Below are positions 1 through 33,152 of a stretch of DNA of 33,152 nucleotides, one piece after another. How positions within the stretch are numbered: position 1 is the first letter of the stretch; every line of letters starts with the position of its first letter. Origin of the DNA: a virus. Below the pieces are notes generated by a model. That model saw only the letters and a list, made by a program, of their open reading frames with translations, was not told where the DNA came from and ran no database searches. Both the position numbers and the translations under genes were made by a program. The stretch lies in UHGV virus genome UHGV-0189815. One strand, written 5' to 3'.

Positions 1-747
1 GTGACCAAACTCAAACTTCTGGCACTTGGAGTGCTTATCGCAACGTCTGCAGGCGTAGCGCACGCTGAAGGTAAATTTTCCCTGGGCGCAGGCGTAGGTG
101 TCGTTGAACACCCATATAAAGATTACGATACCGATGTTTACCCAGTACCGGTAATCAACTATGAAGGCGATAACTTCTGGTTCCGTGGCTTAGGTGGTGG
201 TTACTACCTGTGGAATGACGCAACGGATAAACTTTCAATTACCGCTTACTGGTCGCCGCTTTACTTCAAAGCGAAAGACAGTGGCGATCACCAAATGCGT
301 CACCTGGATGACCGTAAGAGCACCATGATGGCTGGTCTGTCTTATGCTCACTTTACCCAGTACGGTTACCTGCGTACCACCCTGGCTGGCGATACCCTGG
401 ATAACAGCAACGGCATTGTCTGGGATATGGCCTGGTTGTATCGTTACACCAACGGTGGCCTGACCGTGACTCCGGGTATTGGTGTGCAGTGGAACAGCGA
501 AAACCAGAACGAATACTATTATGGCGTATCGCGCAAAGAGTCCGCTCGCAGCGGTCTGCGTGGCTATAACCCGAACGACAGCTGGAGCCCTTACCTGGAG
601 CTGAGCGCCAGCTACAACTTCCTCGGCGACTGGAGTGTTTACGGTACCGCGCGCTATACCCGTCTGTCTGATGAAGTTACTGACAGCCCGATGGTGGATA
701 AATCCTGGACTGGCCTGATTTCTACCGGGATCACCTACAAATTCTGA
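1..747 (+). CDS. mipA: MipA/OmpV-family outer-membrane protein (MltA-interacting protein); host flank
   Basis: 248-aa ORF with N-terminal signal peptide (MTKLKLLALGVLIATSAGVAHA) and a beta-rich, aromatic C-terminus ending ...TGITYKF typical of outer-membrane barrels; I recognise the sequence as enterobacterial MipA. GTG start at window edge. Confidence 0.85.
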   Translation: MTKLKLLALGVLIATSAGVAHAEGKFSLGAGVGVVEHPYKDYDTDVYPVPVINYEGDNFWFRGLGGGYYLWNDATDKLSITAYWSPLYFKAKDSGDHQMRHLDDRKSTMMAGLSYAHFTQYGYLRTTLAGDTLDNSNGIVWDMAWLYRYTNGGLTVTPGIGVQWNSENQNEYYYGVSRKESARSGLRGYNPNDSWSPYLELSASYNFLGDWSVYGTARYTRLSDEVTDSPMVDKSWTGLISTGITYKF

Positions 748-780
748 TAATGCATCTTTCCAGGGCATTTTGTGCATAAA

Positions 781-806
781 AACAGGGCGTCACGCCCTGT
801 TTTTGT
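781..806 (+). terminator. Rho-independent terminator downstream of mipA
   Basis: GC-rich inverted repeat cagggcgtcacgccctg followed by a T run (ttttt), about 35 nt after the mipA stop. Confidence 0.7.
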
Positions 807-913
807 ACATTTAAAAACAGTAACTTATAAAATTATCAATCAGTTAGCACTTATTGAAACCAAACGAACACACATCAAAACAATGTAGTGTGGTCATTTT
901 GTGGATCATGCCC

Positions 914-941
914 ATAAAAAAGGCGGGCATATTCACCCGCC
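914..941 (-). terminator. Putative rho-independent terminator downstream of integrase (minus strand)
   Basis: Inverted repeat ggcgggcatattcacccgcc with an adjacent A run on the plus strand (T run on minus), just past the int stop at 962. Confidence 0.45.
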
Positions 942-961
942 AATTCTCGTTTTAAGAATGG

Positions 962-1954
962 TTATATTTTCATCGTAGCTAATGGGTTTAATGTCACCGC
1001 ATCAAACAAATGATCAGGGGCAAAGTGGGCATACGTCATCGTTTGTTGGATTTTGTGATGGCCCAGGACTCGTTGAAGTACCAATATGTTTCCTCCGTTT
1101 GCCATGAAATGAGAGGCGAAAGTGTGCCTGAAAGCGTGAGTTGCCTGTCCGTCAGGTAGATCAGGAACAGCGCCTTTAATAACTTTTCGTGCAGTCTGAT
1201 AGCTCGCATCCGGGAAAATCAGTTGTTTGTCGTGTACTTCAATCCTCTGCATTAACTCCATTTCCAGTTCCTTACCGATAGGAACTGAACGTGATTTGCC
1301 ATTTTTGGTTTTTGTAAATGTCACCATGCCGTTAACCAGTCTCTGCCTGGTTAATTTTGCACCTTCACTCCATCGTGCACCGGTGGACAGACAAAGTTTG
1401 GCTATCAGCTTGTTGTCGCCTGTTAACTCTGTCAGAACCGTTCTAATCTGTTCGTCAGTAAAATATCCCTGTTCTGATTCGGTCAGTTTCAGTTCTGCGA
1501 GTCCAGTCATTGGGTTGTTATCCCAGAATAGATCCAGTTCTTTCAATTTACTGAACACTGACTTCAAGTATCGTTGTTCATTATTTAACGTTTTTGGCGC
1601 GATCCCTTCTGCCCGCCGTTTTGTTCGGTACTCTGCAAAAAGCTGGGCGGTGAGTTGGGTTATACGTGGATTATTTAAGCGCGCGCATGAGGCATTCAAA
1701 ATCCATAACCGGTTTTTGCAGTCGGTGAGCGTTTGCCCGTGGTTCTTCCACCACAATTCGATCAGTTCAGATAACCGACGCCGATCAGCTGGTTTTTCCA
1801 GCCATTCTTTATTATTAGCACTGGCTATTATCCAGCGTTCAAAGGTGACAGCCTCTGATTTAGTGGAGAATGAACGCCTGACGCGCTTCCCGGAACGCCC
1901 CGCAGGCCGAACATCAACCATGTATTTTCCGTTGTCCTTTTTAGTAATGGTCAT
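962..1954 (-). CDS. int: Phage integrase, tyrosine recombinase (P2 Int-like)
   Basis: 330-aa ORF; N-terminus (KKDNGKYMVDVRPAGRSGKRVRRSF.TKSEA) and C-terminal catalytic region (LSTGARWSEG ... HAFRHTFASHFMANGGNILVLQRVLGHHKIQQTMTYAHF) align with my memory of P2 integrase; conserved R...H.R..Y active-site context present. Confidence 0.9.
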   Translation of the reverse strand: MTITKKDNGKYMVDVRPAGRSGKRVRRSFSTKSEAVTFERWIIASANNKEWLEKPADRRRLSELIELWWKNHGQTLTDCKNRLWILNASCARLNNPRITQLTAQLFAEYRTKRRAEGIAPKTLNNEQRYLKSVFSKLKELDLFWDNNPMTGLAELKLTESEQGYFTDEQIRTVLTELTGDNKLIAKLCLSTGARWSEGAKLTRQRLVNGMVTFTKTKNGKSRSVPIGKELEMELMQRIEVHDKQLIFPDASYQTARKVIKGAVPDLPDGQATHAFRHTFASHFMANGGNILVLQRVLGHHKIQQTMTYAHFAPDHLFDAVTLNPLATMKI

Positions 1955-2058
1955 TTGTCATTTTCTCCGGCTGTGAATGCTGGTCGTCATTTGCTGACGA
2001 ACTGAACTGGGTAACACGGGCAGCAATATATAACTGTTCAATTTGTTGCCAGTTCGGG

Positions 2059-2337
2059 TTATTGGTTAATAGATTGTTTTGGCGAGCGAAGAGGGAAAAG
2101 CGCCGGATCGATTTGCCCGGATGATGCTGCGGTCTTATTTGTCATCATCCATAACGTATATTTATTGAATCTGGGGTTTCGGGTGATCTTCAATAAATCA
2201 ATATCAGGCAGCGTCATTATTATTTGCTGCCTGAATTGATACAGTGTCTTCTTCGAAATATCACAAAATATCGCGAATTCGCAGATAGTGAGATTTTCAG
2301 CATTAATTATCAAGAATAAGCGGTTACGCAAGGACAT
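2059..2337 (-). CDS. P2 C-type repressor paralog (int-proximal copy, 'C2')
   Basis: C-terminal segment NPRFNKYTLWMMTNKTAASSGQIDPAL closely matches the P2 C repressor motif (PQFTKYTLWFMTNQIAPESGQIAPAL). ORF track starts at 2364; the internal ATG at 2337 has a GAGGTG Shine-Dalgarno just upstream, so the shorter 92-aa form is preferred. Sits directly upstream of int, as C does in P2. Confidence 0.6.
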   Translation of the reverse strand: MSLRNRLFLIINAENLTICEFAIFCDISKKTLYQFRQQIIMTLPDIDLLKITRNPRFNKYTLWMMTNKTAASSGQIDPALFPLRSPKQSINQ

Positions 2338-2380
2338 ATACACCTCGATTGCTATTATTGGCATTCAGGGCGCAAATATA

Positions 2381-2398
2381 TTGTTCGCACACGAACAA
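2381..2398. promoter_or_regulatory. Perfect inverted repeat TTGTTCG-N4-CGAACAA in the promoter region upstream of the int-proximal repressor paralog
   Basis: 18-bp palindrome read directly from the sequence in the AT-rich intergenic region 2365..2518; candidate operator. Not a LexA-box consensus. Confidence 0.3.
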
Positions 2399-2518
2399 AT
2401 TTTAGCCAAAACTGCTTATCAGTAATTCATGTATGTAATAAATGGTAATTATCAATCAATATAAAATATATGTTGTATATTTTTTGTGTAATTTATTAAA
2501 AAGTAATATATCGCACAA

Positions 2519-2953
2519 TTAGAACAGATCTTTTACCAAAGCGATTATGACTCCTGCTGTAGCGAAAAGGGCAGAGCATAGCCATATCATTTGCTTATGT
2601 AATCCCTTTGCAAGATCTTCCCTGGTTGCGGACCTGGACTCTTTGAGTTCGCCGCTAATCTGTGCCTTAAGCTCGCGCATATCTCCGGTCATCTGCGCAC
2701 GGAGTTCTTTCATATCCCCAGTTATCTGCGCCTTGAGTTCACGCAGATCGCCCTTTGAGGCGAAGTCATCAGCGCGCGCGTTGAGATGGGTAAGTTCTTT
2801 AACAATTACACCGGTATTGTCTTCCAGTTTTTCAACGCGTTTTATTAGGCTGTTCATGCCGTTGCCTCCGTCGTCACTACTGTTTGTGGACTCATTATTT
2901 ATGGGTACCTGACGTTCTCTTATATGATGAACATTATCCTTAGTCTGACTCAT
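2519..2953 (-). CDS. Tail-anchored coiled-coil membrane protein with tandem 11-residue repeats (moron gene; function unknown)
   Basis: 144-aa ORF with AAGGA Shine-Dalgarno 8 nt upstream; repeats GDLRELKAQIT/GDMKELRAQMT/GDMRELKAQIS (33-bp DNA period, about 2639..2752); single C-terminal hydrophobic helix (MIWLCSALFATAGVIIALV). Its start overlaps the stop of the upstream gene. Confidence 0.7.
   Translation of the reverse strand: MSQTKDNVHHIRERQVPINNESTNSSDDGGNGMNSLIKRVEKLEDNTGVIVKELTHLNARADDFASKGDLRELKAQITGDMKELRAQMTGDMRELKAQISGELKESRSATREDLAKGLHKQMIWLCSALFATAGVIIALVKDLF
2639..2752. repeat. About 3.5 tandem copies of a 33-bp coding repeat inside the coiled-coil gene
   Basis: Repeated 11-aa units in the translation correspond to near-identical 33-nt units in the DNA. 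Confidence 0.7.
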
Positions 2954-3389
2954 TTTTGCATTCCTTGCGATTCTCTTCTATCCATGCGACGACCGGGCGG
3001 GCGCGATAAATGCTGATATGCCCGCAGTTTGGGCAATTAATTTTATATTCGACATCGGCTAATCTTATTTTTGTATGAGTATTCACAAACACGGGCGTTA
3101 CATACCAGAGAGTATTATCAGCTGCGAATTTCTCCTGATCGATTTGCGATAAAGAGTCATAGTTTTCGGGAGTCTTTGCACCGTTATAAACTCCGTTTTC
3201 GGACATTGTTAATTTAGTAAATCCACATGATATGCAGAACTGAGCGGCGTTTTTTGACATCAAAAATTCAGCGAATAATTCAGGGGTAACTTGTTGTAGC
3301 CTTTTCATAAGTTCTGGTGATGGTTCTCCATAGCGGGAATTACGAGGTGGGCGTATTGGGGGTATAAATGTATCATTATCTTTTGACAT
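2940..3389 (-). CDS. Hypothetical protein with Cys-rich zinc-ribbon-like motifs (moron gene)
   Basis: 149-aa ORF with AAGGA Shine-Dalgarno upstream; CxxC (CISCG) and CPNCG motifs; AT-rich codon usage unlike the neighbouring phage genes; apparently co-transcribed downstream of the repressor. Confidence 0.65.
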   Translation of the reverse strand: MSKDNDTFIPPIRPPRNSRYGEPSPELMKRLQQVTPELFAEFLMSKNAAQFCISCGFTKLTMSENGVYNGAKTPENYDSLSQIDQEKFAADNTLWYVTPVFVNTHTKIRLADVEYKINCPNCGHISIYRARPVVAWIEENRKECKNESD

Positions 3390-3431
3390 ACATTTTCCTT
3401 ATGTATTATTCGCCCGCAGTGCGGGCGGTGA

Positions 3432-3692
3432 TTAACCGGTCTTTTTCTCTTCTTTGGTAACTGGTGCTATCTGACCTGCTTCTGGTGCGGTGATGTCAGA
3501 CATCAGCCATAGCGTGTATTTTTGAAAGCGCGGGTGTTGGGCGATTTTAACCAAAGCACTACCACCAGGTTCATACCCCCCCGTTTCATATTTCCTAAGC
3601 GTATTTATAGATAAGTCAATAACTTCGCAAAACTCATTCTGACTAAGACCTTCGGCTGCTCTAATCGCTTTTAATTTTTCACCAAGTTTCAT
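3432..3692 (-). CDS. P2 C-type immunity repressor (switch-proximal copy)
   Basis: C-terminal HPRFQKYTLWLMSDITAPEAGQIAPV matches the P2 C repressor motif; transcribed divergently from the Cox-like gene. ORF track start 3707 is a TTG; the first ATG is at 3692; the true start is uncertain. Confidence 0.7.
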   Translation of the reverse strand: MKLGEKLKAIRAAEGLSQNEFCEVIDLSINTLRKYETGGYEPGGSALVKIAQHPRFQKYTLWLMSDITAPEAGQIAPVTKEEKKTG

Positions 3693-3700
3693 TTGACAGT

Positions 3701-3746
3701 AGTCCAATTAGACATTAAATTTCCCTTCATGCAGTCTAATTAGACT
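3701..3746. promoter_or_regulatory. Candidate operator pair in the lysis-lysogeny switch region
   Basis: Two 14-bp palindromic sites, agtccaattagaca (3701..3714) and agtctaattagact (3733..3746, perfect palindrome), spaced 32 bp apart between the divergent repressor and Cox-like genes. Confidence 0.45.
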
Positions 3747-3789
3747 ACTTGAAGACAAGCGAAACCAATCTAAACAGACAGGATATCAA

Positions 3790-4209
3790 ATGACACCAGA
3801 GCAAAACAGAGCTTTACCCGCACATCAGGAGGCTGATCCTGGTTACTACCCGGTCGTTGAACTGGCACAAGGCGCGTTTTTACCCGAACAGACTCAAAGC
3901 AATCATCAGCGCCGCGCTCGGCGATCCCCTGATAGTCGTTCTGAACGTGAACTAATGGCAATTGACCGCGCACTGAAACATATCCTTAGTAGTGGCATTA
4001 AACCGGTTTTAACAGTGCAGGAATTTTCCGAATTCTTCGGACAGTCTTTGCGTAAGGTTCAAAGCGATGCTGAGCGCGGCTATCTGCCATTAGTGCCGCG
4101 TGTCGATCCAAATCGTCGCGAACTAAGACAAATCAATATGGTTGCATGGTATGCCAGAGCTTTTATGACTGCCGAAGCCAGCCTGACAAAAACGACAGCG
4201 TTTAATTGA
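3790..4209 (+). CDS. Cox/Apl-like excisionase-type regulator (first gene of the early rightward operon)
   Basis: C-terminal part (TVQEFSEFFGQSLRKVQSDAERGYLPLVPRVD...MVAWYA) resembles P2 Cox (PYQEFAKLIGKSTGAVRRMIDKGKLPVID...WVYLPAW). Start ambiguous: ATG 3790 has an AGGA-type Shine-Dalgarno; the internal ATG 3955 would give a Cox-sized 84-aa product. Confidence 0.55.
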   Translation: MTPEQNRALPAHQEADPGYYPVVELAQGAFLPEQTQSNHQRRARRSPDSRSERELMAIDRALKHILSSGIKPVLTVQEFSEFFGQSLRKVQSDAERGYLPLVPRVDPNRRELRQINMVAWYARAFMTAEASLTKTTAFN

Positions 4210-4217
4210 GAGGAAAA

Positions 4218-4454
4218 ATGTTTAATCCACTTAACACAGAAAAGGCGCGGGAAGTCGATCCGTTTTATGAAGGGTACGACGTGCCGGTATATGTGCAACC
4301 GGGTAAGCGACTGCCCGTCGCGATCGAATCCCGCGAAATGGAAATGGCAATTCTGGCCGCGTTTGATTACGGCATTGACGCACTGAACGATGACGGACGC
4401 CACCAACTGGACCGCCTGATCGCTGATCTAAAGCTTGCCATTACTGGCAGATAA
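4218..4454 (+). CDS. Hypothetical early protein
   Basis: ORF in the early operon; likely start at ATG 4218 (MFNPLN...), with GAGG upstream. No recognisable motif. Confidence 0.45.
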   Translation: MFNPLNTEKAREVDPFYEGYDVPVYVQPGKRLPVAIESREMEMAILAAFDYGIDALNDDGRHQLDRLIADLKLAITGR

Positions 4455-4465
4455 ACGGGTGCGCA

Positions 4466-4687
4466 ATGAGCCAATATTTTTTTTCGGGGATATTTAATGT
4501 TGCGGTTTTTATTTTGGGGGCCGTTGTTGTTTGGTCCTACGGAAGATTAAAAAACAGTAGCAACAGAATCCGTTTTATTGACGCATTACACAGGGATATT
4601 GAAGCGGCGGCACCATTATTTTTAGATGTATTTTGTGGCTGGTTGCTAATATTTGGCGTCGTTTCCCTTTCAGAGTGTCTTTTATGA
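4466..4687 (+). CDS. Hypothetical small membrane protein (two predicted transmembrane helices)
   Basis: 73-aa ORF with two hydrophobic segments; AT-rich; position in the early operon. Confidence 0.35.
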   Translation: MSQYFFSGIFNVAVFILGAVVVWSYGRLKNSSNRIRFIDALHRDIEAAAPLFLDVFCGWLLIFGVVSLSECLL

Positions 4688-4914
4688 GTGAACAACAAAT
4701 TCCTTCATTCGCCAGTCTATTACGTAACGGTTGCCAGGTCACACATTGCAAATCGACGCGCGGCTGGATTGAAACACCGGACGGGCGTTATTTTAAGCCT
4801 GAACCGGCAAAAGTTCAGTTTATTAAGGGCAGAAACAGGCCTTTTGTATATACGCAAAAAATAAACAGGGGCGTAATAGCCGCATTGATTAAATTAATTA
4901 AACGCTATTTTTAA
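4684..4914 (+). CDS. Hypothetical early protein
   Basis: In-frame ATG at 4684 (MSEQQIPSF...) inside the ORF-track ORF 4633..4914; overlaps the stop of the upstream ORF. Confidence 0.4.
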   Translation: MSEQQIPSFASLLRNGCQVTHCKSTRGWIETPDGRYFKPEPAKVQFIKGRNRPFVYTQKINRGVIAALIKLIKRYF

Positions 4915-4991
4915 TTAACTGAATTTATTAAATATCACACATCACTTTAAAAAGTGGTGCGGATTCTTTCAACCTAAAAACGGGTAATTAT

Positions 4992-5207
4992 ATGTCTATG
5001 ACTAAACGGGATGAATACAGTTTTGTATTGCATTCATTTTTACCGGAGCTTGAAGAGCGCGGAATGACTATAAAAACGCGTAACGCAGGCGAATTAACAC
5101 TGGCATCAACAGATCCTGATGTTGTTGCATTTATACAATCCATGCGCCGTCGTCTTACTAATGCGCTGAGCCGTCCATCTCTTCCCTCTTCACCATACGG
5201 AATCTAA
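4992..5207 (+). CDS. Hypothetical early protein
   Basis: 71-aa ORF immediately upstream of, and same strand as, the exonuclease gene. Confidence 0.45.
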   Translation: MSMTKRDEYSFVLHSFLPELEERGMTIKTRNAGELTLASTDPDVVAFIQSMRRRLTNALSRPSLPSSPYGI

Positions 5208-5209
5208 TC

Positions 5210-5797
5210 ATGAATAATATAATGATTGACATTGAAACATTAGACAATAAACCAACTGCCGCAATTGTTTCTATTGCTGCCGCATTTTTCGATCCCCGAA
5301 CTGGCGAGATTGGGATGTCTATTTATATTCCCGTCAATGTTGCTGATGCTCAATACAAAGGGGCGACAATTGGTGCGGATACTGTTAAATGGTGGATGAA
5401 GCAAAATTTATGCGCAAGAGATGAGCTTGTATCTGATGCTGGCTTGCCTTTATCAGAGTCGCTCTATAAGTTGAACGATTTTTGTTGTTTTTGTGATGAT
5501 TCAGACAATTTAAAAATATGGGCGCGCGGCACTGATTTTGATTTACCAGTTATTTATCACTCAATGCGCCTGACAGGGATTCGTCCGGCCTGGAATTTCT
5601 GGAATGCTCGCGACGTTAGAACGGTTGCAGAAATCGCGCTGACAATATGCGGTCATTCATCAATGCGCGCGGTTCTGGAACATCCGCATCACGCAATGAA
5701 TGACGTTATTAACCAGATTGCCAGATTAAGCGACGATATCAAAAACATTTCTGCCGTTCGCGCGGAGAAGGTGAATCATGATTCGCCGGAAAAATGA
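5210..5797 (+). CDS. DEDD-family (DnaQ-like) 3'-5' exonuclease
   Basis: Exo I motif IDIETLD near the N-terminus and HHAMNDV (H-x4-D) near the C-terminus, as in DEDDh exonucleases; 195 aa. Confidence 0.7.
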   Translation: MNNIMIDIETLDNKPTAAIVSIAAAFFDPRTGEIGMSIYIPVNVADAQYKGATIGADTVKWWMKQNLCARDELVSDAGLPLSESLYKLNDFCCFCDDSDNLKIWARGTDFDLPVIYHSMRLTGIRPAWNFWNARDVRTVAEIALTICGHSSMRAVLEHPHHAMNDVINQIARLSDDIKNISAVRAEKVNHDSPEK

Positions 5798-5999
5798 TAA
5801 TTGCCCCGCCTGCGTTGTTGATCAGGCACACAATTTAATTAATGAATTCCGACAGGGTCGCCGCGATAAAGTGCGGCGGCTGGCGACTGGTTATCTGTCA
5901 ATTGCAATCGGCAGATGTTGGCGGTTACTGAGTAAAAACGACGGCCAGCAATGGACTTTATTAACTCACGAACGATATAACAAGGAATATAAAAAATGA
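5778..5999 (+). CDS. Hypothetical small protein with CxxC motif
   Basis: 73-aa ORF with AGGTGA Shine-Dalgarno; overlaps the exonuclease stop and abuts the dam start (translational coupling). Confidence 0.5.
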   Translation: MIRRKNDNCPACVVDQAHNLINEFRQGRRDKVRRLATGYLSIAIGRCWRLLSKNDGQQWTLLTHERYNKEYKK

Positions 6000-7012
6000 T
6001 CAGACCGTTTTTGAAGTGGGCAGGTGGAAAAACTCGCGCTTTGCCTGAGCTGCTGCCGCACTTGCCAAAGGGTTATTGTCTGATGGAACCATTTGTTGGC
6101 GGCGGTTCGGTATTTTTAAACACAAGTTATGATAAGTATGTTTTAGCTGATATTAATTCAGATCTGATAAATACGTATGAAAACGTGAAGCATCGCACTA
6201 ATCTATTTATTGACGTTGCACGGGAATTATTTAAAGAAGGTAATTCAAAAGAATATTATTTAAAGATTCGCAAAGAATTTAACGAACTAAATACAAGTTA
6301 CCACGAATGCGGTCGCCGCCCCTTATCACTGAGATTGTCGTTAATGCAGTCGGCGCGGTTTCTCTATTTGAATCGGCACGGTTATAACGGCGTTTGCCGC
6401 TATAACAATAAACTGGAATACAATGTTCCGTTTGGTCAACATAAGACAGCGCCGTATTTTCCCGAAGAGGAGATCCGGCGGTTTGCAGAAAAGGCGAATG
6501 ATACAAACGCAGTGTTTCTCAATCTTAATTTTGATGACACATTATCAATGCTGACATTCGGGCCTAATCTCGTTATTTACTGCGATCCGCCATATTTACC
6601 CGCCAGCGAAACCGCAGACTTTACCACGTATTACGGACAGAGATTTTCGCGGGACGATCACTGCCGCTTAGTTCAGAAATTATTAGAAATAAGTGCGCGT
6701 GGTGCTGCAAAAGTTGTTATTTCAAACAGCGACACACCCGCCGCGCGAGAAATATACGTGTCGTTTACATTTCAGGAAATTAATGTTCAACGGTCAGTCA
6801 GTGCCAATACCAGCAAACGCGCGACTGCAAAAGAAGTGATCGGATATATCCCACATTGTGAATATTGCGGGGGTCGTCTGATTACTGGCCGTCCGTGTAG
6901 TTGTGACACCCAACGCCGCACGGTTTGGGGTTGCCCTGATGGCGGCTGCGGAGCTTGTGACAGTGTCGATCTTTGTGCGAGCGCGGGGAGTGAATTCTAT
7001 GACCAGGACTAG
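5996..7012 (+). CDS. dam: DNA adenine (N6) methyltransferase, Dam family, with Cys-rich C-terminal extension
   Basis: N-terminal FLKWAGGK and FVGGGSVF (SAM-binding motif I) and catalytic DPPY motif (IYCDPPYLPA); about 60 extra C-terminal residues with nine Cys (CEYCGG...CSCD...CPDGGCGACD...C). Confidence 0.85.
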   Translation: MIRPFLKWAGGKTRALPELLPHLPKGYCLMEPFVGGGSVFLNTSYDKYVLADINSDLINTYENVKHRTNLFIDVARELFKEGNSKEYYLKIRKEFNELNTSYHECGRRPLSLRLSLMQSARFLYLNRHGYNGVCRYNNKLEYNVPFGQHKTAPYFPEEEIRRFAEKANDTNAVFLNLNFDDTLSMLTFGPNLVIYCDPPYLPASETADFTTYYGQRFSRDDHCRLVQKLLEISARGAAKVVISNSDTPAAREIYVSFTFQEINVQRSVSANTSKRATAKEVIGYIPHCEYCGGRLITGRPCSCDTQRRTVWGCPDGGCGACDSVDLCASAGSEFYDQD

Positions 7013-7196
7013 TGCGCCCGCCGTCATTACCCGTGTATTTGACATATGGGAAATAAAAAAGAATGAGCAGTATTTAATTGATGCCGAAGTGTTTATTGAC
7101 GGGTTTTACCGCAATGAACAGATCACGCGTTCCACGCGATATCAGGCAATTAGAGTTTTACCCGGTGACAATATTGATTTGAGGGGTGCGGAATGA
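6999..7196 (+). CDS. Hypothetical small protein
   Basis: In-frame ATG 6999 overlapping the dam stop; 65 aa; no recognisable motif. Confidence 0.35.
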   Translation: MTRTSAPAVITRVFDIWEIKKNEQYLIDAEVFIDGFYRNEQITRSTRYQAIRVLPGDNIDLRGAE

Positions 7197-7597
7197 CAAT
7201 TCACATAGTAGCGATTCAGCCGGATTATTTTCAGCCAGTGTTAAAACGCGAAAGACGCGCGGTGCTGTTAAATGAGGGGGATTATATAAAAGAAGATTTT
7301 TTATTTATCCGTGAGTTTGTTTTTGACGATACAGGAAAGAATCCGCCAACGGCGACAGGGGCTTGTGTCGCCGGGGTGATTACTGATGTTTATAAGACGG
7401 GGACTGGCGATGTTTTGCTGAGTTTTGATCTGTTATTTGTGTATAGCTATGTGCTTATTAATTGGGGTCTGACAAGAGGTGATCTGCTTAAACTGAGTAT
7501 TTACCCTGACTTTCTTGAAGAGCTTTTTACCGCGCACCCTCATTCGCCCGTATTTTACGCGATCGCTTACCGCATGATTGAAGAGGCGGATTTATGA
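7193..7597 (+). CDS. ASCH/PUA-like domain protein (putative)
   Basis: N-terminal pattern IHIVAIQPDYFQPVLKRERRAVLLNEGDY resembles the ASCH-domain N-terminus (conserved YF...E.R pattern); 134 aa; start overlaps the upstream stop. Confidence 0.5.
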   Translation: MTIHIVAIQPDYFQPVLKRERRAVLLNEGDYIKEDFLFIREFVFDDTGKNPPTATGACVAGVITDVYKTGTGDVLLSFDLLFVYSYVLINWGLTRGDLLKLSIYPDFLEELFTAHPHSPVFYAIAYRMIEEADL

Positions 7598-7634
7598 CCG
7601 CCTATTACAACGAAATCGATCCATTCGCTGCTCT

Positions 7635-10142
7635 GTGGCTGGCGTCTATCAATTGACGCGCGGACGCTACGCCCCAACACCGCCGCCCCCGTTCCTGGGG
7701 AGCGGCGCAGACACTACACTGTATCCATACGCGTGGAACGCCCCGCGCGCAGCAATTAGCGTTGACCGGACGCCGAAACATGATCCGCAGGAGTTCGCCG
7801 CAGAATACGAATTCTGGCAGCGTGTAAAATCCACTTTTCAGCCATATCCGACATTCATCCGCCGCCGCATGATGGCGCGCGTTGAACGTTCTCACGAAAA
7901 GCAGGGGCGACACGTCGCGGCGCTGGCGCTGCGAGATATCGCCAGCCGCGAATTAATCCACATTTCCGCCGTTATGCAGCAGTATTCCATAAGCCCGCCC
8001 CGCAATGCTGGGCGGGTTTATGAAACGCCGTTTGTTGGCCTTGAGCCGCTCTATCACAATTTTGAACAACTCACCGATCTGATCCGTCGTTTCGACACAC
8101 TGCCTGATTATTCGCCGGAGGATGTTGAATTACTGGCGCAGGACGTCGCAATTTACGCAAACGCCACACTGGCAGAAATTGCCGCAGATTGTGAACACCT
8201 GGACGAAATCGAAACTGGCCGGCGGTTTTACGCTGAATTGAAAACGTTGGCTAACGTTTTTCACGTCACGGCGGCAAGGGCAAACAAAAAACGCTTGTTG
8301 CCCGACGAGCTGGCGGCAGCGATCAGCAAAATGATCGACGCGCGCTACTGGAACCGCAATTTACTGCGTTACGCCGTGCGCTGGCGGGAGCATTTGCGGA
8401 TCTCCCTGGGCGACGTGCGCCGCAGCGTGTCAACCTATTGTAGTAAAGAACGCGTGAATGCGTGGCGGGAGCGACGCGAGCGTAATCGCGACATCATGTC
8501 AAGACTGGAAATAGAAGACGTTGAATCAGGCGAGCGTTTTTCACTGCTGGAGCAGATAGAAAAAAGCGCGTCCAATCCAGCGATACGCCGCACCGAGCTT
8601 ATGACGCGAATCGGCGGTTTTGAGCGAGTAGCCAATGAGCAGGGATTTGTCGGCAGCTTTTTTACTATTACCGCGCCGTCAAAATATCACGCGTTTACCG
8701 CGTTTGGTCATCGTAATCCTAAGTGGCAAGGCGCTAGCCCGCGCGAGTCTCAAAAATACCTGAATACCATTTGGCAGCGTATCCGCGCCGAGCTGGCGCG
8801 CCAGGAAATCGGCGCTTTTGGCTTACGTGTAGCCGAGGCGCATCACGACGCAACGCCGCACTGGCACGGCCTGTTATTCACTCTGCCGGAGCATCAGGAG
8901 GCGCTACGCGACGTCATGCAGCGTTACGCAACAGCTGAGGACGCCGACGAATTAACGACGAAACACGGCATACAGCCGCGTTTCGATTTCAAACCGATTG
9001 ATCCCGAGCGGGGAACCGCTACGGGCTATATCGTCAAATACGTCTCTAAAAATATCGACGGTTACGCGCTGGATAATGAGCGCGACGACGAAAGCGGACG
9101 TCCACTGAAAGACACGGCGCAACATGCGACCGCGTGGGCGTCTACGTGGGGGATCAGGCAGTTCCAGTTTTTGGGCGGTGTGCCGGTGTCGGTGTACCGC
9201 GAACTGCGGAGGCTGGGGAATCAACAGGCCGCTGATCAGATTAATCCGCTGTTTGCCGAGATCCACGCCGCAGCGGACGCGGGGGATTGGGGCGGGTTTG
9301 TTAATCTCATGGGCGGACCGCTGGCAAAACGCGCGGATTTACCGTTGCGCACGTTTTATCAGGATAAACCGGAGCCTAACAGCTGGGGCGAATATCTGAC
9401 GGTTATCCGCGGTGTATTTATGCCGCTGATTAATATCCCGCCGGTAATAACCAGGTTGCGGGATTTTCGCATTGTTAAAAAATCGCCGGAGAGCGCGGAG
9501 CGCCCCGGTGATGGCTGTTCATCTTTTGACCTTAAGGGCGCGTCTGCGCCCGCTAGGACTTGTGTCAATAACTGTACGGAGCATGAAAAAACAGCAAAAG
9601 ATGAACAAAATATAAACAGTGAAGCGGACTTTTTGGGAGAGAAAAACAGCGGTGCGCCGCCACCGGGAGATCCCGAACAGGTTCTGATCGGCAAATTGAC
9701 ACGGGAACAACGCAAACGCCTGCGCGCTGAGTGTCTGACGCACAAAAAACAGCGTAAACAATCGGCTGCTGACGAGTTCGAAGCGCTGGCGAATCAATTA
9801 GCGACGGCGGACTGTTCGGGCGCGGACCAGCTGCGCGCAGAAAATTATTTACGTGCGGCGGCGGTCATTCGCGAGACTGAAAAACCGGTCACGGCTGCAG
9901 CGGCAGAACTGGCCGCGCGCGTCATGGAGTGGGCGAAATTGCGCAAAATACCGCTGGGCCGCGCGCAATCGCTGGCACTGGCGCAAGGCGGACAGGCGAC
10001 AGTTATTGACAACGTTTACCGGGCTAACATGAACACCGGCGAACTGATCCTGATTGACACGTTCCAGCCGTGGCGGCGTGTGCTGGCGAAAAAACAAACT
10101 GTGGAACTGATGGCGCGCTGGCGGGCTGTGGTAACCGTATGA
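7635..10142 (+). CDS. Rolling-circle replication initiator (P2 gpA-like HUH endonuclease)
   Basis: Aligns with my memory of P2 gpA: YAWNAPR, FTITAPSKYH, HUH-type TPHWHGLLF, catalytic Tyr pair GYIVKYVSKNIDGYALD, GRPLKDTA...TAWASTW. ORF-track start is TTG 7578; by alignment to the P2 gpA N-terminus the likely start is GTG 7635 (or TTG 7650). Confidence 0.85.
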   Translation: MAGVYQLTRGRYAPTPPPPFLGSGADTTLYPYAWNAPRAAISVDRTPKHDPQEFAAEYEFWQRVKSTFQPYPTFIRRRMMARVERSHEKQGRHVAALALRDIASRELIHISAVMQQYSISPPRNAGRVYETPFVGLEPLYHNFEQLTDLIRRFDTLPDYSPEDVELLAQDVAIYANATLAEIAADCEHLDEIETGRRFYAELKTLANVFHVTAARANKKRLLPDELAAAISKMIDARYWNRNLLRYAVRWREHLRISLGDVRRSVSTYCSKERVNAWRERRERNRDIMSRLEIEDVESGERFSLLEQIEKSASNPAIRRTELMTRIGGFERVANEQGFVGSFFTITAPSKYHAFTAFGHRNPKWQGASPRESQKYLNTIWQRIRAELARQEIGAFGLRVAEAHHDATPHWHGLLFTLPEHQEALRDVMQRYATAEDADELTTKHGIQPRFDFKPIDPERGTATGYIVKYVSKNIDGYALDNERDDESGRPLKDTAQHATAWASTWGIRQFQFLGGVPVSVYRELRRLGNQQAADQINPLFAEIHAAADAGDWGGFVNLMGGPLAKRADLPLRTFYQDKPEPNSWGEYLTVIRGVFMPLINIPPVITRLRDFRIVKKSPESAERPGDGCSSFDLKGASAPARTCVNNCTEHEKTAKDEQNINSEADFLGEKNSGAPPPGDPEQVLIGKLTREQRKRLRAECLTHKKQRKQSAADEFEALANQLATADCSGADQLRAENYLRAAAVIRETEKPVTAAAAELAARVMEWAKLRKIPLGRAQSLALAQGGQATVIDNVYRANMNTGELILIDTFQPWRRVLAKKQTVELMARWRAVVTV

Positions 10143-10312
10143 ATGTTAATGTTATTTTAGGAGAGAAGTTATAGGCGATTTACTCAAGCAGATTTGGTAA
10201 TATCAGCGGAATTGATGCATGGTTTATTATTGTCAGCAATGGAAGGTATATTATTAATTTAGGCTTATATTTGTTCTGCAAGTATAAAATATAAAATGGC
10301 TTGAGGTAAAAT

Positions 10313-11635
10313 ATGTACGCTGAGTTAAATGAATTTATAAATGCTCTAGATAAATTAAAAGATTATTTTGATGAGTCTGAAAAATCATATGGGCATAAAA
10401 ATAAATGGCTTATAGAAGCATTTGGCATCGGTCATCCTGTAATGTTGCCAAAAGACTTTTCTGACTATATTGAAAGAATGATCGAGAAGTCAAAAAAATT
10501 AGAGATGCTTAAATTAACTGATTTCGAACTAGATGAACTCGACTATGTAAGAAAAGTCGTAACAAAGGTACATTCTGACCTTGCTCCTAGCTTTTATAAT
10601 GGAAATGGTGTACAAGCGATTCCTTCATTTTTAATGACCATGACATATATATCTTCATTTTTAGATTCTTTGATTTCCTTCGACCGACTCCAGGATACGG
10701 ATGCCGTACCTCAGAAATTAGCACGTAAAATACGGAGTATGGATGCAAGAGTAAGACAAGCTACTCCAGAAATTGAAACACTGGAAGGTAAAATTAAATT
10801 GATTAACGATGCATATGCCGCAGCTGATAATCTACCGGTATATATGGAAGAGTTAAATAAATACAAGGCAGAATTAACGGAAATAAAAGAGTACATTTTA
10901 AAGGCAAAAGAAGAAGCATCTCATTCGAATGTCTTAATGGATGTTTGTCTAAACGAAGGGGAAAAGATAAAAGAAGAGTTAAATGCAAAAAAAGAGATCG
11001 CAGAAAATTATCTTTCGAAATGTGAGGAAGCTATTCGTGCTTCGACTTCAAAAGGGTTAGCGGGAGCTTTTGAGATCAAAGCGAATAAGTTAAACTGTAG
11101 CATTCGTTTATGGGTAGCAGGATTATCTGCGGCATTAATTGCCGGTGGGTTTGTTGGTTATGAAAGGTTAAAAGCATTATCCAATGTTTTAGCGCAACCA
11201 GATACCAGTGCAATAGTGATTGCAACGCAATTAATACTATCCATATTTAGTATCGGCGCGCCGCTTTGGTTTGCGTGGTTGTCTACAAAGCAAATTAATC
11301 AAAGATTTAAGCTAGCAGAAGATTATGCCTTTAAGTCTGCCGTTGCAAAAGCATATGAGGGTTACAGAAAAGAAGCATCGCAACTTGATGATGGAACATT
11401 CGCTACTCGGTTGTTTGATTCTGCTTTAACCCGTCTAGAGGAAGCCCCATTAAGATTTGTCCAAGGTGATGATCACTCAACACCATGGATGGAAATGTTA
11501 AACTCTAAAGCTTTTTCTAAATTTCTTGATTCTTCGATTGATAATGTAAACTATGTTAAAAATATCCTTGATCGTAAGGCTAAACCCTCTGTAGTTGCAG
11601 ATAAGCCACAGCAGATGGAAAAGGGGACTGAATAA
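10313..11635 (+). CDS. AT-rich moron: 440-aa coiled-coil protein with two central transmembrane helices; unknown function (candidate defence/exclusion factor)
   Basis: Complete ORF with GAGG Shine-Dalgarno, AT-rich upstream region (10143..10312) and its own terminator; visibly more AT-rich than flanking phage genes; long N-terminal helical region rich in E/K, hydrophobic segments LWVAGLSAALIAGGFVGY and IVIATQLILSIFSIGAPLWFAWL, about 130-aa C-terminal domain. No P-loop or other catalytic motif seen. Confidence 0.8.
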   Translation: MYAELNEFINALDKLKDYFDESEKSYGHKNKWLIEAFGIGHPVMLPKDFSDYIERMIEKSKKLEMLKLTDFELDELDYVRKVVTKVHSDLAPSFYNGNGVQAIPSFLMTMTYISSFLDSLISFDRLQDTDAVPQKLARKIRSMDARVRQATPEIETLEGKIKLINDAYAAADNLPVYMEELNKYKAELTEIKEYILKAKEEASHSNVLMDVCLNEGEKIKEELNAKKEIAENYLSKCEEAIRASTSKGLAGAFEIKANKLNCSIRLWVAGLSAALIAGGFVGYERLKALSNVLAQPDTSAIVIATQLILSIFSIGAPLWFAWLSTKQINQRFKLAEDYAFKSAVAKAYEGYRKEASQLDDGTFATRLFDSALTRLEEAPLRFVQGDDHSTPWMEMLNSKAFSKFLDSSIDNVNYVKNILDRKAKPSVVADKPQQMEKGTE

Positions 11636-11640
11636 GATAA

Positions 11641-11668
11641 TGGGCAGTTCAAATCTGCCCTTTTTTTA
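11641..11668. terminator. Rho-independent terminator after the moron (between convergent genes)
   Basis: Hairpin gggcag-ttcaaatc-ctgccc followed by ttttttt. Confidence 0.65.
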
Positions 11669-11980
11669 GCTTGGTAACAACAGGTATAATGTTTTTTGTT
11701 TTTGTTCTGGCGACATCATATCGATCAGCGTTTTGATAGCGCGGTCAGATGAAAGCGCGCTGGGGCTTAATGTGTGAGAAAATGTTATATTAACGACGAA
11801 AGTATGACCGCACTCAACGTTATTACAGGCGCAATAAACATCTGATAGATGGGGATGTTTCCGCACGGTCTTTTTGATCGTTGAATTGCCGTTGCATTCC
11901 GGACAGATAATTTTCGGGCTGCGCAATTTGTTTCCCCTTAATCTATTTTTGAGCGGGGTATATTTTAACCGTTTAGCCAT
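11666..11980 (-). CDS. Ogr/Delta-family zinc-finger late-gene transcriptional activator (putative)
   Basis: CPECNG...YCACNNVECGHTF matches the Ogr/Delta zinc-finger pattern (CP.C ... C.N..C...F; P2 Ogr has HQCQNVNCSATF). 104 aa, longer than P2 Ogr; start overlaps the portal stop (TAATG). Confidence 0.55.
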   Translation of the reverse strand: MAKRLKYTPLKNRLRGNKLRSPKIICPECNGNSTIKKTVRKHPHLSDVYCACNNVECGHTFVVNITFSHTLSPSALSSDRAIKTLIDMMSPEQKQKTLYLLLPS

Positions 11981-13014
11981 TATTTTTCATCCTCTATCGC
12001 TTTCGGTTTTTTGAATAACACCTGCATTGCGCGGGTAATTTCAGAATCACTATTGATTGCATTCTCAATTAGCGCCTGCATGGGCCAGACTTCATCTAAT
12101 TGATATACGGCACGGACTTTTAACGGGTCGCCCAGTCCGCCCACGTTATCCGGAATAATGCCCGCAAGGCCAGGCGGGAAGCGATGGGCGGTTAACTGGT
12201 CCTGTGCGGATATGCGCTTGATATTCACATATTCATCTTTTGTTGCGACATCACCCACAGGGATAATTTTAACGCCGTCTGGTTTACCGTTGGGGATGTT
12301 AATAAACATACTGCGGAAATTACCCGCGCCTTTTGACTGTTCTATTTTTTCAGAAATGGCCTTTTCCATTTCTGGTGATAAATCCGGATCGGTGGCATAC
12401 AGGATATAACCTAAATGCGCCCCATTACGATAATATTTGCGGCGAAACATGGTCGCGTCACTATTTAACATCGCCGACTGGATGCCGCCTAAATAATCCG
12501 GTTTTCCGTAAATCTGCTGCAACGTATCGTACTGACGGATAAAAATAATATCTTTTGCGGCATATTCTTTATATTCGCCGTCGCGTAACAATAATTTTGT
12601 TTTGCCGTCAGTGGAACGCCGCACATAAACAGACGGCAGCGGGTACAGGCGCACGACCTGCCCGAAGCCGTTGCGGATCTTTAACAGCGCCACGTCACCG
12701 AACGTCACGAAGTTAACGGCCAGCGCCAGGGCGGTTTCAGGCGTCAGACCGCCGCCGCGAAGAAAACCCGCCGCGACCATTTTCGCGCGCGCCCCCAGAC
12801 ATGCGCCGTGGTACGTTGCGATGTCGGGCAATTTTGCCAGCGCTTCCCGGTCAATGGGCGGCGTCCAGTAGCCGTCTCCTTCATCTGTTACGCCATCATA
12901 TGAACCCAGGCACGGCACGCGCTCGGCGTCGCCGAATTCCACGCTAAAAGACATCTGTTTTTGAATAGCTGGCGCGAGGGCCGGGGCTGGTTGTTGTTTT
13001 TTACGTTTTGCCAT
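11980..13014 (-). CDS. Portal protein (P2 gpQ-like)
   Basis: 344 aa, the size I recall for P2 gpQ; lies immediately downstream of the terminase large subunit, divergent from the scaffold/capsid genes, as in the P2 Q-P arrangement. Confidence 0.75.
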   Translation of the reverse strand: MAKRKKQQPAPALAPAIQKQMSFSVEFGDAERVPCLGSYDGVTDEGDGYWTPPIDREALAKLPDIATYHGACLGARAKMVAAGFLRGGGLTPETALALAVNFVTFGDVALLKIRNGFGQVVRLYPLPSVYVRRSTDGKTKLLLRDGEYKEYAAKDIIFIRQYDTLQQIYGKPDYLGGIQSAMLNSDATMFRRKYYRNGAHLGYILYATDPDLSPEMEKAISEKIEQSKGAGNFRSMFINIPNGKPDGVKIIPVGDVATKDEYVNIKRISAQDQLTAHRFPPGLAGIIPDNVGGLGDPLKVRAVYQLDEVWPMQALIENAINSDSEITRAMQVLFKKPKAIEDEK

Positions 13015-14784
13015 TTATACGGCCCATGTTGATTTACGTTTATTTTTCCAGTTCAACGGCTCATTAAAGAGCGCGTGAGCGATTGCAAAGAAAACATCGG
13101 CGTGACCGTGCTCTGCGCTGCGGTCTGCAATGAACGTCAGGTTGTCGCCGCTCTGCGTGGTCGCCTTTTTGACGCTCATAAATGACGCTGCAATGTCCTT
13201 TTCCTGGGCGTCCCATTCGATCCGCTGGTTTTCGATGACGTCTATCATTTTCAGTACAAGCTGGGTTTTTGTTTCGACGTTGTAGCGGATTGCCACTGCC
13301 TGGCGGCGGGCGAAGTTCTGGATCAGTTCAAACACGCCGTAGCCGATGCCGGTCACGTCAACGCCGATAAACGTCATATTGAACTGCCTGAACAGCTTTT
13401 CTATCTGGTCCGCCATGTACTGAAACGACAAACCGCGCCAGTGGTACTTTTCCAGAACGCGGAACATTTCGGCCAGGGTGGATGGAATGGCAACAATGAC
13501 AAACGTTGCGTTGTCGCCGGTTCGCGCCGGGTCGAACCCGCCCCACACTTCCCCGTTATACGGGCACGCGCTGTTGGGGTGGTAATCCTTCCATTTGCTG
13601 GTTTCCACACCGCAGCGCACCACGTCGGAAAACCTGAACACGCTGTTTTTGTCGTCCACAAACTGGCACATAAACAGCATGGCAAAAGCGGTTTCACTGT
13701 AGCGATCGCGCAAGTCGTCAATGTTGGCCAGATTGAAGCCGCCCGCGATCGCATCTTCCAGGGTGATGACGTACCGCCATTGTTTATCCGGGCAAAGTCG
13801 CCCGCCGTCGCGCATTTCGTCAAACGTCGGGAAGACTGCCGCCCGGCGCTTTTTATTGCCGCCTTTCCATGTTTCACCGGTCCAGAACGGGTAAGCCTCA
13901 TGCGTTTTAGCGGACGGTGTGGAAAAGTACGTTAAACGCCATCTGTCATGGGTCGCCATCGCTGACGCAACGTCATTAAGGCGATTAAATTTCGGTATCC
14001 AGAAATATTCATCAATATAAACGTGACCTGAATTCGACTGCGCGGTGTTGCTGTTGGTCGCCAGAAAATGCAGTTCTGCGATGCCGTGCGCGGTGTTCAG
14101 TTTGATCGGGTTGCCTTTCAGCGTAACGCCGAATTCCTGCAAAGCGATATTGACGATGTATGACCGGAAAACCTCAGACTGGCGCTTACTGGCGGATAAG
14201 AAAATTTGAGGGTCGCCGGTCAGCGTCGCGTTTTCGAACGCTTCAAATGCAAAATAGTATGTCGCGCCGATCTGACGGCTTTTAAGGATATTGCGGATCT
14301 TCTGGCTTAAGTTCTCATGCAGTCGCTGCTGGTAGCCGAACAGGGTAGAAATAAAGTGTTCAAAGTCCGCTGCGGTCAGGTGGCTGACGTCGTTTGCCCG
14401 CCGCTTCTTCTGACGTGGGTTGTCGCAGTCATCTGCGGCGGCTGCGCGCGGTGTGTTGCCGGGTCCGCGAGCGTCTATTTCCGCCATCCTTTCAGCGTGC
14501 TTATTTCTGGATGTCAGCAGTTTGACGTGATGGCCGATCAGGCGGTCCAGTTCGTCCAGTTCTCCAGGTGTTTTCTTTTCCCGGTCAGTCAGCAGGGCAA
14601 TGCGGCGCGCGATCGCGTCTTCAATGTTTACGACCTTCATCTGGTCGCGCCATTCACCCACATCAGCCCAGTGATAAATGATCCGCGCAGATGGCAGATT
14701 TAACTGGGCGGCGATTTCTTTCGGGGTGAGTCCCTTTAAATAAAGGGCTTTCGCCATTCCCCTTAATTCGTCTGAATATTTCAT
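13015..14784 (-). CDS. Terminase large (ATPase) subunit (P2 gpP-like)
   Basis: 589 aa; N-terminal helix-turn-helix-like segment (LYLKGLTPKEIAAQLNLPSARIIYHWA), deviant Walker-A-like KSRQIGATYYFA, acidic nuclease-type motifs; size and position match P2 gpP. Confidence 0.85.
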   Translation of the reverse strand: MKYSDELRGMAKALYLKGLTPKEIAAQLNLPSARIIYHWADVGEWRDQMKVVNIEDAIARRIALLTDREKKTPGELDELDRLIGHHVKLLTSRNKHAERMAEIDARGPGNTPRAAAADDCDNPRQKKRRANDVSHLTAADFEHFISTLFGYQQRLHENLSQKIRNILKSRQIGATYYFAFEAFENATLTGDPQIFLSASKRQSEVFRSYIVNIALQEFGVTLKGNPIKLNTAHGIAELHFLATNSNTAQSNSGHVYIDEYFWIPKFNRLNDVASAMATHDRWRLTYFSTPSAKTHEAYPFWTGETWKGGNKKRRAAVFPTFDEMRDGGRLCPDKQWRYVITLEDAIAGGFNLANIDDLRDRYSETAFAMLFMCQFVDDKNSVFRFSDVVRCGVETSKWKDYHPNSACPYNGEVWGGFDPARTGDNATFVIVAIPSTLAEMFRVLEKYHWRGLSFQYMADQIEKLFRQFNMTFIGVDVTGIGYGVFELIQNFARRQAVAIRYNVETKTQLVLKMIDVIENQRIEWDAQEKDIAASFMSVKKATTQSGDNLTFIADRSAEHGHADVFFAIAHALFNEPLNWKNKRKSTWAV

Positions 14785-14936
14785 GAGGGGATTTTTGCAT
14801 TTAAAAAACGTCGGGTATCCGGTCTATATTCGCTTTAATTCTGATAACGGCTTATATCCGAAATAGTCAGAAATTAACGGCATGAAAATAAAACGGCTGG
14901 GTGTTTTACTTTACTTTATCGAAATGAGGGTAACTT
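14785..14936. promoter_or_regulatory. Divergent late-promoter region between the terminase operon and the scaffold/capsid operon
   Basis: 152-bp AT-rich intergenic region between divergently transcribed late operons; by analogy with P2 P_P/P_O. Individual promoter elements not resolved. Confidence 0.4.
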
Positions 14937-15782
14937 ATGAAACAAACACCCACCGCGTGGTTTTGTGTTGCCACTGCTGGCCCGACTGTAGACGGGCGGG
15001 AAATAAAAGAACAATGGCTGACGGAAGCTGCGGAAACTTATAACGCGGCGGAGTATACGGCCATGATTTGGCCGTCAAGCGTTGACCGCCATCAAAAATG
15101 GTACAACCTCGGCACTGTTCATAGTGTTAAGTGCGAAACGGTTAACGGCAAAGTTAAGTTATATGCGCGTTTCTTGCCTAATAAATGGATGATGTCGTTA
15201 AACCGTGATGATCAGCAAAAGCTATTTCCATCAGTAGAAATTCTGGAAAATTTCGCCAGTACCGGAAAGCATTACCTTGCGGGGATTGCCGTTACCGATT
15301 TGCCCGCCAGTACCGGGACCGATCGTCTCGAATTTTCCGGCGCGCCGAATGTTATCAGTTTTTGCAGTGGCGAACCGATGACCGAAGTTGCAGACAAAGA
15401 ATCTTTTTTAACCCGCCTGTTTTCGCGTCTGCCGCAGTCACCTGAACAGGGCGCGCGCGATCCAGACAATAACCAGGAAGACGACAAAATGAATGAACAG
15501 CAATTCACGCAATTAATGAGCGTGTTTAATACCGCTGTGGAAAAAATGGGGACCGCCGTAGATGAAATTAAATCATTCAGCGCAAAACAAAACACGACTG
15601 TTATTGAAAATAATCAAAACGGTCTGGAAGGCGATCAGCCGCAAGTCGTGACCGTGGAGCAATTCACCGCGCTTGATGGCAAGGTTGATCAGCTACTTCA
15701 AAAATTTACTGCGCTGTCTGGTGAAGCGACGGAACAGCCGAACGGCGAACCTGCGCAGGGCGTGCCGGAATATCTGGTGTAA
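14937..15782 (+). CDS. Capsid scaffolding protein (P2 gpO-like)
   Basis: N-terminal similarity to P2 gpO (VATAGPTVDGREI ... ILENFASTGKHYLAGIAVTDLPASTGTDRLEF vs P2 FANTGKCYLVGLAVTDDPASLGTEYLEF); 281 aa. Confidence 0.85.
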   Translation: MKQTPTAWFCVATAGPTVDGREIKEQWLTEAAETYNAAEYTAMIWPSSVDRHQKWYNLGTVHSVKCETVNGKVKLYARFLPNKWMMSLNRDDQQKLFPSVEILENFASTGKHYLAGIAVTDLPASTGTDRLEFSGAPNVISFCSGEPMTEVADKESFLTRLFSRLPQSPEQGARDPDNNQEDDKMNEQQFTQLMSVFNTAVEKMGTAVDEIKSFSAKQNTTVIENNQNGLEGDQPQVVTVEQFTALDGKVDQLLQKFTALSGEATEQPNGEPAQGVPEYLV

Positions 15783-15818
15783 AGCCGGGTGTTAATTAAA
15801 ATTATCAGGAATAAATAA

Positions 15819-16811
15819 ATGATTCTTACCCCGGAAGCTGAAAAGCTTATTAACCAGTACGCGGTGACGCTGGCGAAAGCGTATAGCGTCGCCACCACGA
15901 AACATATGTTCACTATCAGCCAGCCGCAGGAAATTAAACTGCGTAAAGCGTTGCTGGATTCAACGGCATTTCTGAAAGAAATTTCTATGCTGTCGGTTAA
16001 CCAGATTAAAGGCGCGGTTGTTGAAGCTGGCGTTTCTAAACTTTTAACTGGACGTAAAAAAGATGGGCGATTTGGCGTCGATCTGGGCGTTGATGGCAAT
16101 GAATACGAATTGCGCGAAACGGATTCCTGCGCGCGCCTGAAGTGGGCGCTTTTGGCTGTCTGGGCGAATTCCGGGACGCCTGGTGAGTTCTTTAAACTCG
16201 TCACTGAGTTTGCAAACGAATCCTTCGCGCTGGACATCCTGCGCATCGGCTTTAATGGTAAAAGTTTTGCCGAAAATACCGATCCGGTGGCGAACCCGAA
16301 CGGCGAAGATGTTAACAAGGGCTGGCATCAGATTTCTAAGGAATACGACAACGGTTCTCACGTTCTCACCGCAGCCGTGTCGATCGGCGCTGGCGGGGAT
16401 TATTTAACCCTGGACGCTGCGGCGCTGGATGTGATCGCGATGCTGCCAGCGCAATTCCGTGAACACCCACAATTAACGGTGCTGGCCGGTTCTGATCTGA
16501 TTGCCGCTGAACAGCTGCGCATGGCAAACCAGACCGATAAGCCGACCGAAAAAGCCGCCTTTACGCCGATGTTGAAATCAATCGCCGGTCGCCGTCATGT
16601 CACGCCACCGTTTTTCCCGGGCAAACGCATTGCCGTGACTATCCCTAAAAACCTGCATTGCTATACGCAAACCGGCACGCAGCGCCGTGAGGCGAAGCAC
16701 GTCGGTGACCGTAAGGCGTTCGAGTCATCCTGGTGGCGTATGCAGGGCTATGCGCTGGAAATTCCCGCGCTGTACGCCGCGATCGATGAAGCTGCGGTAA
16801 CTATTAAGTAA
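15819..16811 (+). CDS. Major capsid protein (P2 gpN-like)
   Basis: Segments RIGFNGKSFAENTDPVANP...GWHQ and GAGGDYLTLDAAALD resemble P2 gpN (MAGFNGVKRAETSDRSSNP...GWLQ; GKGGDYASLDALVMD); 330 aa. Confidence 0.85.
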   Translation: MILTPEAEKLINQYAVTLAKAYSVATTKHMFTISQPQEIKLRKALLDSTAFLKEISMLSVNQIKGAVVEAGVSKLLTGRKKDGRFGVDLGVDGNEYELRETDSCARLKWALLAVWANSGTPGEFFKLVTEFANESFALDILRIGFNGKSFAENTDPVANPNGEDVNKGWHQISKEYDNGSHVLTAAVSIGAGGDYLTLDAAALDVIAMLPAQFREHPQLTVLAGSDLIAAEQLRMANQTDKPTEKAAFTPMLKSIAGRRHVTPPFFPGKRIAVTIPKNLHCYTQTGTQRREAKHVGDRKAFESSWWRMQGYALEIPALYAAIDEAAVTIK

Positions 16812-16820
16812 GGGTCAGCT

Positions 16821-17633
16821 ATGCCGTTAACGCCTTTTCAACGTCATGTTGAAAGTATCCGTGCCCGTCAGGTTATGACCGGCGAAGCCGCGCCCCGCGC
16901 GGTTGGTCTGGATGACAGTAGTTTGTATGTGCAGCTTTTGCAGTTACGTCAGGATGTCGGGACGCTGCGCGATCTGCATAGCAACGCAGAACGCTTTCAA
17001 ATGAAGCGTGACGTTATGCTGCCGCGCTGGTTGCCGTGGGCTGAAAAGTACCTGGAAGCGGGCGACATCTATCAAAATCCGGTTTTCGTCTGGTGCATTG
17101 TCTGGCTGATGGACGTCAGAAAGTTTGAACAAGCGCTGAATTGGGCTGATATCGCGATTGAACAGGGTCAGGAGTCACCGGAAGGTTTCCGTAACAATCT
17201 GGCCGGAACGGTGGCTGATGAAGTGCTGGACTGGTCAGAAAGTGAGTTTGAAGCGGGGCGTAGTATTGAGCCGTTTTTCTCTCAAACTTTTAAGAATGTG
17301 ACTGAGTGCTGGAAGCTCAACGAACAGTTGACGGCGAAATATTACAAACTGGCCGGTTTCCTGATCCTGCGCGGTGCTGATGGGCGCGTTAATCCCGCAA
17401 ATCTGGATGATCCGGCAGCATTGCGTCAGGCCGATTTATGCCTGGACGCGGCAGGCACGCTTTACAAAAACGCGGGGGTTAAATCTCTGCGTGAACGTAT
17501 CGCGGCACGTCTGCGCAAACTTGAAACGACTCCGCAACGCGGCGCGGGCGCGGCTGAGGGTGTAGGCGAAGAAATCGCCGATCACGCCGTGGACGCCGGT
17601 CAGCCCGCGACTTCTGAAACTGAGGGGGTTTAA
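16821..17633 (+). CDS. Terminase small/endonuclease subunit (P2 gpM-like)
   Basis: 270-aa ORF in the conserved position after the capsid gene; assigned by gene order and size. Confidence 0.7.
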   Translation: MPLTPFQRHVESIRARQVMTGEAAPRAVGLDDSSLYVQLLQLRQDVGTLRDLHSNAERFQMKRDVMLPRWLPWAEKYLEAGDIYQNPVFVWCIVWLMDVRKFEQALNWADIAIEQGQESPEGFRNNLAGTVADEVLDWSESEFEAGRSIEPFFSQTFKNVTECWKLNEQLTAKYYKLAGFLILRGADGRVNPANLDDPAALRQADLCLDAAGTLYKNAGVKSLRERIAARLRKLETTPQRGAGAAEGVGEEIADHAVDAGQPATSETEGV

Positions 17634-18085
17634 TGTTTTCCGGCAAAACGGCGAATTACCAGGACCGCGTGATCAAAAACGTGGGGTTCTGGCCGGATAT
17701 TAACGCCGGAGAATTTGAGGAACGCCGCCAGATCCCCGCCAGTATCGCCAATGCGACGGTTATCGCGGCGCTACTTGCGGCAATTGACAGCGTAAACCGT
17801 GATCTGGATACCTGGACCGATATTCAACACGGCAAGGGGTATTCCTCTGCGGCAGATGTTCCGGGGCCGTCGTGTGAAGGGGCTAACGCGCTGACTGAGT
17901 CTTACAAAAAGGCTGTTTTTGCCAGGGCGAAAGCCGATTTAATGCCGGAATTTGCCACCGTGGGACGTCGTGAAACGCACCCCGGCGCGGAATCGCAGGA
18001 AACGGCGGACGGCTTACGCGGTGAAGCTGCGCAGGTTATCCGCCAGATTATGGGCTATGCCCGCGCCACGGTGAGGCTGTTATGA
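17633..18085 (+). CDS. Head completion/stabilisation protein (P2 gpL-like)
   Basis: 150 aa; position after gpM; start overlaps the upstream stop. Confidence 0.65.
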   Translation: MFSGKTANYQDRVIKNVGFWPDINAGEFEERRQIPASIANATVIAALLAAIDSVNRDLDTWTDIQHGKGYSSAADVPGPSCEGANALTESYKKAVFARAKADLMPEFATVGRRETHPGAESQETADGLRGEAAQVIRQIMGYARATVRLL

Positions 18086-18561
18086 CGCCGACACGCACGC
18101 AGCTTAATGCGTTGACTGAATATCTGATCGGCAAGTTGCCGCCGAAGGTGTCAGCCTGCCTTGATTCATGGATGGAAAACGCGTCGCTGGTTTATGCCCC
18201 GCGCGATATGGGGCTGTATAGCGAAATGGCGCAATTACAGTTTGACGCGGTGCTGTCATTCGAAAATTACCCGTTCCGTGTTTATCCGCCTGCGCTGCTG
18301 TTCTGCCTGATTACTGGCTGGCTGGCAGATTGTGACACGCGCCGGGATGAACTGGAATTGCCCGATCCGTCACTGGTGATTGCTGAGTCGGCGGAGGAAA
18401 TCGCCGACGTGGAAATCACGATTAAATTCAGTTGCCCGCTGTGTGTTCGCGAAGATGCGCAGGGGGTTATTGAGTGGGACGGCAGGCGCTGGTCATTGTC
18501 TGAGCCGGAGATCTGGACGGCAGAACATTACGATCTGTCTGTTGGGGTGGCCGGTGATTAG
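18082..18561 (+). CDS. Tail completion protein (P2 gpR-like)
   Basis: YPPALLFCLITGWLADC resembles the P2 gpR segment FDLLIVPVLAWLRENQ as I recall it; 159 aa. Confidence 0.55.
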   Translation: MTPTRTQLNALTEYLIGKLPPKVSACLDSWMENASLVYAPRDMGLYSEMAQLQFDAVLSFENYPFRVYPPALLFCLITGWLADCDTRRDELELPDPSLVIAESAEEIADVEITIKFSCPLCVREDAQGVIEWDGRRWSLSEPEIWTAEHYDLSVGVAGD

Positions 18562-19186
18562 AACCGATCTGCGCGGCCAGCGTGAAGCATTAATCAGGCT
18601 TGCGGCGCTGGAACTGCCACCGGCAAAAAGGCGGCAGGTTTTGCAGAATGCCGCCAGGCGGATTAAGCGGGAAGCGCAACAGAAAGCCAGGGCGCAGCGA
18701 ACGCCGGACGGGCGCGGATGGGAAAAGCGCCAGCGTGGCAGTAAAAAAATGATGCGCCGCATTCCTGCGCTAATGAGTATTACGCCGACTTCTGACGATG
18801 TGAAGTTGCACTGGAAAAACCCTGTTCATAGCGATATGGCAGCGCGCCATCACTACGGTAAGCCGGAGCATGTGACGGCTGCGCAGCTCAAGCGCCAGCG
18901 CGGCCAGCCTGCATATGATGCGCCGGTCACGCGTGGTCAGGCGGTAAAGCTGCGCCAGCTTGGTTACACGGTTAAACAGGGCAAAAAGAAAAAAACGCCG
19001 TCAATTAAATGGATTACGCAGAACATTAAGCAGGGTCAGGCGGGGCTAATCATTCGCATTCTGAAAGAAGAAGCCGCGAAAAAAGAATGGGACATCCCCG
19101 CGCCGCCGCGCCCCTGGCTGGATACCCGCTCAAAACATAACGCGCGAATATTAGCGCAGGAATTAAAAAAGGTGAGAAAAAAATGA
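18554..19186 (+). CDS. Virion morphogenesis/tail completion protein (P2 gpS-like)
   Basis: In-frame GTG 18554 overlapping the upstream stop (GTGATTAG); motif RRIKREAQQKARAQRTPDGRGWEKR fits the phage virion morphogenesis family; basic C-terminus. The ORF-track N-terminal extension from 18380 is rejected. Confidence 0.55.
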   Translation: MIRTDLRGQREALIRLAALELPPAKRRQVLQNAARRIKREAQQKARAQRTPDGRGWEKRQRGSKKMMRRIPALMSITPTSDDVKLHWKNPVHSDMAARHHYGKPEHVTAAQLKRQRGQPAYDAPVTRGQAVKLRQLGYTVKQGKKKKTPSIKWITQNIKQGQAGLIIRILKEEAAKKEWDIPAPPRPWLDTRSKHNARILAQELKKVRKK

Positions 19187-20322
19187 CTTTTCCACAAGTT
19201 CAGGTTAATCAAATTGATTTGGCGCAAGGCACTGTAAATGAAATAGAGCGGCATTTATTGTTCGTCAGCTATGCGCCGCTTGAAAATTACACCCCAGGTT
19301 TTTACACGCTAAATACTCAAACTGATTTAGACAAAATTACAAGTTCAGCGGGTGACGATATTCGCGCCGCCATGATGAATGCGGGGCAAAATTGGTCGGC
19401 ATCGGTTTATTTTATGGATTCTGACGAAAAGTGGCAGGATGCTGTTAAAAAATGCCAAAAATACGGAAGTTTTGAGGGCGTTGTATTGTTAGAGGATTTT
19501 GCTGACTGGAATGAAGAAGAGTCCGGTTTTTCTCTAACTAAAAGCGCCAAAGAAGCTGCCGCTCTCCGCCAGGAATTAATCGCGACATACGGTCGTTGGA
19601 CATGGTTTATTTTACCCGTTAAAAATCCTGTTGGCGGTGACATGACATGGCAACAATATTCCGCCGCTTTAACGCAATGGCAAACGGGGTTAGTTGCTGA
19701 TGGCGTTATGCTGGTTCCCCGTCTTTATGAGAATTTGCCAGGTGTAATTGCTGGACGTTTATGTAATCGGCTGGTGACAATTGCAGATACTCCCGCGCGC
19801 GTTTTAACTGGATCGCTCGTGTCTGTTGGCAACGCAACTAAAGACAAAAACGGAGAGACGGTAACAGCGGATATTGTGCAGGCGCTGGACGCTGCGCGTT
19901 ATTCTGTTCCGGTCACGTATGCGGATTTTGAGGGCATTTACTGGAATGATGGCCCGCTGCTGGCTGCTAAAGGCAGCGATTATCAGTCAATCCGCATTCT
20001 GCGCATTGTTGATAAAGTCGCGCGCCAGGTGCGTTTGCTTGCAATCCGCAATATTGGTAACCGCTCGTTAAATTCCACGCCGTCCAGCGTTGAATATCAT
20101 CAAATGCAGTTTGCTAAACCGCTGCGCACGATGGCGAAAAGTACCACTATTAACGGCGTGTCATTCCCCGGTGAAGTCTATTCACCAAAAGAGGGTGATA
20201 TTGTTATTACATGGATTGATTCAACGCATGTAAATATTTACGTACAGGCGCGCCCGACTGAATGCCCGCTGGTTATTGGCGTAAATATTATGGTTGATCT
20301 GTCTGTACAGAATGAGGCTTGA
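19183..20322 (+). CDS. Tail sheath protein (putative; not obviously P2 FI-type)
   Basis: 379-aa ORF directly followed by a tube-sized ORF, upstream of chaperone and tape measure; assignment by order and size only. Confidence 0.5.
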   Translation: MTFPQVQVNQIDLAQGTVNEIERHLLFVSYAPLENYTPGFYTLNTQTDLDKITSSAGDDIRAAMMNAGQNWSASVYFMDSDEKWQDAVKKCQKYGSFEGVVLLEDFADWNEEESGFSLTKSAKEAAALRQELIATYGRWTWFILPVKNPVGGDMTWQQYSAALTQWQTGLVADGVMLVPRLYENLPGVIAGRLCNRLVTIADTPARVLTGSLVSVGNATKDKNGETVTADIVQALDAARYSVPVTYADFEGIYWNDGPLLAAKGSDYQSIRILRIVDKVARQVRLLAIRNIGNRSLNSTPSSVEYHQMQFAKPLRTMAKSTTINGVSFPGEVYSPKEGDIVITWIDSTHVNIYVQARPTECPLVIGVNIMVDLSVQNEA

Positions 20323-20786
20323 TTATGTCAGGTTCTAAACGCATTTCGGGAATGGCGTTTGATATTACGTTATTCAATACCACGATTCATGTAAATAAAA
20401 TTACACTGACTATTACTGATAACTCTGACGTAGCGAAAACGCGCGGCATTCCTGATGGTTATGTTGACGGCGACGTCAGCGCCGAAGGTGACATGGAACT
20501 GGATACCAAAAACTTTTTACGTATCCATGATGCGGCGGCATCGGCTGGCAGTTATCGCGGAATTGAACCGGAAGACATTTTATTTTATGCAAAGGCGGGC
20601 AGCGAAAAAATTAAAGTCGAGGCTTTTGGATGTAAGCTGGCAATTGACAGTTTGCTGGACGTGGACACCGCAGGCGGCGAAAAATCAGTTTATAAAATTA
20701 AATATAAAGTGACTGCGCCTGAATTTATCAAAATTAATGGTATTCCTTATCTGTCAGATGAAGATACCCGCGATTTAATCGGGTAA
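20319..20786 (+). CDS. Tail tube protein (putative)
   Basis: 155 aa; translationally coupled to the sheath gene; by position. Confidence 0.5.
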   Translation: MIMSGSKRISGMAFDITLFNTTIHVNKITLTITDNSDVAKTRGIPDGYVDGDVSAEGDMELDTKNFLRIHDAAASAGSYRGIEPEDILFYAKAGSEKIKVEAFGCKLAIDSLLDVDTAGGEKSVYKIKYKVTAPEFIKINGIPYLSDEDTRDLIG

Positions 20787-20790
20787 TTAT

Positions 20791-21093
20791 ATGTTAACAC
20801 CGCATGAAAAAAGCATTCTCACTTTGGCGGGGATTGGCGCATTAATTGCATTGGGTAAGGTGTTGAATACCGCTGAACCGATCACACTGCGTTTAATTAT
20901 TGGACGCGTAATTTTAGGCGCTGCGGTGTCGATGGTGGCCGGTGTTGCATTGATTCAGTTCCCTGATTTACACCCCGTTGCAATAAACGGTCTGGGGGCT
21001 GCTTTCGGTATTGCGGGCTATCAGGCGGTTGAACTATGGCTGCGTAATCGTGCGCAGTCCAGGAACGGGAGCAAGACAAATGACACTGAGTGA
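20791..21093 (+). CDS. Holin (putative)
   Basis: 100 aa with two to three hydrophobic helices and a charged C-terminus (RNRAQSRNGSKTNDTE); immediately upstream of, and overlapping, the endolysin gene. Confidence 0.6.
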   Translation: MLTPHEKSILTLAGIGALIALGKVLNTAEPITLRLIIGRVILGAAVSMVAGVALIQFPDLHPVAINGLGAAFGIAGYQAVELWLRNRAQSRNGSKTNDTE

Positions 21094-21418
21094 AAAGCAG
21101 CAGCGATTTACATCAATGATCGCTTTATTAATCCAGTACGCCAACGCGAATGGCTTTTGGCTGACATTTGGTGAAGCGTACCGCACGCCGGAACAGGCGG
21201 CACTGAATGCCAAAAAAGGCAGCGGCATTAAAAACAGTTTGCATACGCAGCGACTGGCCGTCGATTTTAATCTGTTTATCAAAGGCGAATATAAGACAGA
21301 CAGTCGTGATTACTTGCCGCTTGGGGAGTATTGGGAATCGCTCGGCGGGACGTGGGGCGGTCGTTTCAGTAAACCAGACGGAAATCATTTCAGTCTGGAA
21401 CACAACGGCGTTAAATAA
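21080..21418 (+). CDS. Endolysin, peptidase M15 (LAS-type zinc peptidase) family
   Basis: Zn-binding motifs H-x6-D (LHTQRLAVDF) and D-x2-H (PDGNHF); 112 aa from ATG 21080. Confidence 0.7.
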   Translation: MTLSEKQQRFTSMIALLIQYANANGFWLTFGEAYRTPEQAALNAKKGSGIKNSLHTQRLAVDFNLFIKGEYKTDSRDYLPLGEYWESLGGTWGGRFSKPDGNHFSLEHNGVK

Positions 21419-21467
21419 CCATTTAAACGCTTTAAAATATTAACTTCTTTATTCTGGATAAATAAAA

Positions 21468-21728
21468 ATGGATGAATCTATTACGCTGACTATTTCCGGT
21501 GTGGATGTTGTTTTCGAACCGAACGAAGTCGCCTATAACTCTTTTATCAATGAAATGGCAATGGATAACAAAGTTACGCCATCAGTTGAATATGTGCGCG
21601 CCATTGTTTCCCGCGAAAGTAAGGACGCATTAAACGGCATCCTGAAAAAGCCAGGTGCAGCCATTCAGATCGCGGCGGCTGTTAATAAACAGTACGCGCC
21701 GGAACTGGATATTGTTGTAAAAAAATAA
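21468..21728 (+). CDS. Tail assembly chaperone (P2 gpE / lambda G analogue)
   Basis: 86-aa ORF between the tube gene and the tape measure; ends at a slippery A7 run followed by a -1 frame extension. Confidence 0.6.
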   Translation: MDESITLTISGVDVVFEPNEVAYNSFINEMAMDNKVTPSVEYVRAIVSRESKDALNGILKKPGAAIQIAAAVNKQYAPELDIVVKK

Positions 21729-21911
21729 CTGCCCGCGTGCGGGCTATTGAAAATAACGGGCTGGAACAAATGCTAACCCTGCGCCGTTATTATCTGCCTG
21801 ATGGTGATGATTCAGAGCAGACATTAGCCCGCGCTGTCTGGCTTGATAACCATTACTGGGAAAATTTCAGTATTGGCGTTGCGAATGGCGTCGCTAAATT
21901 ATTTGGATAAA
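21719..21911 (+). CDS. -1 frameshift extension of the tail assembchaperone (gpE+E'-type product)
   Basis: Slippery heptamer A_AAA_AAA (21719..21725) in the zero frame, 5-nt spacer, then GC hairpin GCCCG-CGTG-CGGGC (21731..21744); the -1 frame stays open to TAA at 21909..21911 (...ITARVRAIENNGLEQMLTLRRYYLPDGDDSEQTLARAVWLDNHYWENFSIGVANGVAKLFG). Confidence 0.6.
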
Positions 21912-21913
21912 TT

Positions 21914-24247
21914 ATGGCTAGTGAATCGCTGACTTATATTATTTCTCTGATTGACCGCGCAAGCGCCCCACTGCGCGGTATTCGTCAGCAGGTCAGCGCA
22001 CTGGGCCAGACGGCAAAAAGCGGCGCGCAGCAGGTTGCAATGGGAACGGCGGCAATGTGGGCCGCAGGCCAGGCATTAAAAGGCGGGCTGGAACCGGCGA
22101 TCGAAATGCGCCGCGCGCTGGACTCTGTAAAGGCGCTGGACGTAACCGAAACGGGATTAAAGCAGCTTAAAAACGCGGCGCTTCAATTCAGTATGCAGTA
22201 CGGCGGCAGCGCGGCGGAGATCGTCAGCGCGTCTTACGATATTCAGTCCGCAATTTCTGGATTGTCTGCTGATGAATTGACCGGATTCACAACCACGTCA
22301 GCGGTTGTTGCAAAGGCGACAAAGGCCGATACGCAGACGATCACAAACTATATGGGGACCATGTACGGCATCTTTAAACAGACTGCTGACGGCATGGGCA
22401 AAATTAAATGGGCTGAGAAAATCGGCGGGCAAACCGCCTATGCGGCCAACCTGTTTAAATCTGACGGTGAATCAATGTCGCAGGCGTTTACGTCACTGGG
22501 GGCCGCTGCGCAAACAGCAGGCCGCAGCAGTGCGGAACAATTCGCGATCCTGGGTCAGTTGCAGTCAACAATGTCAGGCAGTGAAGCCGGGACAAAATAT
22601 AAGGCGTTTCTGGCGGGGGTAGGGAACGCCCAGAAAACGCTGAAAATGTCGTTTACCGATGCCACCGGGCAAATGAAGTCAATGCCTGCAATTCTCGACA
22701 TGCTGCATAAGCGGTTCGGGAATATCAGCAAAGTGGCGGATTCTGACCTGCTGAAAAAAGCGTTTGGCAGTGATGAAGCGGTTTCCCTGATCAAGTTGCT
22801 GATCAGCGATACGGACGGGCTGAAACGCAGTATCAGCGAGATCGACGCGATCGACGGGCTGGACGACGTAAAACGCGCCGCCGCCACGGTTGCCGATCCG
22901 TGGGAGCGCGCCGCCGCAGGTATTACGGCGGTAAAAATTGCTGTGGGGTCTGCGTTGTTGCCGGTTCTGGAACCGCTACTGATAAAAATGACAAAGGTCG
23001 CCCAGTCGGCTGTCGTCTGGCTGAATAAATTCCCGAACATTACGCGCTGGATCGGGATTGTTACGGCAGCAATTATCAGCGCCACCGCAGCCGGGGCCGC
23101 ATTTACGGTCATGCTGGGCGGTTTAAAGTTGGCTGGGGCCGGAATCCGGCTGGCGGGGATTTTCACCGGGATCACCCCGCTGTTTAAACTTCTGGCGCGT
23201 GGTGCTGGTGCAATTCTTAATTTTTCGGGGGCGTTGCGGTTTTTCCGTAACACCTTATTTGCTGCGCGCCTTGCGTTGATGTCATTTGGCGGGAGTCTGG
23301 CCGCAGTCACTGCCCCGATCTGGGGGCTGATTGCGCTTATTGCGCTGGCGATCGGTGCGGTTGTTGTCGCTGTCGTTAAGTTCTGGAATCCGATCAAGGC
23401 ATTTTTCAGCGGTTTTATCACTGGCTTCATGCAGGCGGCGCAAAAGTCGCAGGTGTTGCAAGGTGTGATCGCCGCGTTGGGGCCGGTATTTTCTGCTGTC
23501 TGTTTCGTGGTTAGTTGGTTGTGGAATGGCCTGAAAAGTCTTTGCGGCTGGTTTGGCGACCTGCTGACACCGATTCAGTATACCGAAAATGAACTGTCCT
23601 CTTTTTCTGACGCTGGCAGCATGGCCGGTTCTGTCGTTGCTGCAGCTTTCGACGCCATTCTGTTTCCGATCAATCTGCTGATCAGTGCTGTCAGTTGGCT
23701 GGTTAAGGTCTGGCCGGATGTGGTCGCGGGCTGGAACAGCGTCTGCGCCGCTTTCTCTGAATTTTCATTTGCTGATGCTTTCAGGTCGGGCGTTGAGTCG
23801 GTCGGCCAGTTGTTTTCCGGTTTGTGGGATTCAATCGCCCAGCAATTTTTCGGCGTCTATAACGGCATTGTTGAGCAGTTAAACAAACTGCCCGGCGTCA
23901 ACATTGAGTTAAAAGGAACCGCAGCGCCGGGCCAGACGGGAACGGCTGCGCAGGCGGCGTCAGTTGCCGCCGCTATTCCGGGGGGCGCGTCGCTCCTGGT
24001 TGCGCCAGTGTCGGGTGTTGCCTCTGCGTTTGTTGTCCCTGGCGCGCAGCCGCCTGCGCCACCTTCCAGCCCAGCCGTATTACGCGGCGGGGTGCTTGAT
24101 CCGGGTGTAGCCAACGTCAGCAGCAAAACAACAAAAAGCACGACCAATATAAATAACAGCCGCAGCGTGGGTAACGTCAATGTGTATGTGCAGCAGGCGC
24201 AGGACGCCCAGCAAATAGCGGAAATGGCGGAGATGTCGGCGGGATGA
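21914..24247 (+). CDS. Tail tape measure protein
   Basis: 777-aa ORF, Ala/Gly-rich and helical, with hydrophobic central segments; canonical position after the chaperone pair. Confidence 0.85.
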   Translation: MASESLTYIISLIDRASAPLRGIRQQVSALGQTAKSGAQQVAMGTAAMWAAGQALKGGLEPAIEMRRALDSVKALDVTETGLKQLKNAALQFSMQYGGSAAEIVSASYDIQSAISGLSADELTGFTTTSAVVAKATKADTQTITNYMGTMYGIFKQTADGMGKIKWAEKIGGQTAYAANLFKSDGESMSQAFTSLGAAAQTAGRSSAEQFAILGQLQSTMSGSEAGTKYKAFLAGVGNAQKTLKMSFTDATGQMKSMPAILDMLHKRFGNISKVADSDLLKKAFGSDEAVSLIKLLISDTDGLKRSISEIDAIDGLDDVKRAAATVADPWERAAAGITAVKIAVGSALLPVLEPLLIKMTKVAQSAVVWLNKFPNITRWIGIVTAAIISATAAGAAFTVMLGGLKLAGAGIRLAGIFTGITPLFKLLARGAGAILNFSGALRFFRNTLFAARLALMSFGGSLAAVTAPIWGLIALIALAIGAVVVAVVKFWNPIKAFFSGFITGFMQAAQKSQVLQGVIAALGPVFSAVCFVVSWLWNGLKSLCGWFGDLLTPIQYTENELSSFSDAGSMAGSVVAAAFDAILFPINLLISAVSWLVKVWPDVVAGWNSVCAAFSEFSFADAFRSGVESVGQLFSGLWDSIAQQFFGVYNGIVEQLNKLPGVNIELKGTAAPGQTGTAAQAASVAAAIPGGASLLVAPVSGVASAFVVPGAQPPAPPSSPAVLRGGVLDPGVANVSSKTTKSTTNINNSRSVGNVNVYVQQAQDAQQIAEMAEMSAG

Positions 24248-24579
24248 CTGAACAACTGTATATCGATCTGAAAATTGTTAACGGTGATTTTCTTTTGAAT
24301 ACCGGACGTGAACCAACGCTATGTGACAACCGCGTCAGCATTGGTCAGGACATTAAACACGCCATCATTGAAAGCAATCTGGCAACGCACCTTATCGGCC
24401 AGCGTTCCGCTGTCATGCGCAATGATGTTTATCTGCAAATTATTCTGATGGTGGAAACGGATAACCGCCTAATCCCCGGAACGGTGCGCGTGTATGAGGA
24501 AGCGGCAGGCCGCGTCATTGTGACGGCAGAAACGTATGAATTCGGACTGATTGATCCTGTTGAGGTTGTTTATGAGTGA
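24244..24579 (+). CDS. Small baseplate protein (gpW/gp25-like, putative)
   Basis: 111 aa, translationally coupled between tape measure and the J-like gene; size and position only. Confidence 0.4.
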   Translation: MTEQLYIDLKIVNGDFLLNTGREPTLCDNRVSIGQDIKHAIIESNLATHLIGQRSAVMRNDVYLQIILMVETDNRLIPGTVRVYEEAAGRVIVTAETYEFGLIDPVEVVYE

Positions 24580-25756
24580 TGCACCTAAACCCGATTACCG
24601 CGCCCTGTTGGATGACGCGGGCCTGCCGGGTACGGAAAAGGAAATTCAGGCGAAGTTTCAGGCTGTCGCCGACGACGAAGGGCTGGTCACTAACACGTCG
24701 TTAATGTCGCCGTTCTGGCGTCTGATTTCCGCCATTGTCACTAAACCGGTGCTGTGGCTGCGTGACGTGCTGGCAGATGTGGTTCTGACTAACCTTTTTG
24801 TTGCTACAGCGATTGGGACGTGGCTTGACCTGCTGGCGTGGGCGGTCCGTCTGGAACGTAAGGCGGCGACGTGCGCCCAGGGCGCGGTGACGTTTATTAA
24901 AACCAGTGCCGATGAAAATGTGACAATTCCCGCAGGCACTGTCATTCAGACCGAACGCGTTAACGGTGAAGTTTATCGCCTGATTGTGGATGCGACGACG
25001 ATGATCCCCGCAGGTATTGCGCAGCTATCGATCGCCTGTACGGCTGACACTGCGGGCAGTGCCTGGAACCTTGCGCCCGGTTATTACCATGTTTTACCCG
25101 TCGCAGTGGCAGGAGTTGCGGAAGTGACGACCGGCGATGACTGGCTGACGAAGCCAGGCGCTGATCGTGAGTCTGACGACGAATTTCGCCCGCGTATCCG
25201 TAACCAGTTTAACGTCGTGGGTAACTATCACATTGACGCCGTGTACCGCTCTGCGATCGCCAGTGTGGCCGGATTGAGTACCGATCGCATTTTCTTCTTA
25301 CATGACGCCCCGCGCGGACCGGGAACAGCTAACGCGTATTTATTGCTGGATGCAGGTGTGATCAGTGATCCGTTTATTGCAGCCGTAAATGATTACGTGA
25401 TGGGGCAGGGAAACCACGGACACGGCGACGATATGCAATGTTTCCCTATGCCGGAAACCTTTCATGAACTGGAAGTGACGCTTCACACCCCGGATAACGC
25501 GATGATTACCGATGCTGAACGTGCTGATCTGCCGGGGGTCGTTGAAAACATGGTGCGCTGCGCGTTTCGTGAGAATTCAGCGTATGACGTTACCAAAACG
25601 TGGCCCTGGTCGCGGTTTGGCTTTTCTAAGTTGGGTGAAGAAATTCACGAGGCGTTTCCCGCCCTGTCGTCTGTTGAATTTTCTCTTGATGACATCGTCA
25701 GTGAACTGAATATTCCGCGCTTGCGGTCATTGAGCGTGAAATGGGGCAGCGCATGA
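24572..25756 (+). CDS. Baseplate wedge protein (gpJ-like)
   Basis: 394 aa from ATG 24572 (overlaps the upstream stop); position upstream of the I-like and tail-fibre genes. Confidence 0.6.
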   Translation: MSDAPKPDYRALLDDAGLPGTEKEIQAKFQAVADDEGLVTNTSLMSPFWRLISAIVTKPVLWLRDVLADVVLTNLFVATAIGTWLDLLAWAVRLERKAATCAQGAVTFIKTSADENVTIPAGTVIQTERVNGEVYRLIVDATTMIPAGIAQLSIACTADTAGSAWNLAPGYYHVLPVAVAGVAEVTTGDDWLTKPGADRESDDEFRPRIRNQFNVVGNYHIDAVYRSAIASVAGLSTDRIFFLHDAPRGPGTANAYLLLDAGVISDPFIAAVNDYVMGQGNHGHGDDMQCFPMPETFHELEVTLHTPDNAMITDAERADLPGVVENMVRCAFRENSAYDVTKTWPWSRFGFSKLGEEIHEAFPALSSVEFSLDDIVSELNIPRLRSLSVKWGSA

Positions 25757-26286
25757 TGAACATTAAATTGCCCTGTTGGATGAACAAAGGCGAACCGCAA
25801 AAGCTGGCGGCAGCGTGCAAACGTTTCTGGCTTTGGCTTGACGCGTGGCTGCGCTGGCCGTTGCAGCAGTTTGATGCGCTGACCTGTAACGAAACGATCC
25901 TCTTTTTGCTGGCTTGGCAGCGTGACGTCACCCGCTTAAACGCGGAGCCGCTGGATCTGTTCCGCCGCCGCGTGGATTACGCGTTCATTAATGCGCAGGA
26001 TGCAGGCAGCACGGCGGGTTTTGCCCGGATATTTGAACGGCTGGAAATAGGTTTTGTCGGGATAAATGAGCGTGTAGACGGTATTGACTGGGACGTCATT
26101 TTGTTGGATTTGACCGACAGGCAGATCTCTGAACACGGTGATTTGCTGCGTGAAATTGTCCGGCAGTACGGGCGCACCTGCCGCCGCTATCGCTTCCAGT
26201 CGTTAACATCCACGCCGATCAATATTCAGGCGGGCAGCGTACACAATGACTATGTGTGTCACGCCGCGTCACTTATCAGGGAATAA
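25741..26286 (+). CDS. Baseplate/tail protein (gpI-like, putative)
   Basis: 181 aa; overlaps the J-like stop; immediately upstream of the tail fibre. Confidence 0.5.
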   Translation: MGQRMMNIKLPCWMNKGEPQKLAAACKRFWLWLDAWLRWPLQQFDALTCNETILFLLAWQRDVTRLNAEPLDLFRRRVDYAFINAQDAGSTAGFARIFERLEIGFVGINERVDGIDWDVILLDLTDRQISEHGDLLREIVRQYGRTCRRYRFQSLTSTPINIQAGSVHNDYVCHAASLIRE

Positions 26287-26292
26287 ATAACA

Positions 26293-28227
26293 ATGGCAAC
26301 AATTATCACGACGGCGTTTGAGCAATGGCAAGCCGCTGATCTGCTGACGCCGGGCGACATTTCGCTGGATGAATTTGTTTTGGCTAATGTGCCCGGCCTT
26401 GATCCGGATGCGGTGATAAACCGTGACGCCGGTCTGCCGGATGCCGCGCAAATTGTTTACCGCGAATCCGTCAACGCTGCGGGCGTGGTTAATAAAAACA
26501 CGGTTGCGTACTCGTTTACCCTGGGAACAAACGTCGGCAATTTTTCGTTTAACTGGATCGGACTGATTTGCAAAAAAACGGGCCTTTTAGCGATGGTGAC
26601 AACGGTCCCGGCGCTGGAAAAGGTGAAAACGACGGCGACGGAACAGGGAAACGCGTTTACCCGCTCGTTTTTGATTGAATTTAACGGTGCTGCAGACAAG
26701 ACAGGGATTAATACACCTGCCGAAACGTGGCAGATCGATTTTACCGCCCGTCTGACGGGTATTGATGATTATCAGCGTTTACTGAATATCGATCATTACG
26801 GCAGTGCGCTGTTTTTTGATGATGGGTGGCTGGTTCAACGTAGCGGGGTGAAATATAACTGCCAGCCTGGGTTGGGTTATGTGGCCGGTTTGCGATTGGC
26901 GAACGAAGCCGCGCAGGATGTCGCGATCGGGACTAAACCCGCCGCCGTCTGGCTGGATACTGTCTGGCAGGGGTCTGTCATGACTGCCTGCGTGCCGGTC
27001 ACTGATATCTGCGTTATTACGTCGGGCGATCTGGCTGAATATTCGGACGCTGCGGGGAAAACCCACTACGTATTCAAAATCGCTGAAATTGCCGCAGACG
27101 GGGCGGTCACTGATTTACGGCCAGTGCGTAACAGTGACGATCTGGATAAGCGCTATTTACGCCGGTCGCTAAATCTGTCCGATCTGGATGATGTAGTGAA
27201 ATCCCGCGAAAATTTAAAACTGGGGAATTCTGCAACCCGTAACGTGGGAACGGCGGCGGGGACGGTAGCTGCCGGGGATGATTCGCGCATTGTTCACGCG
27301 GTGCAGGATACGCGCAAGGTGAACAATAAGGCACTGTCAGCAGACATTACGCTGACATACAGCGATGTAAACGCCGTGCCGACAACGCGCAAAGTGAACG
27401 ATAAGCCGCTGTCAGCGGACATCACGCTGACGTACAGCGACGTAAACGCTGTGCCGACAACGCGCAAGGTGAACAATAAGGCGCTGTCAGCAGACATCAC
27501 GCTGACGTACAGCGATGTAAACGCCGTTCCGACAACGCGCAAGGTTAACAATAAGGCGTTGTCAGCGGACATCACGCTGACGTACAGCGACGTAAATGCA
27601 GCTGCCGCAAGCCATAAGCACCCCTGGTCGGATATTACCGGCGCGCCGGACTTTATCACCGTAACAAATGCTGATGCGCGCTACTTAAATAAGTACGCAA
27701 TGTACACCGCGAATGGGTCATTTACTGTCCCTGCCGGTGTAAAAAAAATGTCGGTAGAGGTGCTCGGCGGTGGCGGCGGTGGCGGTGGCGGTGGTGCATA
27801 TTCTGGTGGTGGGGGTGGTGCGTCAAAACCGGTGACGACAATTGTCACCGTCACACCTGGCGCGGTCCTTTCTGTCGTTGTCGGAGGTGGGGGGGTAGGG
27901 GGAACCGTAGTCACGTCATCAGCAGGCAATATGACCAAGGGTAATTCGGGGACTGCTGGCGGCGCGTCTTCATTTTCGGGAGTGTCGTCACCCGGTGGTT
28001 CTGGTGGTTATGGTGGTACTACTGGCGGTACTGGTACTACAAAAGCCACTGCGGGCAATAATGGAGCGTCGTCAGTATATGGCGATGGTGGTTGCGGGGT
28101 TATCGGTGGTAGTCACAATGGCACCGGATACGGTGCGGGCGGGTCGGCTGGTGCTTATGGGACTTCTGGTGCGAACTGTTTCCCGGGCGGCAATGGGTCG
28201 CCGGGTTTTGTTAAATTGTCATGGTGA
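26293..28227 (+). CDS. Tail fibre protein with internal tandem repeats and Gly-rich C-terminal domain
   Basis: 644 aa; four 25-aa repeats (TRKVNNKALSADITLTYSDVNAVPT); runs of Gly (GGGGGGGGGG...GGGGG) and a G/S/T-rich C-terminus. Confidence 0.8.
   Translation: MATIITTAFEQWQAADLLTPGDISLDEFVLANVPGLDPDAVINRDAGLPDAAQIVYRESVNAAGVVNKNTVAYSFTLGTNVGNFSFNWIGLICKKTGLLAMVTTVPALEKVKTTATEQGNAFTRSFLIEFNGAADKTGINTPAETWQIDFTARLTGIDDYQRLLNIDHYGSALFFDDGWLVQRSGVKYNCQPGLGYVAGLRLANEAAQDVAIGTKPAAVWLDTVWQGSVMTACVPVTDICVITSGDLAEYSDAAGKTHYVFKIAEIAADGAVTDLRPVRNSDDLDKRYLRRSLNLSDLDDVVKSRENLKLGNSATRNVGTAAGTVAAGDDSRIVHAVQDTRKVNNKALSADITLTYSDVNAVPTTRKVNDKPLSADITLTYSDVNAVPTTRKVNNKALSADITLTYSDVNAVPTTRKVNNKALSADITLTYSDVNAAAASHKHPWSDITGAPDFITVTNADARYLNKYAMYTANGSFTVPAGVKKMSVEVLGGGGGGGGGGAYSGGGGGASKPVTTIVTVTPGAVLSVVVGGGGVGGTVVTSSAGNMTKGNSGTAGGASSFSGVSSPGGSGGYGGTTGGTGTTKATAGNNGASSVYGDGGCGVIGGSHNGTGYGAGGSAGAYGTSGANCFPGGNGSPGFVKLSW
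27310..27600. repeat. About 3.9 copies of a 75-bp near-perfect tandem repeat inside the tail-fibre gene
   Basis: Unit starts at 27310, 27385, 27460 and 27535, with few substitutions; coding, in frame. Confidence 0.9.
27765..27820. repeat. GGC/GGT simple-sequence tract (poly-Gly codons) in the tail-fibre gene
   Basis: ggcggtggcggcggtggcggtggcggtggt... read directly from the sequence. Confidence 0.7.
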
Positions 28228-28230
28228 TCA

Positions 28231-28833
28231 ATGAAATATGTATATTTTGATTCTGAATCAATGAAGGTCCTAGCATGGCTGGACACCGATCAGTTTGACA
28301 TTGTTCTGCCTGAAACGGTCATGCAATTAACGGATGTGCAGTGGCGTTACCGCGATCGTGATTGCTGGGTAAATCCCGCTGCTGGAAAGCTCGTAACAAC
28401 GCCGCCACCGGGCGAATATTATCGCCTGGACGGTGATAAATGGATTTATGACGCGGCAGCATTTGCCGCCGCGCTGAAGCAGATTAAAGCGCAGGTTGAA
28501 CAGGATATAAAAGCACATAGGGACGCCGTCACCGCCGATTACATCGTGATCGACGGGAATCGCTTCCATAGCGACGCTAACAGCCGCATTCAGCAGATGA
28601 CGCTGGCAAAAATGGGACAGGCGGGCGCGGTTCCGCCCGGTCTGATGTGGCAAACCAAAAATAACGGGCTGATTGAACTGACCAACGCAATCGCCGCACA
28701 GTTTGAGTTTGTGACCATTGAACACGATATGCGTTTGTTTGCCGTTGCGCAGGCGCATATTGCGGCAGTGGATGCCCTGGGCGATATTGCCGCCGTTGAG
28801 GCTTACGACTGGTCCCTGGGGTGGCAACCATGA
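28231..28833 (+). CDS. Tail fibre assembly/chaperone-like protein (putative)
   Basis: 200 aa, immediately downstream of and translationally coupled to the tail-fibre gene; by position. Confidence 0.5.
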   Translation: MKYVYFDSESMKVLAWLDTDQFDIVLPETVMQLTDVQWRYRDRDCWVNPAAGKLVTTPPPGEYYRLDGDKWIYDAAAFAAALKQIKAQVEQDIKAHRDAVTADYIVIDGNRFHSDANSRIQQMTLAKMGQAGAVPPGLMWQTKNNGLIELTNAIAAQFEFVTIEHDMRLFAVAQAHIAAVDALGDIAAVEAYDWSLGWQP

Positions 28834-29318
28834 ACGCGGTGTTTATTGCGTTTTATCGTGGCCGCAGCGATCACAACGGACTAGCCAGCCTGGCGGACTG
28901 GGTGACACGCCTTGTTACCCGCAGTCCGTATTCACATTGTGAAATCGCCGTGGGGCCGCAGTGCTACGACGTCGGCACGGATTTTACCTGCTATTCGTCA
29001 TCGTTCCGTGATGGCGGGGTCAGGGCTAAAACAATGCCTTTACCCTCTGACAAATGGGACTTGATCGAAATCAGCGCCAGCCCGCAGGAAATCGCCAGTT
29101 TTTACCGCCTGTACGCGGGGAAAAAATACGACATCGCCGGGGTTATCGGCTTTTTGCTGTTTTGCCGTGGGAATCCTGAAAAGTGGTTTTGTAGCGAGTT
29201 TTGTGCCGAATTTATGCAGTTACGGGATGCCTGGCGTTATTCGCCCGGCCAGTTACACGCGCTGGTTTCCAGCGAATGGGAGCGGGGTTATTCATGGCGT
29301 GGAGTAATGGACAGTTAA
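28830..29318 (+). CDS. Hypothetical late protein with His...Cys motif (possible permuted papain-like hydrolase)
   Basis: 163 aa from ATG 28830; YSHCEIAV upstream and KWFCSEFCAEF downstream, arranged His-before-Cys as in permuted NlpC/P60-like thiol hydrolases. Inference from motifs only. Confidence 0.45.
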   Translation: MNAVFIAFYRGRSDHNGLASLADWVTRLVTRSPYSHCEIAVGPQCYDVGTDFTCYSSSFRDGGVRAKTMPLPSDKWDLIEISASPQEIASFYRLYAGKKYDIAGVIGFLLFCRGNPEKWFCSEFCAEFMQLRDAWRYSPGQLHALVSSEWERGYSWRGVMDS

Positions 29319-30163
29319 AACTGCCGGATGAAGTGAAAACGCCGCATGACACGTTAAACGGTGCGTTGTCGTCGCTGTCATCCCCTGGCATTAACGCATT
29401 GCGCGCGCTGGAATCGCGGGCGCAGTGGCCGCAGCCAGAATTGGCGGGGCAGGCGGATCAGGTTGCCGATCTGCGCGTCGAACTGGATAAACTGACAACG
29501 AACGGGCAGCAAATCGCCGTTCATAACTGGACGTTTGGCGCGGGTAAGGAGGAAGAAAGCGGCACTTATCTTAGCCCGCCGAACGCCGTCAAACGGCTGG
29601 CCGAAAAATTGCGCGATGGTGCAGATCTGAGAATGGGCGCAGGCGGTGACGCCGTTTGTTTACTTGTTTGCGCTGGTCAGATTGGGGACTTCATTAGCAA
29701 GCTGACAAAAGTCTGTGACACCTTGCCCGCCCCCGGATTTACGCAGGCACTGAACACCGCCCGCGCTCACGCTGGCAAGGAATCCCAGAAAATGCAACGC
29801 CCCGGCGCGCTGACCTATCCGGCGTGGCCGGAGTCTGGCGACCTGATCGAAAAAAATCACCGTGAATCGCGCCGCCTGCTGTTGTCAGAAATGGCGATGC
29901 TGGCCGCACATAAAACCCGCGCGCCGGTCGATACATTGGCGGAACTGGTAAAGCTGCGTGAAAAGGCTGTTTCTGATCTGGCTGGTGACTTTGACAAGCT
30001 GAACGAAACCGCCGCGCAGGTCTGGTCCTGGAAGGGAAGCGGTGGCGGTGCGTCACTGGCGTCTGCGCTGGAATCCAGTAGCCCGCCCGGCCATTCTTTT
30101 ATTTTTACTGCTGTCGTGCTGTTCACTGGCGCGGATCTGTCGTTTTTGAAGGGCTGCATATGA
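29294..30163 (+). CDS. Hypothetical late protein
   Basis: 289 aa from ATG 29294 (overlaps the upstream gene); translationally coupled (ATGA) to the next gene; no recognisable motif. Confidence 0.45.
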   Translation: MAWSNGQLKLPDEVKTPHDTLNGALSSLSSPGINALRALESRAQWPQPELAGQADQVADLRVELDKLTTNGQQIAVHNWTFGAGKEEESGTYLSPPNAVKRLAEKLRDGADLRMGAGGDAVCLLVCAGQIGDFISKLTKVCDTLPAPGFTQALNTARAHAGKESQKMQRPGALTYPAWPESGDLIEKNHRESRRLLLSEMAMLAAHKTRAPVDTLAELVKLREKAVSDLAGDFDKLNETAAQVWSWKGSGGGASLASALESSSPPGHSFIFTAVVLFTGADLSFLKGCI

Positions 30164-30795
30164 GCACGAGACACCCAGTAATTTTAACGCTGAACGGCGA
30201 AACGGTAAAAATGCTGAATCTGAAAGTGGAGGCTGTTTTGCCGTTCAAAGACAAAGATCAGTCTGGCCAGACGTCGGGAACGCAGAAAAGTGAGGGCGGG
30301 ATAAAAGCAAAGGAATTAAACGTCAGCGGCGTGATCCCGTTTCGTAATGTTGAATTTCTTACGCGTATTTTTGAACTGGCGGAAGGGGTGGACGAGGGCG
30401 GAAAGCAGACGGTTTACCGCGTTTCTAATCTCACCGCCACGGCGATCAACATGCGCCAGGCGACATTCACCGGGCGTCTGAGCGCGCCGGAATCGGATTC
30501 ACTGCGGGCGTGGAACGTGTCGTTCACTCTGCGGGAGTACAGCAGTGTGCCGGAGAAAAAAGAGGCCAACGTATTTTCAAAACTGGGCGGGGTTGTTTCG
30601 CAGACAACGCCAGGTATTACGACGCCGGGTGCATCTTCTGGGGAAAATACACCGCCAGACACTGAAATGTCGTCATCAGATAAATTCTGGAAAAAAATTG
30701 ATGATTGGCTGGCCCCGTCGCCGTCTGAATCAAAAGCGGATACGACGTCAAACGGTACGGCCGGATCAGCTGTCAAAACGGACAAAGACAAATGA
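30160..30795 (+). CDS. Hypothetical tail/baseplate-associated protein
   Basis: 211 aa; ATGA-coupled at both ends; Ser/Thr/Pro-rich C-terminal third. Confidence 0.45.
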   Translation: MSTRHPVILTLNGETVKMLNLKVEAVLPFKDKDQSGQTSGTQKSEGGIKAKELNVSGVIPFRNVEFLTRIFELAEGVDEGGKQTVYRVSNLTATAINMRQATFTGRLSAPESDSLRAWNVSFTLREYSSVPEKKEANVFSKLGGVVSQTTPGITTPGASSGENTPPDTEMSSSDKFWKKIDDWLAPSPSESKADTTSNGTAGSAVKTDKDK

Positions 30796-32438
30796 AGATA
30801 ACAAGCCGTTTTTATATCGGTTCGCAGACGGTAACGCCGGTTAATGTACATCTGGCGCTGGAGTTGTCCGGCGCTGGGTTGGGTTTTGTCACGGTCCCCG
30901 GTGATGAAAACTTACAGGGAAAAATGGTCGCGCTGGATCTGGGGTATTCCGGAAAAATGCTGCGCTGGTTCACTGGTATTGTTGAGCGTAGTCAGCAGGC
31001 GGAAAAGGGCTGGCAGCGTATCCTGGTGCGTGAATTAACGGGAATACTGGCGCGCCCTATGCCCTGTTCAATACAGCACCCAACATTACGGGATGTCTGT
31101 AACTGGGTTACTGAACAGTGCGGGCTGGCGTTTGCGCTGCCAGACGGGCAGAAATACACCGATACGCCGATCCCTAACTTTACCCATTCAGGCAGCGGCT
31201 ATCAGTTGCTAAACAACCTGGGGCGCGCTTTTTCTATCCCGGATTATATCTGGCAGCAGTTGCCCGAAGGTGTTGTGTTTGTTGGTAGTTGGCAGGAATC
31301 CCGATGGCCGTCATTGCCCGTTGAGATACCGCCCGGATTTTCTGATCAGCAGACTGGCGGCGACACTATGCGGATCGTGTGCGTGCCGTCACTGCGGCCT
31401 GGCGCTGTCGTTAACGGCCAGCGGGTTAAGCGTATCGATCTGACTGATGACCAGATGTCAGTCAAATGGGCAGTAACAGACAACAAAGGCCGCGAGGCGC
31501 AAAAATCGCAATTCCGCCGCCAGGCTGAAAAGGAGTTTCCGGAACTGGCCGCAGGTTTACACCTGCCAAAAATTGGCCGCGTTGAGGCTATCAGCGACAC
31601 GACCGGCCATAGCGACATATCAGATCCATTCCGTCCGCGTTTTGCCGTCAATGTTCAGTTACTTGATGAAGACGGGAAACCAGATCAAACGGTCCCTGTT
31701 TATCAGGCTGTGCCGTTGCCGGTTGGGTTTGGCGGAAGCGATAGCGGCTTGATGCAGTACCCAGCGCCGGGAACACTGGTCGAACTGGGATTCAGTGAGG
31801 CACGCCCGGACCGCCCACACATCCGCCAGGTAATGGCGCAGGGGTTGACGCTGCCTGCTGTTGCTGCGGGTGAGCAGGTGCAGCAGTCGCGCGCGGGCGT
31901 TCTGCATAAGACAAACAGTCGCGGCGATGTCAGCCGCGAAACCGATCAGGCACTGACCGAAGTTGCGCGGGTGCGAAAGTTGACGGTGGATGAAGAACAG
32001 ACGGACGTCGCGGAGCGTCGCGCCAGCGTAACGGGTGATGATGTGTTACAGGTTGGCGGGTCGCATATCCTGCATACCCTGGGCGCTATTGAGCAGATGA
32101 CTGCAGGTGATATTGACACCGGAGCAGGAGGAGATCACCGGCACGCTGTCGGCGGGCAGTTGGTTGAAGTCGTCGGCAAGCTGCGGCGTAGCGTGGCTAA
32201 AGAATTGCAGCATTTTGAAGCCGGAAAGAGTTGGACCGGCACGGACGCAATAAATATTTTTGTGCTGTTGGATAACCTGATGATGGTTGTTCAACGGCTA
32301 GCAGCGGCTGACGCTGCGCACATCCATAACTGCCAGTGCGGCCCCAGTAGCCCACCTACAACCGCCGCATTGTTTACGGCTGAATCTGTCAATGCTGCAA
32401 CGCTACATGCGCAGCTATCCCCCATCATAGAACGCTAA
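30792..32438 (+). CDS. Baseplate hub/central spike protein with gpV/VgrG-like domain (putative)
   Basis: 548 aa; central segment RPRFAVNVQLLDEDGKPDQTVPVYQAVPLPVGFGGSDSGLMQYPAPGTLVELGFSEARPDRPHI resembles the gpV/VgrG spike OB-fold pattern; C-terminal HIHNCQCGP could be a metal-binding apex. Confidence 0.5.
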   Translation: MKITSRFYIGSQTVTPVNVHLALELSGAGLGFVTVPGDENLQGKMVALDLGYSGKMLRWFTGIVERSQQAEKGWQRILVRELTGILARPMPCSIQHPTLRDVCNWVTEQCGLAFALPDGQKYTDTPIPNFTHSGSGYQLLNNLGRAFSIPDYIWQQLPEGVVFVGSWQESRWPSLPVEIPPGFSDQQTGGDTMRIVCVPSLRPGAVVNGQRVKRIDLTDDQMSVKWAVTDNKGREAQKSQFRRQAEKEFPELAAGLHLPKIGRVEAISDTTGHSDISDPFRPRFAVNVQLLDEDGKPDQTVPVYQAVPLPVGFGGSDSGLMQYPAPGTLVELGFSEARPDRPHIRQVMAQGLTLPAVAAGEQVQQSRAGVLHKTNSRGDVSRETDQALTEVARVRKLTVDEEQTDVAERRASVTGDDVLQVGGSHILHTLGAIEQMTAGDIDTGAGGDHRHAVGGQLVEVVGKLRRSVAKELQHFEAGKSWTGTDAINIFVLLDNLMMVVQRLAAADAAHIHNCQCGPSSPPTTAALFTAESVNAATLHAQLSPIIER

Positions 32439-32450
32439 TCCCTTCTCATT

Positions 32451-32473
32451 GCCCGCCTGCGCGGGCTTTTTTA
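32451..32473 (+). terminator. Rho-independent terminator at the end of the late operon
   Basis: Hairpin gcccgc-ctgc-gcgggc followed by tttttt, 13 nt after the stop of the 548-aa gene. Confidence 0.7.
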
Positions 32474-32936
32474 CGTCCTCATTCCGGCAAACACGGTCAT
32501 TTATGGCGGTCCTGCAGGTCTGGCGGTGCTCGATACACGGCGCGCGGTCAAAATCTGAACACCGGAACGCCAGCGGGACGAAAACCGCGCTCACCCGCAC
32601 GCCCGCCGCTTGTGCGTGGTTAAAGTTTTTTCAGTTCTGGATATTGCAATAAAGGGCCGCAAAAGCCCGCGCAGCAAGGATCTAAAAAGGATCTGCGGAA
32701 CTGAAAAAATTACGTGCTTTTTCAGTTAATTGAAAACAGAAAGATCACGAATGTGATCGGCCTGTTTTTATTACATTGAAAATAAAAGAAAAAATTATTT
32801 TACGTGAAGGCTTGAGGGTGAGGGAATGCTTGAGAGATTTTAAAAATTACAATAAAAACATATAGTTAGTTAAATATGAAACTGAAATTTACGCTTTGGT
32901 CTTGAGAAAGGCCGTCGACTATGGCGGCCTTAGGCA

Positions 32937-33152
32937 TTACTTGTGTGGCGGGTAGTCAATACCGCCATTCGGTGGACGGCAACGATAAATCCGCTTTAAA
33001 CCTAGTTTCCACCCCTTTACGAATCCAAAACGCTTTAATGCAATCAGTGTGTATTTTGAACAAGATGGGGTGTGACGACATCTGTTACGAATATTCATTG
33101 GCGCATGTGCTCGGTAGAACAACACAAGGCGAATACTCAAGACTTTTAACAT
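32937..33152 (-). CDS. YidD-family protein (membrane protein insertion efficiency factor-like)
   Basis: 71 aa; CRHTPSCSKYTLIALKRFGFVKGWKLGLKRIYRCRPPNGGIDYPP matches the YidD signature (CRFTPTCS.Y..EAL...G..KG..L...R...C.P...GG.D.VP) as I recall it; lies in an AT-rich region; start codon at the window edge. Confidence 0.6.
   Translation of the reverse strand: MLKVLSIRLVLFYRAHAPMNIRNRCRHTPSCSKYTLIALKRFGFVKGWKLGLKRIYRCRPPNGGIDYPPHK

Follow-up and report, generated by a model that had tools for sequence, protein, structure and literature searches.

The window analyzed here is the whole 33,152-nt stretch of the virus genome UHGV-0189815, and its lysogeny region carries two genes of the P2 C repressor family separated by two further genes. 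P2 provides the textbook minimal two-repressor switch, in which a single C gene is cotranscribed with int; the window, in contrast, has two C paralogues. We refer to the gene at the switch as C and to the gene next to int as C'. The features of the region are as follows.

962 to 1954, minus strand: int, a tyrosine integrase of a distinct clade (Pfam Int_N and Phage_integrase)
1941 to 2111, minus strand: orfX, a short conserved open frame, overlapping C' at its 3' end in a different reading frame and extending 14 nt past the int start
2059 to 2337, minus strand: C', the int-proximal, divergent P2 C-family HTH gene (92 aa), assigned by homology and fold
2331 to 2358, plus strand: a promoter-like element (AGGACA-16-TATTAT) pointing away from C', its -35 overlapping the C' start codon
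2338 to 2518, no strand assigned: an AT-rich spacer upstream of C' (27% GC), of which the proximal ~90 bp are the conserved C' leader
2342 to 2347, minus strand: the Shine-Dalgarno sequence of C' (GAGGTG), kept in orthologous loci
2381 to 2398, no strand assigned: the inverted repeat TTGTTCG-CACA-CGAACAA, marked as a weak hairpin of terminator type on the minus strand
2519 to 2953, minus strand: orf144, a cargo gene encoding a coiled-coil repeat and a C-terminal hydrophobic helix, with weak coiled-coil-type Pfam and PHROG matches only
2940 to 3389, minus strand: orf149, a zinc-ribbon-like cargo gene (phrog_4293, function unknown)
3411 to 3427, minus strand: a G+C-rich hairpin directly 3' of the C stop codon, without a T-run in the window
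3432 to 3692, minus strand: C, the primary immunity repressor (86 aa)
3693 to 3721, plus strand: a Pe-like early promoter, TTGACA-17-TAAATT (10/12 matches)
3701 to 3745, no strand assigned: the operator pair, repeats GTCCAATTAGAC and GTCTAATTAGAC (12 to 13 bp, each palindromic)
3790 to 4209, plus strand: a Cox-like gene (139 aa, with an N-terminal extension; phrog_575, E 7e-9; weak Pfam Phage_Cox match over residues 71 to 125)

C matches Pfam HTH_3 (E 4.8e-10), phrog_147 (E 1e-28) and the P2 C structures 2l49/2xcj in the PDB (E 1e-13). It shares 68% identity with the C proteins of L-413C and its relatives, and about 39% with crystallized P2 C. Its HTH signature is canonical, with the HTH_3 match accompanied by the E-x-G motif in the form YETG. 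A sequence-only reading had placed a C-like gene at a divergent switch here, and the Pe-like promoter, the operator repeats and the Cox-like gene opposite C are all present, as at a P2-type switch. The operator repeats (3701 to 3713 and 3733 to 3745) lie 32 bp apart and flank the -10 of Pe. They are confined to the switch within the window, where 0.13 occurrences would be expected elsewhere by chance. A search for second C operator sites, such as that reading had suggested, located GTCTAATTRGAC only at the switch, and C operators near C' or int were rejected on this ground. The arrangement is like the Pe/Pc-C-int arrangement of P2, in which C likewise lies at a convergent-promoter switch, with a cox gene opposite and two directly repeated operators; the P2 operators, however, are nonpalindromic and 22 bp apart, whereas those of the window are each palindromic and 32 bp apart (PMC2995052, PMC1904263). 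In the window, cargo begins immediately past the hairpin that follows C, and the counterpart of this hairpin in the related locus L005 is followed by a T-run and scored as an intrinsic terminator.

That the region holds two P2 C-type paralogues was borne out. C and C' are 40% identical over 78 aa (BLASTP, E 1e-16), and C' matches phrog_147 (E 1.5e-15) and 2xcj/2l49 (E 1.5e-8). Both are homologues of P2 C (2XCJ/2L49; PMC2995052, PMC1904263), with similarity along the entire ~80-residue core. The AlphaFold model of C' contains five helices (residues 3 to 13, 18 to 25, 29 to 36, 45 to 52, and 59 to 66) and predicts the five-helix fold of the family, with an HTH of helices 2 and 3; its best Foldseek match in the PDB is 2xcj_A (TM 0.63/0.68). 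The model was built from a five-sequence alignment, and its confidence is moderate, with a pLDDT of 69 overall and 84 to 90 over the HTH. The strictly conserved surface patch of the family (E16, K60, Y61, P72 and G75-H83 of P2 C) is also found in C', in which E14, K59, Y60 and G74-Q-I-D-P-A-L are kept and are invariant in all C' orthologues; P72 of P2 C corresponds to A71 in the C' of the window.

In other respects C' differs from P2 C. A Pfam scan, HTH models included, gave no match at E<0.1, and the E-x-G motif after helix 3 is missing, with R36 and Q38 replacing E38 and G40, so that C' lacks the canonical Cro/C1-type HTH signature. The substitution E38A in P2 C abolishes operator binding (PMC2995052). 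As C' lacks E-x-G and fails the Pfam HTH models, its DNA binding may be altered or lost. C' also stands off the switch and without a cox partner: the closest cox-like gene lies at a distance of 1.45 kb, past C, and none of the orthologous loci inspected has C' at a switch. The start of C' at 2337 is backed by the Shine-Dalgarno sequence kept in orthologues, and an extension of the ORF to 2364 is not conserved. C' lies immediately upstream of int, as proposed, with its end 104 nt from int. Gene order and spacing match those of C-int in P2-like phages, but in the window a conserved small ORF joins C' to int.

C' forms an orthologous group of its own that is old rather than recent. Identity within the group is 52 to 74%, compared with 31 to 45% to any C. 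The group comprises five or six independent lineages, three of which are short metagenomic contigs. Wherever the context is known, C' lies 90 to 126 nt upstream of an int of this clade. The int of the window is 60 to 66% identical to that of every other C'-bearing locus but only 40 to 48% identical to those of ordinary P2-like phages, and 18 ordinary P2-like viral contigs each carry a single C and an int with 40 to 46% identity to it. The sequence-only reading would have been refuted had this been the standard layout of a well-characterized phage lineage. As C' is fixed with one int clade in at least five diverged lineages, the layout is indeed standard for its lineage, but that lineage is rare and uncharacterized rather than well studied. 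A profile search of 5.8 billion proteins recovered only five 90%-identity clusters of C', and an HMMER search of 1.84 billion representatives found one full-length C' representative and one partial. No members beyond the five clusters were found in GTDB species genomes, IMG/VR, JGI metagenomes, isolate phages or plasmids.

C' is under purifying selection, with dN/dS of 0.12 to 0.39 against its orthologues at a dS of about 0.9 or more, which is saturating. The gene is intact in every copy examined, including the one complete Escherichia coli genome in which it was read, and full length in further loci of the E. coli type (L003, L007, L008 and L032 to L034); the possibility that this paralogue is a truncated or frameshifted pseudogene can therefore be set aside. 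Constraint is strongest over residues 43 to 82, which include helices 4 and 5 and the surface patch. The C-terminal half has pN values of 0.08 to 0.12, and helices 2 and 3 have values of 0.37 to 0.53; the presumed recognition helix varies between orthologues. Downstream, the orfX frame is open in all five lineages, with pN/pS of 0.09 to 0.69, compared with about 1 in either of the alternative frames, and by this measure orfX is coding. Its start is TTG in four lineages and TCG in the window, which has no canonical start codon, and in L002 and L038 its stop codon and the int start overlap. Ordinary P2-like phages have no orfX between C and int.

The region upstream of C' is AT-rich, as had been described. 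About 90 bp of the C' leader are conserved among orthologous loci, in all of which GAGGTG, GAGGCG or AGGGGT precedes the C' ATG. The leader also holds degenerate A[GA]CAA[TA]A boxes. L002 and L038 each have three, 31 to 34 bp apart, a pattern seen in 0/5000 shuffles, and the leader of the window, where the boxes are degenerate, has one left. Conservation of the boxes alongside a varying recognition helix is unexpected for a repressor-operator pair and runs counter to a regulatory model. In the candidate promoter at 2331 to 2358, the overlap of the -35 with the start codon parallels that of Pe at C, and relatives have stronger elements of this type (ATGACA-16-TATATT in L002 and L038; ATGACA-18-TATAAA in L004). 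On the strand of C' itself, no sigma-70 promoter was found upstream at a position consistent across lineages, and a shared promoter of this kind was rejected. C' and int may simply be transcribed by read-through from Pc, which would run counter to their autonomy. An Rfam scan of the whole window matched no family. The repeat at 2381 to 2398, which had been described as an 18-bp perfect palindrome, consists of 7-bp arms and a 4-nt spacer, with 14/18 positions self-complementary. The window contains repeats of this class at a rate of about 0.25 per 181 bp. Neither L002 nor L004 has conserved it, and its left arm is not conserved in the Enterobacter and L004 orthologous regions. We rejected it as a C' operator, as a 7+4+7 repeat is common by chance and this one is not conserved in those two loci.

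Comparison with relatives suggests how two paralogues came to lie in tandem. The prophage 40EC is 97 to 99% identical to the window in C', cargo and int, but its C is only 62% identical, and it has different 32-bp-spaced repeats. In these near-identical prophages, the primary C and its operators are exchanged independently of C'. Heteroimmune P2-like phages (P2, P2 Hy dis and W-phi) comprise seven immunity classes (PMC1904268, PMC3448106), and in them the C/operator module is likewise swapped between near-identical phages. There, however, the old C is replaced, whereas in the lineage of the window it can persist downstream, giving arrays of two to four. In the close relative L032 the order is C-a at the switch with its own operators, then C-b, then cargo. 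The C-b protein is 100% identical to the C of the window (two synonymous differences in the gene); it is displaced one place downstream, and operators of the window type are absent from the 8.4-kb locus. L038 carries three canonical C genes (C-1, C-2 and C-3) and C' in tandem; the canonical genes are intact, and their helix 2-3 sequences differ. These loci show that tandem stacks of three or four C-type genes exist in relatives. The proposal that the arrangement is a recombination scar between heteroimmune phages was correct in part: L032 and L038 support an origin in heteroimmune recombination, but the age of the orthologous group, the selection on it and its linkage to int argue against a recent or one-off scar. 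No isolate phage has two C-like genes, and such genes occupied a single place in 106/106 and 146/146 records. A DNA pattern search of IMG/VR for tandem canonical C genes gave two matches, both due to chance and in unrelated genes, and an Arsenophonus plasmid with three C-like places is not a stack, the copies being dispersed in a transposon-rich mosaic.

We propose, with a probability of about one-half, that C' is a displaced ancestral C-family repressor that has been retained under selection at the head of a C'-orfX-int unit, through a process that may be called "repressor stacking." New immunity cassettes, each consisting of operators and a new C, would be installed at the switch, and older repressor genes would be pushed downstream and kept; C' would be the oldest and fixed layer of the stack. 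The switch-side C genes are followed by a hairpin or terminator and C' is preceded by a conserved leader of its own, and the C-C' interval would for these reasons tolerate insertions. C' itself would remain a DNA-binding regulator. Its likely target would be its own leader, with the direct-repeat boxes and the outward-pointing promoter-like element, and it could in this way set the expression of orfX and int independently of the immunity switch. Such a lineage would show immunity specificities being exchanged by insertion rather than by replacement, how a prophage might broaden its superinfection immunity, and a new cargo slot opening inside a lysogeny operon.

A more far-reaching form of this proposal, which we put forward tentatively, is that the lineage builds "immunity arrays," in which old repressors are kept and coexpressed, and that C' and orfX have been co-opted as a switch-independent controller of the integrase. 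If so, a single prophage would give simultaneous immunity to several heteroimmune P2-like phages. Immunity would also be asymmetric, with an L032 lysogen immune to a phage of the window type but not the reverse. Integrase control decoupled from the switch would allow cargo and additional repressors to enter the C-C' interval safely.

The sequence-only reading had suggested that the second repressor could confer immunity to a second phage type, and C' might be kept so that, when a P2-like phage of a different immunity class enters, the early promoter of that phage is repressed. There is experimental precedent in the mycobacteriophage Mcgavigan, in which an acquired Bxb1-like second repressor gives heterotypic superinfection immunity (PMC12700041). 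Helices 2 and 3 of C' diverge among lineages as they do among immunity classes, and L038 retains its three canonical C genes intact with their differing helices. For C' we nevertheless consider this explanation unlikely. The extra repressor of Mcgavigan is an acquired homologue of the immunity repressor of another phage. C', in contrast, is not a recent acquisition but an ancient gene fixed with int across deep divergence, which is unlike a defense against one competitor, and it lacks the E-x-G motif that P2 C requires for operator binding. Moreover, a C'-class repressor at a switch, and with it a cognate target phage, was not found in isolate phages, plasmids, IMG/VR, GTDB species representatives, metagenomes or protein collections. 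In these collections C' had no close homologue acting as the primary repressor of another group with matching operators, whereas C-b of L032 fits such a role exactly on sequence grounds: it is an orphan without operators in cis, and its only obvious targets would be phages of the window type. Immunity to a second phage would appear to fit C-b much better than C'.

Retention of an ancestral regulator also has to be weighed against the possibility that C' acts not on DNA but through its conserved C-terminal half, as a protein-level modulator or decoy. It could associate with the primary C in mixed dimers or tetramers, or titrate a partner such as an anti-repressor of the P4 epsilon type. The strong constraint on residues 43 to 82 and the fast evolution of helices 2 and 3 are consistent with this, as is the strict conservation of the C-family patch, which faces away from the DNA and for which P4 E or RNA polymerase has been suggested as a contact (PMC2995052). 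In addition, the T66-N67 motif of P2 C is preserved in C'; the P2 sos mutation (T67I), which is linked to the interaction with the P4 E anti-repressor, falls at this position (PMC2995052). However, ordinary C repressors of different immunity classes likewise combine a variable N-terminal half with a conserved C-terminal half (PMC2995052), so the pattern of constraint is not specific to a decoy. The K/R-rich helix 3 and the pLDDT over the modeled HTH would fit retained DNA binding, and we regard a decoy as improbable.

It is less probable still that C' is a neutral relic, a decaying leftover of an immunity swap kept only as part of the int transcript. C-b of L032 shows that fresh relics of this kind arise. 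C' has a GC content of 39%, no Pfam match and, in seven of the seven complete E. coli genomes carrying the region, no RefSeq/PGAP feature annotated over it, the NCBI pipeline having missed the gene each time. This reading is already disfavored, as the gene is intact in every copy examined and under measurable constraint at saturating dS, its Shine-Dalgarno sequence, start codon and leader are conserved, and C'-specific residues are invariant across the five lineages.

Between the two repressors of the window there are two genes, as had been reported, but at 46% and 41% GC, compared with 50% for the window, they are only mildly AT-rich; they overlap by 14 nt. The content of the C-C' interval is variable and may be nothing (L005 and L004), one gene, two genes or further C genes. 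The single gene in L002 encodes a 293-aa BRCT-like protein with a partial PDC-S48 match (E 4e-8). As C' is found without orf149 and orf144 in L005, L004 and L038, these genes are not functionally tied to it, and they are cargo in a variable slot. The interval resembles the accessory hotspots of P2-like phages in having variable content between conserved flanks within the int-gpA interval (PMC9122126, PMC13586616), in which 8% of P2 defense systems lie (PMC13586616). It differs in being flanked by repressor paralogues, in having cargo without a known defense family and in being fillable by repressor genes. PADLOC gave no match for orf149 and one marginal match for orf144 (PbeC, E 0.001), and with no convincing Pfam match either, we rejected the cargo as a known defense system.

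HTH regulators accompany many defense systems, and C', orf149 and orf144 are adjacent on the same strand in the window, but the notion that C' regulates the cargo as part of a three-gene accessory or defense module is highly improbable, being contradicted by the cargo-free loci, by the different cargo in L002, by the unconvincing PADLOC result and by an orf149 homologue that lies after int in a phage without C'. Distant homologues of orf149 occupy other cargo positions in other temperate phages, and a large protein search with orf149 returned near-identical relatives only. orf144 is matched by two E. coli CRISPR spacers.

The window opens with mipA, followed by a P2-like prophage whose lysogeny region, reading leftwards, is ordered C (the primary repressor gene), hairpin, orf149, orf144, spacer, C' (a second C-family gene), gap and int.

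Features of the window
1..747, mipA
962..1954, read leftwards, int
1941..2111 (-), orfX, a small frame between C' and int
2059..2337, read leftwards, C'
2331..2358 (+), outward promoter-like element at C'
2519..2953, read leftwards, orf144, overlapping orf149 by 14 nt
2549..2581 and 2907..2939, CRISPR-matching stretches inside orf144
2940..3389, read leftwards, orf149
3411..3427, G+C-rich hairpin between C and orf149
3432..3692, read leftwards, C
3693-3721, right of C, promoter like the P2 early promoter Pe (TTGACA-17-TAAATT)
3701-3713 and 3733-3745, right of C, two 12-13-bp repeats, 32 bp apart
3790..4209, right of C, Cox-like gene, then a Fil-like gene
7578..10142, gpA of the P2-like prophage
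11980..13014, portal gene of the P2-like prophage

The C gene, the Pe-like promoter, the repeats and the Cox-like gene constitute a P2-type switch, and the repeat motif of C occurs nowhere else in the window (0.13 matches expected by chance). The half-sites of the C proteins of this lineage are individually palindromic and spaced by 32 bp (GTCTAATTAGAC, window 3701..3745; CCTCCTATATAGGAGG, 3354..3402 in L032, a related locus in E. coli GCA_053234945.1), whereas those of P2 C are non-palindromic with a 22-bp spacing, which suggests a different binding geometry. The Cox-like protein comprises 139 aa, of which Cox models match only residues 71-125; its N-terminal extension of approximately 70 residues differs between the window and L032 and adjoins the swapped operator region.

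The presence of two C paralogues in the lysogeny region, proposed in the sequence-only reading, was confirmed: both belong to the C repressor family PHROG 147, and pairwise alignment gave 40% identity over 78 residues (E value, 1e-16). P2 C is the sole PDB match for either protein, and C' has no Pfam HTH match. The AlphaFold model of C' contains five helices as in P2 C (pLDDT of 84-90 across the HTH), and its best Foldseek match is the P2 C structure (2xcj_A; TM, 0.63/0.68). Within its own group, C' shows 52-74% identity; against all the C proteins compared, its neighbor and P2 C among them, the figure is 31-45%.

Our results demonstrate that C' is a real gene and the marker of a lineage. Protein searches found C' relatives in only five clusters (52-96% identity), and HMMER, run exhaustively on 1.84 billion representatives, returned one full-length and one partial representative, followed at far lower scores by ordinary C proteins. 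Wherever context was available (E. coli prophages at mipA, Enterobacter sp. MF024 and three metagenomic contigs), C' lies upstream of int at a distance of 90-126 nt (104 nt in the window), and int is 60-66% identical to that of the window, compared with 40-48% in ordinary P2-like elements. A single C is present in 18 ordinary P2-like IMG/VR contigs and in all isolate phages searched. Pairwise comparison of C' orthologues gave a dN/dS of 0.12-0.39 at dS values of roughly 0.9 upwards, and the reading frame is intact in E. coli strain 40EC; constraint is tight in the C-terminal half, helices 2-3 evolve rapidly, and the Shine-Dalgarno sequence, start codon and a leader of about 90 bp are conserved. 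In all seven complete E. coli genomes carrying C' (e.g., NZ_CP070920.1, 2057880..2058158), the PGAP/RefSeq annotation leaves its position without any feature; the Enterobacter orthologue is annotated as "transcriptional regulator."

Nor is C' tied to the immunity switch. In C', cargo and int, the prophages of the seven complete genomes match the window at 97-99%. The C of one of them, 40EC, is only 62% identical to window C, and its 32-bp-spaced repeats (ATTTGTACC) differ in sequence, so that window- and 40EC-type phages are predicted to be heteroimmune while carrying the same C'.

Downstream, C' is coupled to int through orfX (about 50 codons; also L002 6227..6376, L038 1337..1486, L005 1052..1213 and L004 467..634 in related loci), which, in a different frame, overlaps C' at its 3' end and extends to the start of int or slightly beyond it; in L002 and L038 its end falls on the int start codon itself. 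The frame is open in all five lineages, and its pN/pS of 0.09-0.69, against approximately 1 in the remaining two frames, indicates that orfX is coding. Its start codon is TTG in four lineages; that of the window has TCG at this position and thus lacks a canonical start. Ordinary P2-likes have no orfX. Its frame, overlap and conservation support C'-orfX-int as a single expression unit. A conserved promoter-like element, TTGCCA-18-TA[AG]ATT, lies on the strand opposite C', at the C' stop codon (window 2046..2075 [+]; L005 1117..1088; L038 1402..1373), within the "WQQI" codons of orfX, and may simply result from coding constraint.

At its other end, C' bears in all lineages except L005 a promoter-like element pointing away from it, with the -35 over its start codon (L038 1117..1090; equivalents in L002 and L004; score of 10/12 in L002, L038 and L004). 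This mirrors Pe at C and, if active, would produce RNA antisense to cargo and to C. Three direct-repeat boxes, 31-34 bp apart, additionally lie at C' in L002 and L038, and element and boxes together resemble what is left of an old switch. The favored reading is that C' still binds there and controls orfX-int. Several observations weaken the case for such control: the window versions of the boxes are degenerate; the boxes are kept across lineages although helix 3 of C' varies; residues E38 and G40 of P2 C are missing from C', and in P2 C the E38A change abolishes binding (PMC2995052); and no same-strand promoter for C' shared across lineages was found. The 18-bp palindrome of the 181-bp, 27%-GC spacer between orf144 and C', described earlier as perfect, is actually TTGTTCG-CACA-CGAACAA, a kind of repeat numbering about 0.25 per 181 bp here, and its left arm is absent from two orthologous regions. 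Alternatively, C' could confer heterotypic immunity, a use of an extra repressor demonstrated in a mycobacteriophage (PMC12700041), or could be a protein-level decoy acting via a conserved surface patch; a neutral relic agrees poorly with a conserved, selected gene.

The cargo between C and C' is incidental, since the content of this slot varies among loci: orf149 and orf144 in the window and 40EC; in L002 (Enterobacter), one unrelated gene whose 293-aa product ends in a BRCT-like region and partially matches PDC-S48 in PADLOC; and nothing in L004 or L005. The hairpin past C in L005 comes with a T-run and is predicted to be a terminator; it is also present in the window, where cargo directly follows. 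The two inserted genes, previously called AT-rich, have 46% and 41% GC compared with 50% for the window, a modest departure.

In L032, a new C (C-a) with its own palindromic repeat pair occupies the switch, and the window's C gene, with two synonymous changes, lies 26 nt downstream, followed by cargo. The operator motif of window-type C has no match at ≤1 mismatch in this 8.4-kb locus and a single two-mismatch match, no more than chance predicts. In L038, three canonical C genes in tandem, one resembling the single C of L002, are followed by a terminator-like hairpin and C'. These stacks (three C-type genes in L032, 3411..3958; four in L038, 46..1395) imply that C genes were stacked onto C' on no fewer than two occasions, and they show one route to a second paralogue, the insertion rather than substitution of an immunity cassette. 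The suggested recombination scar is half right: the origin is recombinational, and C' itself is no scar. [quoted passage not shown] Elsewhere the C module is also duplicated as gene fusions: single polypeptides of 163-195 aa (P0006, P0007, P0009 and P0063) each comprise two entire C-type domains, one after the other.

Among the accessory genes, the two 33-nt stretches of orf144 are 100% identical in two E. coli CRISPR arrays (NZ_LR778147.1 and NZ_CM135959.1), indicating that E. coli CRISPR has sampled orf144 or a relative. A 39% identical orf149 homologue follows int in a Klebsiella P2-like element (L031, CP052639.1; 4119..4508), and larger phage genomes (29-52 kb) of Klebsiella, Salmonella and Enterobacter carry more distant ones; orf149 moves among different cargo positions. 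The known gpA-portal hotspot holds a 440-aa ORF (10313..11635 [+]) with no Pfam family and marginal PADLOC matches, a candidate uncharacterised accessory or defence gene. Finally, a Dam-type methylase with a Cys-rich C-terminal tail (5996..7012) is overlapped at its start by a small ParE-like ORF (5778..5999), so assigned from Pfam ParE_like in the precomputed annotation of the related loci L003 and L032 and from the PGAP name "ParE family toxin-like protein."

Follow-up and report, generated by a model that had tools for sequence, protein, structure and literature searches.

Two accessory genes, A and B, which form a conserved and translationally coupled cassette in temperate phages, were found in a P2-like prophage, between its C-type repressor and its integrase; the prophage is contained in the window, that is, the whole 33,152-nt stretch of virus genome UHGV-0189815 that was analysed. 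The best guess for the function of the cassette, with a probability of about 0.4, is superinfection exclusion or abortive infection at the inner membrane, expressed in the lysogen. The recognition of A and B as a conserved coupled cassette is new here, and no published study of either protein was found in literature searches.

ORF-A (2940-3389, 149 aa) and ORF-B (2519-2953, 144 aa) are located on the minus strand and overlap by 14 nt (2940-2953), in agreement with an earlier description made from the letters of the DNA (hereafter, the sequence-only reading). The AAGGA ribosome-binding sites that it listed are also present: one at 3396..3400, 6 nt before the ATG of A, and one at 2962..2966, 8 nt before the ATG of the long form of B, inside the 3' end of A. 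Both are real genes, annotated by PGAP in E. coli 40EC and represented by homologues across many phages; a plus-strand ORF at 2547-2912 (121 aa) was dismissed as a shadow of B on the opposite strand.

On the minus strand, the C repressor is followed by A, B, the C-like ORF101 and int, and the prophage has its insertion site beside the host gene mipA. The P2 C-type immunity repressor (3432..3707; PF01381 HTH_3, 5.6e-10; phrog_147, 4.6e-29) has its likely start at the ATG at 3692 and is divergent from a Cox-like gene (3790-4209, phrog_575). E. coli relatives have only the C-terminal half in common with the window repressor, so that their immunity specificity differs. B is followed by an AT-rich spacer (2365..2518, 25% GC) with a promoter-like site (2465-2492) and the palindrome TTGTTCGTGTGCGAACAA (2381-2398), and then by ORF101 (2059..2364), a second C-type repressor paralogue (phrog_147, 1.2e-15), which is 40% identical to the repressor across 78 aa and is intact, without annotation, in E. 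coli 40EC. The tyrosine integrase (962..1954; PF24624, PF00589) is the last gene of the lysogenic unit; the terminator scan placed a strong terminator after it, at 922-941, beside mipA.

The repressor lies upstream of A and B on the same strand, as had been claimed, and is separated from A by 42 nt. No terminator-like site was found by the terminator scan between the C repressor and A or B, and no promoter-like site was found upstream of A by the promoter/terminator scan. RNA folding showed a 7-bp GC hairpin without a U-run, CGCCCGC-ACU-GCGGGCG, between the repressor stop and A (3411..3427, minus strand; -17.2 kcal/mol, z = -2.6), unreported by the terminator scan; downstream of B the scan gave only a weak hairpin with a T-rich tail, at a distance of 120 nt. 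The lysogenic operon of P2, transcribed from Pc, carries and expresses C and int (PMC3936717, PMC1904263), and genes situated between C and int should therefore be transcribed in lysogens. Judging by placement, A and B should thus be transcribed in the lysogen together with the repressor, and the GC hairpin after the repressor and the usual low abundance of Pc transcripts could limit their expression. The label of moron, applied to the pair in the sequence-only reading, does not hold in the strict sense of genes with their own promoter and terminator, as A and B are embedded in an operon.

The repressor-linked placement was found again, independently, in prophages of the 186-like and P2-like kinds, and the majority of cassette sites fall within the repressor/int transcription unit of P2/186-like prophages. 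The order repressor-A-B-int was found in 186-like and other prophages (L072, L075/76), the order C-int-A-B-att in L002, L069-71, L074 and L079/80, and a location at the prophage end, beside ogr/D or gapA, in L081 and L077/78. Wherever lysogeny genes are present, A and B are co-oriented with them. The pair is also present in siphoviruses unrelated to the P2-like myoviruses, where it is located beside Arc/Ant accessory regions and not beside the main repressor. In a survey of P2 defence loci, the region between int and primase contained 8% of the systems and that between int and att contained 3% (PMC13586616).

A gene of the B type follows A in all 67 related loci, which encode 31 distinct A proteins, and in about eight further contexts, with the start of B at -37 to 0 nt relative to the stop of A. 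In the phage database, B-type stalks are confined to records carrying A, with one exception, namely, a short form of B without A in Klebsiella phages Kp4864-1 and 2b LV-2017. The HExxH protein beside B in Kp4864-1 was considered as a regular alternative partner and rejected, since it stands alone in other phages. The cassette was found in phages and prophages of E. coli, Klebsiella, Salmonella and Enterobacter and in genomes of Citrobacter, Pseudocitrobacter and Buttiauxella. The allele of the window is carried by 7 of 5426 complete E. coli genomes, and a megablast search of the phage collection revealed no near-identical records. No homologues of A were found on plasmids, and an initial scan of genome contigs with A alone gave no match. 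The decayed prophage remnant L078 still keeps the pair, and the cassette of its type is absent from E. coli.

The stalk and membrane helix of B are swapped independently of A: proteins A with 93% identity are accompanied by stalks with 19% identity, and the converse was also observed. Residues 1-32 of B track A in identity, whereas the remainder of B does not. Stalk lengths lie between 94 and 210 aa, and frameshifts or truncations are occasionally seen in B-type genes (L039, L073). To judge by these comparisons, the spread of the pair and the swapping of stalks may represent a signature of mobility and of an arms race.

Protein A matches phrog_4293, a family with no functional annotation (1.7e-20, 74.4 bits, residues 27-144 against positions 7-120 of the 124-position profile), and its family comprises 54 clusters at 50% identity among 1.84 billion proteins. 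The CxxC...CPNCG motifs of the sequence-only reading proved to be two knuckles, C52-I-S-C55 (3225..3236, minus strand) and C119-P-N-C122-G123 (3021..3035, minus strand), invariant in the family, with C52, C55, C119 and C122 conserved in every sequence of the 45-member alignment. The AlphaFold2 model of A built from the alignment has a pLDDT of 91.4, compared with 33 for the model from the single sequence, and places strands beside both knuckles. A thus modelled fits a generic four-cysteine zinc ribbon, split between two conserved CxxC knuckles at beta-hairpins, and zinc binding is predicted. No significant fold match for the model was found in the PDB or BFVD, the profile of A had no match among PDB sequences, and no Pfam zinc-ribbon family reached its cut-off. 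The acidity of the family (median pI 5.3) speaks against binding to DNA, and the role of a DNA-binding regulator was rejected for A on this ground. A is predicted to be a soluble, cytoplasmic, protein-binding zinc-ribbon protein.

Protein B had been described as a coiled coil of 11-residue repeats ending in a single C-terminal transmembrane helix, and both elements were recovered (aa 68-100 and 122-141). Residues 1-32 (2858..2953, minus strand) form an N-terminal peptide and a Gly/Asp-rich tract, which in homologues have the form [DY][FY]P[KR]...GGGGxGGD. The beta-layer motif F64-A-S-K-G-D69 (2747..2764, minus strand) is kept in most homologues of B and resembles the consensus of the DUF1640 stalk, [aliphatic]-A-T-K-[polar]-[DE] (PMC4786415). 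The best PDB matches of the B profile are the trimeric beta-layer coiled coils 7o92, 6h9l and 5apz. The C-terminal transmembrane helix (2531..2590, minus strand), where the Kyte-Doolittle value for a 19-residue segment reaches its maximum of 2.36 at residue 122, is followed only by D-L-F; basic residues before it are consistent with an N-in topology, and B is a putative tail-anchored protein of the inner membrane. In the alignment of B proteins, G30, M33, R39 and E44 are invariant and W124 is nearly so.

A candidate second start is represented by the Met33 codon (2855-2857) with GGAGG (2865-2869) 7 nt upstream of it. Met33 is invariant in all variants of B, a Shine–Dalgarno core at -16 to -4 was found in 14 of 19, and several annotators place the start of B at this codon. 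The invariant methionine and the upstream GGAGG suggest two isoforms of B, although the internal Shine–Dalgarno sequence could be incidental, because the Gly-rich tract alone yields G-rich DNA.

The hendecad repeats of B (11 residues, 33 bp; 2621..2752, minus strand) comprise three good copies at 2654-2752 and a degenerate fourth at 2621-2653. The three good units have 7-9 of 11 residues identical, and the repeats show 3-4-4 hydrophobic spacing (a-d-h). At the DNA level the first three units share 21-24 of 33 nt (64-73%), above chance, and the fourth shares 14-15 of 33 nt with the others. No DNA tandem repeat was detected in 2519-3389 by Tandem Repeats Finder (score threshold 30) or by a separate repeat search; a tandem repeat at the DNA level was rejected, the periodicity being chiefly at the protein level. 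The 33-bp repeat had been proposed as a site of copy-number variation, and this proposal was not borne out: the divergence of the units makes a slippage site unlikely, and B is 144 aa long in all of about ten close relatives. A change of repeat number was seen only in a different homologue, which has a true 27-bp DNA repeat.

The remark of the sequence-only reading that neither protein could be assigned to a known family stands in that neither reaches a Pfam, NCBIfam or PADLOC threshold, but requires amendment for B, which has an architecture of the DUF1640 type and sub-threshold similarity to XhlA. Word-index searches with A and B returned near-identical proteins only, and the profile of A returned six 'hypothetical' proteins. 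In PADLOC-DB 2.0.0, A and four homologues had no match, and B and its homologues had only weak coiled-coil matches to PbeC, LmuB and LeoC. No homology of A or B to phage housekeeping proteins was found, and neither contains a recognisable enzymatic or pore-forming domain.

The genes cI-rexA-rexB of phage lambda are transcribed from PRM in lysogens, and gp30/gp31 of mycobacteriophage Sbash are analogous. Like RexA-RexB, A and B are two genes directly behind an immunity repressor, encoding one cytoplasmic protein and one protein predicted for the inner membrane, and this placement makes them a candidate for action against other phages in the lysogen. The pair differs from RexAB in the lack of sequence or profile similarity and of a match to a PADLOC model; RexB is polytopic and B is not, having one anchor at its C-terminus and a long coiled-coil stalk, and A, with its four-cysteine zinc ribbon, is unlike RexA. 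The gene glo of Vibrio phage K139, reportedly the subject of work by Nesper et al. in 1999, likewise belongs to the lysogeny control region of a P2-like phage as an accessory gene and is implicated in exclusion, but Glo is one lone periplasmic protein and resembles neither A nor B. In PMC4870250, glo is called the K139 family immunity gene.

For exclusion or abortive infection, the following scheme is proposed. With the cassette sitting in the lysogenic (Pc) operon of the P2-like prophage, a membrane-tethered A-B complex would be made continuously in the lysogen. The C-terminal helix of B would enter the inner membrane, with the stalk, probably trimeric and composed of heptads, the beta-layer and hendecads, projecting into the cytoplasm and ending in a tip formed by the flexible Gly-rich linker and the short N-terminal peptide. 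A may dock on this membrane-distal tip, and a shorter second isoform of B may be produced from Met33. The complex would have its site of action on the cytoplasmic side of the inner membrane and would target foreign phage during entry or replication, with A as sensor or regulator and B as membrane effector or anchor. The constant pairing, the placement, the mobility and arms-race signature and the architecture of the two proteins speak for this scheme. Against it count the single tail-anchor helix, which would be an unusual effector, the lack of matches to models of defence or exclusion proteins and of an enzymatic or pore-forming domain, the possible limits on expression, and the siphovirus cassettes that do not adjoin the main repressor. 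A more specific and rather doubtful version of this scheme is a novel class of inner-membrane device, in which B would be a trimeric, tail-anchored alpha/beta coiled-coil 'ruler', A a dedicated zinc-ribbon head docked on a peptide at the tip of B, and the short isoform a regulator. Such a device would exclude or abort superinfecting phages at a fixed distance from the membrane, and gains and losses of repeats together with the exchange of modules would adjust the length of B.

Similarity to the DUF1640 / CCDC90-like proteins (MCUR1 family) allows another explanation, namely, lysogenic conversion, in which the A-headed, tail-anchored stalk would scaffold or sequester a component of the host inner membrane or cytoplasm. 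Proteins of the DUF1640/MCUR1 type scaffold membrane complexes, tail-anchored proteins of the ElaB/YqjD type bind ribosomes, and the structures of MCUR1 and CCDC90B have a globular N-terminal head before the stalk. B shares with this family the beta-layer FASKGD at the start of the stalk and one C-terminal transmembrane helix (PMC4786415), and it has a weak match to DUF883; the scores, however, are far below threshold, with 17.4 bits against a gathering value of 33.5 for PF07798 (E = 0.0042) and 13.9 bits against a cut-off of 25.4 for DUF883, and none of the ten homologues of B scanned matched PF07798. B also differs from DUF1640 proteins in the absence of the globular head, only 32 residues of short peptide and Gly/Asp tract preceding the coiled coil, in its coupling to a separate zinc-ribbon gene and in its hendecad-rich, hypervariable stalk. 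Lysogenic conversion is consistent with the position of the pair in the lysogenic operon, with its maintenance in a decayed prophage and with the neighbouring morons of related prophages, which encode secreted proteins, lipoproteins and tail-anchored proteins such as Flk_N, but the patchy distribution and rapid stalk swapping fit phage conflict better than a fixed host target, and this explanation is considered unlikely. It predicts altered stress tolerance, envelope properties or growth of lysogens.

A role in the phage life cycle, either as a holin-lysis accessory similar to XhlA or as a membrane-tethered regulator of lysis-lysogeny, integration or induction, is likewise improbable. XhlA of the PBSX-type lysis cassettes of Bacillus, a membrane protein thought to work with the holin XhlB (PMC5589764), is similarly a small phage protein, combining an N-terminal coiled coil with a single C-terminal transmembrane helix. 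Sub-threshold matches to PF10779 were found in some homologues of B (26-29 bits; the best at 28.6 bits, 1.6e-6, cut-off 34.7), there is one precomputed weak match, and B of the window has none. The candidate dual start is reminiscent of holin genes, and two isoforms of B would on this explanation form a timer of the holin/antiholin type. The pair is constantly near int and the repressor, but it also occurs at the ogr/D and gapA ends of prophages, away from int. In all contexts examined, A and B are located in lysogeny or accessory regions, with the zinc-ribbon partner and with no adjoining holin or endolysin; a lysis cassette never contains them, and in the window some 14 kb separates them from the late genes and they lie on the lysogenic strand. 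The pair is missing from most P2-like phages (7/5426 for E. coli genomes), which argues against a core function. An addiction pair of the toxin-antitoxin type, with B as a membrane-damaging toxin neutralised by A and the prophage thereby stabilised, is very unlikely: the two small overlapping genes are strictly co-inherited and the B-type genes are occasionally disrupted, as toxic genes are, but the short form of B exists without A in the two Klebsiella phages, neither protein matches a toxin-antitoxin family, and an upstream antitoxin is weak evidence as gene order alone.

Few phage genes are active in all lysogenic cells; genes cotranscribed with the prophage repressor belong to this group, and known examples such as RexAB and Sie proteins influence which phages can infect a strain. 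The cassette represents two unannotated protein families, absent from the models of PADLOC-DB 2.0.0. Whatever its function, it is a compact natural system for variation in the length of alpha/beta coiled-coil stalks, and it is also useful for studies of the insertion of bacterial tail-anchored proteins and of possible dual-start regulation. If the 'ruler' device is real, a prokaryotic DUF1640-like stalk would for the first time have a function assigned to it. If A and B form an exclusion or abortive-infection system, as is preferred here, a tail-anchored beta-layer stalk with a zinc-ribbon partner would be a new type of component of such systems, and its presence would bear on the prediction of host range for phage therapy in Klebsiella and Salmonella.

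Host mipA (1-747) occupies the left end of the window, before the P2-like prophage. The leftward lysogenic block of the prophage contains, in minus-strand order, the gene of the C-type repressor (3432-3707; HTH_3, 5.6e-10; phrog_147, 4.6e-29), ORF-A (2940-3389), encoding the split zinc-ribbon protein A, ORF-B (2519-2953), encoding the tail-anchored coiled-coil protein B, a 154-nt spacer of 25% GC (2365-2518), ORF101 (2059-2364), the tyrosine integrase gene int (962-1954; PF24624/PF00589) and a strong terminator (922-941). A Cox-like gene (3790-4209) and genes of the GPA replication protein (7578-10142), the Ogr/Delta zinc finger (11666-11980) and the portal protein (11980-13014) were also found. 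The arrangement described in the sequence-only reading was borne out: ORF-A and ORF-B follow the immunity repressor on the same strand, overlap by 14 nt and are preceded by AAGGA ribosome-binding sites, located 6 nt ahead of the ATG of ORF-A and 8 nt ahead of that of ORF-B.

ORF101 (phrog_147, 1.2e-15), which shares 40% identity with the repressor at 3432-3707, is a second, paralogous repressor of the P2 C type lying between ORF-B and int; E. coli 40EC has it intact but without PGAP annotation. The spacer upstream of ORF101 contains a promoter-like site (2465-2492) and the perfect palindrome TTGTTCGTGTGCGAACAA (2381-2398). ORF101 may be left over from an older C-int module or act as a second regulator. 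Elsewhere in the prophage, a 440-aa ORF (10313-11635, plus strand, 36% GC) occupies the classical P2 defence hotspot, with replication gene A on one side and ogr/portal on the other; it has no match in Pfam and only weak ones in PADLOC (LmuB and type I MTase, E ~8e-4), and is a candidate cargo gene.

As an accessory cassette of two genes, the phage-borne A-B pair is real, conserved and uncharacterised, classical in its placement and unfamiliar in its components. A tblastn search of phage genomes revealed homologues of A (26-39% identity) in siphoviruses of Klebsiella and Enterobacter, in a P2-like element from Klebsiella, and in Salmonella phage SPN3UB with its relatives; the gene directly after every homologue examined specifies a small coiled-coil protein that has a transmembrane helix at its C-terminus. 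An alignment-based scan of viral contigs and genome contigs contributed 64 further loci; the resulting 67 represent 31 distinct A proteins, and each of the 31 has a B-type gene after it at -37 to 0 nt, truncated in one case (L039). Exhaustive scanning of 1.84 billion cluster representatives with HMMER yielded only 54 clusters of the A family, with the order A, then B recurring in the contexts of seven of them. No plasmid homologues of A were found. B-type stalks in the phage collection are confined to records also carrying A, with the exception of Klebsiella phages Kp4864-1 (OK490416.1; positions 588-1419 of the region L082) and 2b LV-2017, in which a short-form B gene, devoid of the N-terminal peptide and of the Gly tract, comes after the gene of an unrelated 192-aa HEAGH protein with an FtsH-like motif and no Pfam match. 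The HExxH gene of the Kp4864-1 type is present in other Klebsiella phages (L083) as a stand-alone insertion among baseplate genes.

Neither product had been assigned to a known family in the sequence-only reading. For protein A this holds at the thresholds of Pfam, NCBIfam and PADLOC, the sole match being PHROG 4293, of unknown function. The expected CxxC...CPNCG motifs are present as C52xxC55 and C119PNC122G; besides the initiator Met, residues C52, C55, C119, C122, G123 and W136 are invariant in the 45-member alignment. Structure prediction, proposed earlier as a check, gave a confident AlphaFold2 model from this alignment (pLDDT 91.4, pTM 0.77), with helices at the N-terminus, a zinc ribbon divided by ~60 inserted residues and a long helix at the C-terminus. 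Since the family is acidic (median pI 5.3), protein A is read as a putative protein-binding rather than DNA-binding module.

Protein B contains the 11-residue repeats and the single C-terminal transmembrane helix ascribed to it, namely, three good units (GDLRELKAQIT, GDMKELRAQMT and GDMRELKAQIS; 7-9 of 11 residues identical) and a degenerate fourth, with the 3-4-4 hydrophobic spacing of the a-d-h hendecad pattern, and a hydrophobic helix (aa 122-141) followed by D-L-F alone. A 121-aa ORF antisense to the gene (2547-2912, plus strand) is probably a shadow of its repetitive coding sequence. The B proteins are mutually homologous; their alignment has invariant G30, M33, R39 and E44 and a nearly invariant W124. 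Their fixed plan comprises, in order, a short peptide at the N-terminus (frequently [DY][FY]P[KR]), a Gly/Asp-rich tract, the invariant Met, a heptad segment LExRVxxLE, in most cases a [FY]-A-[ST]-K-x-D motif, a stalk hypervariable in length and sequence (total length of B 94-210 aa), and Q-x-K-W with the C-terminal transmembrane helix. FASKGD (aa 64-69) in the window fits the consensus A-[ST]-K-x-D of the beta-layer motif, which is found in trimeric alpha/beta coiled coils and at the stalk start of DUF1640 membrane proteins (Hartmann et al., PMC4786415). The best PDB matches of the B profile, 7o92, 6h9l and 5apz, are all beta-layer coiled-coil constructs, and their E-values (8e-6 to 4e-4) call for caution, coiled coils being compositionally biased. 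Judged by Pfam cut-offs, protein B belongs neither to DUF1640 (17.4 bits; cut-off 33.5) nor to XhlA (28.6 bits for the top-scoring homologue; cut-off 34.7). The absence of a signal peptide, the basic residues ahead of the anchor and the mere three residues after it lead to the prediction that the stalk must be cytoplasmic.

According to identity matrices, A and the N-terminal peptide of B are co-inherited, while stalk and anchor are swapped independently. Between the related loci L006 and L040, identity is 93% for A, 85% for the N-terminal peptide and 19% for the stalk with the transmembrane helix, versus 61%, 61% and 96% between L006 and L032. The exchange junction is the Gly tract with the invariant Met, the latter taken as the B start by several annotation pipelines. 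A GGAG/GAGG/AGGA core, mostly GGAGG, was found in the 16 nt ahead of this Met in 14 of 19 B variants; in the window, GGAGG lies 7 nt upstream of M33. Gly codons by themselves also make the DNA G-rich. We infer two putative B products, a full-length one, coupled to translation of A, and an M33-start form.

The 33-bp tandem repeat reported earlier stands as a periodicity of the protein; at the DNA level its units share only 21-24 of 33 positions, and neither Tandem Repeats Finder nor the repeat finder detected anything there, so the repeat is maintained at the protein level, with diverged codons. Copy-number variation, also suggested, was not detectable at these units, all close relatives (E. 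coli genomes, two IMG/VR contigs and the P0055 cluster) having 144 aa and unchanged repeats, but was seen in a distant pair. The distant homologue L072 contains a true 27-bp tandem repeat (5683-5842; 5.9 copies, TRF score 206) encoding the nonad ATKADLQxx, a textbook repeat of alpha/beta coiled coils; in the related genome L073, an 80-nt deletion inside it splits the gene by a frameshift. Thus, copy-number change does occur in the B family.

The P2 promoter Pc drives a lysogenic operon expressing C and integrase (PMC3936717, PMC1904263). In the window, the terminator scan revealed no terminator-like site between C and A-B, the sole structure being a 7-bp GC hairpin without a U-run. By analogy with the P2 operon, which covers C and int, transcription of A-B in the lysogen may be inferred on good grounds.

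In P2/186-like prophages, A-B is located between repressor and int (the window, L072/73 and L075/76, the last with an S24-type CI repressor), directly after int, before att (L002, L069-71, L074 and L079/80), or at the opposite end of the prophage, adjacent to ogr/D or host gapA (L081, L077/78). One gapA case is a decayed remnant retaining A-B: in a Logan contig (ERR12317503; L078, 3962-7980), a stretch of ~4 kb, flanked by host gapA and yeaD and close to mipA, contains A-B, a truncated integrase gene and two unknown genes; the organism is other than E. coli, in which megablast gave no match. Minor defence hotspots in a 2026 survey of P2-like prophages include int-primase (8% of systems) and int-att (3%) (PMC13586616). 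Genes of a secreted 135-aa protein, a tail-anchored Flk_N-like protein, a VasI-like protein and a 278-aa membrane protein accompany A-B in the lysogenic operons of the related P2-like prophages L072 (3804-4896) and L069 (1494-2111 and 3111-3947), so the C-to-int interval is a recurrent cargo site.

The allele of the window is rare, being present in 7 of 5426 complete E. coli genomes, always at mipA. Homology to these seven prophages stops within the repressor gene, at about 3515; the C-terminal half of the repressor (HPRFQKYTLWLMSDITAPEAGQIAPVTKEEKKTG) is common to all, while the HTH half differs. This position is a recombination junction at which immunity specificity is swapped and A-B-ORF101-int kept, so that one block (the C-terminus of C, A, B, ORF101 and int) serves phages of different immunity.

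The placement in the lysogenic operon, the strict pairing of one soluble with one membrane protein, the horizontal spread across unrelated phage backbones, the patchy distribution, the persistence in a decayed prophage and the rapid modular turnover of the stalk suggest, with a probability of about 0.4, that A-B is a prophage module that would counter other phages on the cytoplasmic side of the inner membrane, as a functional analogue of lambda RexAB, to which it has no homology. The beta-layer motif is common to B and DUF1640, but the DUF1640 head domain is absent from B, and host-directed lysogenic conversion by a DUF1640-like scaffold is unlikely. That A-B serves lysis or lysogeny control in the phage itself, conceivable by analogy with XhlA, is likewise unlikely, a reading weakened by the location of A-B and by its dispensability in most P2-like phages. 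That the two genes form a toxin-antitoxin-like pair is highly improbable. With no surprise so far, the A-B cassette, tentatively an anti-phage module, is moderately interesting and a good experimental candidate.

What the first reader, a model, noticed from the sequence alone, without database searches (positions are those of the whole stretch)
5996..7012. Phage Dam methyltransferase carrying a roughly 60-residue Cys-rich C-terminal extension
The catalytic core is a standard Dam family enzyme (FLKWAGGK, FVGGGSVF, DPPY), but the protein continues well beyond the expected core length into a tail with nine cysteines in CxxC-like pairs. This suggests an appended zinc-binding module that might alter DNA targeting or mediate protein interactions. 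A phage-borne Dam is itself a plausible anti-restriction or regulatory factor.
Basis: partly seen in the sequence, partly recalled or inferred. Interest (0 to 1): 0.45.

Follow-up and report, generated by a model that had tools for sequence, protein, structure and literature searches.

The report
Prophage Dam methylase with cysteine-rich tail
A P2-like prophage of Escherichia encodes an ordinary GATC-type Dam DNA methylase that carries a real, conserved 55-residue tail with eight cysteines; such tails turn out to be common but undescribed in this group of phage methylases, and what they do is still unknown.

Summary
The ORF 5996-7012 (+) is real. It encodes a 338-aa orphan Dam-family N6-adenine methyltransferase in the early operon of a P2-like (Peduoviridae) prophage.

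- **Core (aa 1-283):** a canonical Dam by profile and by predicted fold. The residues that read GATC in E. coli Dam are conserved.
- **Tail (aa 284-338):** it has 8 cysteines, not 9.
- **Not an artefact:** it is not a frameshift fusion. The downstream 65-aa ORF is separate and conserved. Tail dN/dS is 0.10-0.27, like the core. All eight Cys are invariant across six cluster representatives at 67-90% whole-protein identity.
- **Distribution:** cellular Dams end 2-11 aa after the core. In contrast, 76 of the 120 closest homologue clusters carry tails with 4 or more Cys, in several architectures. These clusters are enterobacterial, and those examined in context lie in P2-like prophages.
- **Shared module:** the commonest architecture (CxxCG...CPDCG...GDATY) also occurs inside E. 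coli Rac RecE and in lambdoid exonuclease fusions. The window's 8-Cys type is rare (7 of 5,426 complete E. coli genomes) and was found nowhere else.
- **What is missing:** no profile, solved structure or AlphaFold model supports a fold for the tail, and no literature on it was found.
- **Best reading:** a metal-binding, net-acidic appendage used for docking or regulation rather than for reading DNA. An Fe-S cluster is a live rival.

Moderate interest.

The parts
5996..7012 (+). dam gene: 338-aa orphan Dam-family N6-adenine DNA methyltransferase with C-terminal Cys-rich tail
   Evidence: ORF list. Pfam PF02086, 204.8 bits. TIGR00571, 262 bits against a cut-off of 114.85. The best PADLOC family is the orphan MTase family. 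RefSeq annotates the 96%-identical copy in E. coli as a 338-aa DNA adenine methylase.
5996..6844 (+). catalytic core, aa 1-283 (D12/alpha-class MTase fold)
   Evidence: phmmer against E. coli Dam 2G1P aligns aa 3-283 (E 1e-67). The AlphaFold model matches E. coli Dam structures with target-normalised TM-score 0.91 and rmsd 2.3 A.
6092..6115 (+). motif I, FVGGGSVF (AdoMet binding), aa 33-40
   Evidence: Read directly from the sequence.
6584..6595 (+). motif IV, DPPY (catalytic), aa 197-200
   Evidence: Read directly from the sequence. Invariant in all 120 homologues.
6845..7009 (+). C-terminal tail, aa 284-338: 8 Cys, net charge -4
   Evidence: dN/dS is 0.10-0.27. No family, PDB or fold match.
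6857..6904 (+). Cys module 1, aa 288-303: C-x2-C-G-x8-C-x-C (CEYCGGRLITGRPCSC), mildly basic
   Evidence: The Cys are conserved in 6 of 7 cluster representatives. The start 'IPxCxxCG' is the only part that aligns to the common type-B tails (hhalign, 8 columns, probability 6%).
6932..6976 (+). Cys module 2, aa 313-327: C-x4-C-x2-C-x5-C (CPDGGCGACDSVDLC), acidic
   Evidence: Invariant Cys. The same unit occurs on its own, directly after the core, in other Dams: P0042, P0091, P0097 and locus L014. The spacing resembles the EndoIII 4Fe-4S loop C-x6-C-x2-C-x5-C.
6902..6962 (+). pair of TGTGACA direct repeats (6902-6908 and 6956-6962) that bound a natural in-frame 18-codon deletion
   Evidence: The 320-aa variant P0133 lacks aa 304-321. 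Repeats located.
6985..6990 (+). Shine-Dalgarno sequence GGGGAG for the downstream ORF, embedded in dam codons G-S-E
   Evidence: Sequence. Comparison of dam 3' ends across loci.
6999..7196 (+). separate 65-aa ORF that overlaps the last 14 nt of dam
   Evidence: Annotated as a separate CDS in E. coli 99RCEF. Present after every type-A dam examined. Exact protein seen on 481 contigs. 35% identical to a small ORF near dam in L019.
5778..5999 (+). upstream ParE-like ORF; its stop overlaps the dam start (ATGA)
   Evidence: Pfam PF24732, E 1.8e-17. Same gene order in all type-A loci.

Best explanation
The gene encodes an orphan Dam methyltransferase of a P2-like prophage. It is expressed from the early (replication) operon and is translationally coupled to its neighbours.

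The core (aa 1-283) methylates adenine in GATC in the same way as E. coli Dam. This is inferred from conserved motifs, fold and DNA-contact residues.

The 55-aa tail is a genuine, selected part of the protein. Its eight invariant cysteines most likely fold around metal as two small units:
- Module 1: C288, C291, C301, C303.
- Module 2: C313, C318, C321, C327.

Zinc is the default metal. The result would be an acidic knob on a basic enzyme. Because the tail is acidic and has no DNA-reading signature, its most likely job is one of two things:
- to dock Dam onto another protein, such as a phage replication-module protein or the host replisome; or
- to modulate the enzyme's own DNA binding.

It is unlikely to change sequence specificity.

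Shown here: the tail is real, in frame, under purifying selection, has conserved Cys, and is clade-specific. Inferred: metal binding, the 4+4 partition of the cysteines, and the docking or regulatory role.
For: **Core**
- Pfam, TIGRFAM and PADLOC hits.
- Predicted fold matches E. coli Dam with target-normalised TM-score 0.91.
- The EcoDam residues K9, Y119, N120, R124 and P134 are named as DNA contacts in PMC4417163. They are identical in the alignment. L122 is V here and Y138 is H.

**Tail is real and selected**
- Tail dN/dS is 0.10-0.27 against 0.06-0.24 for the core, over 7 loci.
- 8 of 8 Cys columns are invariant in six sequences, against 14 of 44 other tail columns (P = 4e-4).
- The downstream ORF and its Shine-Dalgarno sequence are intact in all type-A loci.

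**Clade specificity**
- In 80 loci from a scan of species-representative genomes, Dams outside the closest enterobacterial set end 2-11 aa after the core, apart from a few longer tails without Cys. Only the closest, enterobacterial loci have Cys-rich tails.
- 76 of 120 homologue clusters have 4 or more Cys in the tail.

**Modularity**
- Module 2 occurs alone in other Dams.
- The commonest tail type recurs in Rac RecE and in lambdoid exonuclease fusions. This shows that such Cys units are portable mini-modules.
- Weak PDB matches of that common type are all to zinc knuckles, zinc ribbons or rubredoxins.

**Charge**
- The tail is -4 and the core +5. 69 of 76 Cys-rich tails are acidic.
Against: - No curated zinc-finger or other profile matches the tail, even at E = 10.
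- AlphaFold gives pLDDT about 41-55 for the tail, in context and alone.
- Homologues differ widely in tail architecture, and about 20 of 120 have no tail. The tail is therefore not needed for Dam activity as such.
- A natural in-frame deletion removes most of module 2 (P0133).
- The last 5-8 residues are constrained by the overlapping ribosome-binding site and start of the next gene, not necessarily by protein function.
- No partner protein was identified. The tail type does not co-vary cleanly with the downstream gene.
Confidence: 0.5

Rival explanations
1. Module 2, or all eight Cys, binds an iron-sulfur cluster ([4Fe-4S]) rather than zinc. This would give the phage Dam a redox-active or structural Fe-S appendage like those of EndoIII and MutY and other DNA-processing enzymes.
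For: The spacing C313-x4-C318-x2-C321-x5-C327, 11 residues from the C-terminus, resembles the C-terminal cluster loop of E. coli endonuclease III. That loop is C-x6-C-x2-C-x5-C followed by 8 residues (Nth translated). That these four Cys ligate the 4Fe-4S cluster is from my own knowledge of EndoIII. The C-x2-C-x5-C part is conserved in all type-A and type-D tails. The pattern is not a classic two-knuckle zinc ribbon.
Against: Pfam holds a short EndoIII Fe-S model (from my recollection), and the scan at E up to 10 reported nothing. The extra identities to Nth (CG-x-C...DLC) are not conserved among homologues, so only the spacing is shared. Compact Cys4 zinc knuckles with similar spacing exist. 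No literature on an Fe-S Dam was found.
Confidence: 0.2
2. The tail has little function of its own. It is a fast-evolving junction segment at a recombination-prone gene boundary in a mosaic early operon. It is tolerated because it folds harmlessly, and it is retained mainly because it carries the translation signals of the next gene.
For: Tail architecture is extremely diverse among close homologues. Tail-less, truncated and internally deleted variants exist. The C-terminal residues are explained by the Shine-Dalgarno sequence plus stop/start overlap. AlphaFold sees no fold.
Against: Purifying selection on the tail is as strong as on the core, although synonymous sites are near saturation. There is strict conservation of eight residues of the rarest amino acid, while 30 of the 44 other tail columns vary. 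The Shine-Dalgarno constraint covers only about the last 8 codons. A similar module is retained in unrelated enzymes, RecE and a DEDD exonuclease.
Confidence: 0.2
3. The tail is an artefact: a frameshift or read-through fusion of dam with the downstream small ORF, or a sequencing error.
For: The downstream ORF overlaps the dam 3' end. One 76-aa database protein (P0121) is a frameshifted fragment of such a gene.
Against: Identical or near-identical 338-aa proteins occur on hundreds of independent contigs in E. coli and E. albertii and in 7 complete E. coli genomes. The 65-aa ORF is intact and separately annotated. Homologues at 64-77% identity keep the same frame and the same Cys.
Confidence: 0.02

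Closest known systems
E. coli Dam (EcoDam; PDB 2G1P, 4RTJ) and the Dam family TIGR00571 / Pfam PF02086
   Same: 41% identity over aa 3-283. Same fold (target-normalised TM-score 0.91), same motifs I and IV, and the same key GATC-contact residues. An orphan enzyme with no partner endonuclease.
   Different: EcoDam ends 12 residues after the core and has no Cys cluster. The window protein scores below the cut-off of the host-Dam equivalog model NF008152 (272 against 441 bits). It also has a hypervariable insert at about aa 100-117 and the 55-aa tail.
Dams of P2-like phages and prophages with the common 'type B' tail (for example Enterobacter phage phiT5282H; cluster P0014 with 1,261 member sequences)
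   Same: Same genomic position in the early operon of Peduoviridae. 52-59% identical core. The tail starts at the same point with (I/L)P-x-C-x-x-C-G and is Cys-rich and acidic.
   Different: Type B has 4-7 Cys in a CxxCG-x5-6-CPDCG knuckle pair followed by GDATY. The window has 8 Cys in a different arrangement. Profile-profile comparison aligns only 8 columns.
Cys knuckle inside E. coli Rac prophage RecE (exonuclease VIII), roughly aa 520-555, and inside lambdoid 'exonuclease VIII' proteins that end in an Rv2179c-like 3'-5' exonuclease
   Same: It shows that small Cys4 units of this kind are portable add-ons to phage DNA enzymes. About 64% identical to type-B Dam tails.
   Different: It is homologous to type-B tails, not demonstrably to the window's tail. 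It is internal rather than C-terminal. It is itself uncharacterised, and lies in what I recall to be the recombination-dispensable N-terminal part of RecE.
Endonuclease III / MutY C-terminal [4Fe-4S] cluster loop
   Same: Four Cys with similar spacing at the extreme C-terminus of a DNA-acting enzyme.
   Different: The first spacing is 4, not 6. There is no profile match, and the host domain is unrelated.
Eukaryotic CXXC domains of DNMT1, MLL and CFP1 (eight Cys, two Zn)
   Same: A DNA methyltransferase carrying an eight-Cys module is an analogy only.
   Different: The Cys pattern differs and there is no Pfam hit. CXXC domains are basic DNA readers (from my own knowledge), whereas this tail is acidic.

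Membership tests
Dam family N6-adenine DNA methyltransferase (Pfam PF02086 D12 class; TIGR00571) | Profile score above the curated cut-off | tested here: met
   PF02086: 204.8 bits against a cut-off of 22. TIGR00571: 262.4 bits against 114.85.
Dam family N6-adenine DNA methyltransferase (Pfam PF02086 D12 class; TIGR00571) | AdoMet-binding motif I (FxGxG) and catalytic motif IV (DPPY), in alpha-class order | tested here: met
   FVGGGSVF at aa 33-40 and DPPY at aa 197-200. DPPY is invariant in 120 homologues.
Dam family N6-adenine DNA methyltransferase (Pfam PF02086 D12 class; TIGR00571) | Dam fold | tested here: met
   The AlphaFold core is largely confident (most 10-residue blocks average pLDDT 79-98). 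Foldseek against E. coli Dam gives E 3e-27, target-normalised TM-score 0.91 and rmsd 2.3 A.
Dam family N6-adenine DNA methyltransferase (Pfam PF02086 D12 class; TIGR00571) | GATC-reading residues of EcoDam (K9, Y119, N120, L122, R124, P134) | tested here: met
   The alignment gives K7, Y130, N131, V133, R135 and P145. That is 5 of 6 identical, with L changed to V. Residue roles are taken from PMC4417163.
Dam family N6-adenine DNA methyltransferase (Pfam PF02086 D12 class; TIGR00571) | Actual methylation of GATC | not testable with these tools
   Needs DpnI/MboI digests or a SMRT/nanopore methylome.
Housekeeping Dam orthologue (NCBIfam equivalog NF008152) | Score above the equivalog cut-off | tested here: not met
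   272.1 bits against a cut-off of 441. It is a phage paralogue, not the host Dam.
Zinc ribbon / rubredoxin-like Cys4 knuckle modules | Match to a curated zinc-binding profile or to a solved zinc domain | tested here: not met
   No Pfam family at E up to 10. No PDB sequence at E up to 10.
Zinc ribbon / rubredoxin-like Cys4 knuckle modules | Two CxxC / CPxCG knuckles that supply four ligands | tested here: inconclusive
   One canonical CxxCG (288-292) and one CGAC (318-321). The other candidate ligands are a CxC and two single Cys.
Zinc ribbon / rubredoxin-like Cys4 knuckle modules | Confident predicted fold | tested here: not met
   pLDDT below 50 for aa 298-338 in the full model. Mean pLDDT 41 for the tail alone.
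Zinc ribbon / rubredoxin-like Cys4 knuckle modules | Metal content | not testable with these tools
   Needs ICP-MS or spectroscopy.
Unnamed 'type B' module shared by P2-like Dam tails and RecE (CxxCG-x5-6-CPDCG-x3-GDATY) | CPDCG second knuckle and GDATY segment | tested here: not met
   Absent from the window tail. hhalign of the type-A tail alignment against the type-B tail alignment aligns only 'IPxCxxCG' (probability 6%).
EndoIII/MutY-type [4Fe-4S] cluster loop | C-x6-C-x2-C-x5-C near the C-terminus | tested here: inconclusive
   The window has C-x4-C-x2-C-x5-C, 11 residues from the end. E. coli Nth has C-x6-C-x2-C-x5-C, 8 residues from the end. No profile hit.

The most novel reading that the evidence does not exclude
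The Cys-rich acidic tails of P2-like phage Dams would be a family of portable, fast-evolving metal-binding adaptor modules. This includes the two-unit, 8-Cys version here and the related knuckle inside RecE and lambdoid exonucleases. In this reading the modules recruit different phage DNA enzymes to a common hub, such as the replisome, SSB-coated DNA or a phage replication protein. In the 8-Cys form they might carry a [4Fe-4S] cluster. That would be the first Fe-S DNA adenine methyltransferase that I know of.
Probability: 0.12. Interest if true: 0.65.

Novelty: new variant of a known kind. Interest (0 to 1): 0.35.

Why it matters
Phage-encoded orphan Dams are usually treated as plain copies of the host enzyme. 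This analysis shows that most Dams of enterobacterial P2-like prophages carry an extra Cys-rich, acidic C-terminal module that cellular Dams lack. The module is under selection, comes in several interchangeable architectures, and in its commonest form is shared with RecE and another phage exonuclease.

If the module tethers or regulates these enzymes, it could explain two things: how a phage achieves full methylation of rapidly replicating DNA, and what the poorly understood N-terminal part of RecE contributes. If it is merely a stabilising metal clip, the finding is a modest annotation point. Either way it defines a testable, unnamed domain family.

Tried and rejected
1. **Frameshift or fusion artefact: rejected**.
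2. **SSB-tip mimic: largely rejected.** Many homologue tails end in acidic residues plus Phe (DDLEAF, GVEAF, AEPF), which looks like the SSB C-terminal tip. At the DNA level the ending is xTG GAG GCT TTT TAA TG. That is the Shine-Dalgarno sequence plus a stop/start overlap for the next gene. The window's own tip (EFYDQD) does not fit either.
3. **Tail as a known domain: nothing found.**
   - Pfam scan of the tail sequences, and PHROGs and NCBIfam scans of the whole protein, whose matches end at about aa 285.
   - PDB sequence search.
   - A profile search of 1.84 billion representative proteins gave only one compositional hit, at E 2.5e-4.
   - A word-indexed search gave only a frameshifted dam fragment.
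   - No phage isolate carries it.
   - IMG/VR holds only two Dam loci, one of them identical to the window.
   - JGI metagenome contigs gave none.
4. **Structure prediction of the tail: uninformative.** Tried with the full alignment and with a tail-only alignment, so no fold search on the tail was attempted.
5. **Homology of the window's tail to the common type-B/RecE module: not demonstrable** beyond the first knuckle.
6. **Co-variation of tail type with the downstream gene: no clean pattern.** The same small-ORF family, PAPS-reductase-like genes or Dcm genes follow different tail types. BLASTP links the 65-aa ORF to the L019 small ORF but not to the L003 one.
7. **TraR/DksA zinc finger:** the ending of one homologue (P0037) resembled one from memory, but Pfam gave no hit. 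Left as an untested lead.
8. **Compensated frameshift between the window and L001 at aa 100-112: rejected.** It is just a hypervariable loop.
9. **Literature:** searches found no description of these tails or of an Fe-S or Zn Dam.
Full report
**Observation**

The window carries an ATG-initiated ORF at 5996-7012 on the + strand, encoding 338 aa.

Pfam PF02086 (D12-class N6-adenine MTase) covers aa 8-267 (E 2.4e-60). TIGR00571 'dam' scores 262 bits against a cut-off of 115. The host-Dam equivalog NF008152 is below its cut-off (272 against 441 bits).

phmmer aligns E. coli Dam residues 5-266 to aa 3-283. E. coli Dam then ends 12 residues later, while this protein continues for 55 residues.

The tail holds 8 cysteines, not 9: C288, C291, C301, C303, C313, C318, C321 and C327. 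That is 14.5% Cys, against 0.9% in 16 other ORFs of the window (binomial P = 4e-8), and against 5 of 283 in the core.

**Context**

The window is a P2-like (Peduoviridae) prophage next to mipA.
- The same arrangement is annotated in E. coli 99RCEF. It runs: integrase, repressor, early operon with a Fil-like protein, a 3'-5' exonuclease, a ParE-like protein, a 338-aa 'DNA adenine methylase', a 65-aa ORF and a 134-aa ORF, then the gpA replication endonuclease, portal and terminase.
- In the window the exonuclease is Rv2179c-like (5210-5797) and the ParE-like ORF is 5778-5999. The 854-aa ORF is the gpA nickase (PHROG 91).
- The genes overlap: ATGA at the ParE-like/dam junction, and 14 nt at the dam/65-aa-ORF junction. 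They are therefore probably translationally coupled.
- No endonuclease gene is adjacent, and the best PADLOC family is the orphan MTase family.
- The exact protein is deposited many times as E. coli or 'Myoviridae sp.' Dam (56 contigs). Its 90% cluster has 38 sequences from E. coli and E. albertii.
- An IMG/VR contig is identical to window 3854-10009.
- Only 7 of 5,426 complete E. coli genomes carry this tail.

**Is the tail an artefact?**

No.
- The 65-aa ORF starts at ATG 6999 with a GGGGAG Shine-Dalgarno sequence (6985-6990) embedded in dam codons. It is separately annotated and is present after every dam of this type that I fetched.
- I compared seven loci: the window, L001, L083 and L085-L088, with core identity 63-90%. 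Where dS is not saturated, tail dN/dS is 0.10-0.27, against 0.06-0.24 for the core.
- In six sequences all eight Cys columns are invariant, while only 14 of 44 other tail columns are (P = 4e-4). In the most divergent sequence, seven of the eight are kept.
- A rare natural variant (P0133, 320 aa) has an in-frame 18-codon deletion between two TGTGACA repeats (6902-6908 and 6956-6962). It removes most of the second Cys group.

**The core is an ordinary Dam**

- The AlphaFold model is confident over most of the core. It superposes on E. coli Dam structures with target-normalised TM-score 0.91 and rmsd 2.3 A.
- PMC4417163 describes the roles of several EcoDam residues: R124 reads the guanine, Y119 intercalates, N120, L122 and P134 contact the inner base pairs, and K9 makes phosphate contacts. 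In the alignment these correspond to R135, Y130, N131, V133, P145 and K7.
- GATC specificity is therefore inferred, not shown.
- GATC is over-represented in the window, not avoided: 167 sites against 105 +/- 10 expected.

**How the tail compares with relatives**

Among the 120 best homologue clusters (all annotated simply as Dam), 76 have 4 or more Cys after the core. I grouped the tail architectures as follows.

| Type | Description | Clusters (of 120) |
|---|---|---|
| A | the window's 8-Cys form | 7 |
| B | VCxxCGRxGGGxCPDCG..GDATY.. (one cluster, P0014, has 1,261 member sequences) | about half, including 9-10-Cys forms that begin the same way (as in Salmonella phages SEN4/SEN5) |
| D | CPxGGCGxCx5C directly after the core, the same as the window's second Cys group | 3 plus variants |
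| E | non-Cys 'WxGFDPA' tails | 11 |
| none | no tail or a short tail | about 20 |

- In 80 loci from a scan of species-representative genomes, Dams outside the closest enterobacterial set end 2-11 residues after the core, apart from a few longer tails without Cys. Cys-rich tails occur only in the closest, enterobacterial loci.
A Cys-rich tail is common in this Dam clade, but I found no established function or description.

**An unexpected relative of the common tail**

- A tblastn search with a type-B tail hit proteins annotated 'exodeoxyribonuclease VIII' in lambdoid phages, at about 64% identity over 35 aa (E 1e-7).
- In phage Tritos the module ([25 protein letters not shown]) lies at about aa 555-585 of an 823-aa protein. 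It sits just upstream of a C-terminal Rv2179c-like 3'-5' exonuclease domain.
- E. coli K-12 Rac RecE contains [25 protein letters not shown] just before the region that I recall as its crystallised nuclease domain.
- In IMG/VR the top 80 loci split into 38 Dam tails and 42 RecE-N-like proteins: 41 exonuclease fusions and one truncated locus.
- Small Cys units of this kind are thus portable add-ons of phage DNA enzymes.
- However, profile-profile comparison of the window's tail with type B aligns only the first knuckle, IPxCxxCG (8 columns, probability 6%). The window's tail cannot be filed in that module family.

**Searches for the window's tail elsewhere**

| Search | Result |
|---|---|
| Pfam | nothing at E up to 10 |
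| PDB sequences | nothing |
| Profile over 1.84 billion representative proteins | one compositional hit |
| Word-indexed search | only a frameshifted dam fragment |
| Phage isolates | none |
| JGI metagenome contigs | none |

AlphaFold gave pLDDT below 50 for aa 298-338 in context, and a mean of 41 for the tail alone. There is therefore no structural support for any fold.

**What the tail most likely is**

- The density and strict conservation of Cys point to metal binding.
- The independent occurrence of the second group (C-x4-C-x2-C-x5-C) as a complete tail in other Dams suggests a 4+4 partition.
- The first group (C-x2-C-G-x8-C-x-C) begins like a zinc knuckle.
- The second group sits 11 residues from the C-terminus. 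It has the spacing of the endonuclease III cluster loop apart from the first gap. Nth has C-x6-C-x2-C-x5-C, 8 residues from its end. An Fe-S cluster is therefore a serious rival to zinc.
- The tail is net -4 (aa 284-312 are +2, aa 313-338 are -6) on a +5 core. 69 of 76 Cys-rich tails in homologues are acidic. This argues against a DNA-reading finger. It favours either a protein-docking knob or an intramolecular regulator of DNA binding.
- The extreme C-terminal residues should not be over-read. In this locus and its relatives they encode the Shine-Dalgarno sequence and start of the next gene. That also disposes of an SSB-tip-mimic idea I had entertained.

**Verdict**

The enzyme is a new variant of a known kind: a canonical phage orphan Dam with an undescribed, clade-typical, selected Cys-rich acidic tail of unknown metal and unknown role.

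Interest is moderate. It defines an unnamed domain family and a link to RecE. It does not overturn anything, and the mechanism remains inferential.

Noticed in passing
window 6836-6870 and 6070-6108: E. coli chromosomal CRISPR arrays contain spacers that match this dam gene. One match is 100% over 35 nt in at least 6 listed genomes (for example ECONIH4) and lies at the core/tail junction. The other is 97% over 39 nt in strain F3_13_1_3. 20 of the 28 E. coli hits to the region appear to be short spacer-type matches of this kind.
   Followed up: no
L090 4787-7387 (E. coli K-12 recE) and L089 1854-4325 (phage Tritos): The commonest Dam-tail module (CxxCG-x5-6[13 protein letters not shown]) is also present inside Rac RecE, just upstream of its nuclease domain. 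It is also present in lambdoid 'exonuclease VIII' proteins whose C-terminus is an Rv2179c-like 3'-5' exonuclease. It appears to be an unnamed portable Cys4 module of phage DNA enzymes.
   Followed up: partly
window 5210-5797: The Rv2179c-like 3'-5' exonuclease encoded two genes upstream of dam belongs to the same domain family that is fused downstream of the Cys module in the lambdoid proteins.
   Followed up: no
L015 and L018 (ORF directly after dam); P0081, P0089 and P0107 tails: Some Dams have non-Cys tails containing 'W-x-G-F-D-P-A-x-G-x-D-x-S'. A similar 'G-(F/Y)-D-P-A' motif forms the N-terminus of the separate small ORF downstream of dam in other loci. This suggests gene-boundary fusions or shuffling at this junction.
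   Followed up: no
window 7193-7597: The 134-aa ORF two genes after dam matches PHROG 1812 and weakly matches an 'RNA-binding protein' PHROG. The 134-aa ORFs at the same position in related loci are recorded as DUF3850 (PF12961). DUF3850 is, as far as I recall, an ASCH/PUA-like fold that could recognise modified bases. Pfam gave no hit for the window copy itself.
   Followed up: no
window 10313-11635: A 440-aa ORF lies between the gpA replication gene and the portal gene, a position reported as an anti-phage hotspot in P2-like phages. It has no Pfam family and only marginal PADLOC hits. The E. coli 99RCEF relative has sfsB plus a HEPN protein at that position.
   Followed up: partly
whole window: GATC is over-represented: 167 sites against 105 +/- 10 in dinucleotide-preserving shuffles.
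   Followed up: no
window about 6293-6345 (dam aa 100-117): This is a hypervariable insert relative to E. coli Dam. It differs completely even between the window and a copy that is 96% identical across the surrounding 3-kb region (SYHECGRRPLSLRL against SCRKDWCRYPSQRL). A DNA alignment shows plain divergence, not a compensated frameshift.
   Followed up: yes
window 2940-3389 (- strand): A 149-aa ORF between the integrase and the repressor region has weak sub-threshold hits to small zinc-ribbon families. It may be another Cys-containing small protein of the prophage.
   Followed up: no

Follow-up and report, generated by a model that had tools for sequence, protein, structure and literature searches.

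The DNA analysed here, a 33,152-nt stretch from a virus that we call the window, belongs to a P2/HP1-mosaic E. coli prophage in which the cargo slot between gpA and gpQ is occupied by an ORF of 440 aa. The ORF starts with an ATG, runs from 10313 to 11635 on the + strand, and is a member of PHROG 34659, a family to which no function is assigned there. On its 5′ side, gene A (PF05840, E 6e-98) ends at 10142 and is followed by a compositionally distinct, AT-rich spacer (10143–10312, + strand, GC 29.4%), which holds a GAGG Shine-Dalgarno sequence at 10303–10306, 6 nt upstream of the ATG. On its 3′ side lies an intrinsic terminator (11642–11667, + strand; GGGCAG-TTCAAAT-CTGCCC, a 6-bp GC stem with a 7-nt loop and T7), whose T-run abuts the stop codon of a convergent Ogr_Delta zinc-finger gene directly downstream (11666–11980, − strand). 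The portal gene (11980–13014, − strand) lies beyond ogr, the sole gene other than the cassette in the interval between A and the portal. An earlier note on this DNA had placed the ORF between A and the packaging module, which is correct, but its direct 3′ neighbour is this ogr-like late activator, a backbone gene, and not the portal.

A swappable cassette of foreign composition

Comparison with same-lineage prophages defines a swappable cargo cassette of ~1.58 kb (10134–11711, + strand). In blastn searches with positions 8500–13500 against the prophages L097 and L098, homology stops at 10133 and returns at 11709–11712, with flanks that are 94–95% identical. At the identical slot, these relatives carry sfsB and a RiboL-PSP-HEPN gene, whose HEPN protein has a Pfam match at E 1.1e-6. 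We considered ogr as part of the cassette and rejected this, as ogr is kept in relatives bearing the different cargo. No direct or inverted repeats were found flanking the cassette, no Rfam RNA was found within 9800–12200, and no P2 cos core was found within the window. The exchanged content of the A-to-portal interval in related prophages, together with breakpoints at 10133 and ~11710, bears out the proposal that this is a variable P2 cargo site.

The ORF is also more AT-rich than its neighbours, as had been noticed (GC 36% against 51–56%, and GC3 28% against 54–65%). Its GC of 36.2% and GC3 of 27.9% compare with 56.0% and 60% for gene A, 50.7% and 54% for the portal, and 53.1% and 65% for the terminase, and in a 500-nt GC profile of the window, positions 10001–11000 belong to one of the two stretches with the lowest GC. 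The foreign composition and the swappable cassette support horizontal acquisition, and the cassette is thus supported as a mobile, single-gene accessory ("moron") unit in the gpA–gpQ cargo hotspot. As a side observation, E. coli CRISPR spacers are not enriched in the moron (~3.3 protospacers/kb against 2.4/kb in the 3′ portion of gene A).

The description of the gene as self-contained holds for its Shine-Dalgarno sequence and its hairpin-plus-T7 terminator, whereas a transcription start of its own is putative, as the + strand of the upstream spacer yielded no consensus sigma-70 promoter. Expression in the lysogen is thus putative, a point that we count against the anti-phage reading proposed below. 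In addition, no terminator was found between gene A and the ORF, so that the gene may be co-transcribed with early lytic genes. This would fit a cargo with no part in defence, such as a membrane-stress, envelope-remodelling or competition/immunity factor of benefit to the host, or a protein that the phage itself uses, for instance to time lysis or to anchor replication or assembly at the membrane. The gpA–gpQ site is a described P2 defence hotspot (PMC9122126; PMC13586616), and P2 hotspots are also known to hold non-defence cargo, including partition systems and cytolethal distending toxin (PMC9122126). Close prophages, however, dispense with the gene and carry the HEPN gene instead, indicating that the phage cycle can run without it. 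With the family distribution described below, we regard a non-defence role as rather unlikely.

Architecture and conservation of the 440-aa protein

The protein combines a poorly conserved N-terminal half with a strongly conserved membrane module. Residues 1–125 (10313–10687, + strand) form a four-helix bundle (helices 3–26, 46–65, 70–93 and 99–120), in which overall conservation is poor and the loop motifs HP(A/V)(L/M), around P42, and NGNGxQAIP, at 96–104, are kept. The alignment and the AF2 model then delineate a linker and coiled coil at residues 126–235 (10688–11017, + strand), where the coil length differs among subfamilies through indels of ~22 residues and KIKxINxAxxAAxxLP is conserved at about 160–175. 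A pre-TM helix follows at residues 236–262 (CEEAIRASTSKGLAGAFEIKA; 11018–11098, + strand), with T245, G248, L249, A250 and F253 invariant and with conservation that extends to a sister clade. Residues 263–322 (11099–11278, + strand) form a transmembrane hairpin, recognised from Kyte-Doolittle hydrophobicity and flank charges, that ends in GAPLWFAWLS; on the Kyte-Doolittle plot TM1 spans ~262–284 and, after a short loop, TM2 spans ~296–325. The post-TM juxtamembrane helices at residues 323–381 (TKQIxQRFxLAEDYAFKxxVAKAYEGYRxEA...RLFDSALTRLEEAPLR; 11279–11455, + strand) are the most conserved segment, with a column entropy of 0.56 bits, many invariant charged and aromatic residues, and a signature common to the sister clade; invariant positions here include E336, D337, Y338, K341, Y348, E349, G350, Y351 and R381. 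The C-terminal tail (residues 382–440; 11456–11632, + strand) is variable, with pLDDT <60 and 33% mean identity. Mean identity accordingly rises from 26% in the N-domain and 30% in the coil to 67% in the pre-TM helix, 56% in the TM hairpin and 76% in the post-TM segment, and the conserved module carries the family signature AGAF...EDYAFK...AYEGYR.

In the AF2 model the protein is helical throughout, and a helix of 120 residues continues into TM1. The full-length pTM is 0.34, and the domain arrangement is not fixed by the model, which we also count against the anti-phage reading. Hydrophobicity, AF2 and Phobius, the last applied by Rousset et al. to a paralogue with two TM helices and no signal peptide, all agree with the first description of a coiled-coil protein with two TM helices. 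Because the K/R-rich flanks of the hydrophobic segments fit, the topology is probably N-in/C-in, with both large ends cytoplasmic. Predicted periplasmic exposure is then only ~12–15 residues, and nearly all of the mass would be cytoplasmic.

This topology bears on whether the protein acts in superinfection exclusion, by blocking entry of an incoming genome at the inner membrane, through the injection channel or a host factor, with survival of the cell. P2 Z/fun blocks T5, and a prophage inner-membrane protein found at the P2 exclusion-gene sites (tin/old and Z/fun), with one paralogue exactly at the Z/fun position, would suit such a role. SieB-type 2-TM proteins likewise appear in the P2 hotspot list of Rousset et al. 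However, the small periplasmic exposure and the mostly cytoplasmic mass argue against it, and the variable cytoplasmic N-domain appears better suited to intracellular sensing. In addition, neither Pfam nor PADLOC linked the protein to SieB, Imm, Sim or any other exclusion family, and the sole relative that tblastn with the 440-aa protein recovered among 50,697 phage records is in Providencia phage PSTCR8lys. We therefore judge superinfection exclusion improbable.

A widespread family outside defence profile collections

Profile searches covered the query, 44 homologues, 10 longer or more divergent members, and isolated N-domains. For the 440-aa query, Pfam, NCBIfam and PADLOC gave no family match, only coiled-coil noise, and no nucleotide-binding or nuclease motif was found in the protein. 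Matches to FapA, EzrA, Syntaxin, SesA, SMC, ZorA and LmuB were dismissed as such noise; the best in PADLOC-DB v2.0.0, LmuB and MTase_I (E 8e-4) and ZorA (E 0.025), all fall in the coil. Single-sequence and profile searches of the PDB returned syntaxin, MCP and tropomyosin-type coils, all at E ≥ 0.006. When the full model was compared with PDB and BFVD by Foldseek, no match reached E ≤ 0.001; axonemal coiled coils and tape-measure proteins ranked highest, their TM-scores not exceeding ~0.3, the BFVD tape-measure matches having E 0.007–0.04 and TM-scores of 0.17–0.24 normalised to the query, and the PDB matches all having E > 0.1. The profile and structure search that the earlier note had called for thus matched no defence or Abi family, and homology to structural or replication proteins, which the note named as evidence against its proposal, is confined to coiled-coil-level matches. 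SLATT and S-2TM families are absent from the Pfam matches of the query (E ≤ 0.1) and from the 25 commonest of the 177 families matched by the 44 members (E ≤ 1), so that weak matches in fewer than 5 members may exist. With Foldseek, one SLATT protein in BFVD was matched at E 0.88 with a TM-score of 0.15–0.20.

The note's statement that the protein matches no family therefore stands for Pfam, NCBIfam, PADLOC and solved structures, but not beyond them, given PHROG 34659 and the work of Rousset et al. 2022 (Cell Host Microbe, PMC9122126), whose Table S5B lists a paralogue as system #102 ("2 TM", with 32 occurrences). The family signature motifs are absent from the table of tested systems in that work and from two of the supplementary files of PMC9519451, and literature searches by accession, motif strings and keywords found no characterisation of the family. 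The gene is a solid candidate from a family that is already catalogued, and so is not unseen.

The superfamily, with about 1,300 members, comprises at least 415 clusters at 50% identity from several phyla, always of ~430 aa, and Vibrionaceae and Pasteurellaceae hold a sister clade. The family is spread patchily across phyla in 188 species genomes, and the gene lies a median of 6.8 GC points below its flanks (73 loci). Paralogues recur on mobile elements: those of 463 and 431 aa occupy the A–Q site of 186-like prophages, one of 433 aa sits in the P2 Z/fun tail hotspot, flanked by gpG and the FI sheath gene, others adjoin portal and terminase in Pantoea P2-like prophages, and one is found in a lambdoid Providencia phage. 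Plasmid paralogues occur in Klebsiella, Vibrio, Xanthomonas, Agrobacterium and Paraburkholderia, with one copy adjoining an Abi_2 protein and recombinases. Further members are isolated chromosomal inserts, for example beside recBCD in Luteimonas or fdhD in Aeromonas, and the many that stand alone amid such housekeeping genes favour the non-defence role. The patchy distribution, the foreign composition in most hosts and the lack of conserved synteny stand against it.

To examine gene partners, we compared the ±4 neighbours of 78 species-representative loci by all-against-all BLAST. No conserved partner was found, with no neighbour family common to more than 5 of the 78 loci, and because of this we regard the gene as a stand-alone unit. 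A PADLOC-recognised defence gene lies within two genes at ~12–14 of the 78 loci (~15%), so that defence-gene enrichment near family members is modest at best, with many neighbours being housekeeping genes; some others are type I RM, Gabija, AbiEi, CapP, PbeA, ParE, integrases and transposases. This low frequency of defence neighbours, the lack of defence homology in PADLOC, Pfam and NCBIfam, and the non-defence cargo known from P2 hotspots are also counted against the anti-phage reading. The neighbourhoods bear as well on a further reading, a selfish membrane protein of addiction or toxin-like type that would aid retention of the element and have no part in immunity, as a latent pore-former restrained by a host factor or by its own N-terminal domain. 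A mobile gene that stands alone and encodes a holin-like TM hairpin could be of this kind. Truncated or split copies are frequent in some lineages, such as the 216-aa and 174-aa fragments of the G–FI paralogue, each present on over 300 contigs, as would be expected if the gene is costly. These fragments, however, derive for the most part from Shigella and E. coli clones that have been sampled heavily, most contigs of the cluster to which the window belongs carry an intact gene, and the 78 loci share neither an antitoxin-like partner nor a small overlapping ORF. We consider an addiction role very unlikely.

A candidate anti-phage role and its parallels

From its context, the 440-aa protein is a plausible candidate anti-phage gene. 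The likeliest role, which we put forward tentatively, is phage exclusion on behalf of the lysogen by a partner-less inner-membrane protein that unites sensor and effector in one chain. We arrive at this reading because of the hotspot cargo position, the recurrence on mobile elements, the stand-alone gene, the conservation gradient and the 2-TM layout. The fast-evolving N-terminal bundle and the variable coil would detect a cue of infection and bring about oligomerisation. The conserved module of pre-TM helix, TM hairpin and post-TM helices would be the effector, perturbing or permeabilising the inner membrane and so leading to abortive infection or growth arrest. The product would act without a dedicated partner.

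Several known systems offer parallels. Like the P2 cargo genes old and tin, the gene is a short, swappable, compositionally foreign cassette between gpA and gpQ, but its product is unrelated in sequence and domains to both Old (ATPase-TOPRIM) and Tin, and in the present mosaic phage ogr lies between cassette and portal, unlike in the old/tin locus. A two-TM, N-in/C-in hairpin with a basic C-flank is a layout like that of membrane-disrupting defence effectors and class II holins. Among the former, the SLATT/S-2TM effectors of CBASS, PycTM of Pycsar, the 2TM protein of retron Ec48 and Rst_2TM_1TM_TIR likewise combine a TM hairpin with cytoplasmic extensions. SLATT, PycTM and retron 2TM effectors are presumed to damage the inner membrane and are found on mobile elements and in P2/P4 hotspots. 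They need an adjacent partner enzyme or retron, whereas linkage to a nucleotide cyclase, SLOG or retron RT was not found at our 78 loci; moreover, the hairpin of the 440-aa protein is C-proximal, behind a helical N-terminal region of 260 residues. Class II holins and pinholins share the two TM helices, the predicted N-in/C-in topology and a basic cytoplasmic stretch after TM2. Holins are below ~150 aa and lie in lysis cassettes, in contrast to this 440-aa protein with its large cytoplasmic N-terminal part, and the holin (PF04550) and endolysin (M15 peptidase) of the prophage are encoded elsewhere, ~9 kb downstream. Zorya ZorA and other coiled-coil membrane defence proteins likewise join a membrane anchor to a long cytoplasmic coiled coil, but the 440-aa protein lacks both the MotA-like 4-TM core and the ZorB/C/D partners.

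We also compared the N-terminal bundle with four-helix-bundle executioners (the Rx/MLA13/NRG1 CC domains, the MLKL 4HB and HeLo-like domains). In a bolder version of the sensor-effector reading, the bundle would be the structural counterpart of MLKL, plant CC-NLR and HeLo domains, sensing infection and gating the hairpin pore through the coil stalk, as a "necroptosis-like" single-chain executioner. The bundle shows no profile membership among these domains: no Rx_N, SesA or HeLo-type profile was found in 20 isolated N-domains (E ≤ 10), and SesA was dropped as HeLo-like support, since its matches in 6 full-length members map outside the N-domain. We consider this version very unlikely. If true, it would define a new partner-less class of membrane abortive-infection proteins, present in several phyla and absent from all defence catalogues.

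If the gene proves protective, the defence repertoire would gain a widespread family of single genes acting at the membrane that PADLOC, Pfam and NCBIfam do not at present detect, and one unnamed entry of the P2 hotspot catalogue would be explained. If not, hotspot position and a TM hairpin would be insufficient to make a defence gene. In either case, the variable N-terminal bundle and the near-invariant juxtamembrane/TM module provide a handle for sensor/effector dissection. Between the N1420 allele and the ORF of the window, both from E. coli, there are 18 synonymous and 8 non-synonymous codon differences, and all 8 of the latter lie outside residues 230–438.

A single AT-rich gene in a swappable cassette

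The interval flagged earlier (10143-11668) frames one ORF of 440 aa on the plus strand (10313-11635, ATG start). Gene A (Pfam Phage_GPA, E 6e-98) ends upstream of it at 10142, and downstream, all on the minus strand, come the gene for a 104-aa Ogr/Delta zinc-finger protein (11666-11980; PF04606, E 6e-13), the portal gene (11980-13014) and the large terminase gene (13015-14784). The earlier note had placed a single gene between gene A and the packaging module, which is what we find. Sequence inspection likewise confirms the GAGG Shine-Dalgarno, 6 nt 5′ of the ATG, and the plus-strand terminator, in which seven T's follow a GGGCAG/CTGCCC hairpin (11642-11667). These two signals support the description of the gene as self-contained for translation and termination, whereas a consensus scan of the plus strand of the 170-bp spacer revealed no sigma-70-type promoter. 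The same scan found no terminator between gene A and the ORF, and searches around the cargo gene for Rfam RNAs, flanking repeats and the P2 cos core were negative.

The claim that the gene is more AT-rich than its neighbours is correct and strong. GC content is 29.4% in the spacer (10143-10312; GC3 not applicable) and 36.2% in the ORF (GC3 27.9%), compared with 56.0% in gene A (GC3 60%), 50.7% in the portal gene (GC3 54%) and 53.1% in the terminase gene (GC3 65%). Across the family described below, the gene lies a median of 6.8 GC points under its flanks and more than 5 points under them in 48 of 73 loci, a deficit characteristic of genes that are often transferred.

This locus was defined as the P2 defence hotspot by Rousset et al. 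2022 (PMC9122126) and confirmed as such by Moura de Sousa et al. 2026 (PMC13586616), who also described a second hotspot within the tail genes. Comparison of the A-to-portal interval across relatives agrees with its proposed status as a variable cargo site of P2-like phages, as its content differs between them. Homology to two prophage loci of the same lineage, L097 and L098, ends at 10133 and returns at 11709-11712, which delimits a cassette of ~1.58 kb; ogr is backbone and lies outside it. The slot in these relatives (6993-8278 in L097, 6993-8279 in L098) holds a reversed sfsB (ner-like) regulator instead, accompanied in one of the two by a 259-aa RiboL-PSP-HEPN protein, itself an uncharacterised defence-like cargo.

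The host prophage is a mosaic that combines P2-type replication and head genes with a tail module of HP1 type (DUF2586, HP1_Orf24). Its integration site adjoins mipA (window 1-747); ogr is the neighbour of the portal gene, and the P2 cos core has no match (whole window; prophage loci L099-L104). The assembly collection contains the exact 440-aa protein in 290 blocks; in each of the six places listed it has this same position in this same prophage, and five of the six lie beside mipA. Among 5,426 complete E. coli genomes, the cargo gene is present only in strain N1420, at 97.5% nucleotide identity, and the phage itself in only ~8. Against the N1420 prophage locus (L001), identity drops to the right of the cassette (window 11669-15782): it is 97% in dam, 94-96% in gene A and 97.5% in the cassette, then 88% in ogr, 80% in the portal gene, 79% in the terminase gene and 72% in the scaffold gene. 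A recombination breakpoint therefore marks the right end of the cassette, and the same cargo is joined to two different packaging modules. Between the two E. coli cargo alleles, 18 codons show synonymous and 8 show non-synonymous differences, and none of the eight falls in residues 230-438.

A widespread and mobile family

The earlier note could match the protein to no family. This holds for Pfam, NCBIfam and PADLOC, whose models gave nothing above coiled-coil noise, but not for PHROGs, where PHROG 34659, a group of unknown function, matches the protein at E 5e-135 and PHROG 30912 gives a weaker match. The family is large, with 1,369 clusters at 90% identity in a word-indexed search and 415 clusters at 50% identity in an exhaustive search (E < 1e-30). 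Its members are nearly all 420-465 aa long and every one is named 'hypothetical'. A one-genome-per-species scan returned 188 carriers, including Gamma-, Beta- and Alphaproteobacteria, Bacteroidota, Leptospira, Verrucomicrobiota, Acidobacteriota and Nitrospirota. Homology extends to a sister clade in Vibrio, Photobacterium, Pasteurellaceae and Eikenella, and covers nearly the full length of the protein (360 aligned columns; hhalign probability 99.7%, E 8.5e-26).

Family genes occupy varied sites. E. coli paralogues of 463 and 431 aa occupy the A-Q site in 186-like prophages, and one of 433 aa lies between the tail-fibre assembly and sheath genes, the interval that holds Z/fun in P2. The paralogue at this tail site (G-FI; protein clusters P0281 and P0282) is split into fragments of 216 and 174 aa, each on more than 300 contigs, mostly of Shigella sonnei and E. 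coli clones, with the intact copy on about as many; this could be lineage-specific inactivation. Elsewhere the gene adjoins the portal and terminase genes in Pantoea, is carried by the isolated lambdoid Providencia phage PSTCR8lys and by 17 plasmids (on a Vibrio plasmid beside recombinases and an Abi_2 protein), and forms a lone insert amid housekeeping genes in Luteimonas and Aeromonas. Of the gene families found beside it in 78 species loci, none recurs in more than five, and the five instances are portal fragments, indicating that the gene is a stand-alone unit.

The association with defence genes appears modest. PADLOC-recognised genes (type I RM, Gabija, AbiEi, CapP and PbeA) occur within two genes either side in an estimated 12-14 of the 78 loci, an approximate figure because counts were given per family and not per locus. 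Other loci hold integrases, resolvases, transposases or ParE, and many hold ordinary metabolic genes. The absence of a partner, the movement among phage hotspots, plasmids and islets, and the alternation with a HEPN gene at this site lead us to rank first, tentatively, a phage-exclusion role of the abortive-infection type. Of its three rivals, a non-defence accessory or phage-cycle role is a real, if fairly unlikely, alternative, entry-blocking superinfection exclusion seems unlikely, and a selfish toxin-like module is the least likely.

The 431-aa paralogue already appears as system #102 in Table S5B of Rousset et al. 2022 (PMC9122126), where it is given '2 TM', 32 occurrences and neither a Pfam family nor a signal peptide. 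The family signature motifs are absent from the tested-systems table of that study and from two supplementary files of Vassallo et al. 2022, and a literature search for the accessions gave no hit. The family is thus catalogued, yet uncharacterised, and our finding is another hotspot-borne candidate exclusion gene rather than a new kind of system. A further hotspot candidate would not surprise a specialist. Even so, the family is a good experimental target: it is large and broadly distributed, its conservation divides cleanly in a sensor/effector pattern, and it has no model in Pfam, NCBIfam and PADLOC.

Protein architecture and a possible mechanism

The full-length AF2 model is all-helical (mean pLDDT 73, pTM 0.34). 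Residues 1-125 form a confident four-helix bundle (domain-only model, pLDDT 91.7, pTM 0.86), a ~120-residue helix (174-294) runs from the coiled coil directly into TM1, and the chain then comes back through TM2 as another helix (300-357). Hydropathy agrees with the two adjacent transmembrane helices noted earlier (~262-284 and 296-325). Each cytoplasmic flank has four K/R and the short intervening loop has two, a distribution that fits an N-in/C-in topology. Full-length fold searches gave no significant match. Kinship of the bundle with the MLKL, CC-NLR and HeLo executioner domains is a lead only; no sequence profile backs membership in those families.

Conservation, measured as mean identity to the query by region, is uneven: 26% in the N-domain (1-125), 30% in the linker and coil (126-235), 67% in the pre-TM helix (236-262), 56% in the TM hairpin (263-322), 76% in the post-TM helices (323-381) and 33% in the tail (382-440). 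Invariant clusters precede TM1 (TSKGLAGAF) and follow TM2 (GAPLWFAW, TKQIxQR, EDYxxK, KAYEGY, RLF and LTRLEEAPLR), and a core signature, AG[AS]F - TM - TM - EDYAFK - A[YF]EGY[RK], persists in the sister clade. Two N-domain loop motifs are also kept (HP-x-L around P42 and NGNGxQAIP at 96-104), and coil length differs by ~22 residues between subfamilies.

The layout is tripartite: a rapidly evolving head, predicted to be cytoplasmic, is followed by a coiled coil and then by an almost invariant stalk with TM hairpin. Such an arrangement would be expected if sensor and effector were combined in one chain. In this scheme the head would sense infection, either through a phage product or through a state that the phage induces, and the stalk and hairpin would then act on the membrane, for example by a pore, a leak or depolarisation. 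The model, which is of low confidence (pTM 0.34), shows no obvious partner for the coiled coil within the chain, so the coil may pair between subunits. The protein would work like, or at least resembles, the two-TM effectors of CBASS, Pycsar and retrons, but it has no partner enzyme and no profile match; the same likeness extends to class II holins, for which its size and location are wrong. It is unrelated to Old and Tin.

CRISPR targeting and other features of the prophage

Dozens of complete E. coli genomes carry type I-E CRISPR spacers identical or near-identical to this prophage, in both the iap-side and queE/ygcE-side loci. They define nine distinct protospacers: three in gene A (8124-8157, 9437-9470 and 9585-9621), five in the moron (10444-10476, 10817-10850, 11357-11390, 11546-11579 and 11605-11637) and one in the portal gene (12527-12561). 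Eight match at 100% and the one at 9585-9621 at 97.3%, and an AWG PAM (ATG or AAG) precedes all seven checked. Protospacer density is ~3.3 per kb in the moron versus 2.4 per kb in gene A, giving no enrichment in the cargo gene and indicating that the phage as a whole is targeted.

Three small minus-strand ORFs of no known function (101, 144 and 149 aa; window 2059-3389) lie between the integrase gene (962-1954) and a CI-like HTH gene (3432-3707), where GC is low (0.36 at 2001-2500). Their place is taken in the N1420 relative by a WYL-domain protein and a membrane protein, so that this looks like a second variable cargo site. The early operon encodes an Rv2179c-like 3′-5′ exonuclease (5210-5797), a 73-aa ParE_like ORF (5778-5999) and a Dam-type methylase (5996-7012), the last with an extra Cys-rich C-terminal tail of ~55 residues beyond the methylase domain.

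Follow-up and report, generated by a model that had tools for sequence, protein, structure and literature searches.

The gene under study, whose coordinates are listed with those of its constituent features in Table 1, lies within a contractile-tail baseplate cluster of the window, a term used here for the entire 33,152-nucleotide stretch of virus genome UHGV-0189815 that was analysed. It is preceded by gpJ- and gpI-like genes, which encode a Baseplate_J protein (24551-25756) and a Tail_P2_I (P2 gpI-like) protein (25741-26286), respectively, and is followed by a gene specifying a DUF4376 protein and by an HP1 ORF34 baseplate gene. Its product belongs to PHROG tail-fibre families (e.g., phrog_8239, E = 2e-111), residues 2 to 157 match the tail-collar profile PF12571 with 90.9 bits versus a curated cutoff of 23, and an identical protein has already been deposited as "Tail fiber protein, Myoviridae sp. 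ctitt1" (DAE19494.1). The assignment as a tail fibre in the preliminary description of this DNA is thus borne out by Pfam, PHROG families, and gene order, and the product is the side tail fibre of a temperate myovirus (prophage) of Escherichia and Salmonella that resembles P2 and HP1. NCBIfam returned 0 matches, and no match to the phage collection was obtained by megablast with the fibre region or by tblastn with the tip domain, the low-complexity filter being probably responsible in the latter case. A PDB sequence search with the whole protein retrieved only the (G4S)n linkers of scFv antibodies, which were dismissed as spurious.

Table 1. Features of the tail fibre locus (positions in the window)
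Feature	Position	Strand	Basis or remark
Tail fibre gene	26293..28227	+	ORF, 644 aa
N-terminal tail-collar fibre domain	26296..26763 (aa 2-157)	+	PF12571, E = 1e-25
Four tandem 75-bp units (25 aa each), putative shaft modules, variable-number array	27310..27609	+	Tandem Repeats Finder, in-frame reading, relatives
Linker with SHKHPWSDITGAPDF (HxH) motif, between putative shaft and tip domain	27610..27693	+	Sequence; kept in relatives
C-terminal TNF-like beta-sandwich and glycine-rich (polyglycine-II type) domain, predicted	27694..28224	+	Presumed receptor-binding domain
Ten-glycine tract (aa 492-501), predicted ascending arm of first glycine hairpin	27766..27795	+	Sequence, monomer model, family alignment
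Most divergent segment, loop region of glycine-rich domain	27785..28186	+	blastn and protein identity versus relatives
Second glycine tract, 5 Gly, predicted descending arm of same hairpin	27805..27819	+	Sequence
Protospacer	28088..28119	+	32/32 match to E. coli type I-E CRISPR spacers
DUF4376 protein, 200 aa	28231..28833	+	PF14301

The fibre gene is ordinary for an E. coli prophage, yet it is neatly modular, with four modules being discernible. The first of these is a conserved N-terminal block which reaches approximately residue 280 and was modelled at a pLDDT of 80 to 94 across residues 1 to 280 in the full-length monomer prediction; the N-terminal part is 92 to 93% identical in relatives that carry other C-terminal domains. 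The tail-collar domain within this block is presumed to represent the baseplate attachment part, by means of which the conserved N-terminal domain would dock the fibre onto the baseplate. The second module is believed to be a shaft holding the tandem array of 25-residue modules, and the third a short HxH linker that would connect this shaft with the tip. The linker motif, SHKHPWSDITGAPDF, is conserved in all listed relatives of the glycine-rich type, the linker itself is of low pLDDT in the monomer model, and its identity to the ZF8-1-type allele drops from 95% to approximately 60 to 85%. The fourth module is the C-terminal tip domain.

Tandem Repeats Finder detected a repeat with a period of 75 and 3.8 copies at 27310-27596 (90% matches; score, 476), which, when read in frame, comprises four full units (27310-27384, 27385-27459, 27460-27534, and 27535-27609). 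Each unit encodes TRKVN(N/D)K(A/P)LSADITLTYSDVNAVPT, the three internal units differing among themselves at 0 to 2 of 25 residues and the last unit ending in AAAA as opposed to AVPT. DNA identity between units is looser (81 to 95% in pairwise comparisons, with mostly synonymous differences), and the earlier statement that the four repeats are nearly identical accordingly holds for the protein rather than for the DNA. A 300-bp tandem array of the observed identity, together with ten consecutive glycine codons, is far beyond chance, and no other repeat family of comparable strength was found across the 33-kb window. Residues 281 to 466 did not match the PF03406 phage tail fibre repeat profile even at E <= 10, and the repeat region was modelled with low confidence (pLDDT, 35 to 60) in the full-length prediction; Klebsiella phage KP1, whose short tail fibre has been solved (9f4b), has one copy of a similar motif in that protein (weak match, E = 0.014).

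The expectation that the repeats gain and lose copies was supported by comparison with relatives, which carry 1 to 7 units. Near-identical genes possess 2, 3, 4, or 5 units, a sister lineage possesses 3 or 6 in complete chromosomes, and copy number differs among genes that are otherwise 99.9 to 100% identical; a one-genome-per-species scan yielded distant relatives only (<= 57% identity) and was unusable for this comparison. Relative to the window gene, that of E. coli 40EC (complete genome) displays 1 substitution in 1017 nt upstream of the array and 0 in 618 nt downstream, and harbors one extra unit, which is a copy of unit 3 whose 3' end is that of unit 2. The 2-unit allele, whose N-terminal 1017 nt are identical, contains a unit-2/unit-4 chimera, while the 3-unit allele contains a unit-3/unit-4 chimera. 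Within the sister type, the complete chromosomes CP178597 (6 units) and CP058093 (3 units, representing units 1, 5, and 6) differ outside the array at 2 nt in 1017 and at 0 in 627. Such chimeric junction units support unequal recombination or slippage, which would be expected to produce them, and we propose that the 75-bp units are sufficiently alike to recombine or slip out of register, thus generating alleles with 2 to 7 units. A change in unit number presumably alters shaft length, and may thereby affect fibre length or host range.

In vivo recombination and the collapse of repeats during short-read assembly yield the same chimeric products, so that artefacts may be present among the alleles from draft assemblies, those with 4 units possibly included. 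Exact repeats of 83 nt (75-nt offset) and 122 nt (225-nt offset) lie within the 5-unit and the 6-unit array, respectively; collapse across them would give precisely the observed 4-unit and 3-unit arrays, and several partial proteins end within unit 2. That copy-number variation as a whole is unreal, being a product of tandem units collapsed in short-read assemblies, is nevertheless improbable: complete chromosomes contain 3- and 6-unit alleles, complete genome CP070920 carries the 5-unit one, metagenome contigs from separate samples assembled at k = 119 and k = 141 (both exceeding the 83-nt repeat) bear the window's 4-unit allele unchanged, and more distant lineages possess different array layouts, such as that of N1420, in which 4 + 2 units are arranged around an inserted domain. 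A role for the array as a conserved stretch of homology at the shaft-tip junction, through which different tips are recombined onto the same base, and in which copy-number change is a neutral by-product and length tuning is not the chief function, is conceivable, if on balance doubtful. The 95% identity between fibre types persists to the end of the array (~27607) and declines beyond it, and relatives with the N-terminal part and the units in common possess unrelated C-terminal domains (PF07484 collar, PF21882, and PF03903). However, identity falls gradually after the array (84% to 27785), with no clean break, and the mostly synonymous nature of the unit differences argues that the protein sequence of each unit is under selection. 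Moreover, such a role is compatible with, and not exclusive of, our main explanation, in which the array forms a shaft whose units recombine.

The G/S/T-rich character previously ascribed to the C-terminal domain is evident in residues 473 to 644, which consist of 34% Gly, 12% Ser, and 10% Thr, and residues 473 to 636 match PF21722 (Gly_rich_2) with 36.1 bits versus a curated cutoff of 24.3. When the tip domain by itself served as the query, glycine-rich words overwhelmed a word-indexed protein search, which gave only 11 matches; an exhaustive search of a representative protein library, which was used instead, identified 527 relatives at E <= 0.001. Structure prediction, which had been suggested as a check in the preliminary description, revealed that the predicted tip domain matches the fold of the solved Pam3 fibre tip, with the glycine tract at a pLDDT of 97 to 99 and no helix or strand assigned to it. 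The structure is a monomer prediction, and it is the fold match that points to a putative polyglycine-II geometry of the glycine motifs; the mature fibre is likewise presumed to be trimeric. It is proposed that this module represents a distal receptor-binding domain of the Pam3 gp24 fold type, in which the strands of a TNF-like beta-sandwich would run out into glycine-rich hairpins, packed side by side as extended polyglycine-II-like segments, with variable hairpin tips forming the receptor-contact surface.

The predicted first hairpin consists of ten glycines, Ala-Tyr-Ser (AYS), and five glycines, and the region formerly described as ten or more glycines at about 27765 to 27820 spans two runs, of which the first is exactly ten residues long (GGC GGT GGC GGC GGT GGC GGT GGC GGT GGT) and the second is encoded by GGT GGT GGG GGT GGT. 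Glycine occupies each of the first six tract positions in 80 to 99% of 45 family members, insertions are concentrated just after the tract, at the tip, and in 79 distinct family members the equivalent position is taken by a run of 3 to 11 Gly. Ten glycines are encoded by different codon strings in E. coli, Salmonella, E. albertii, and N1420 relatives, this length being kept in relatives down to approximately 77% DNA identity, and the retention of length 10 with diverged codons therefore indicates selection for tract length. We propose that the ten-glycine run forms the ascending arm of the first and most conserved hairpin and would be maintained by selection at the protein level, since side chains could not be accommodated between segments packed in this way; DNA slippage would not be its main source. 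The view of the run as a hypervariable simple-sequence tract was for the most part not upheld, as its length is held despite codon change, it is a family-wide Gly_rich_2 feature, and it is modelled with high pLDDT; what stands of that view is a single 8-Gly variant. The suggested comparison of homologues thus gave a divided outcome, unit number being variable and glycine length mostly fixed at ten, and the run is chiefly a conserved element within a glycine-rich receptor-binding fold that is already known, rather than a slippage tract.

The most divergent segment of the gene lies elsewhere. blastn detected no similarity between the loop region of the glycine-rich domain and the ZF8-1-type prophage, whereas the flanks are approximately 95% identical, and protein identity in the loop region is 40 to 50% versus 78 to 93% in the N-terminal part; among same-type relatives, substitutions cluster in the loop tips. 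Judged from these alignments, genuine hypervariability resides in the loop region that separates the glycine motifs, and not in the repeats or the glycine tract. The proposal of a host-range determinant is plausible for the tip domain by homology to the Pam3 gp24 receptor-binding domain, although the variability had been sought in the repeats and glycine tract. The downstream gene forms part of the same mosaic, being 78.6% identical overall to the ZF8-1-type allele in a gene-anchored comparison, with 52 to 78% identity across the 5' two-thirds and 86 to 100% across the 3' third. Fusions to PF02413 (Caudo_TAP) are frequent among DUF4376 homologues, some of which their sources call tail fibre assembly proteins; the encoded protein, which has no detectable sequence match to any solved chain, is likely to be a tail-fibre assembly chaperone. 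Host-range change would then arise mainly where the loop region diverges or is replaced, accompanied by moderate divergence in the N-terminal part of this chaperone-like gene. The fibre gene also contains a protospacer, directly preceded by ATG (28085-28087). A 53-nt CRISPR-array match near 21574 was considered as a phage-borne repeat-like element and was rejected, since it is a plain 32-nt protospacer, beyond which the sequence resembles the repeat by chance.

As the 8-Gly allele and a single frameshifted one demonstrate, the tracts that encode glycine are not exempt from mutation, and GGC/GGT coding would allow rare in-frame slippage from 10 to 8 Gly, by which the hairpin tip would be shortened. 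It is, however, unlikely that these tracts constitute a contingency locus, in which frequent slippage alters hairpin length or switches the receptor-binding domain off, with lysogens releasing phage with mixed fibres. The 8-Gly E. coli variant lacks exactly one GGCGGT in two independent assemblies, an E. albertii assembly carries a G11 homopolymer with an extra base in the second tract, which shifts the frame and truncates the protein at 500 aa, and many draft-genome proteins stop at or just before the glycine tract. Against this, length 8 is found on 4 contigs versus approximately 93 with length 10, ten glycines are retained where codons have diverged, the second tract of the window is interrupted instead of forming a long homopolymer, a sequencing error could account for the single frameshift, and contig ends near the tract could equally reflect branching of the assembly graph where fibre types diverge. 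We similarly give little credence to the more general notion of GGN-coded tracts as built-in mutational switches, whereby loss or gain of GGCGGT retunes the central tip hairpin and G-run slippage turns the tip off, which, with repeat-number change, would lead one prophage lineage to release a mixed population of fibres. Diversification of the loop region by a dedicated mechanism is exceedingly improbable: a diversity-generating retroelement and an invertible segment of the Mu G / P1 C type were considered only since both systems target tail-fibre tips, and no point in support of either was found. No template repeat (second copy) of 27600-28227 and no inverted repeats flanking the fibre region are present within the 33-kb window, the sole inverted repeat detected being weak and unrelated to the fibre, and the identified neighbours, from the tape measure to the baseplate genes, all lie on the + strand, with no alternative tip exons on the opposite strand. 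On these repeat and strand comparisons within the window, both candidates were rejected.

A four-module fibre with recombining repeats, a selected glycine tract, and variable loops is thus the best explanation of the locus as a whole, and one that we consider to be probably correct. It does not overturn current understanding, and its practical value is modest. It nonetheless places the Pam3-type TNF-like and glycine-rich fold on the P2-type fibre of a temperate phage of E. coli and Salmonella, with a host that allows genetics, and the natural series of alleles, which carry 2 to 7 shaft modules but are otherwise identical, may be used to ask if fibre length matters for adsorption. Furthermore, where a phage gene contains a conspicuous poly-Gly run, the first reading should be a structural glycine motif and not a slippage tract.

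The fibre belongs to an already known kind of system. Variable-number repeats occur in phage fibres and antireceptors, such as the collagen-like repeats which flank the variable region of the Streptococcus thermophilus antireceptor. These resemble the present array in consisting of in-frame units which lie beside a host-specificity region and change in number by recombination, but the unit is a Gly-X-Y collagen repeat in the former and a 25-residue TRKVNxKxLxxDITLTYxDV module in the latter. Among glycine-rich proteins, the ectodomain of the eukaryotic cytokine receptors ALK and LTK (glycine-rich domain; PDB 7LRZ, 7LIR, and 7NX1) displays a distant resemblance at the fold level only, while the tail wing brush gp33 and tail spike gp29 of mycobacteriophage Bxb1 (PDB 9D93) belong to an actinobacterial siphovirus tail tip with different carrier proteins. 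In gp38 of the T-even-type Salmonella phage S16 (PDB 6F45), conserved glycine-rich motifs in a polyglycine-II lattice alternate with hypervariable segments that govern receptor specificity (PMC9608196, PMC13243192). The present fibre follows the same logic of a conserved glycine scaffold with variable tips; a T-even gp38-type adhesin proper, i.e., a separate protein with a polyglycine-II sandwich like that of S16 gp38, was considered and rejected. The predicted fibre tip matches the fold of cyanophage Pam3 tail fibre gp24, known together with its chaperone gp25 (PDB 7YPX/7YFW; PMC9608196), of which the DUF4376 protein may be the counterpart. Pam3 gp24 is a minimal fibre of 250 residues with an alpha-helical N-terminal shaft, whereas here the tip is joined to a P2-type base of 470 residues, the shaft of which contains a variable number of repeats.

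The identification of this gene as a tail fibre gene was upheld: in Pfam, residues 2-157 of its product match the phage tail-collar fibre N-terminal domain (PF12571) and residues 473-636 the glycine-rich Gly_rich_2 domain (PF21722), each above the curated cutoff, and PHROGs assigns the product to tail-fibre families. It is preceded by tape measure, DUF2590, baseplate J and P2 gpI-like genes, and the genes that follow it encode a DUF4376 protein and a baseplate protein of the HP1 ORF34 type; the fibre belongs to a P2/HP1-like myovirus. An identical protein has been deposited as the tail fibre of the metagenome-assembled virus "Myoviridae sp. ctitt1," and the 644-residue, four-unit form is also found in Escherichia coli; of 5426 complete E. 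coli genomes, only 8 contain related prophages.

Features of the fibre region, protospacers, and DNA identity to a ZF8-1-type prophage (a relative with another tip type)
Feature	Position	Strand	Details
Tail fibre gene	26293..28227	+	ORF, 644 residues
Stretch ahead of array	27221-27309		25 residues, TRNVGTAAGTVAAGDDSRIVHAVQD
Four complete 75-bp units	27310-27609	+	read in frame
Ten-Gly tract	27766-27795	+	GGC GGT GGC GGC GGT GGC GGT GGC GGT GGT
Second glycine tract	27805-27819	+	5 Gly, after Ala-Tyr-Ser
Antisense ORF	27294-27659	-	121 aa
Antisense ORF	27681-27938	-	85 aa
Protospacer, variable tip region	28088-28119		32/32 spacer match; ATG at 28085-28087
Second type I-E protospacer	21574-21605		32/32 match; canonical PAM AAG at 21571-21573
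Identity to ZF8-1-type	24012-27607		~95%
Identity to ZF8-1-type	27607 to 27785		~84%
Identity to ZF8-1-type	27785-28186		not detectable
Identity to ZF8-1-type	last ~40 nt of fibre gene		resumes
5' two-thirds of DUF4376 gene	28231-28580		more diverged between prophage types than 3' third

The four coding repeats and the glycine run with its G/S/T-rich C-terminal domain, as set out in the preliminary description, were confirmed with small corrections. Tandem Repeats Finder reported, at 27310-27596, a period of 75 bp with 3.8 copies, 90% matches and a score of 476; each unit encodes TRKVN(N/D)K(A/P)LSADITLTYSDVNAVPT, with AAAA ending the last. The units are 81-95% identical in DNA, and since their differences are mostly synonymous (four synonymous and no non-synonymous between units 1 and 3), selection acts on the protein sequence of every unit. 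No match to PF03406 was returned for the units in Pfam, and among solved chains a similar motif was seen, as a weak match, only in the Klebsiella phage KP1 short tail fibre. The 25 residues directly ahead of the array resemble a degenerate extra unit (~60% DNA identity to the reference according to the repeat finder), and an YLRRSLNLSDLDDVVKSRENLKLGNSAT motif farther 5' is similar to repeats of solved short tail fibres (9zd7). Two long antisense ORFs overlying the array and glycine tracts do not look like genes but like by-products of the coding sequence there, which is repetitive and GC-rich.

The anticipated change in repeat number was borne out by otherwise near-identical genes which differ in unit number and carry chimeric junction units. 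The complete genome of E. coli 40EC harbors the same fibre gene with five units, which matches the window exactly over its last 618 nt and with a single substitution over its first 1017 nt; its extra unit is unit 3 with the last ten bases of unit 2, the product that would be expected of out-of-register exchange between these units. The second unit of a two-unit metagenome allele, whose N-terminal 1017 nt are identical to the window, is a unit-2/unit-4 chimera, while another allele has three units, the last a unit-3/unit-4 chimera. Six units are carried by five complete genomes of a related lineage (the sister fibre type), and three, corresponding to units 1, 5 and 6, by the complete chromosome CP058093; outside the array, 1017 nt show only two differences and 627 nt are identical. 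Copy number, when compared across relatives, ranges from 1 to 7 among the closest ~45 protein clusters. The 788-aa fibre of E. coli N1420 (NZ_CP176489.1; 893-3259) has four units, an insert representing an extra domain of ~120 residues, and two further units.

An exact repeat of 83 nt occurs at a 75-nt offset in the five-unit array, and one of 122 nt at a 225-nt offset in the six-unit array; short-read collapse would therefore yield the same four- and three-unit products as real recombination. Because three-, five- and six-unit forms are all found in complete chromosomes, and the window's four-unit form came out the same in separate samples assembled at k = 119 and k = 141, the variation is judged to be real in kind, though some single draft alleles may not be. 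Many partial proteins from draft genomes stop at or just ahead of the glycine tract, or within unit 2, and short-read data are thus weak evidence at both features.

The notion of the poly-Gly run as a variable tract was mostly not upheld. The run comprises exactly ten codons, followed by AYS and five Gly, within a region (residues 473-644) of 34% Gly, 12% Ser and 10% Thr. Relatives of the same tip type have exactly ten Gly, among them those from E. coli, E. albertii, Salmonella (N-terminal part ~89% identical in DNA) and strain N1420 (~77% DNA identity), and because the codon strings vary (GGC x8 GGT GGG in Salmonella), tract length has been maintained while the DNA drifted. In N1420 the hairpin tip reads AHP, not AYS. 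On the other side stands a 667-aa E. coli allele with eight Gly, lacking exactly one GGCGGT, on 4 contigs (the two loci examined came from different assemblies) versus ~93 with ten; the tract is thus not completely inert. In E. albertii GCA_040935765.1 (2501-4286), one extra G, located in a G11 homopolymer of the second glycine tract, splits the gene into ORFs of 500 and 98 aa and truncates the protein; the allele may be truly frameshifted, or else the extra base may be an error of sequencing. Across the wider domain family, 79 distinct members have 3 to 11 Gly at this position, after a conserved FTVPxGV...V.h strand; in the 45-sequence family alignment each of the first six positions is Gly in 80-99% of members, insertions concentrate directly after the tract, at the tip, and the first hairpin is 100% conserved in protein within the tip type.

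A full-protein monomer model was confident at residues 1-280 and 470-644, not at the repeats. The AlphaFold model of the last 205 residues (alignment of 45 sequences) had a mean pLDDT of 90.1 and a pTM of 0.82, with the ten-Gly tract and its partner run at pLDDT 97-99 and assigned neither helix nor strand. Its fold matched the cyanophage Pam3 fibre (7ypx_A; score 17.5, 180 residues aligned, 26% identity), mycobacteriophage Bxb1 gp33 (12.2) and gp29 (11.5), and the ALK glycine-rich domain (7.1-7.6). Foldseek agreed with these matches; 251 viral predicted structures were matched in BFVD at E <= 0.001. In Pam3, TNF-like strands run into six hairpin loops, each with two glycine-rich motifs and stacked in a lattice, the longest (GGGGxGG) lying on central loops, and receptor binding is proposed for the variable distal tips (PMC9608196). 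Pam3, Bxb1 gp33/gp29, S16 gp38 and ALK domains form one class of glycine-rich polyproline-II-type bundles (PMC13243192). Read on the Pam3 model, the first hairpin would consist of ten Gly, AYS and five Gly. The tract is mainly structural, an explanation that largely replaces the idea of slippage-prone poly-Gly.

The hypervariability suggested previously for the fibre lies in the loop region, not in the repeats or glycine tract. Protein identity is 92-93% in the N-terminal part; in the loop region it falls to 40-50% when tip types differ and to 66-78% when they are the same, and among fibres of one type the substitutions cluster at the tips of loops other than the first hairpin. Because divergence sits there, it is the loop region of the glycine-rich domain that most likely sets host range. 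Neither a diversity-generating retroelement nor an invertible segment is supported as the source of variation, as the window holds neither a second copy of the variable region nor flanking inverted repeats. The DUF4376 gene is 78.6% identical overall to its ZF8-1-type counterpart (52-78% over the first 350 nt, 86-100% over the last 250 nt), identity returning to ~95% or more in the genes beyond; the variable module may, therefore, extend beyond the fibre tip and take in the N-terminal portion of the putative chaperone. This 200-residue protein had no sequence match among solved structures; in many homologues its domain is fused to PF02413 (Caudovirales tail-fibre assembly), and some sources name them fibre assembly proteins. 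It would likely act as a chaperone, in the manner of Pam3 gp25.

Five complete E. coli genomes carry, in type I-E CRISPR arrays, a 32-nt spacer that matches the variable tip region; the ATG preceding this protospacer works as an interference PAM in such systems. The second protospacer lies in the small gene that separates the tape measure gene from the tail tube genes, and its spacer appears, from the one array inspected, to explain most of 85 short CRISPR-type matches in complete E. coli genomes; the BLAST match there reaches 53 nt only because the next bases resemble the repeat by chance.

Taken as a whole, the system offers a natural allelic series of unit numbers and a tractable host for study of the glycine-rich tip fold, in a fibre which is, with nothing unexpected in principle, a P2-type base joined to a shaft of variable unit number and a glycine-rich tip of the Pam3 type.

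Follow-up and report, generated by a model that had tools for sequence, protein, structure and literature searches.

The last four genes of the tail operon in the 33,152-nucleotide window, the whole stretch of DNA analyzed (UHGV virus genome UHGV-0189815), are an HP1-type three-gene hub/spike module plus one optional, lipid-enzyme-like gene. The arrangement as a whole is probably best explained by a fixed baseplate-center triad that ends the late tail operon, with the optional gene inserted ahead of it. The genes are further members of already known kinds and are mostly ordinary. The element is an HP1-type (Peduoviridae) prophage of E. coli: a prophage adjoining yeaE in E. coli 40EC is 99.9% identical to it, and it was found in 7 of 5426 complete genomes.

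All four genes are on the + strand and overlap one another (gene 1, 28830–29318; gene 2, 29294–30163; gene 3, 30160–30795; gene 4, 30792–32438). The start ATG of gene 1 (28830) overlaps the stop codon (28831–28833) of a tail-fiber assembly-type gene as ATGA. Gene 2 begins with an ATG at 29294 and shares 25 nt with gene 1, while 4-nt overlaps connect genes 2 and 3 (30160–30163) and genes 3 and 4 (30792–30795). No promoter-like site was found at the gene junctions. The late operon is closed by an intrinsic terminator-like hairpin and T-run (32451–32476, + strand) that starts 12 nt beyond the stop codon of gene 4: the hairpin GCCCGCCTGCGCGGGC (32451–32466; six G-C pairs and a 4-nt loop) is followed by TTTTTTACGT, containing the T-run TTTTTT. 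The open reading frames, the RefSeq annotation of the E. coli 40EC prophage (which has the same four CDS), and the GC hairpin with its T-run agree with the preliminary description of four overlapping, same-strand genes followed by a terminator.

Genes 2, 3, and 4 are homologues of Haemophilus phage HP1 orf33, orf34, and orf35, with 33%, 41%, and 40% identity by BLASTP (E = 1e-33, 8e-37, and 1e-147, respectively). The HP1 genes, like phiO18P gp44–46 and kp44/45 of Vibrio phage Kappa, have the same order and similar sizes, and in HP1, as here, they follow the fiber-assembly gene and close the late operon. The three genes are contiguous and in this order in 79 of 80 IMG/VR loci, and the contig carrying the 80th locus ends inside gene 4. 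The preliminary description had treated the interval as a variable cargo slot from which any of the four genes could be non-structural. This idea applies to gene 1, which is an accessory gene outside the baseplate module, but not to genes 2–4, which are not candidate cargo because the orf33-34-35 module is universally conserved in the 80 loci examined. Gene 1 is carried by 3 of 80 HP1-type relatives and is missing from both HP1 and phiO18P; in comparison with HP1, it is an extra gene between the fiber-assembly gene and the orf33 homologue.

Gene 1 (28830–29318, + strand; 162 residues) encodes an accessory, circularly permuted NlpC/P60 (YaeF/YiiX-like) protein that is a putative Cys-His acyl/amide hydrolase or acyltransferase. 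The motifs YSHCEIAV (residues 34–41) and WFCSEFC (residues 119–125), from which a permuted papain-like fold had been proposed, are both present, and structure comparison using a model with a pLDDT of 87 bears out the fold and the order of the catalytic residues, His before Cys. The predicted catalytic His36 (28935–28937) and Cys121 (29190–29192) align with those of 3kw0, and the BFVD match carries the name YaeF/YiiX C92 family. The NlpC/P60-LRAT check suggested earlier thus recovers the NlpC/P60 fold, but the closest family is YaeF/YiiX rather than LRAT. Like E. coli YiiX (2if6) and B. cereus BcPPNE (3kw0), gene 1 combines the permuted fold with a CSE motif at a helix N-terminus and a conserved Ser-His…Asp set; in BcPPNE this set forms the lining of the amino-acid site, and its lysine-contacting Ser48, His49, and Asp68 align with S35, H36, and D61. 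The conserved Tyr100 (29127–29129) may be the counterpart of the oxyanion-hole tyrosine of that family; it stands 21 residues before the Cys, compared with 13 in YiiX and 27 in BcPPNE. Residues Y100, D61, R65, K67, and W76 show no variation across 80 sequences and lie outside the search patterns used to collect them.

Gene 1 departs from YaeF/YiiX in several ways. The acidic third residue of the triad (Glu64 of YiiX/BcPPNE) is absent, and the aligned position 57 is Ser, as in 38 of the 80 sequences, the other 42 having Ala. An invariant Glu38, two residues past the His and specific to the gene 1 family, might replace the missing acidic residue. A Pfam search with gene 1 returned no match, leaving it under the threshold for Peptidase_C92 (PF05708), and only one of 46 relatives touches that model (E = 0.09). 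The family is also smaller (about 150–165 residues), phage-borne, and linked to a fiber-assembly gene. In phrog_1128 and several GenBank records, the family is named enoyl-CoA hydratase/carnitine racemase; no ECH Pfam family matches gene 1 at E ≤ 0.1 and its fold is that of NlpC/P60, which suggests that the name is a misannotation passed on between records.

The upstream partner of gene 1 is the tail-fiber assembly-type gene at 28231–28833 (+ strand), which falls outside the interval covered by the preliminary description. Its product matches Pfam DUF4376 (E = 3.4e-12) as well as PHROG tail fiber/tail protein families. A same-strand ORF abuts the upstream side of the gene 1 homologue in 76 of the 79 phage contigs that carry one, with a distance between the two of −10 to +21 nt in nearly all 76 and of about −70 nt in two. 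Seventy of these upstream ORFs, DUF4376/Caudo_TAP proteins included, form one BLAST cluster; the downstream neighbors fall into 23 clusters. Homologues located directly 3′ of a tail-fiber assembly gene, often of the DUF4376 type, occur in P2-, Mu-, and HP1-like phages and in Moraxella phages, exemplified by a P2-like Neisseria prophage, Mu-like SuMu, Pasteurella phage Pm86, and the Moraxella Mcat phages. Gene 1 and the preceding fiber-assembly gene are translationally coupled and travel as a cassette among unrelated phages.

This pairing bears on the view that gene 1 is a moron, lysogenic-conversion, or defense gene similar to P2 fun(Z), targeting the host or a competitor during lysogeny and having no role in the tail. 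The accessory distribution described above is compatible with such a gene, as are the slot itself, which houses fun(Z) in P2, the PHROGs category of the family (‘moron, auxiliary metabolic gene and host takeover’), and the existence of one homologue that is a stand-alone chromosomal gene without phage context. However, gene 1 carries neither its own terminator nor a promoter-like site and overlaps both neighbors on the late-operon strand, whereas fun(Z) is located behind a terminator and on the opposite strand. In addition, the upstream coupling is kept across phage lineages, and a PADLOC search gave no match. We therefore regard a purely lysogenic role as unlikely.

A second alternative, which we consider quite improbable, gives gene 1 the canonical NlpC/P60 function of cleaving peptidoglycan or peptides, whether as a cell-wall lysin associated with the virion or as a protease responsible for fiber maturation or chaperone removal. 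The papain-like Cys-His fold, the correspondence of S35, H36, and D61 to the lysine contacts of BcPPNE, whose active site binds an amino acid, the depositors’ naming of 3kw0 as a cysteine peptidase, and the genetic linkage to the fiber chaperone would all fit this activity. Yet the permuted NlpC/P60 branch has a hydrophobic S1 pocket and a preference for lipids, and its characterized members act on acyl chains, including YiiX, which has a bound fatty acid, the phospholipases Tox-Act1 and TseH, and LRAT/PLAAT (PMC3142127, PMC12994826). Moreover, the phage already encodes an M15 endolysin, and the spike has no lysin domain; therefore, a lysin requirement is not evident. Between the cell-wall and lipid substrates entertained in the preliminary description, the former is less likely by analogy, because the nearest structural relatives favor a lipid or acyl substrate. 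Compared with Tox-Act1 and TseH, which are permuted NlpC/P60 phospholipase effectors of the T6SS, gene 1 has no evident immunity gene beside it, is neither fused to the spike nor next to it, with genes 2 and 3 in between, and shows a structural similarity much lower than that to YiiX.

Gene 4 encodes one polypeptide of 548 residues in which a hub domain of the gp27/gpD/Mu gp44 type is fused to an OB-fold spike of the gp5/gpV type. Residues 1–230 (30792–31481, + strand) adopt the baseplate hub fold of Mu gp44, P2 gpD, T4 gp27, and the VgrG N-terminus. Later in the same chain, residues ~255–480 (31554–32231, + strand) comprise a gp5/gpV/VgrG-type OB-fold (~255–350) and then a probable triple-stranded β-helix region. 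The protein had been described as a VgrG/gpV-like spike, and the OB-fold segment and apex agree with this, but it is more than a spike, as the first ~230 residues are a full hub domain. The hub/spike profile comparison suggested earlier gave a match to VgrG (E = 3.9e-5) and weak matches to β-helix fragments of T4 gp5 (E = 0.003–0.03), but no Pfam family at E ≤ 0.1, Phage_GPD, Phage_base_V, and T6SS_Vgr included, and no NCBIfam family. UniRef names some homologues ‘Gp5/Type VI secretion system Vgr protein OB-fold domain-containing protein’. Residues 351–480 have low confidence and are disordered in the monomer model, which cannot fold the probable trimeric β-helix. That gene 4 is a spike only, with the hub provided by gene 2 or 3 and the N-terminal hub likeness a modeling artifact, is highly improbable, even though gene 4 matches none of the Pfam hub models and its hhalign comparison with the P2 gpD sequence, a single one, lacks significance.

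The motif HIHNCQCGP is found at residues 510–518 of the hub-spike protein, but not at its end, as previously thought: 30 further residues follow. His510-Ile-His512 (32319–32327, + strand) is the HxH of a gpV-type apex and is predicted to form a metal cage in the trimer. A508, H510, and H512 do not vary among 39 homologues, whereas Cys514 and Cys516 (32331–32339, + strand) are non-conserved, being shared only by the three closest homologues and absent from HP1, where orf35 likewise keeps HxH (THTH), and from most relatives. The proposed His/Cys apex is thus a metal-cage-type motif as far as the histidines are concerned, and the motif reduces to HxH. A gpV-like HTHPGDSGGTTG occurs in homologues, three of which (P0124, P0129, and P0130) have HTHPGDSGGTTGKP at the aligned apex site, compared with HKHPGDSGGTTGSP in P2 gpV. 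In P2 gpV, His197 and His199 form an Fe cage (bioRxiv 10.1101/2023.02.25.529910); by analogy with this type of cage, which is octahedral and built from six histidines of the trimer, the six histidines of the gene 4 trimer would coordinate a metal ion at its tip. The apex is not the extreme C-terminus after the β-helix, as 36 residues follow H512, compared with ~12 in gpV. Helices are predicted at residues 489–509 and 525–545 (pLDDT 76–86), making the segment that precedes HxH helical instead of β. Because of this helical segment and the longer tail, the tip geometry may differ from that of P2. The trimer would plug the end of the tail tube, and sheath contraction would drive it through the outer membrane.

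The fusion of hub and spike distinguishes gene 4 from P2 gpD and gpV (with its Fe-loaded Apex), Mu gp44 and gp45, and R2 pyocin PA0628 and PA0616. In those systems, the genes are split before W and after T/U, whereas the fused gene is located at the operon end; the lack of Phage_GPD or Phage_base_V membership, the helical pre-HxH segment, and the extended C-terminal tail are further differences. Unlike T6SS VgrG and Afp8/Pvc8-type eCIS spikes, gene 4 comes from a bona fide temperate phage, is shorter than most, and has an HxH apex of its own in place of a separate PAAR protein at the tip.

The two genes between gene 1 and the hub-spike had been described as having no recognizable motifs, which does not hold for gene 3 (30160–30795, + strand; 211 residues), an HP1 ORF34-family baseplate complex protein. 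It matches Pfam PF25759 (HP1_ORF34) with E = 2.9e-53 and 180.6 bits (cut-off 27) over model positions 3–175 of 180, and all 26 aligned relatives match the same model. In the alignment, a conserved N-terminal domain of ~135 residues is connected through a low-complexity linker to a short C-terminal segment that is also conserved. Gene 2 (29294–30163, + strand; 289 residues) is the HP1 orf33 homologue (phrog_1677, E = 7e-60; phiO18P gp44, E = 2e-26) and a conserved partner of the hub-spike, with its homologue directly upstream of that of gene 3 in 80 of 80 loci. It has no match in Pfam, NCBIfam, or the PDB, and no relative was detected beyond its own family; gene 3 has no sequence match in the PDB. 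The roles of both rest on synteny and exclusion, because neither gene has a profile match in the PDB, nor one in Pfam outside its own family. The other tail genes encode gpL, gpR, gpS, sheath (DUF2586), tube (HP1 Orf24), TAC, TMP, DUF2590, J, I, and fiber, and no hub, spike, or initiator was found elsewhere in the tail module. Since the module has no gpU, gpD, gpV, or gpX homologue elsewhere, genes 2 and 3 would be the remaining hub-proximal parts, a tube-to-hub adaptor or initiator and a hub-binding or assembly protein, either way round. By exclusion, gene 3 may be the tube-to-hub adaptor or tube initiator, and gene 2 may be a hub-associated baseplate or assembly protein.

Returning to the cassette, the gene 1 product would be a small enzyme made in the cytoplasm, with a conserved putative His36/Cys121 dyad and Tyr100. 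It may be made late, together with the fiber and its chaperone, and may hydrolyze or transfer an acyl group on a lipid-type substrate; the target could be the host envelope, at the fiber tip or at lysis, or a component of the phage fiber. We tentatively propose, as a possibility short of even odds, that the fiber-assembly protein and the YiiX-like enzyme constitute a two-gene cassette shared by P2-, Mu-, and HP1-like myophages and siphophages, in which the enzyme is an unrecognized, tail-fiber-linked acyl hydrolase or acyltransferase. If so, the enzyme could travel with the chaperone, at the fiber tip, to the cell surface and there deacylate an outer-membrane lipid, lipoprotein, or LPS; alternatively, it could acylate or process the fiber or chaperone during assembly. 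A lipid-directed activity would then join the known repertoire of phage receptor-binding modules.

The tail operon of this prophage ends in four overlapping genes on the plus strand, referred to here as gene 1 (28830–29318), gene 2 (29294–30163), gene 3 (30160–30795) and gene 4 (30792–32438). The start of gene 1 and the preceding stop share ATGA, genes 1 and 2 overlap by 25 nt, and the overlaps of genes 2/3 and 3/4 are 4 nt each. No promoter-like site was found at the junctions of the four genes, and the gene 4 stop is followed, after 12 nt, by a GC hairpin of six pairs with a T-run. The ORF positions, overlaps, terminal hairpin and promoter-free junctions thus confirm the preliminary description of four overlapping genes running to a terminator. 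RefSeq names all four products 'hypothetical', and an NCBIfam search returned no family for any of them.

Prophages of the HP1 type are common in Pasteurellaceae, Vibrio, Aeromonas, and enterobacteria. The present element, which is integrated in E. coli and known only as a prophage, is a P2-like phage (Peduoviridae) of this type. The 4.4 kb around genes 1–4 are 99.9% identical to a prophage adjoining yeaE in E. coli strain 40EC; a search of 5,426 complete E. coli genomes found near-full-length copies of this region in just 7, and megablast against 50,697 phage records gave no match at the DNA level. In the late region, the portal and terminase genes lie on the minus strand. The plus strand encodes, in order, the scaffold, capsid, small terminase, gpL, gpR, and gpS, then the sheath (DUF2586), tube (HP1 Orf24 family), holin, M15 endolysin, and tail assembly chaperone, and finally the tape measure, DUF2590, baseplate J, baseplate I, fibre, and a DUF4376 fibre-assembly-type protein, after which gene 1 begins. 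The lysis cassette (20791–21418) holds the holin and the small M15 peptidase endolysin; its RefSeq annotation includes no Rz/Rz1-type spanin, and HP1 has the Rz-like orf25.

Genes 2, 3, and 4 correspond to HP1 orf33, orf34, and orf35, with BLASTP identities of 33% (E 1e-33), 41% (E 8e-37), and 40% (E 1e-147), respectively. In both HP1 and Aeromonas phage phiO18P, the late operon closes with exactly three genes downstream of the fibre-assembly gene. We sampled 80 IMG/VR loci related to gene 4, each with a 6 kb flank: homologues of genes 2 and 3 lie directly upstream of the gene 4 homologue in the same order in 80/80, and the gene 4 homologue is complete in 79, the remaining contig being truncated. 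With the orf33-orf34-orf35 order kept in every locus, genes 2–4 are core rather than cargo. The earlier suggestion that any of the four genes could be non-structural therefore does not hold for these conserved baseplate genes and stands for gene 1, the only variable one of the four.

By its modelled fold, gene 4 is a single-chain fusion of hub and spike. AlphaFold, run on an alignment of 39 sequences, models residues 1–230 with confidence (pLDDT about 90) and the OB-fold with moderate confidence, and leaves residues 351–480 disordered, as is to be expected when an intertwined trimer is modelled as a monomer. Structural comparison scored highest against the MuSo2 43 kDa tail protein (3cdd; 19.5), followed by single-chain eCIS spikes (about 18, with 250–280 residues aligned), Mu gp44 (17.9), the E217 hub (17.2), E. 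coli c3393 VgrG (16.7), and the R2 pyocin hub (15.6), with lower scores for Mu gp45 (8.8) and P2 gpV (6.9). The single sequence already aligns PAPGTLVELGFSEARPDRPHI with the VgrG1 OB-fold motif, and the family profile matches a VgrG across the OB-fold and β-helix (E 3.9e-5) and T4 gp5 β-helix fragments (E about 0.003). The Pfam and NCBIfam hub/spike models did not match gene 4, so that its membership of those families is structural and not by profile; hhalign of its profile against the P2 gpD and gpV single sequences was likewise non-significant. The profile and the model bear out the VgrG/gpV-like spike with an OB-fold that had been proposed, except that a hub domain is present too and the protein is not a spike alone. 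This temperate phage thus uses the fused arrangement of VgrG/Afp8-type spikes.

The motif HIHNCQCGP occupies residues 510–518 of gene 4 and is followed by 30 more residues; contrary to what had been stated, it does not end the protein. Ala508, His510, and His512 are invariant in the 39-sequence alignment, but the two Cys are confined to the three closest relatives, and several homologues carry HTHPGDSGGTTGKP at this position. P2 gpV ends in ...HKHPGDSGGTTGSPL, where His197 and His199 from three chains form an octahedral Fe cage, and an HxH near the C-terminus is an accepted marker of the Apex domain (bioRxiv 10.1101/2023.02.25.529910). Because the His pair is invariant and HxH near the C-terminus marks an Apex, the tip of gene 4 is, by its sequence, a gpV-type HxH apex. 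The metal apex foreseen in the preliminary description thereby stands as an apex motif, but not in its His/Cys form, and a PAAR-type His/Cys zinc site was rejected since the Cys are not conserved. Gene 4 differs from P2 gpV in having helices predicted on both sides of the HxH and a longer C-terminal tail. The functional weight of the motif is tempered by the report that P2 does not need its apex under laboratory conditions (bioRxiv 10.1101/2023.02.25.529910).

The hub domain of gene 4 also contains an exact match (31008–31039) to a 32-nt spacer of a type I-E CRISPR array in E. coli WP8-S18-CRE-02 that adjoins cas1e/cas2e and iap. The canonical PAM, AAG, lies beside the match at 31005–31007, and the same 51-nt match is annotated as CRISPR in about 20 other complete E. 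coli genomes. E. coli adaptive immunity has thus been directed against this rare prophage family.

Gene 3 is a member of Pfam PF25759 ('Bacteriophage HP1 ORF34 baseplate complex protein'; E 2.9e-53), and this match, together with the known homologues of genes 2–4, overturns the initial view that the middle two genes lack recognisable motifs. In the gene 3 alignment, a variable linker of low complexity joins a conserved N-terminal domain (~135 residues, with an insertion rich in Ser, Thr, and Gln) to a short C-terminal segment that is again conserved. Very few positions of gene 2 (phrog_1677) are invariant, and one stretch of it is probably coiled coil; a protein search returned only seven close relatives, none carrying names. 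Single-sequence PDB searches with genes 1–3 gave chance-level matches only, and profile searches with genes 2 and 3 matched no solved chain, the haemagglutinin HA2 hits (E about 0.3) being dismissed as coiled-coil noise. A Pfam scan of every alignment member of both genes found nothing besides PF25759. The gene 3 profile gave a non-significant hhalign result against the P2 gpU single sequence; all 80 gpU loci returned from IMG/VR were 98–100% identical to P2 and yielded no diverse gpU profile. A contractile tail requires a tube-to-hub adaptor, and no homologues of gpU, gpD, gpV, or gpX were found elsewhere in the tail module; we therefore infer that genes 2 and 3 jointly supply the hub-proximal parts.

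Gene 1 encodes a permuted NlpC/P60 enzyme and is accessory: HP1 and phiO18P lack it, and 3 of the 80 related IMG/VR loci carry it. The profile of 46 homologues matches B. cereus 3kw0 (E 0.009), placing Ser35-His36 on Ser48-His49 and Phe-Cys121-Ser-Glu on Ile-Cys154-Ser-Glu; His49 and Cys154 are the catalytic His and Cys of 3kw0 (Xu et al., PMC3142127). The aligned counterpart of Asp61 is Asp68, a residue in contact with the lysine bound in 3kw0 (PMC3142127). Tyr100, Asp61, Arg65, Lys67, and Trp76 do not vary across 80 sequences and lie outside the patterns used to find these sequences (YSHCEIA and FCSE); His36 and Cys121 owe their conservation in that set partly to ascertainment, and the independent set of 46 sequences shows no variation at either residue. 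The proposed papain-like permutation, His then Cys, was accordingly right in substance. With Ser or Ala at the acidic third triad position and the Pfam Peptidase_C92 threshold not reached, the family is a divergent YaeF/YiiX-like relative rather than a profile-level member. It is widespread among phages (more than 500 IMG/VR matches). The name 'enoyl-CoA hydratase/carnithine racemase-like', borne by phrog_1128 (PHROGs) and by the SuMu gp51, Pm86 ORF70, and Ralstonia phage RP12 records, is unsupported by Pfam or fold. The phrog_1128 profile has 381 positions, of which gene 1 spans only 22–177, and some members may therefore carry an extra domain.

Homologues of gene 1 occur in phages of widely differing kinds: in Mu-like SuMu, Pasteurella phage Pm86, Moraxella Mcat phages, and Ralstonia jumbo phages, and in a P2-like Neisseria prophage between the DUF4376 and sheath genes. 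Among 79 IMG/VR loci surveyed, a same-strand ORF abuts the start of the homologue in 76, nearly always at −10 to +21 nt (two end at about −70 nt), and one BLAST cluster accounts for 70 of these 76. Five of seven sampled members of this cluster match Pfam DUF4376, two of them also Caudo_TAP; DUF4376 proteins have been described as tail-fibre chaperones (PMC10579305). The downstream ORFs belong to 23 unrelated clusters. A non-phage context was seen only once, in Candidatus Tokpelaia, where a homologue with 54% identity (L094/L095, 4001–4444) stands alone on the chromosome between electron-transfer flavoprotein and FAD-monooxygenase genes and no phage gene lies within 4 kb of it. Since characterised permuted NlpC/P60 enzymes act on acyl chains and not on peptidoglycan (PMC3142127, PMC12994826), gene 1 is best read as a putative acyl hydrolase or transferase that is expressed late and whose function is linked to the fibre/chaperone module. 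It is possible, though less favoured, that gene 1 is instead a classical moron, but it has no promoter or terminator of its own and its translational coupling to the upstream gene is conserved; PADLOC found no defence-system match, leaving a defence-cargo reading without support.

Within the fibre gene (26293–28227), the shaft contains a 75-nt (25-aa) tandem repeat in 3.8 copies (27310–27596). The fibre gene of the 40EC prophage, which is otherwise 99.9% identical, is 75 nt longer (2010 versus 1935 nt), consistent with one extra repeat unit. The fibre C-terminus (27700–28227) is a glycine-rich domain (Pfam Gly_rich_2, E 9e-9) with a run of about ten Gly, and such a receptor-binding tip is unusual for P2-like fibres. 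Beyond the operon terminator, an AT-rich stretch contains a perfect 16-nt palindrome (GATCACGAATGTGATC, 32743–32758), which might bind a protein close to the prophage end or cos region. It is followed by a yidD-like gene (32937–33152, minus strand; RefSeq: membrane protein insertion efficiency factor YidD) that runs off the window end. This gene, which may be a second yidD-like copy at the prophage end, sits between the terminator and chromosomal yeaE, where 40EC has a further small hypothetical gene.

The two main structural guesses made at first reading were right in substance, and all four genes fall within known kinds: the HP1 orf33-35 family, the VgrG/gpD+gpV architecture, and YaeF/YiiX-like enzymes. 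The one loose end is the conserved cassette of fibre-assembly gene and gene 1 enzyme. We found no paper on HP1 orf33-35 or the Hpunavirus baseplate that assigns these genes; the centre of the HP1-type baseplate has so far been without a gene-by-gene assignment, and the present result offers a parts list for annotation and structural work. Gene 4 also documents a temperate phage with the fused VgrG/Afp8-type arrangement, and an activity of gene 1 on envelope lipids, if real, would matter for host recognition and for engineering fibres and tailocins.
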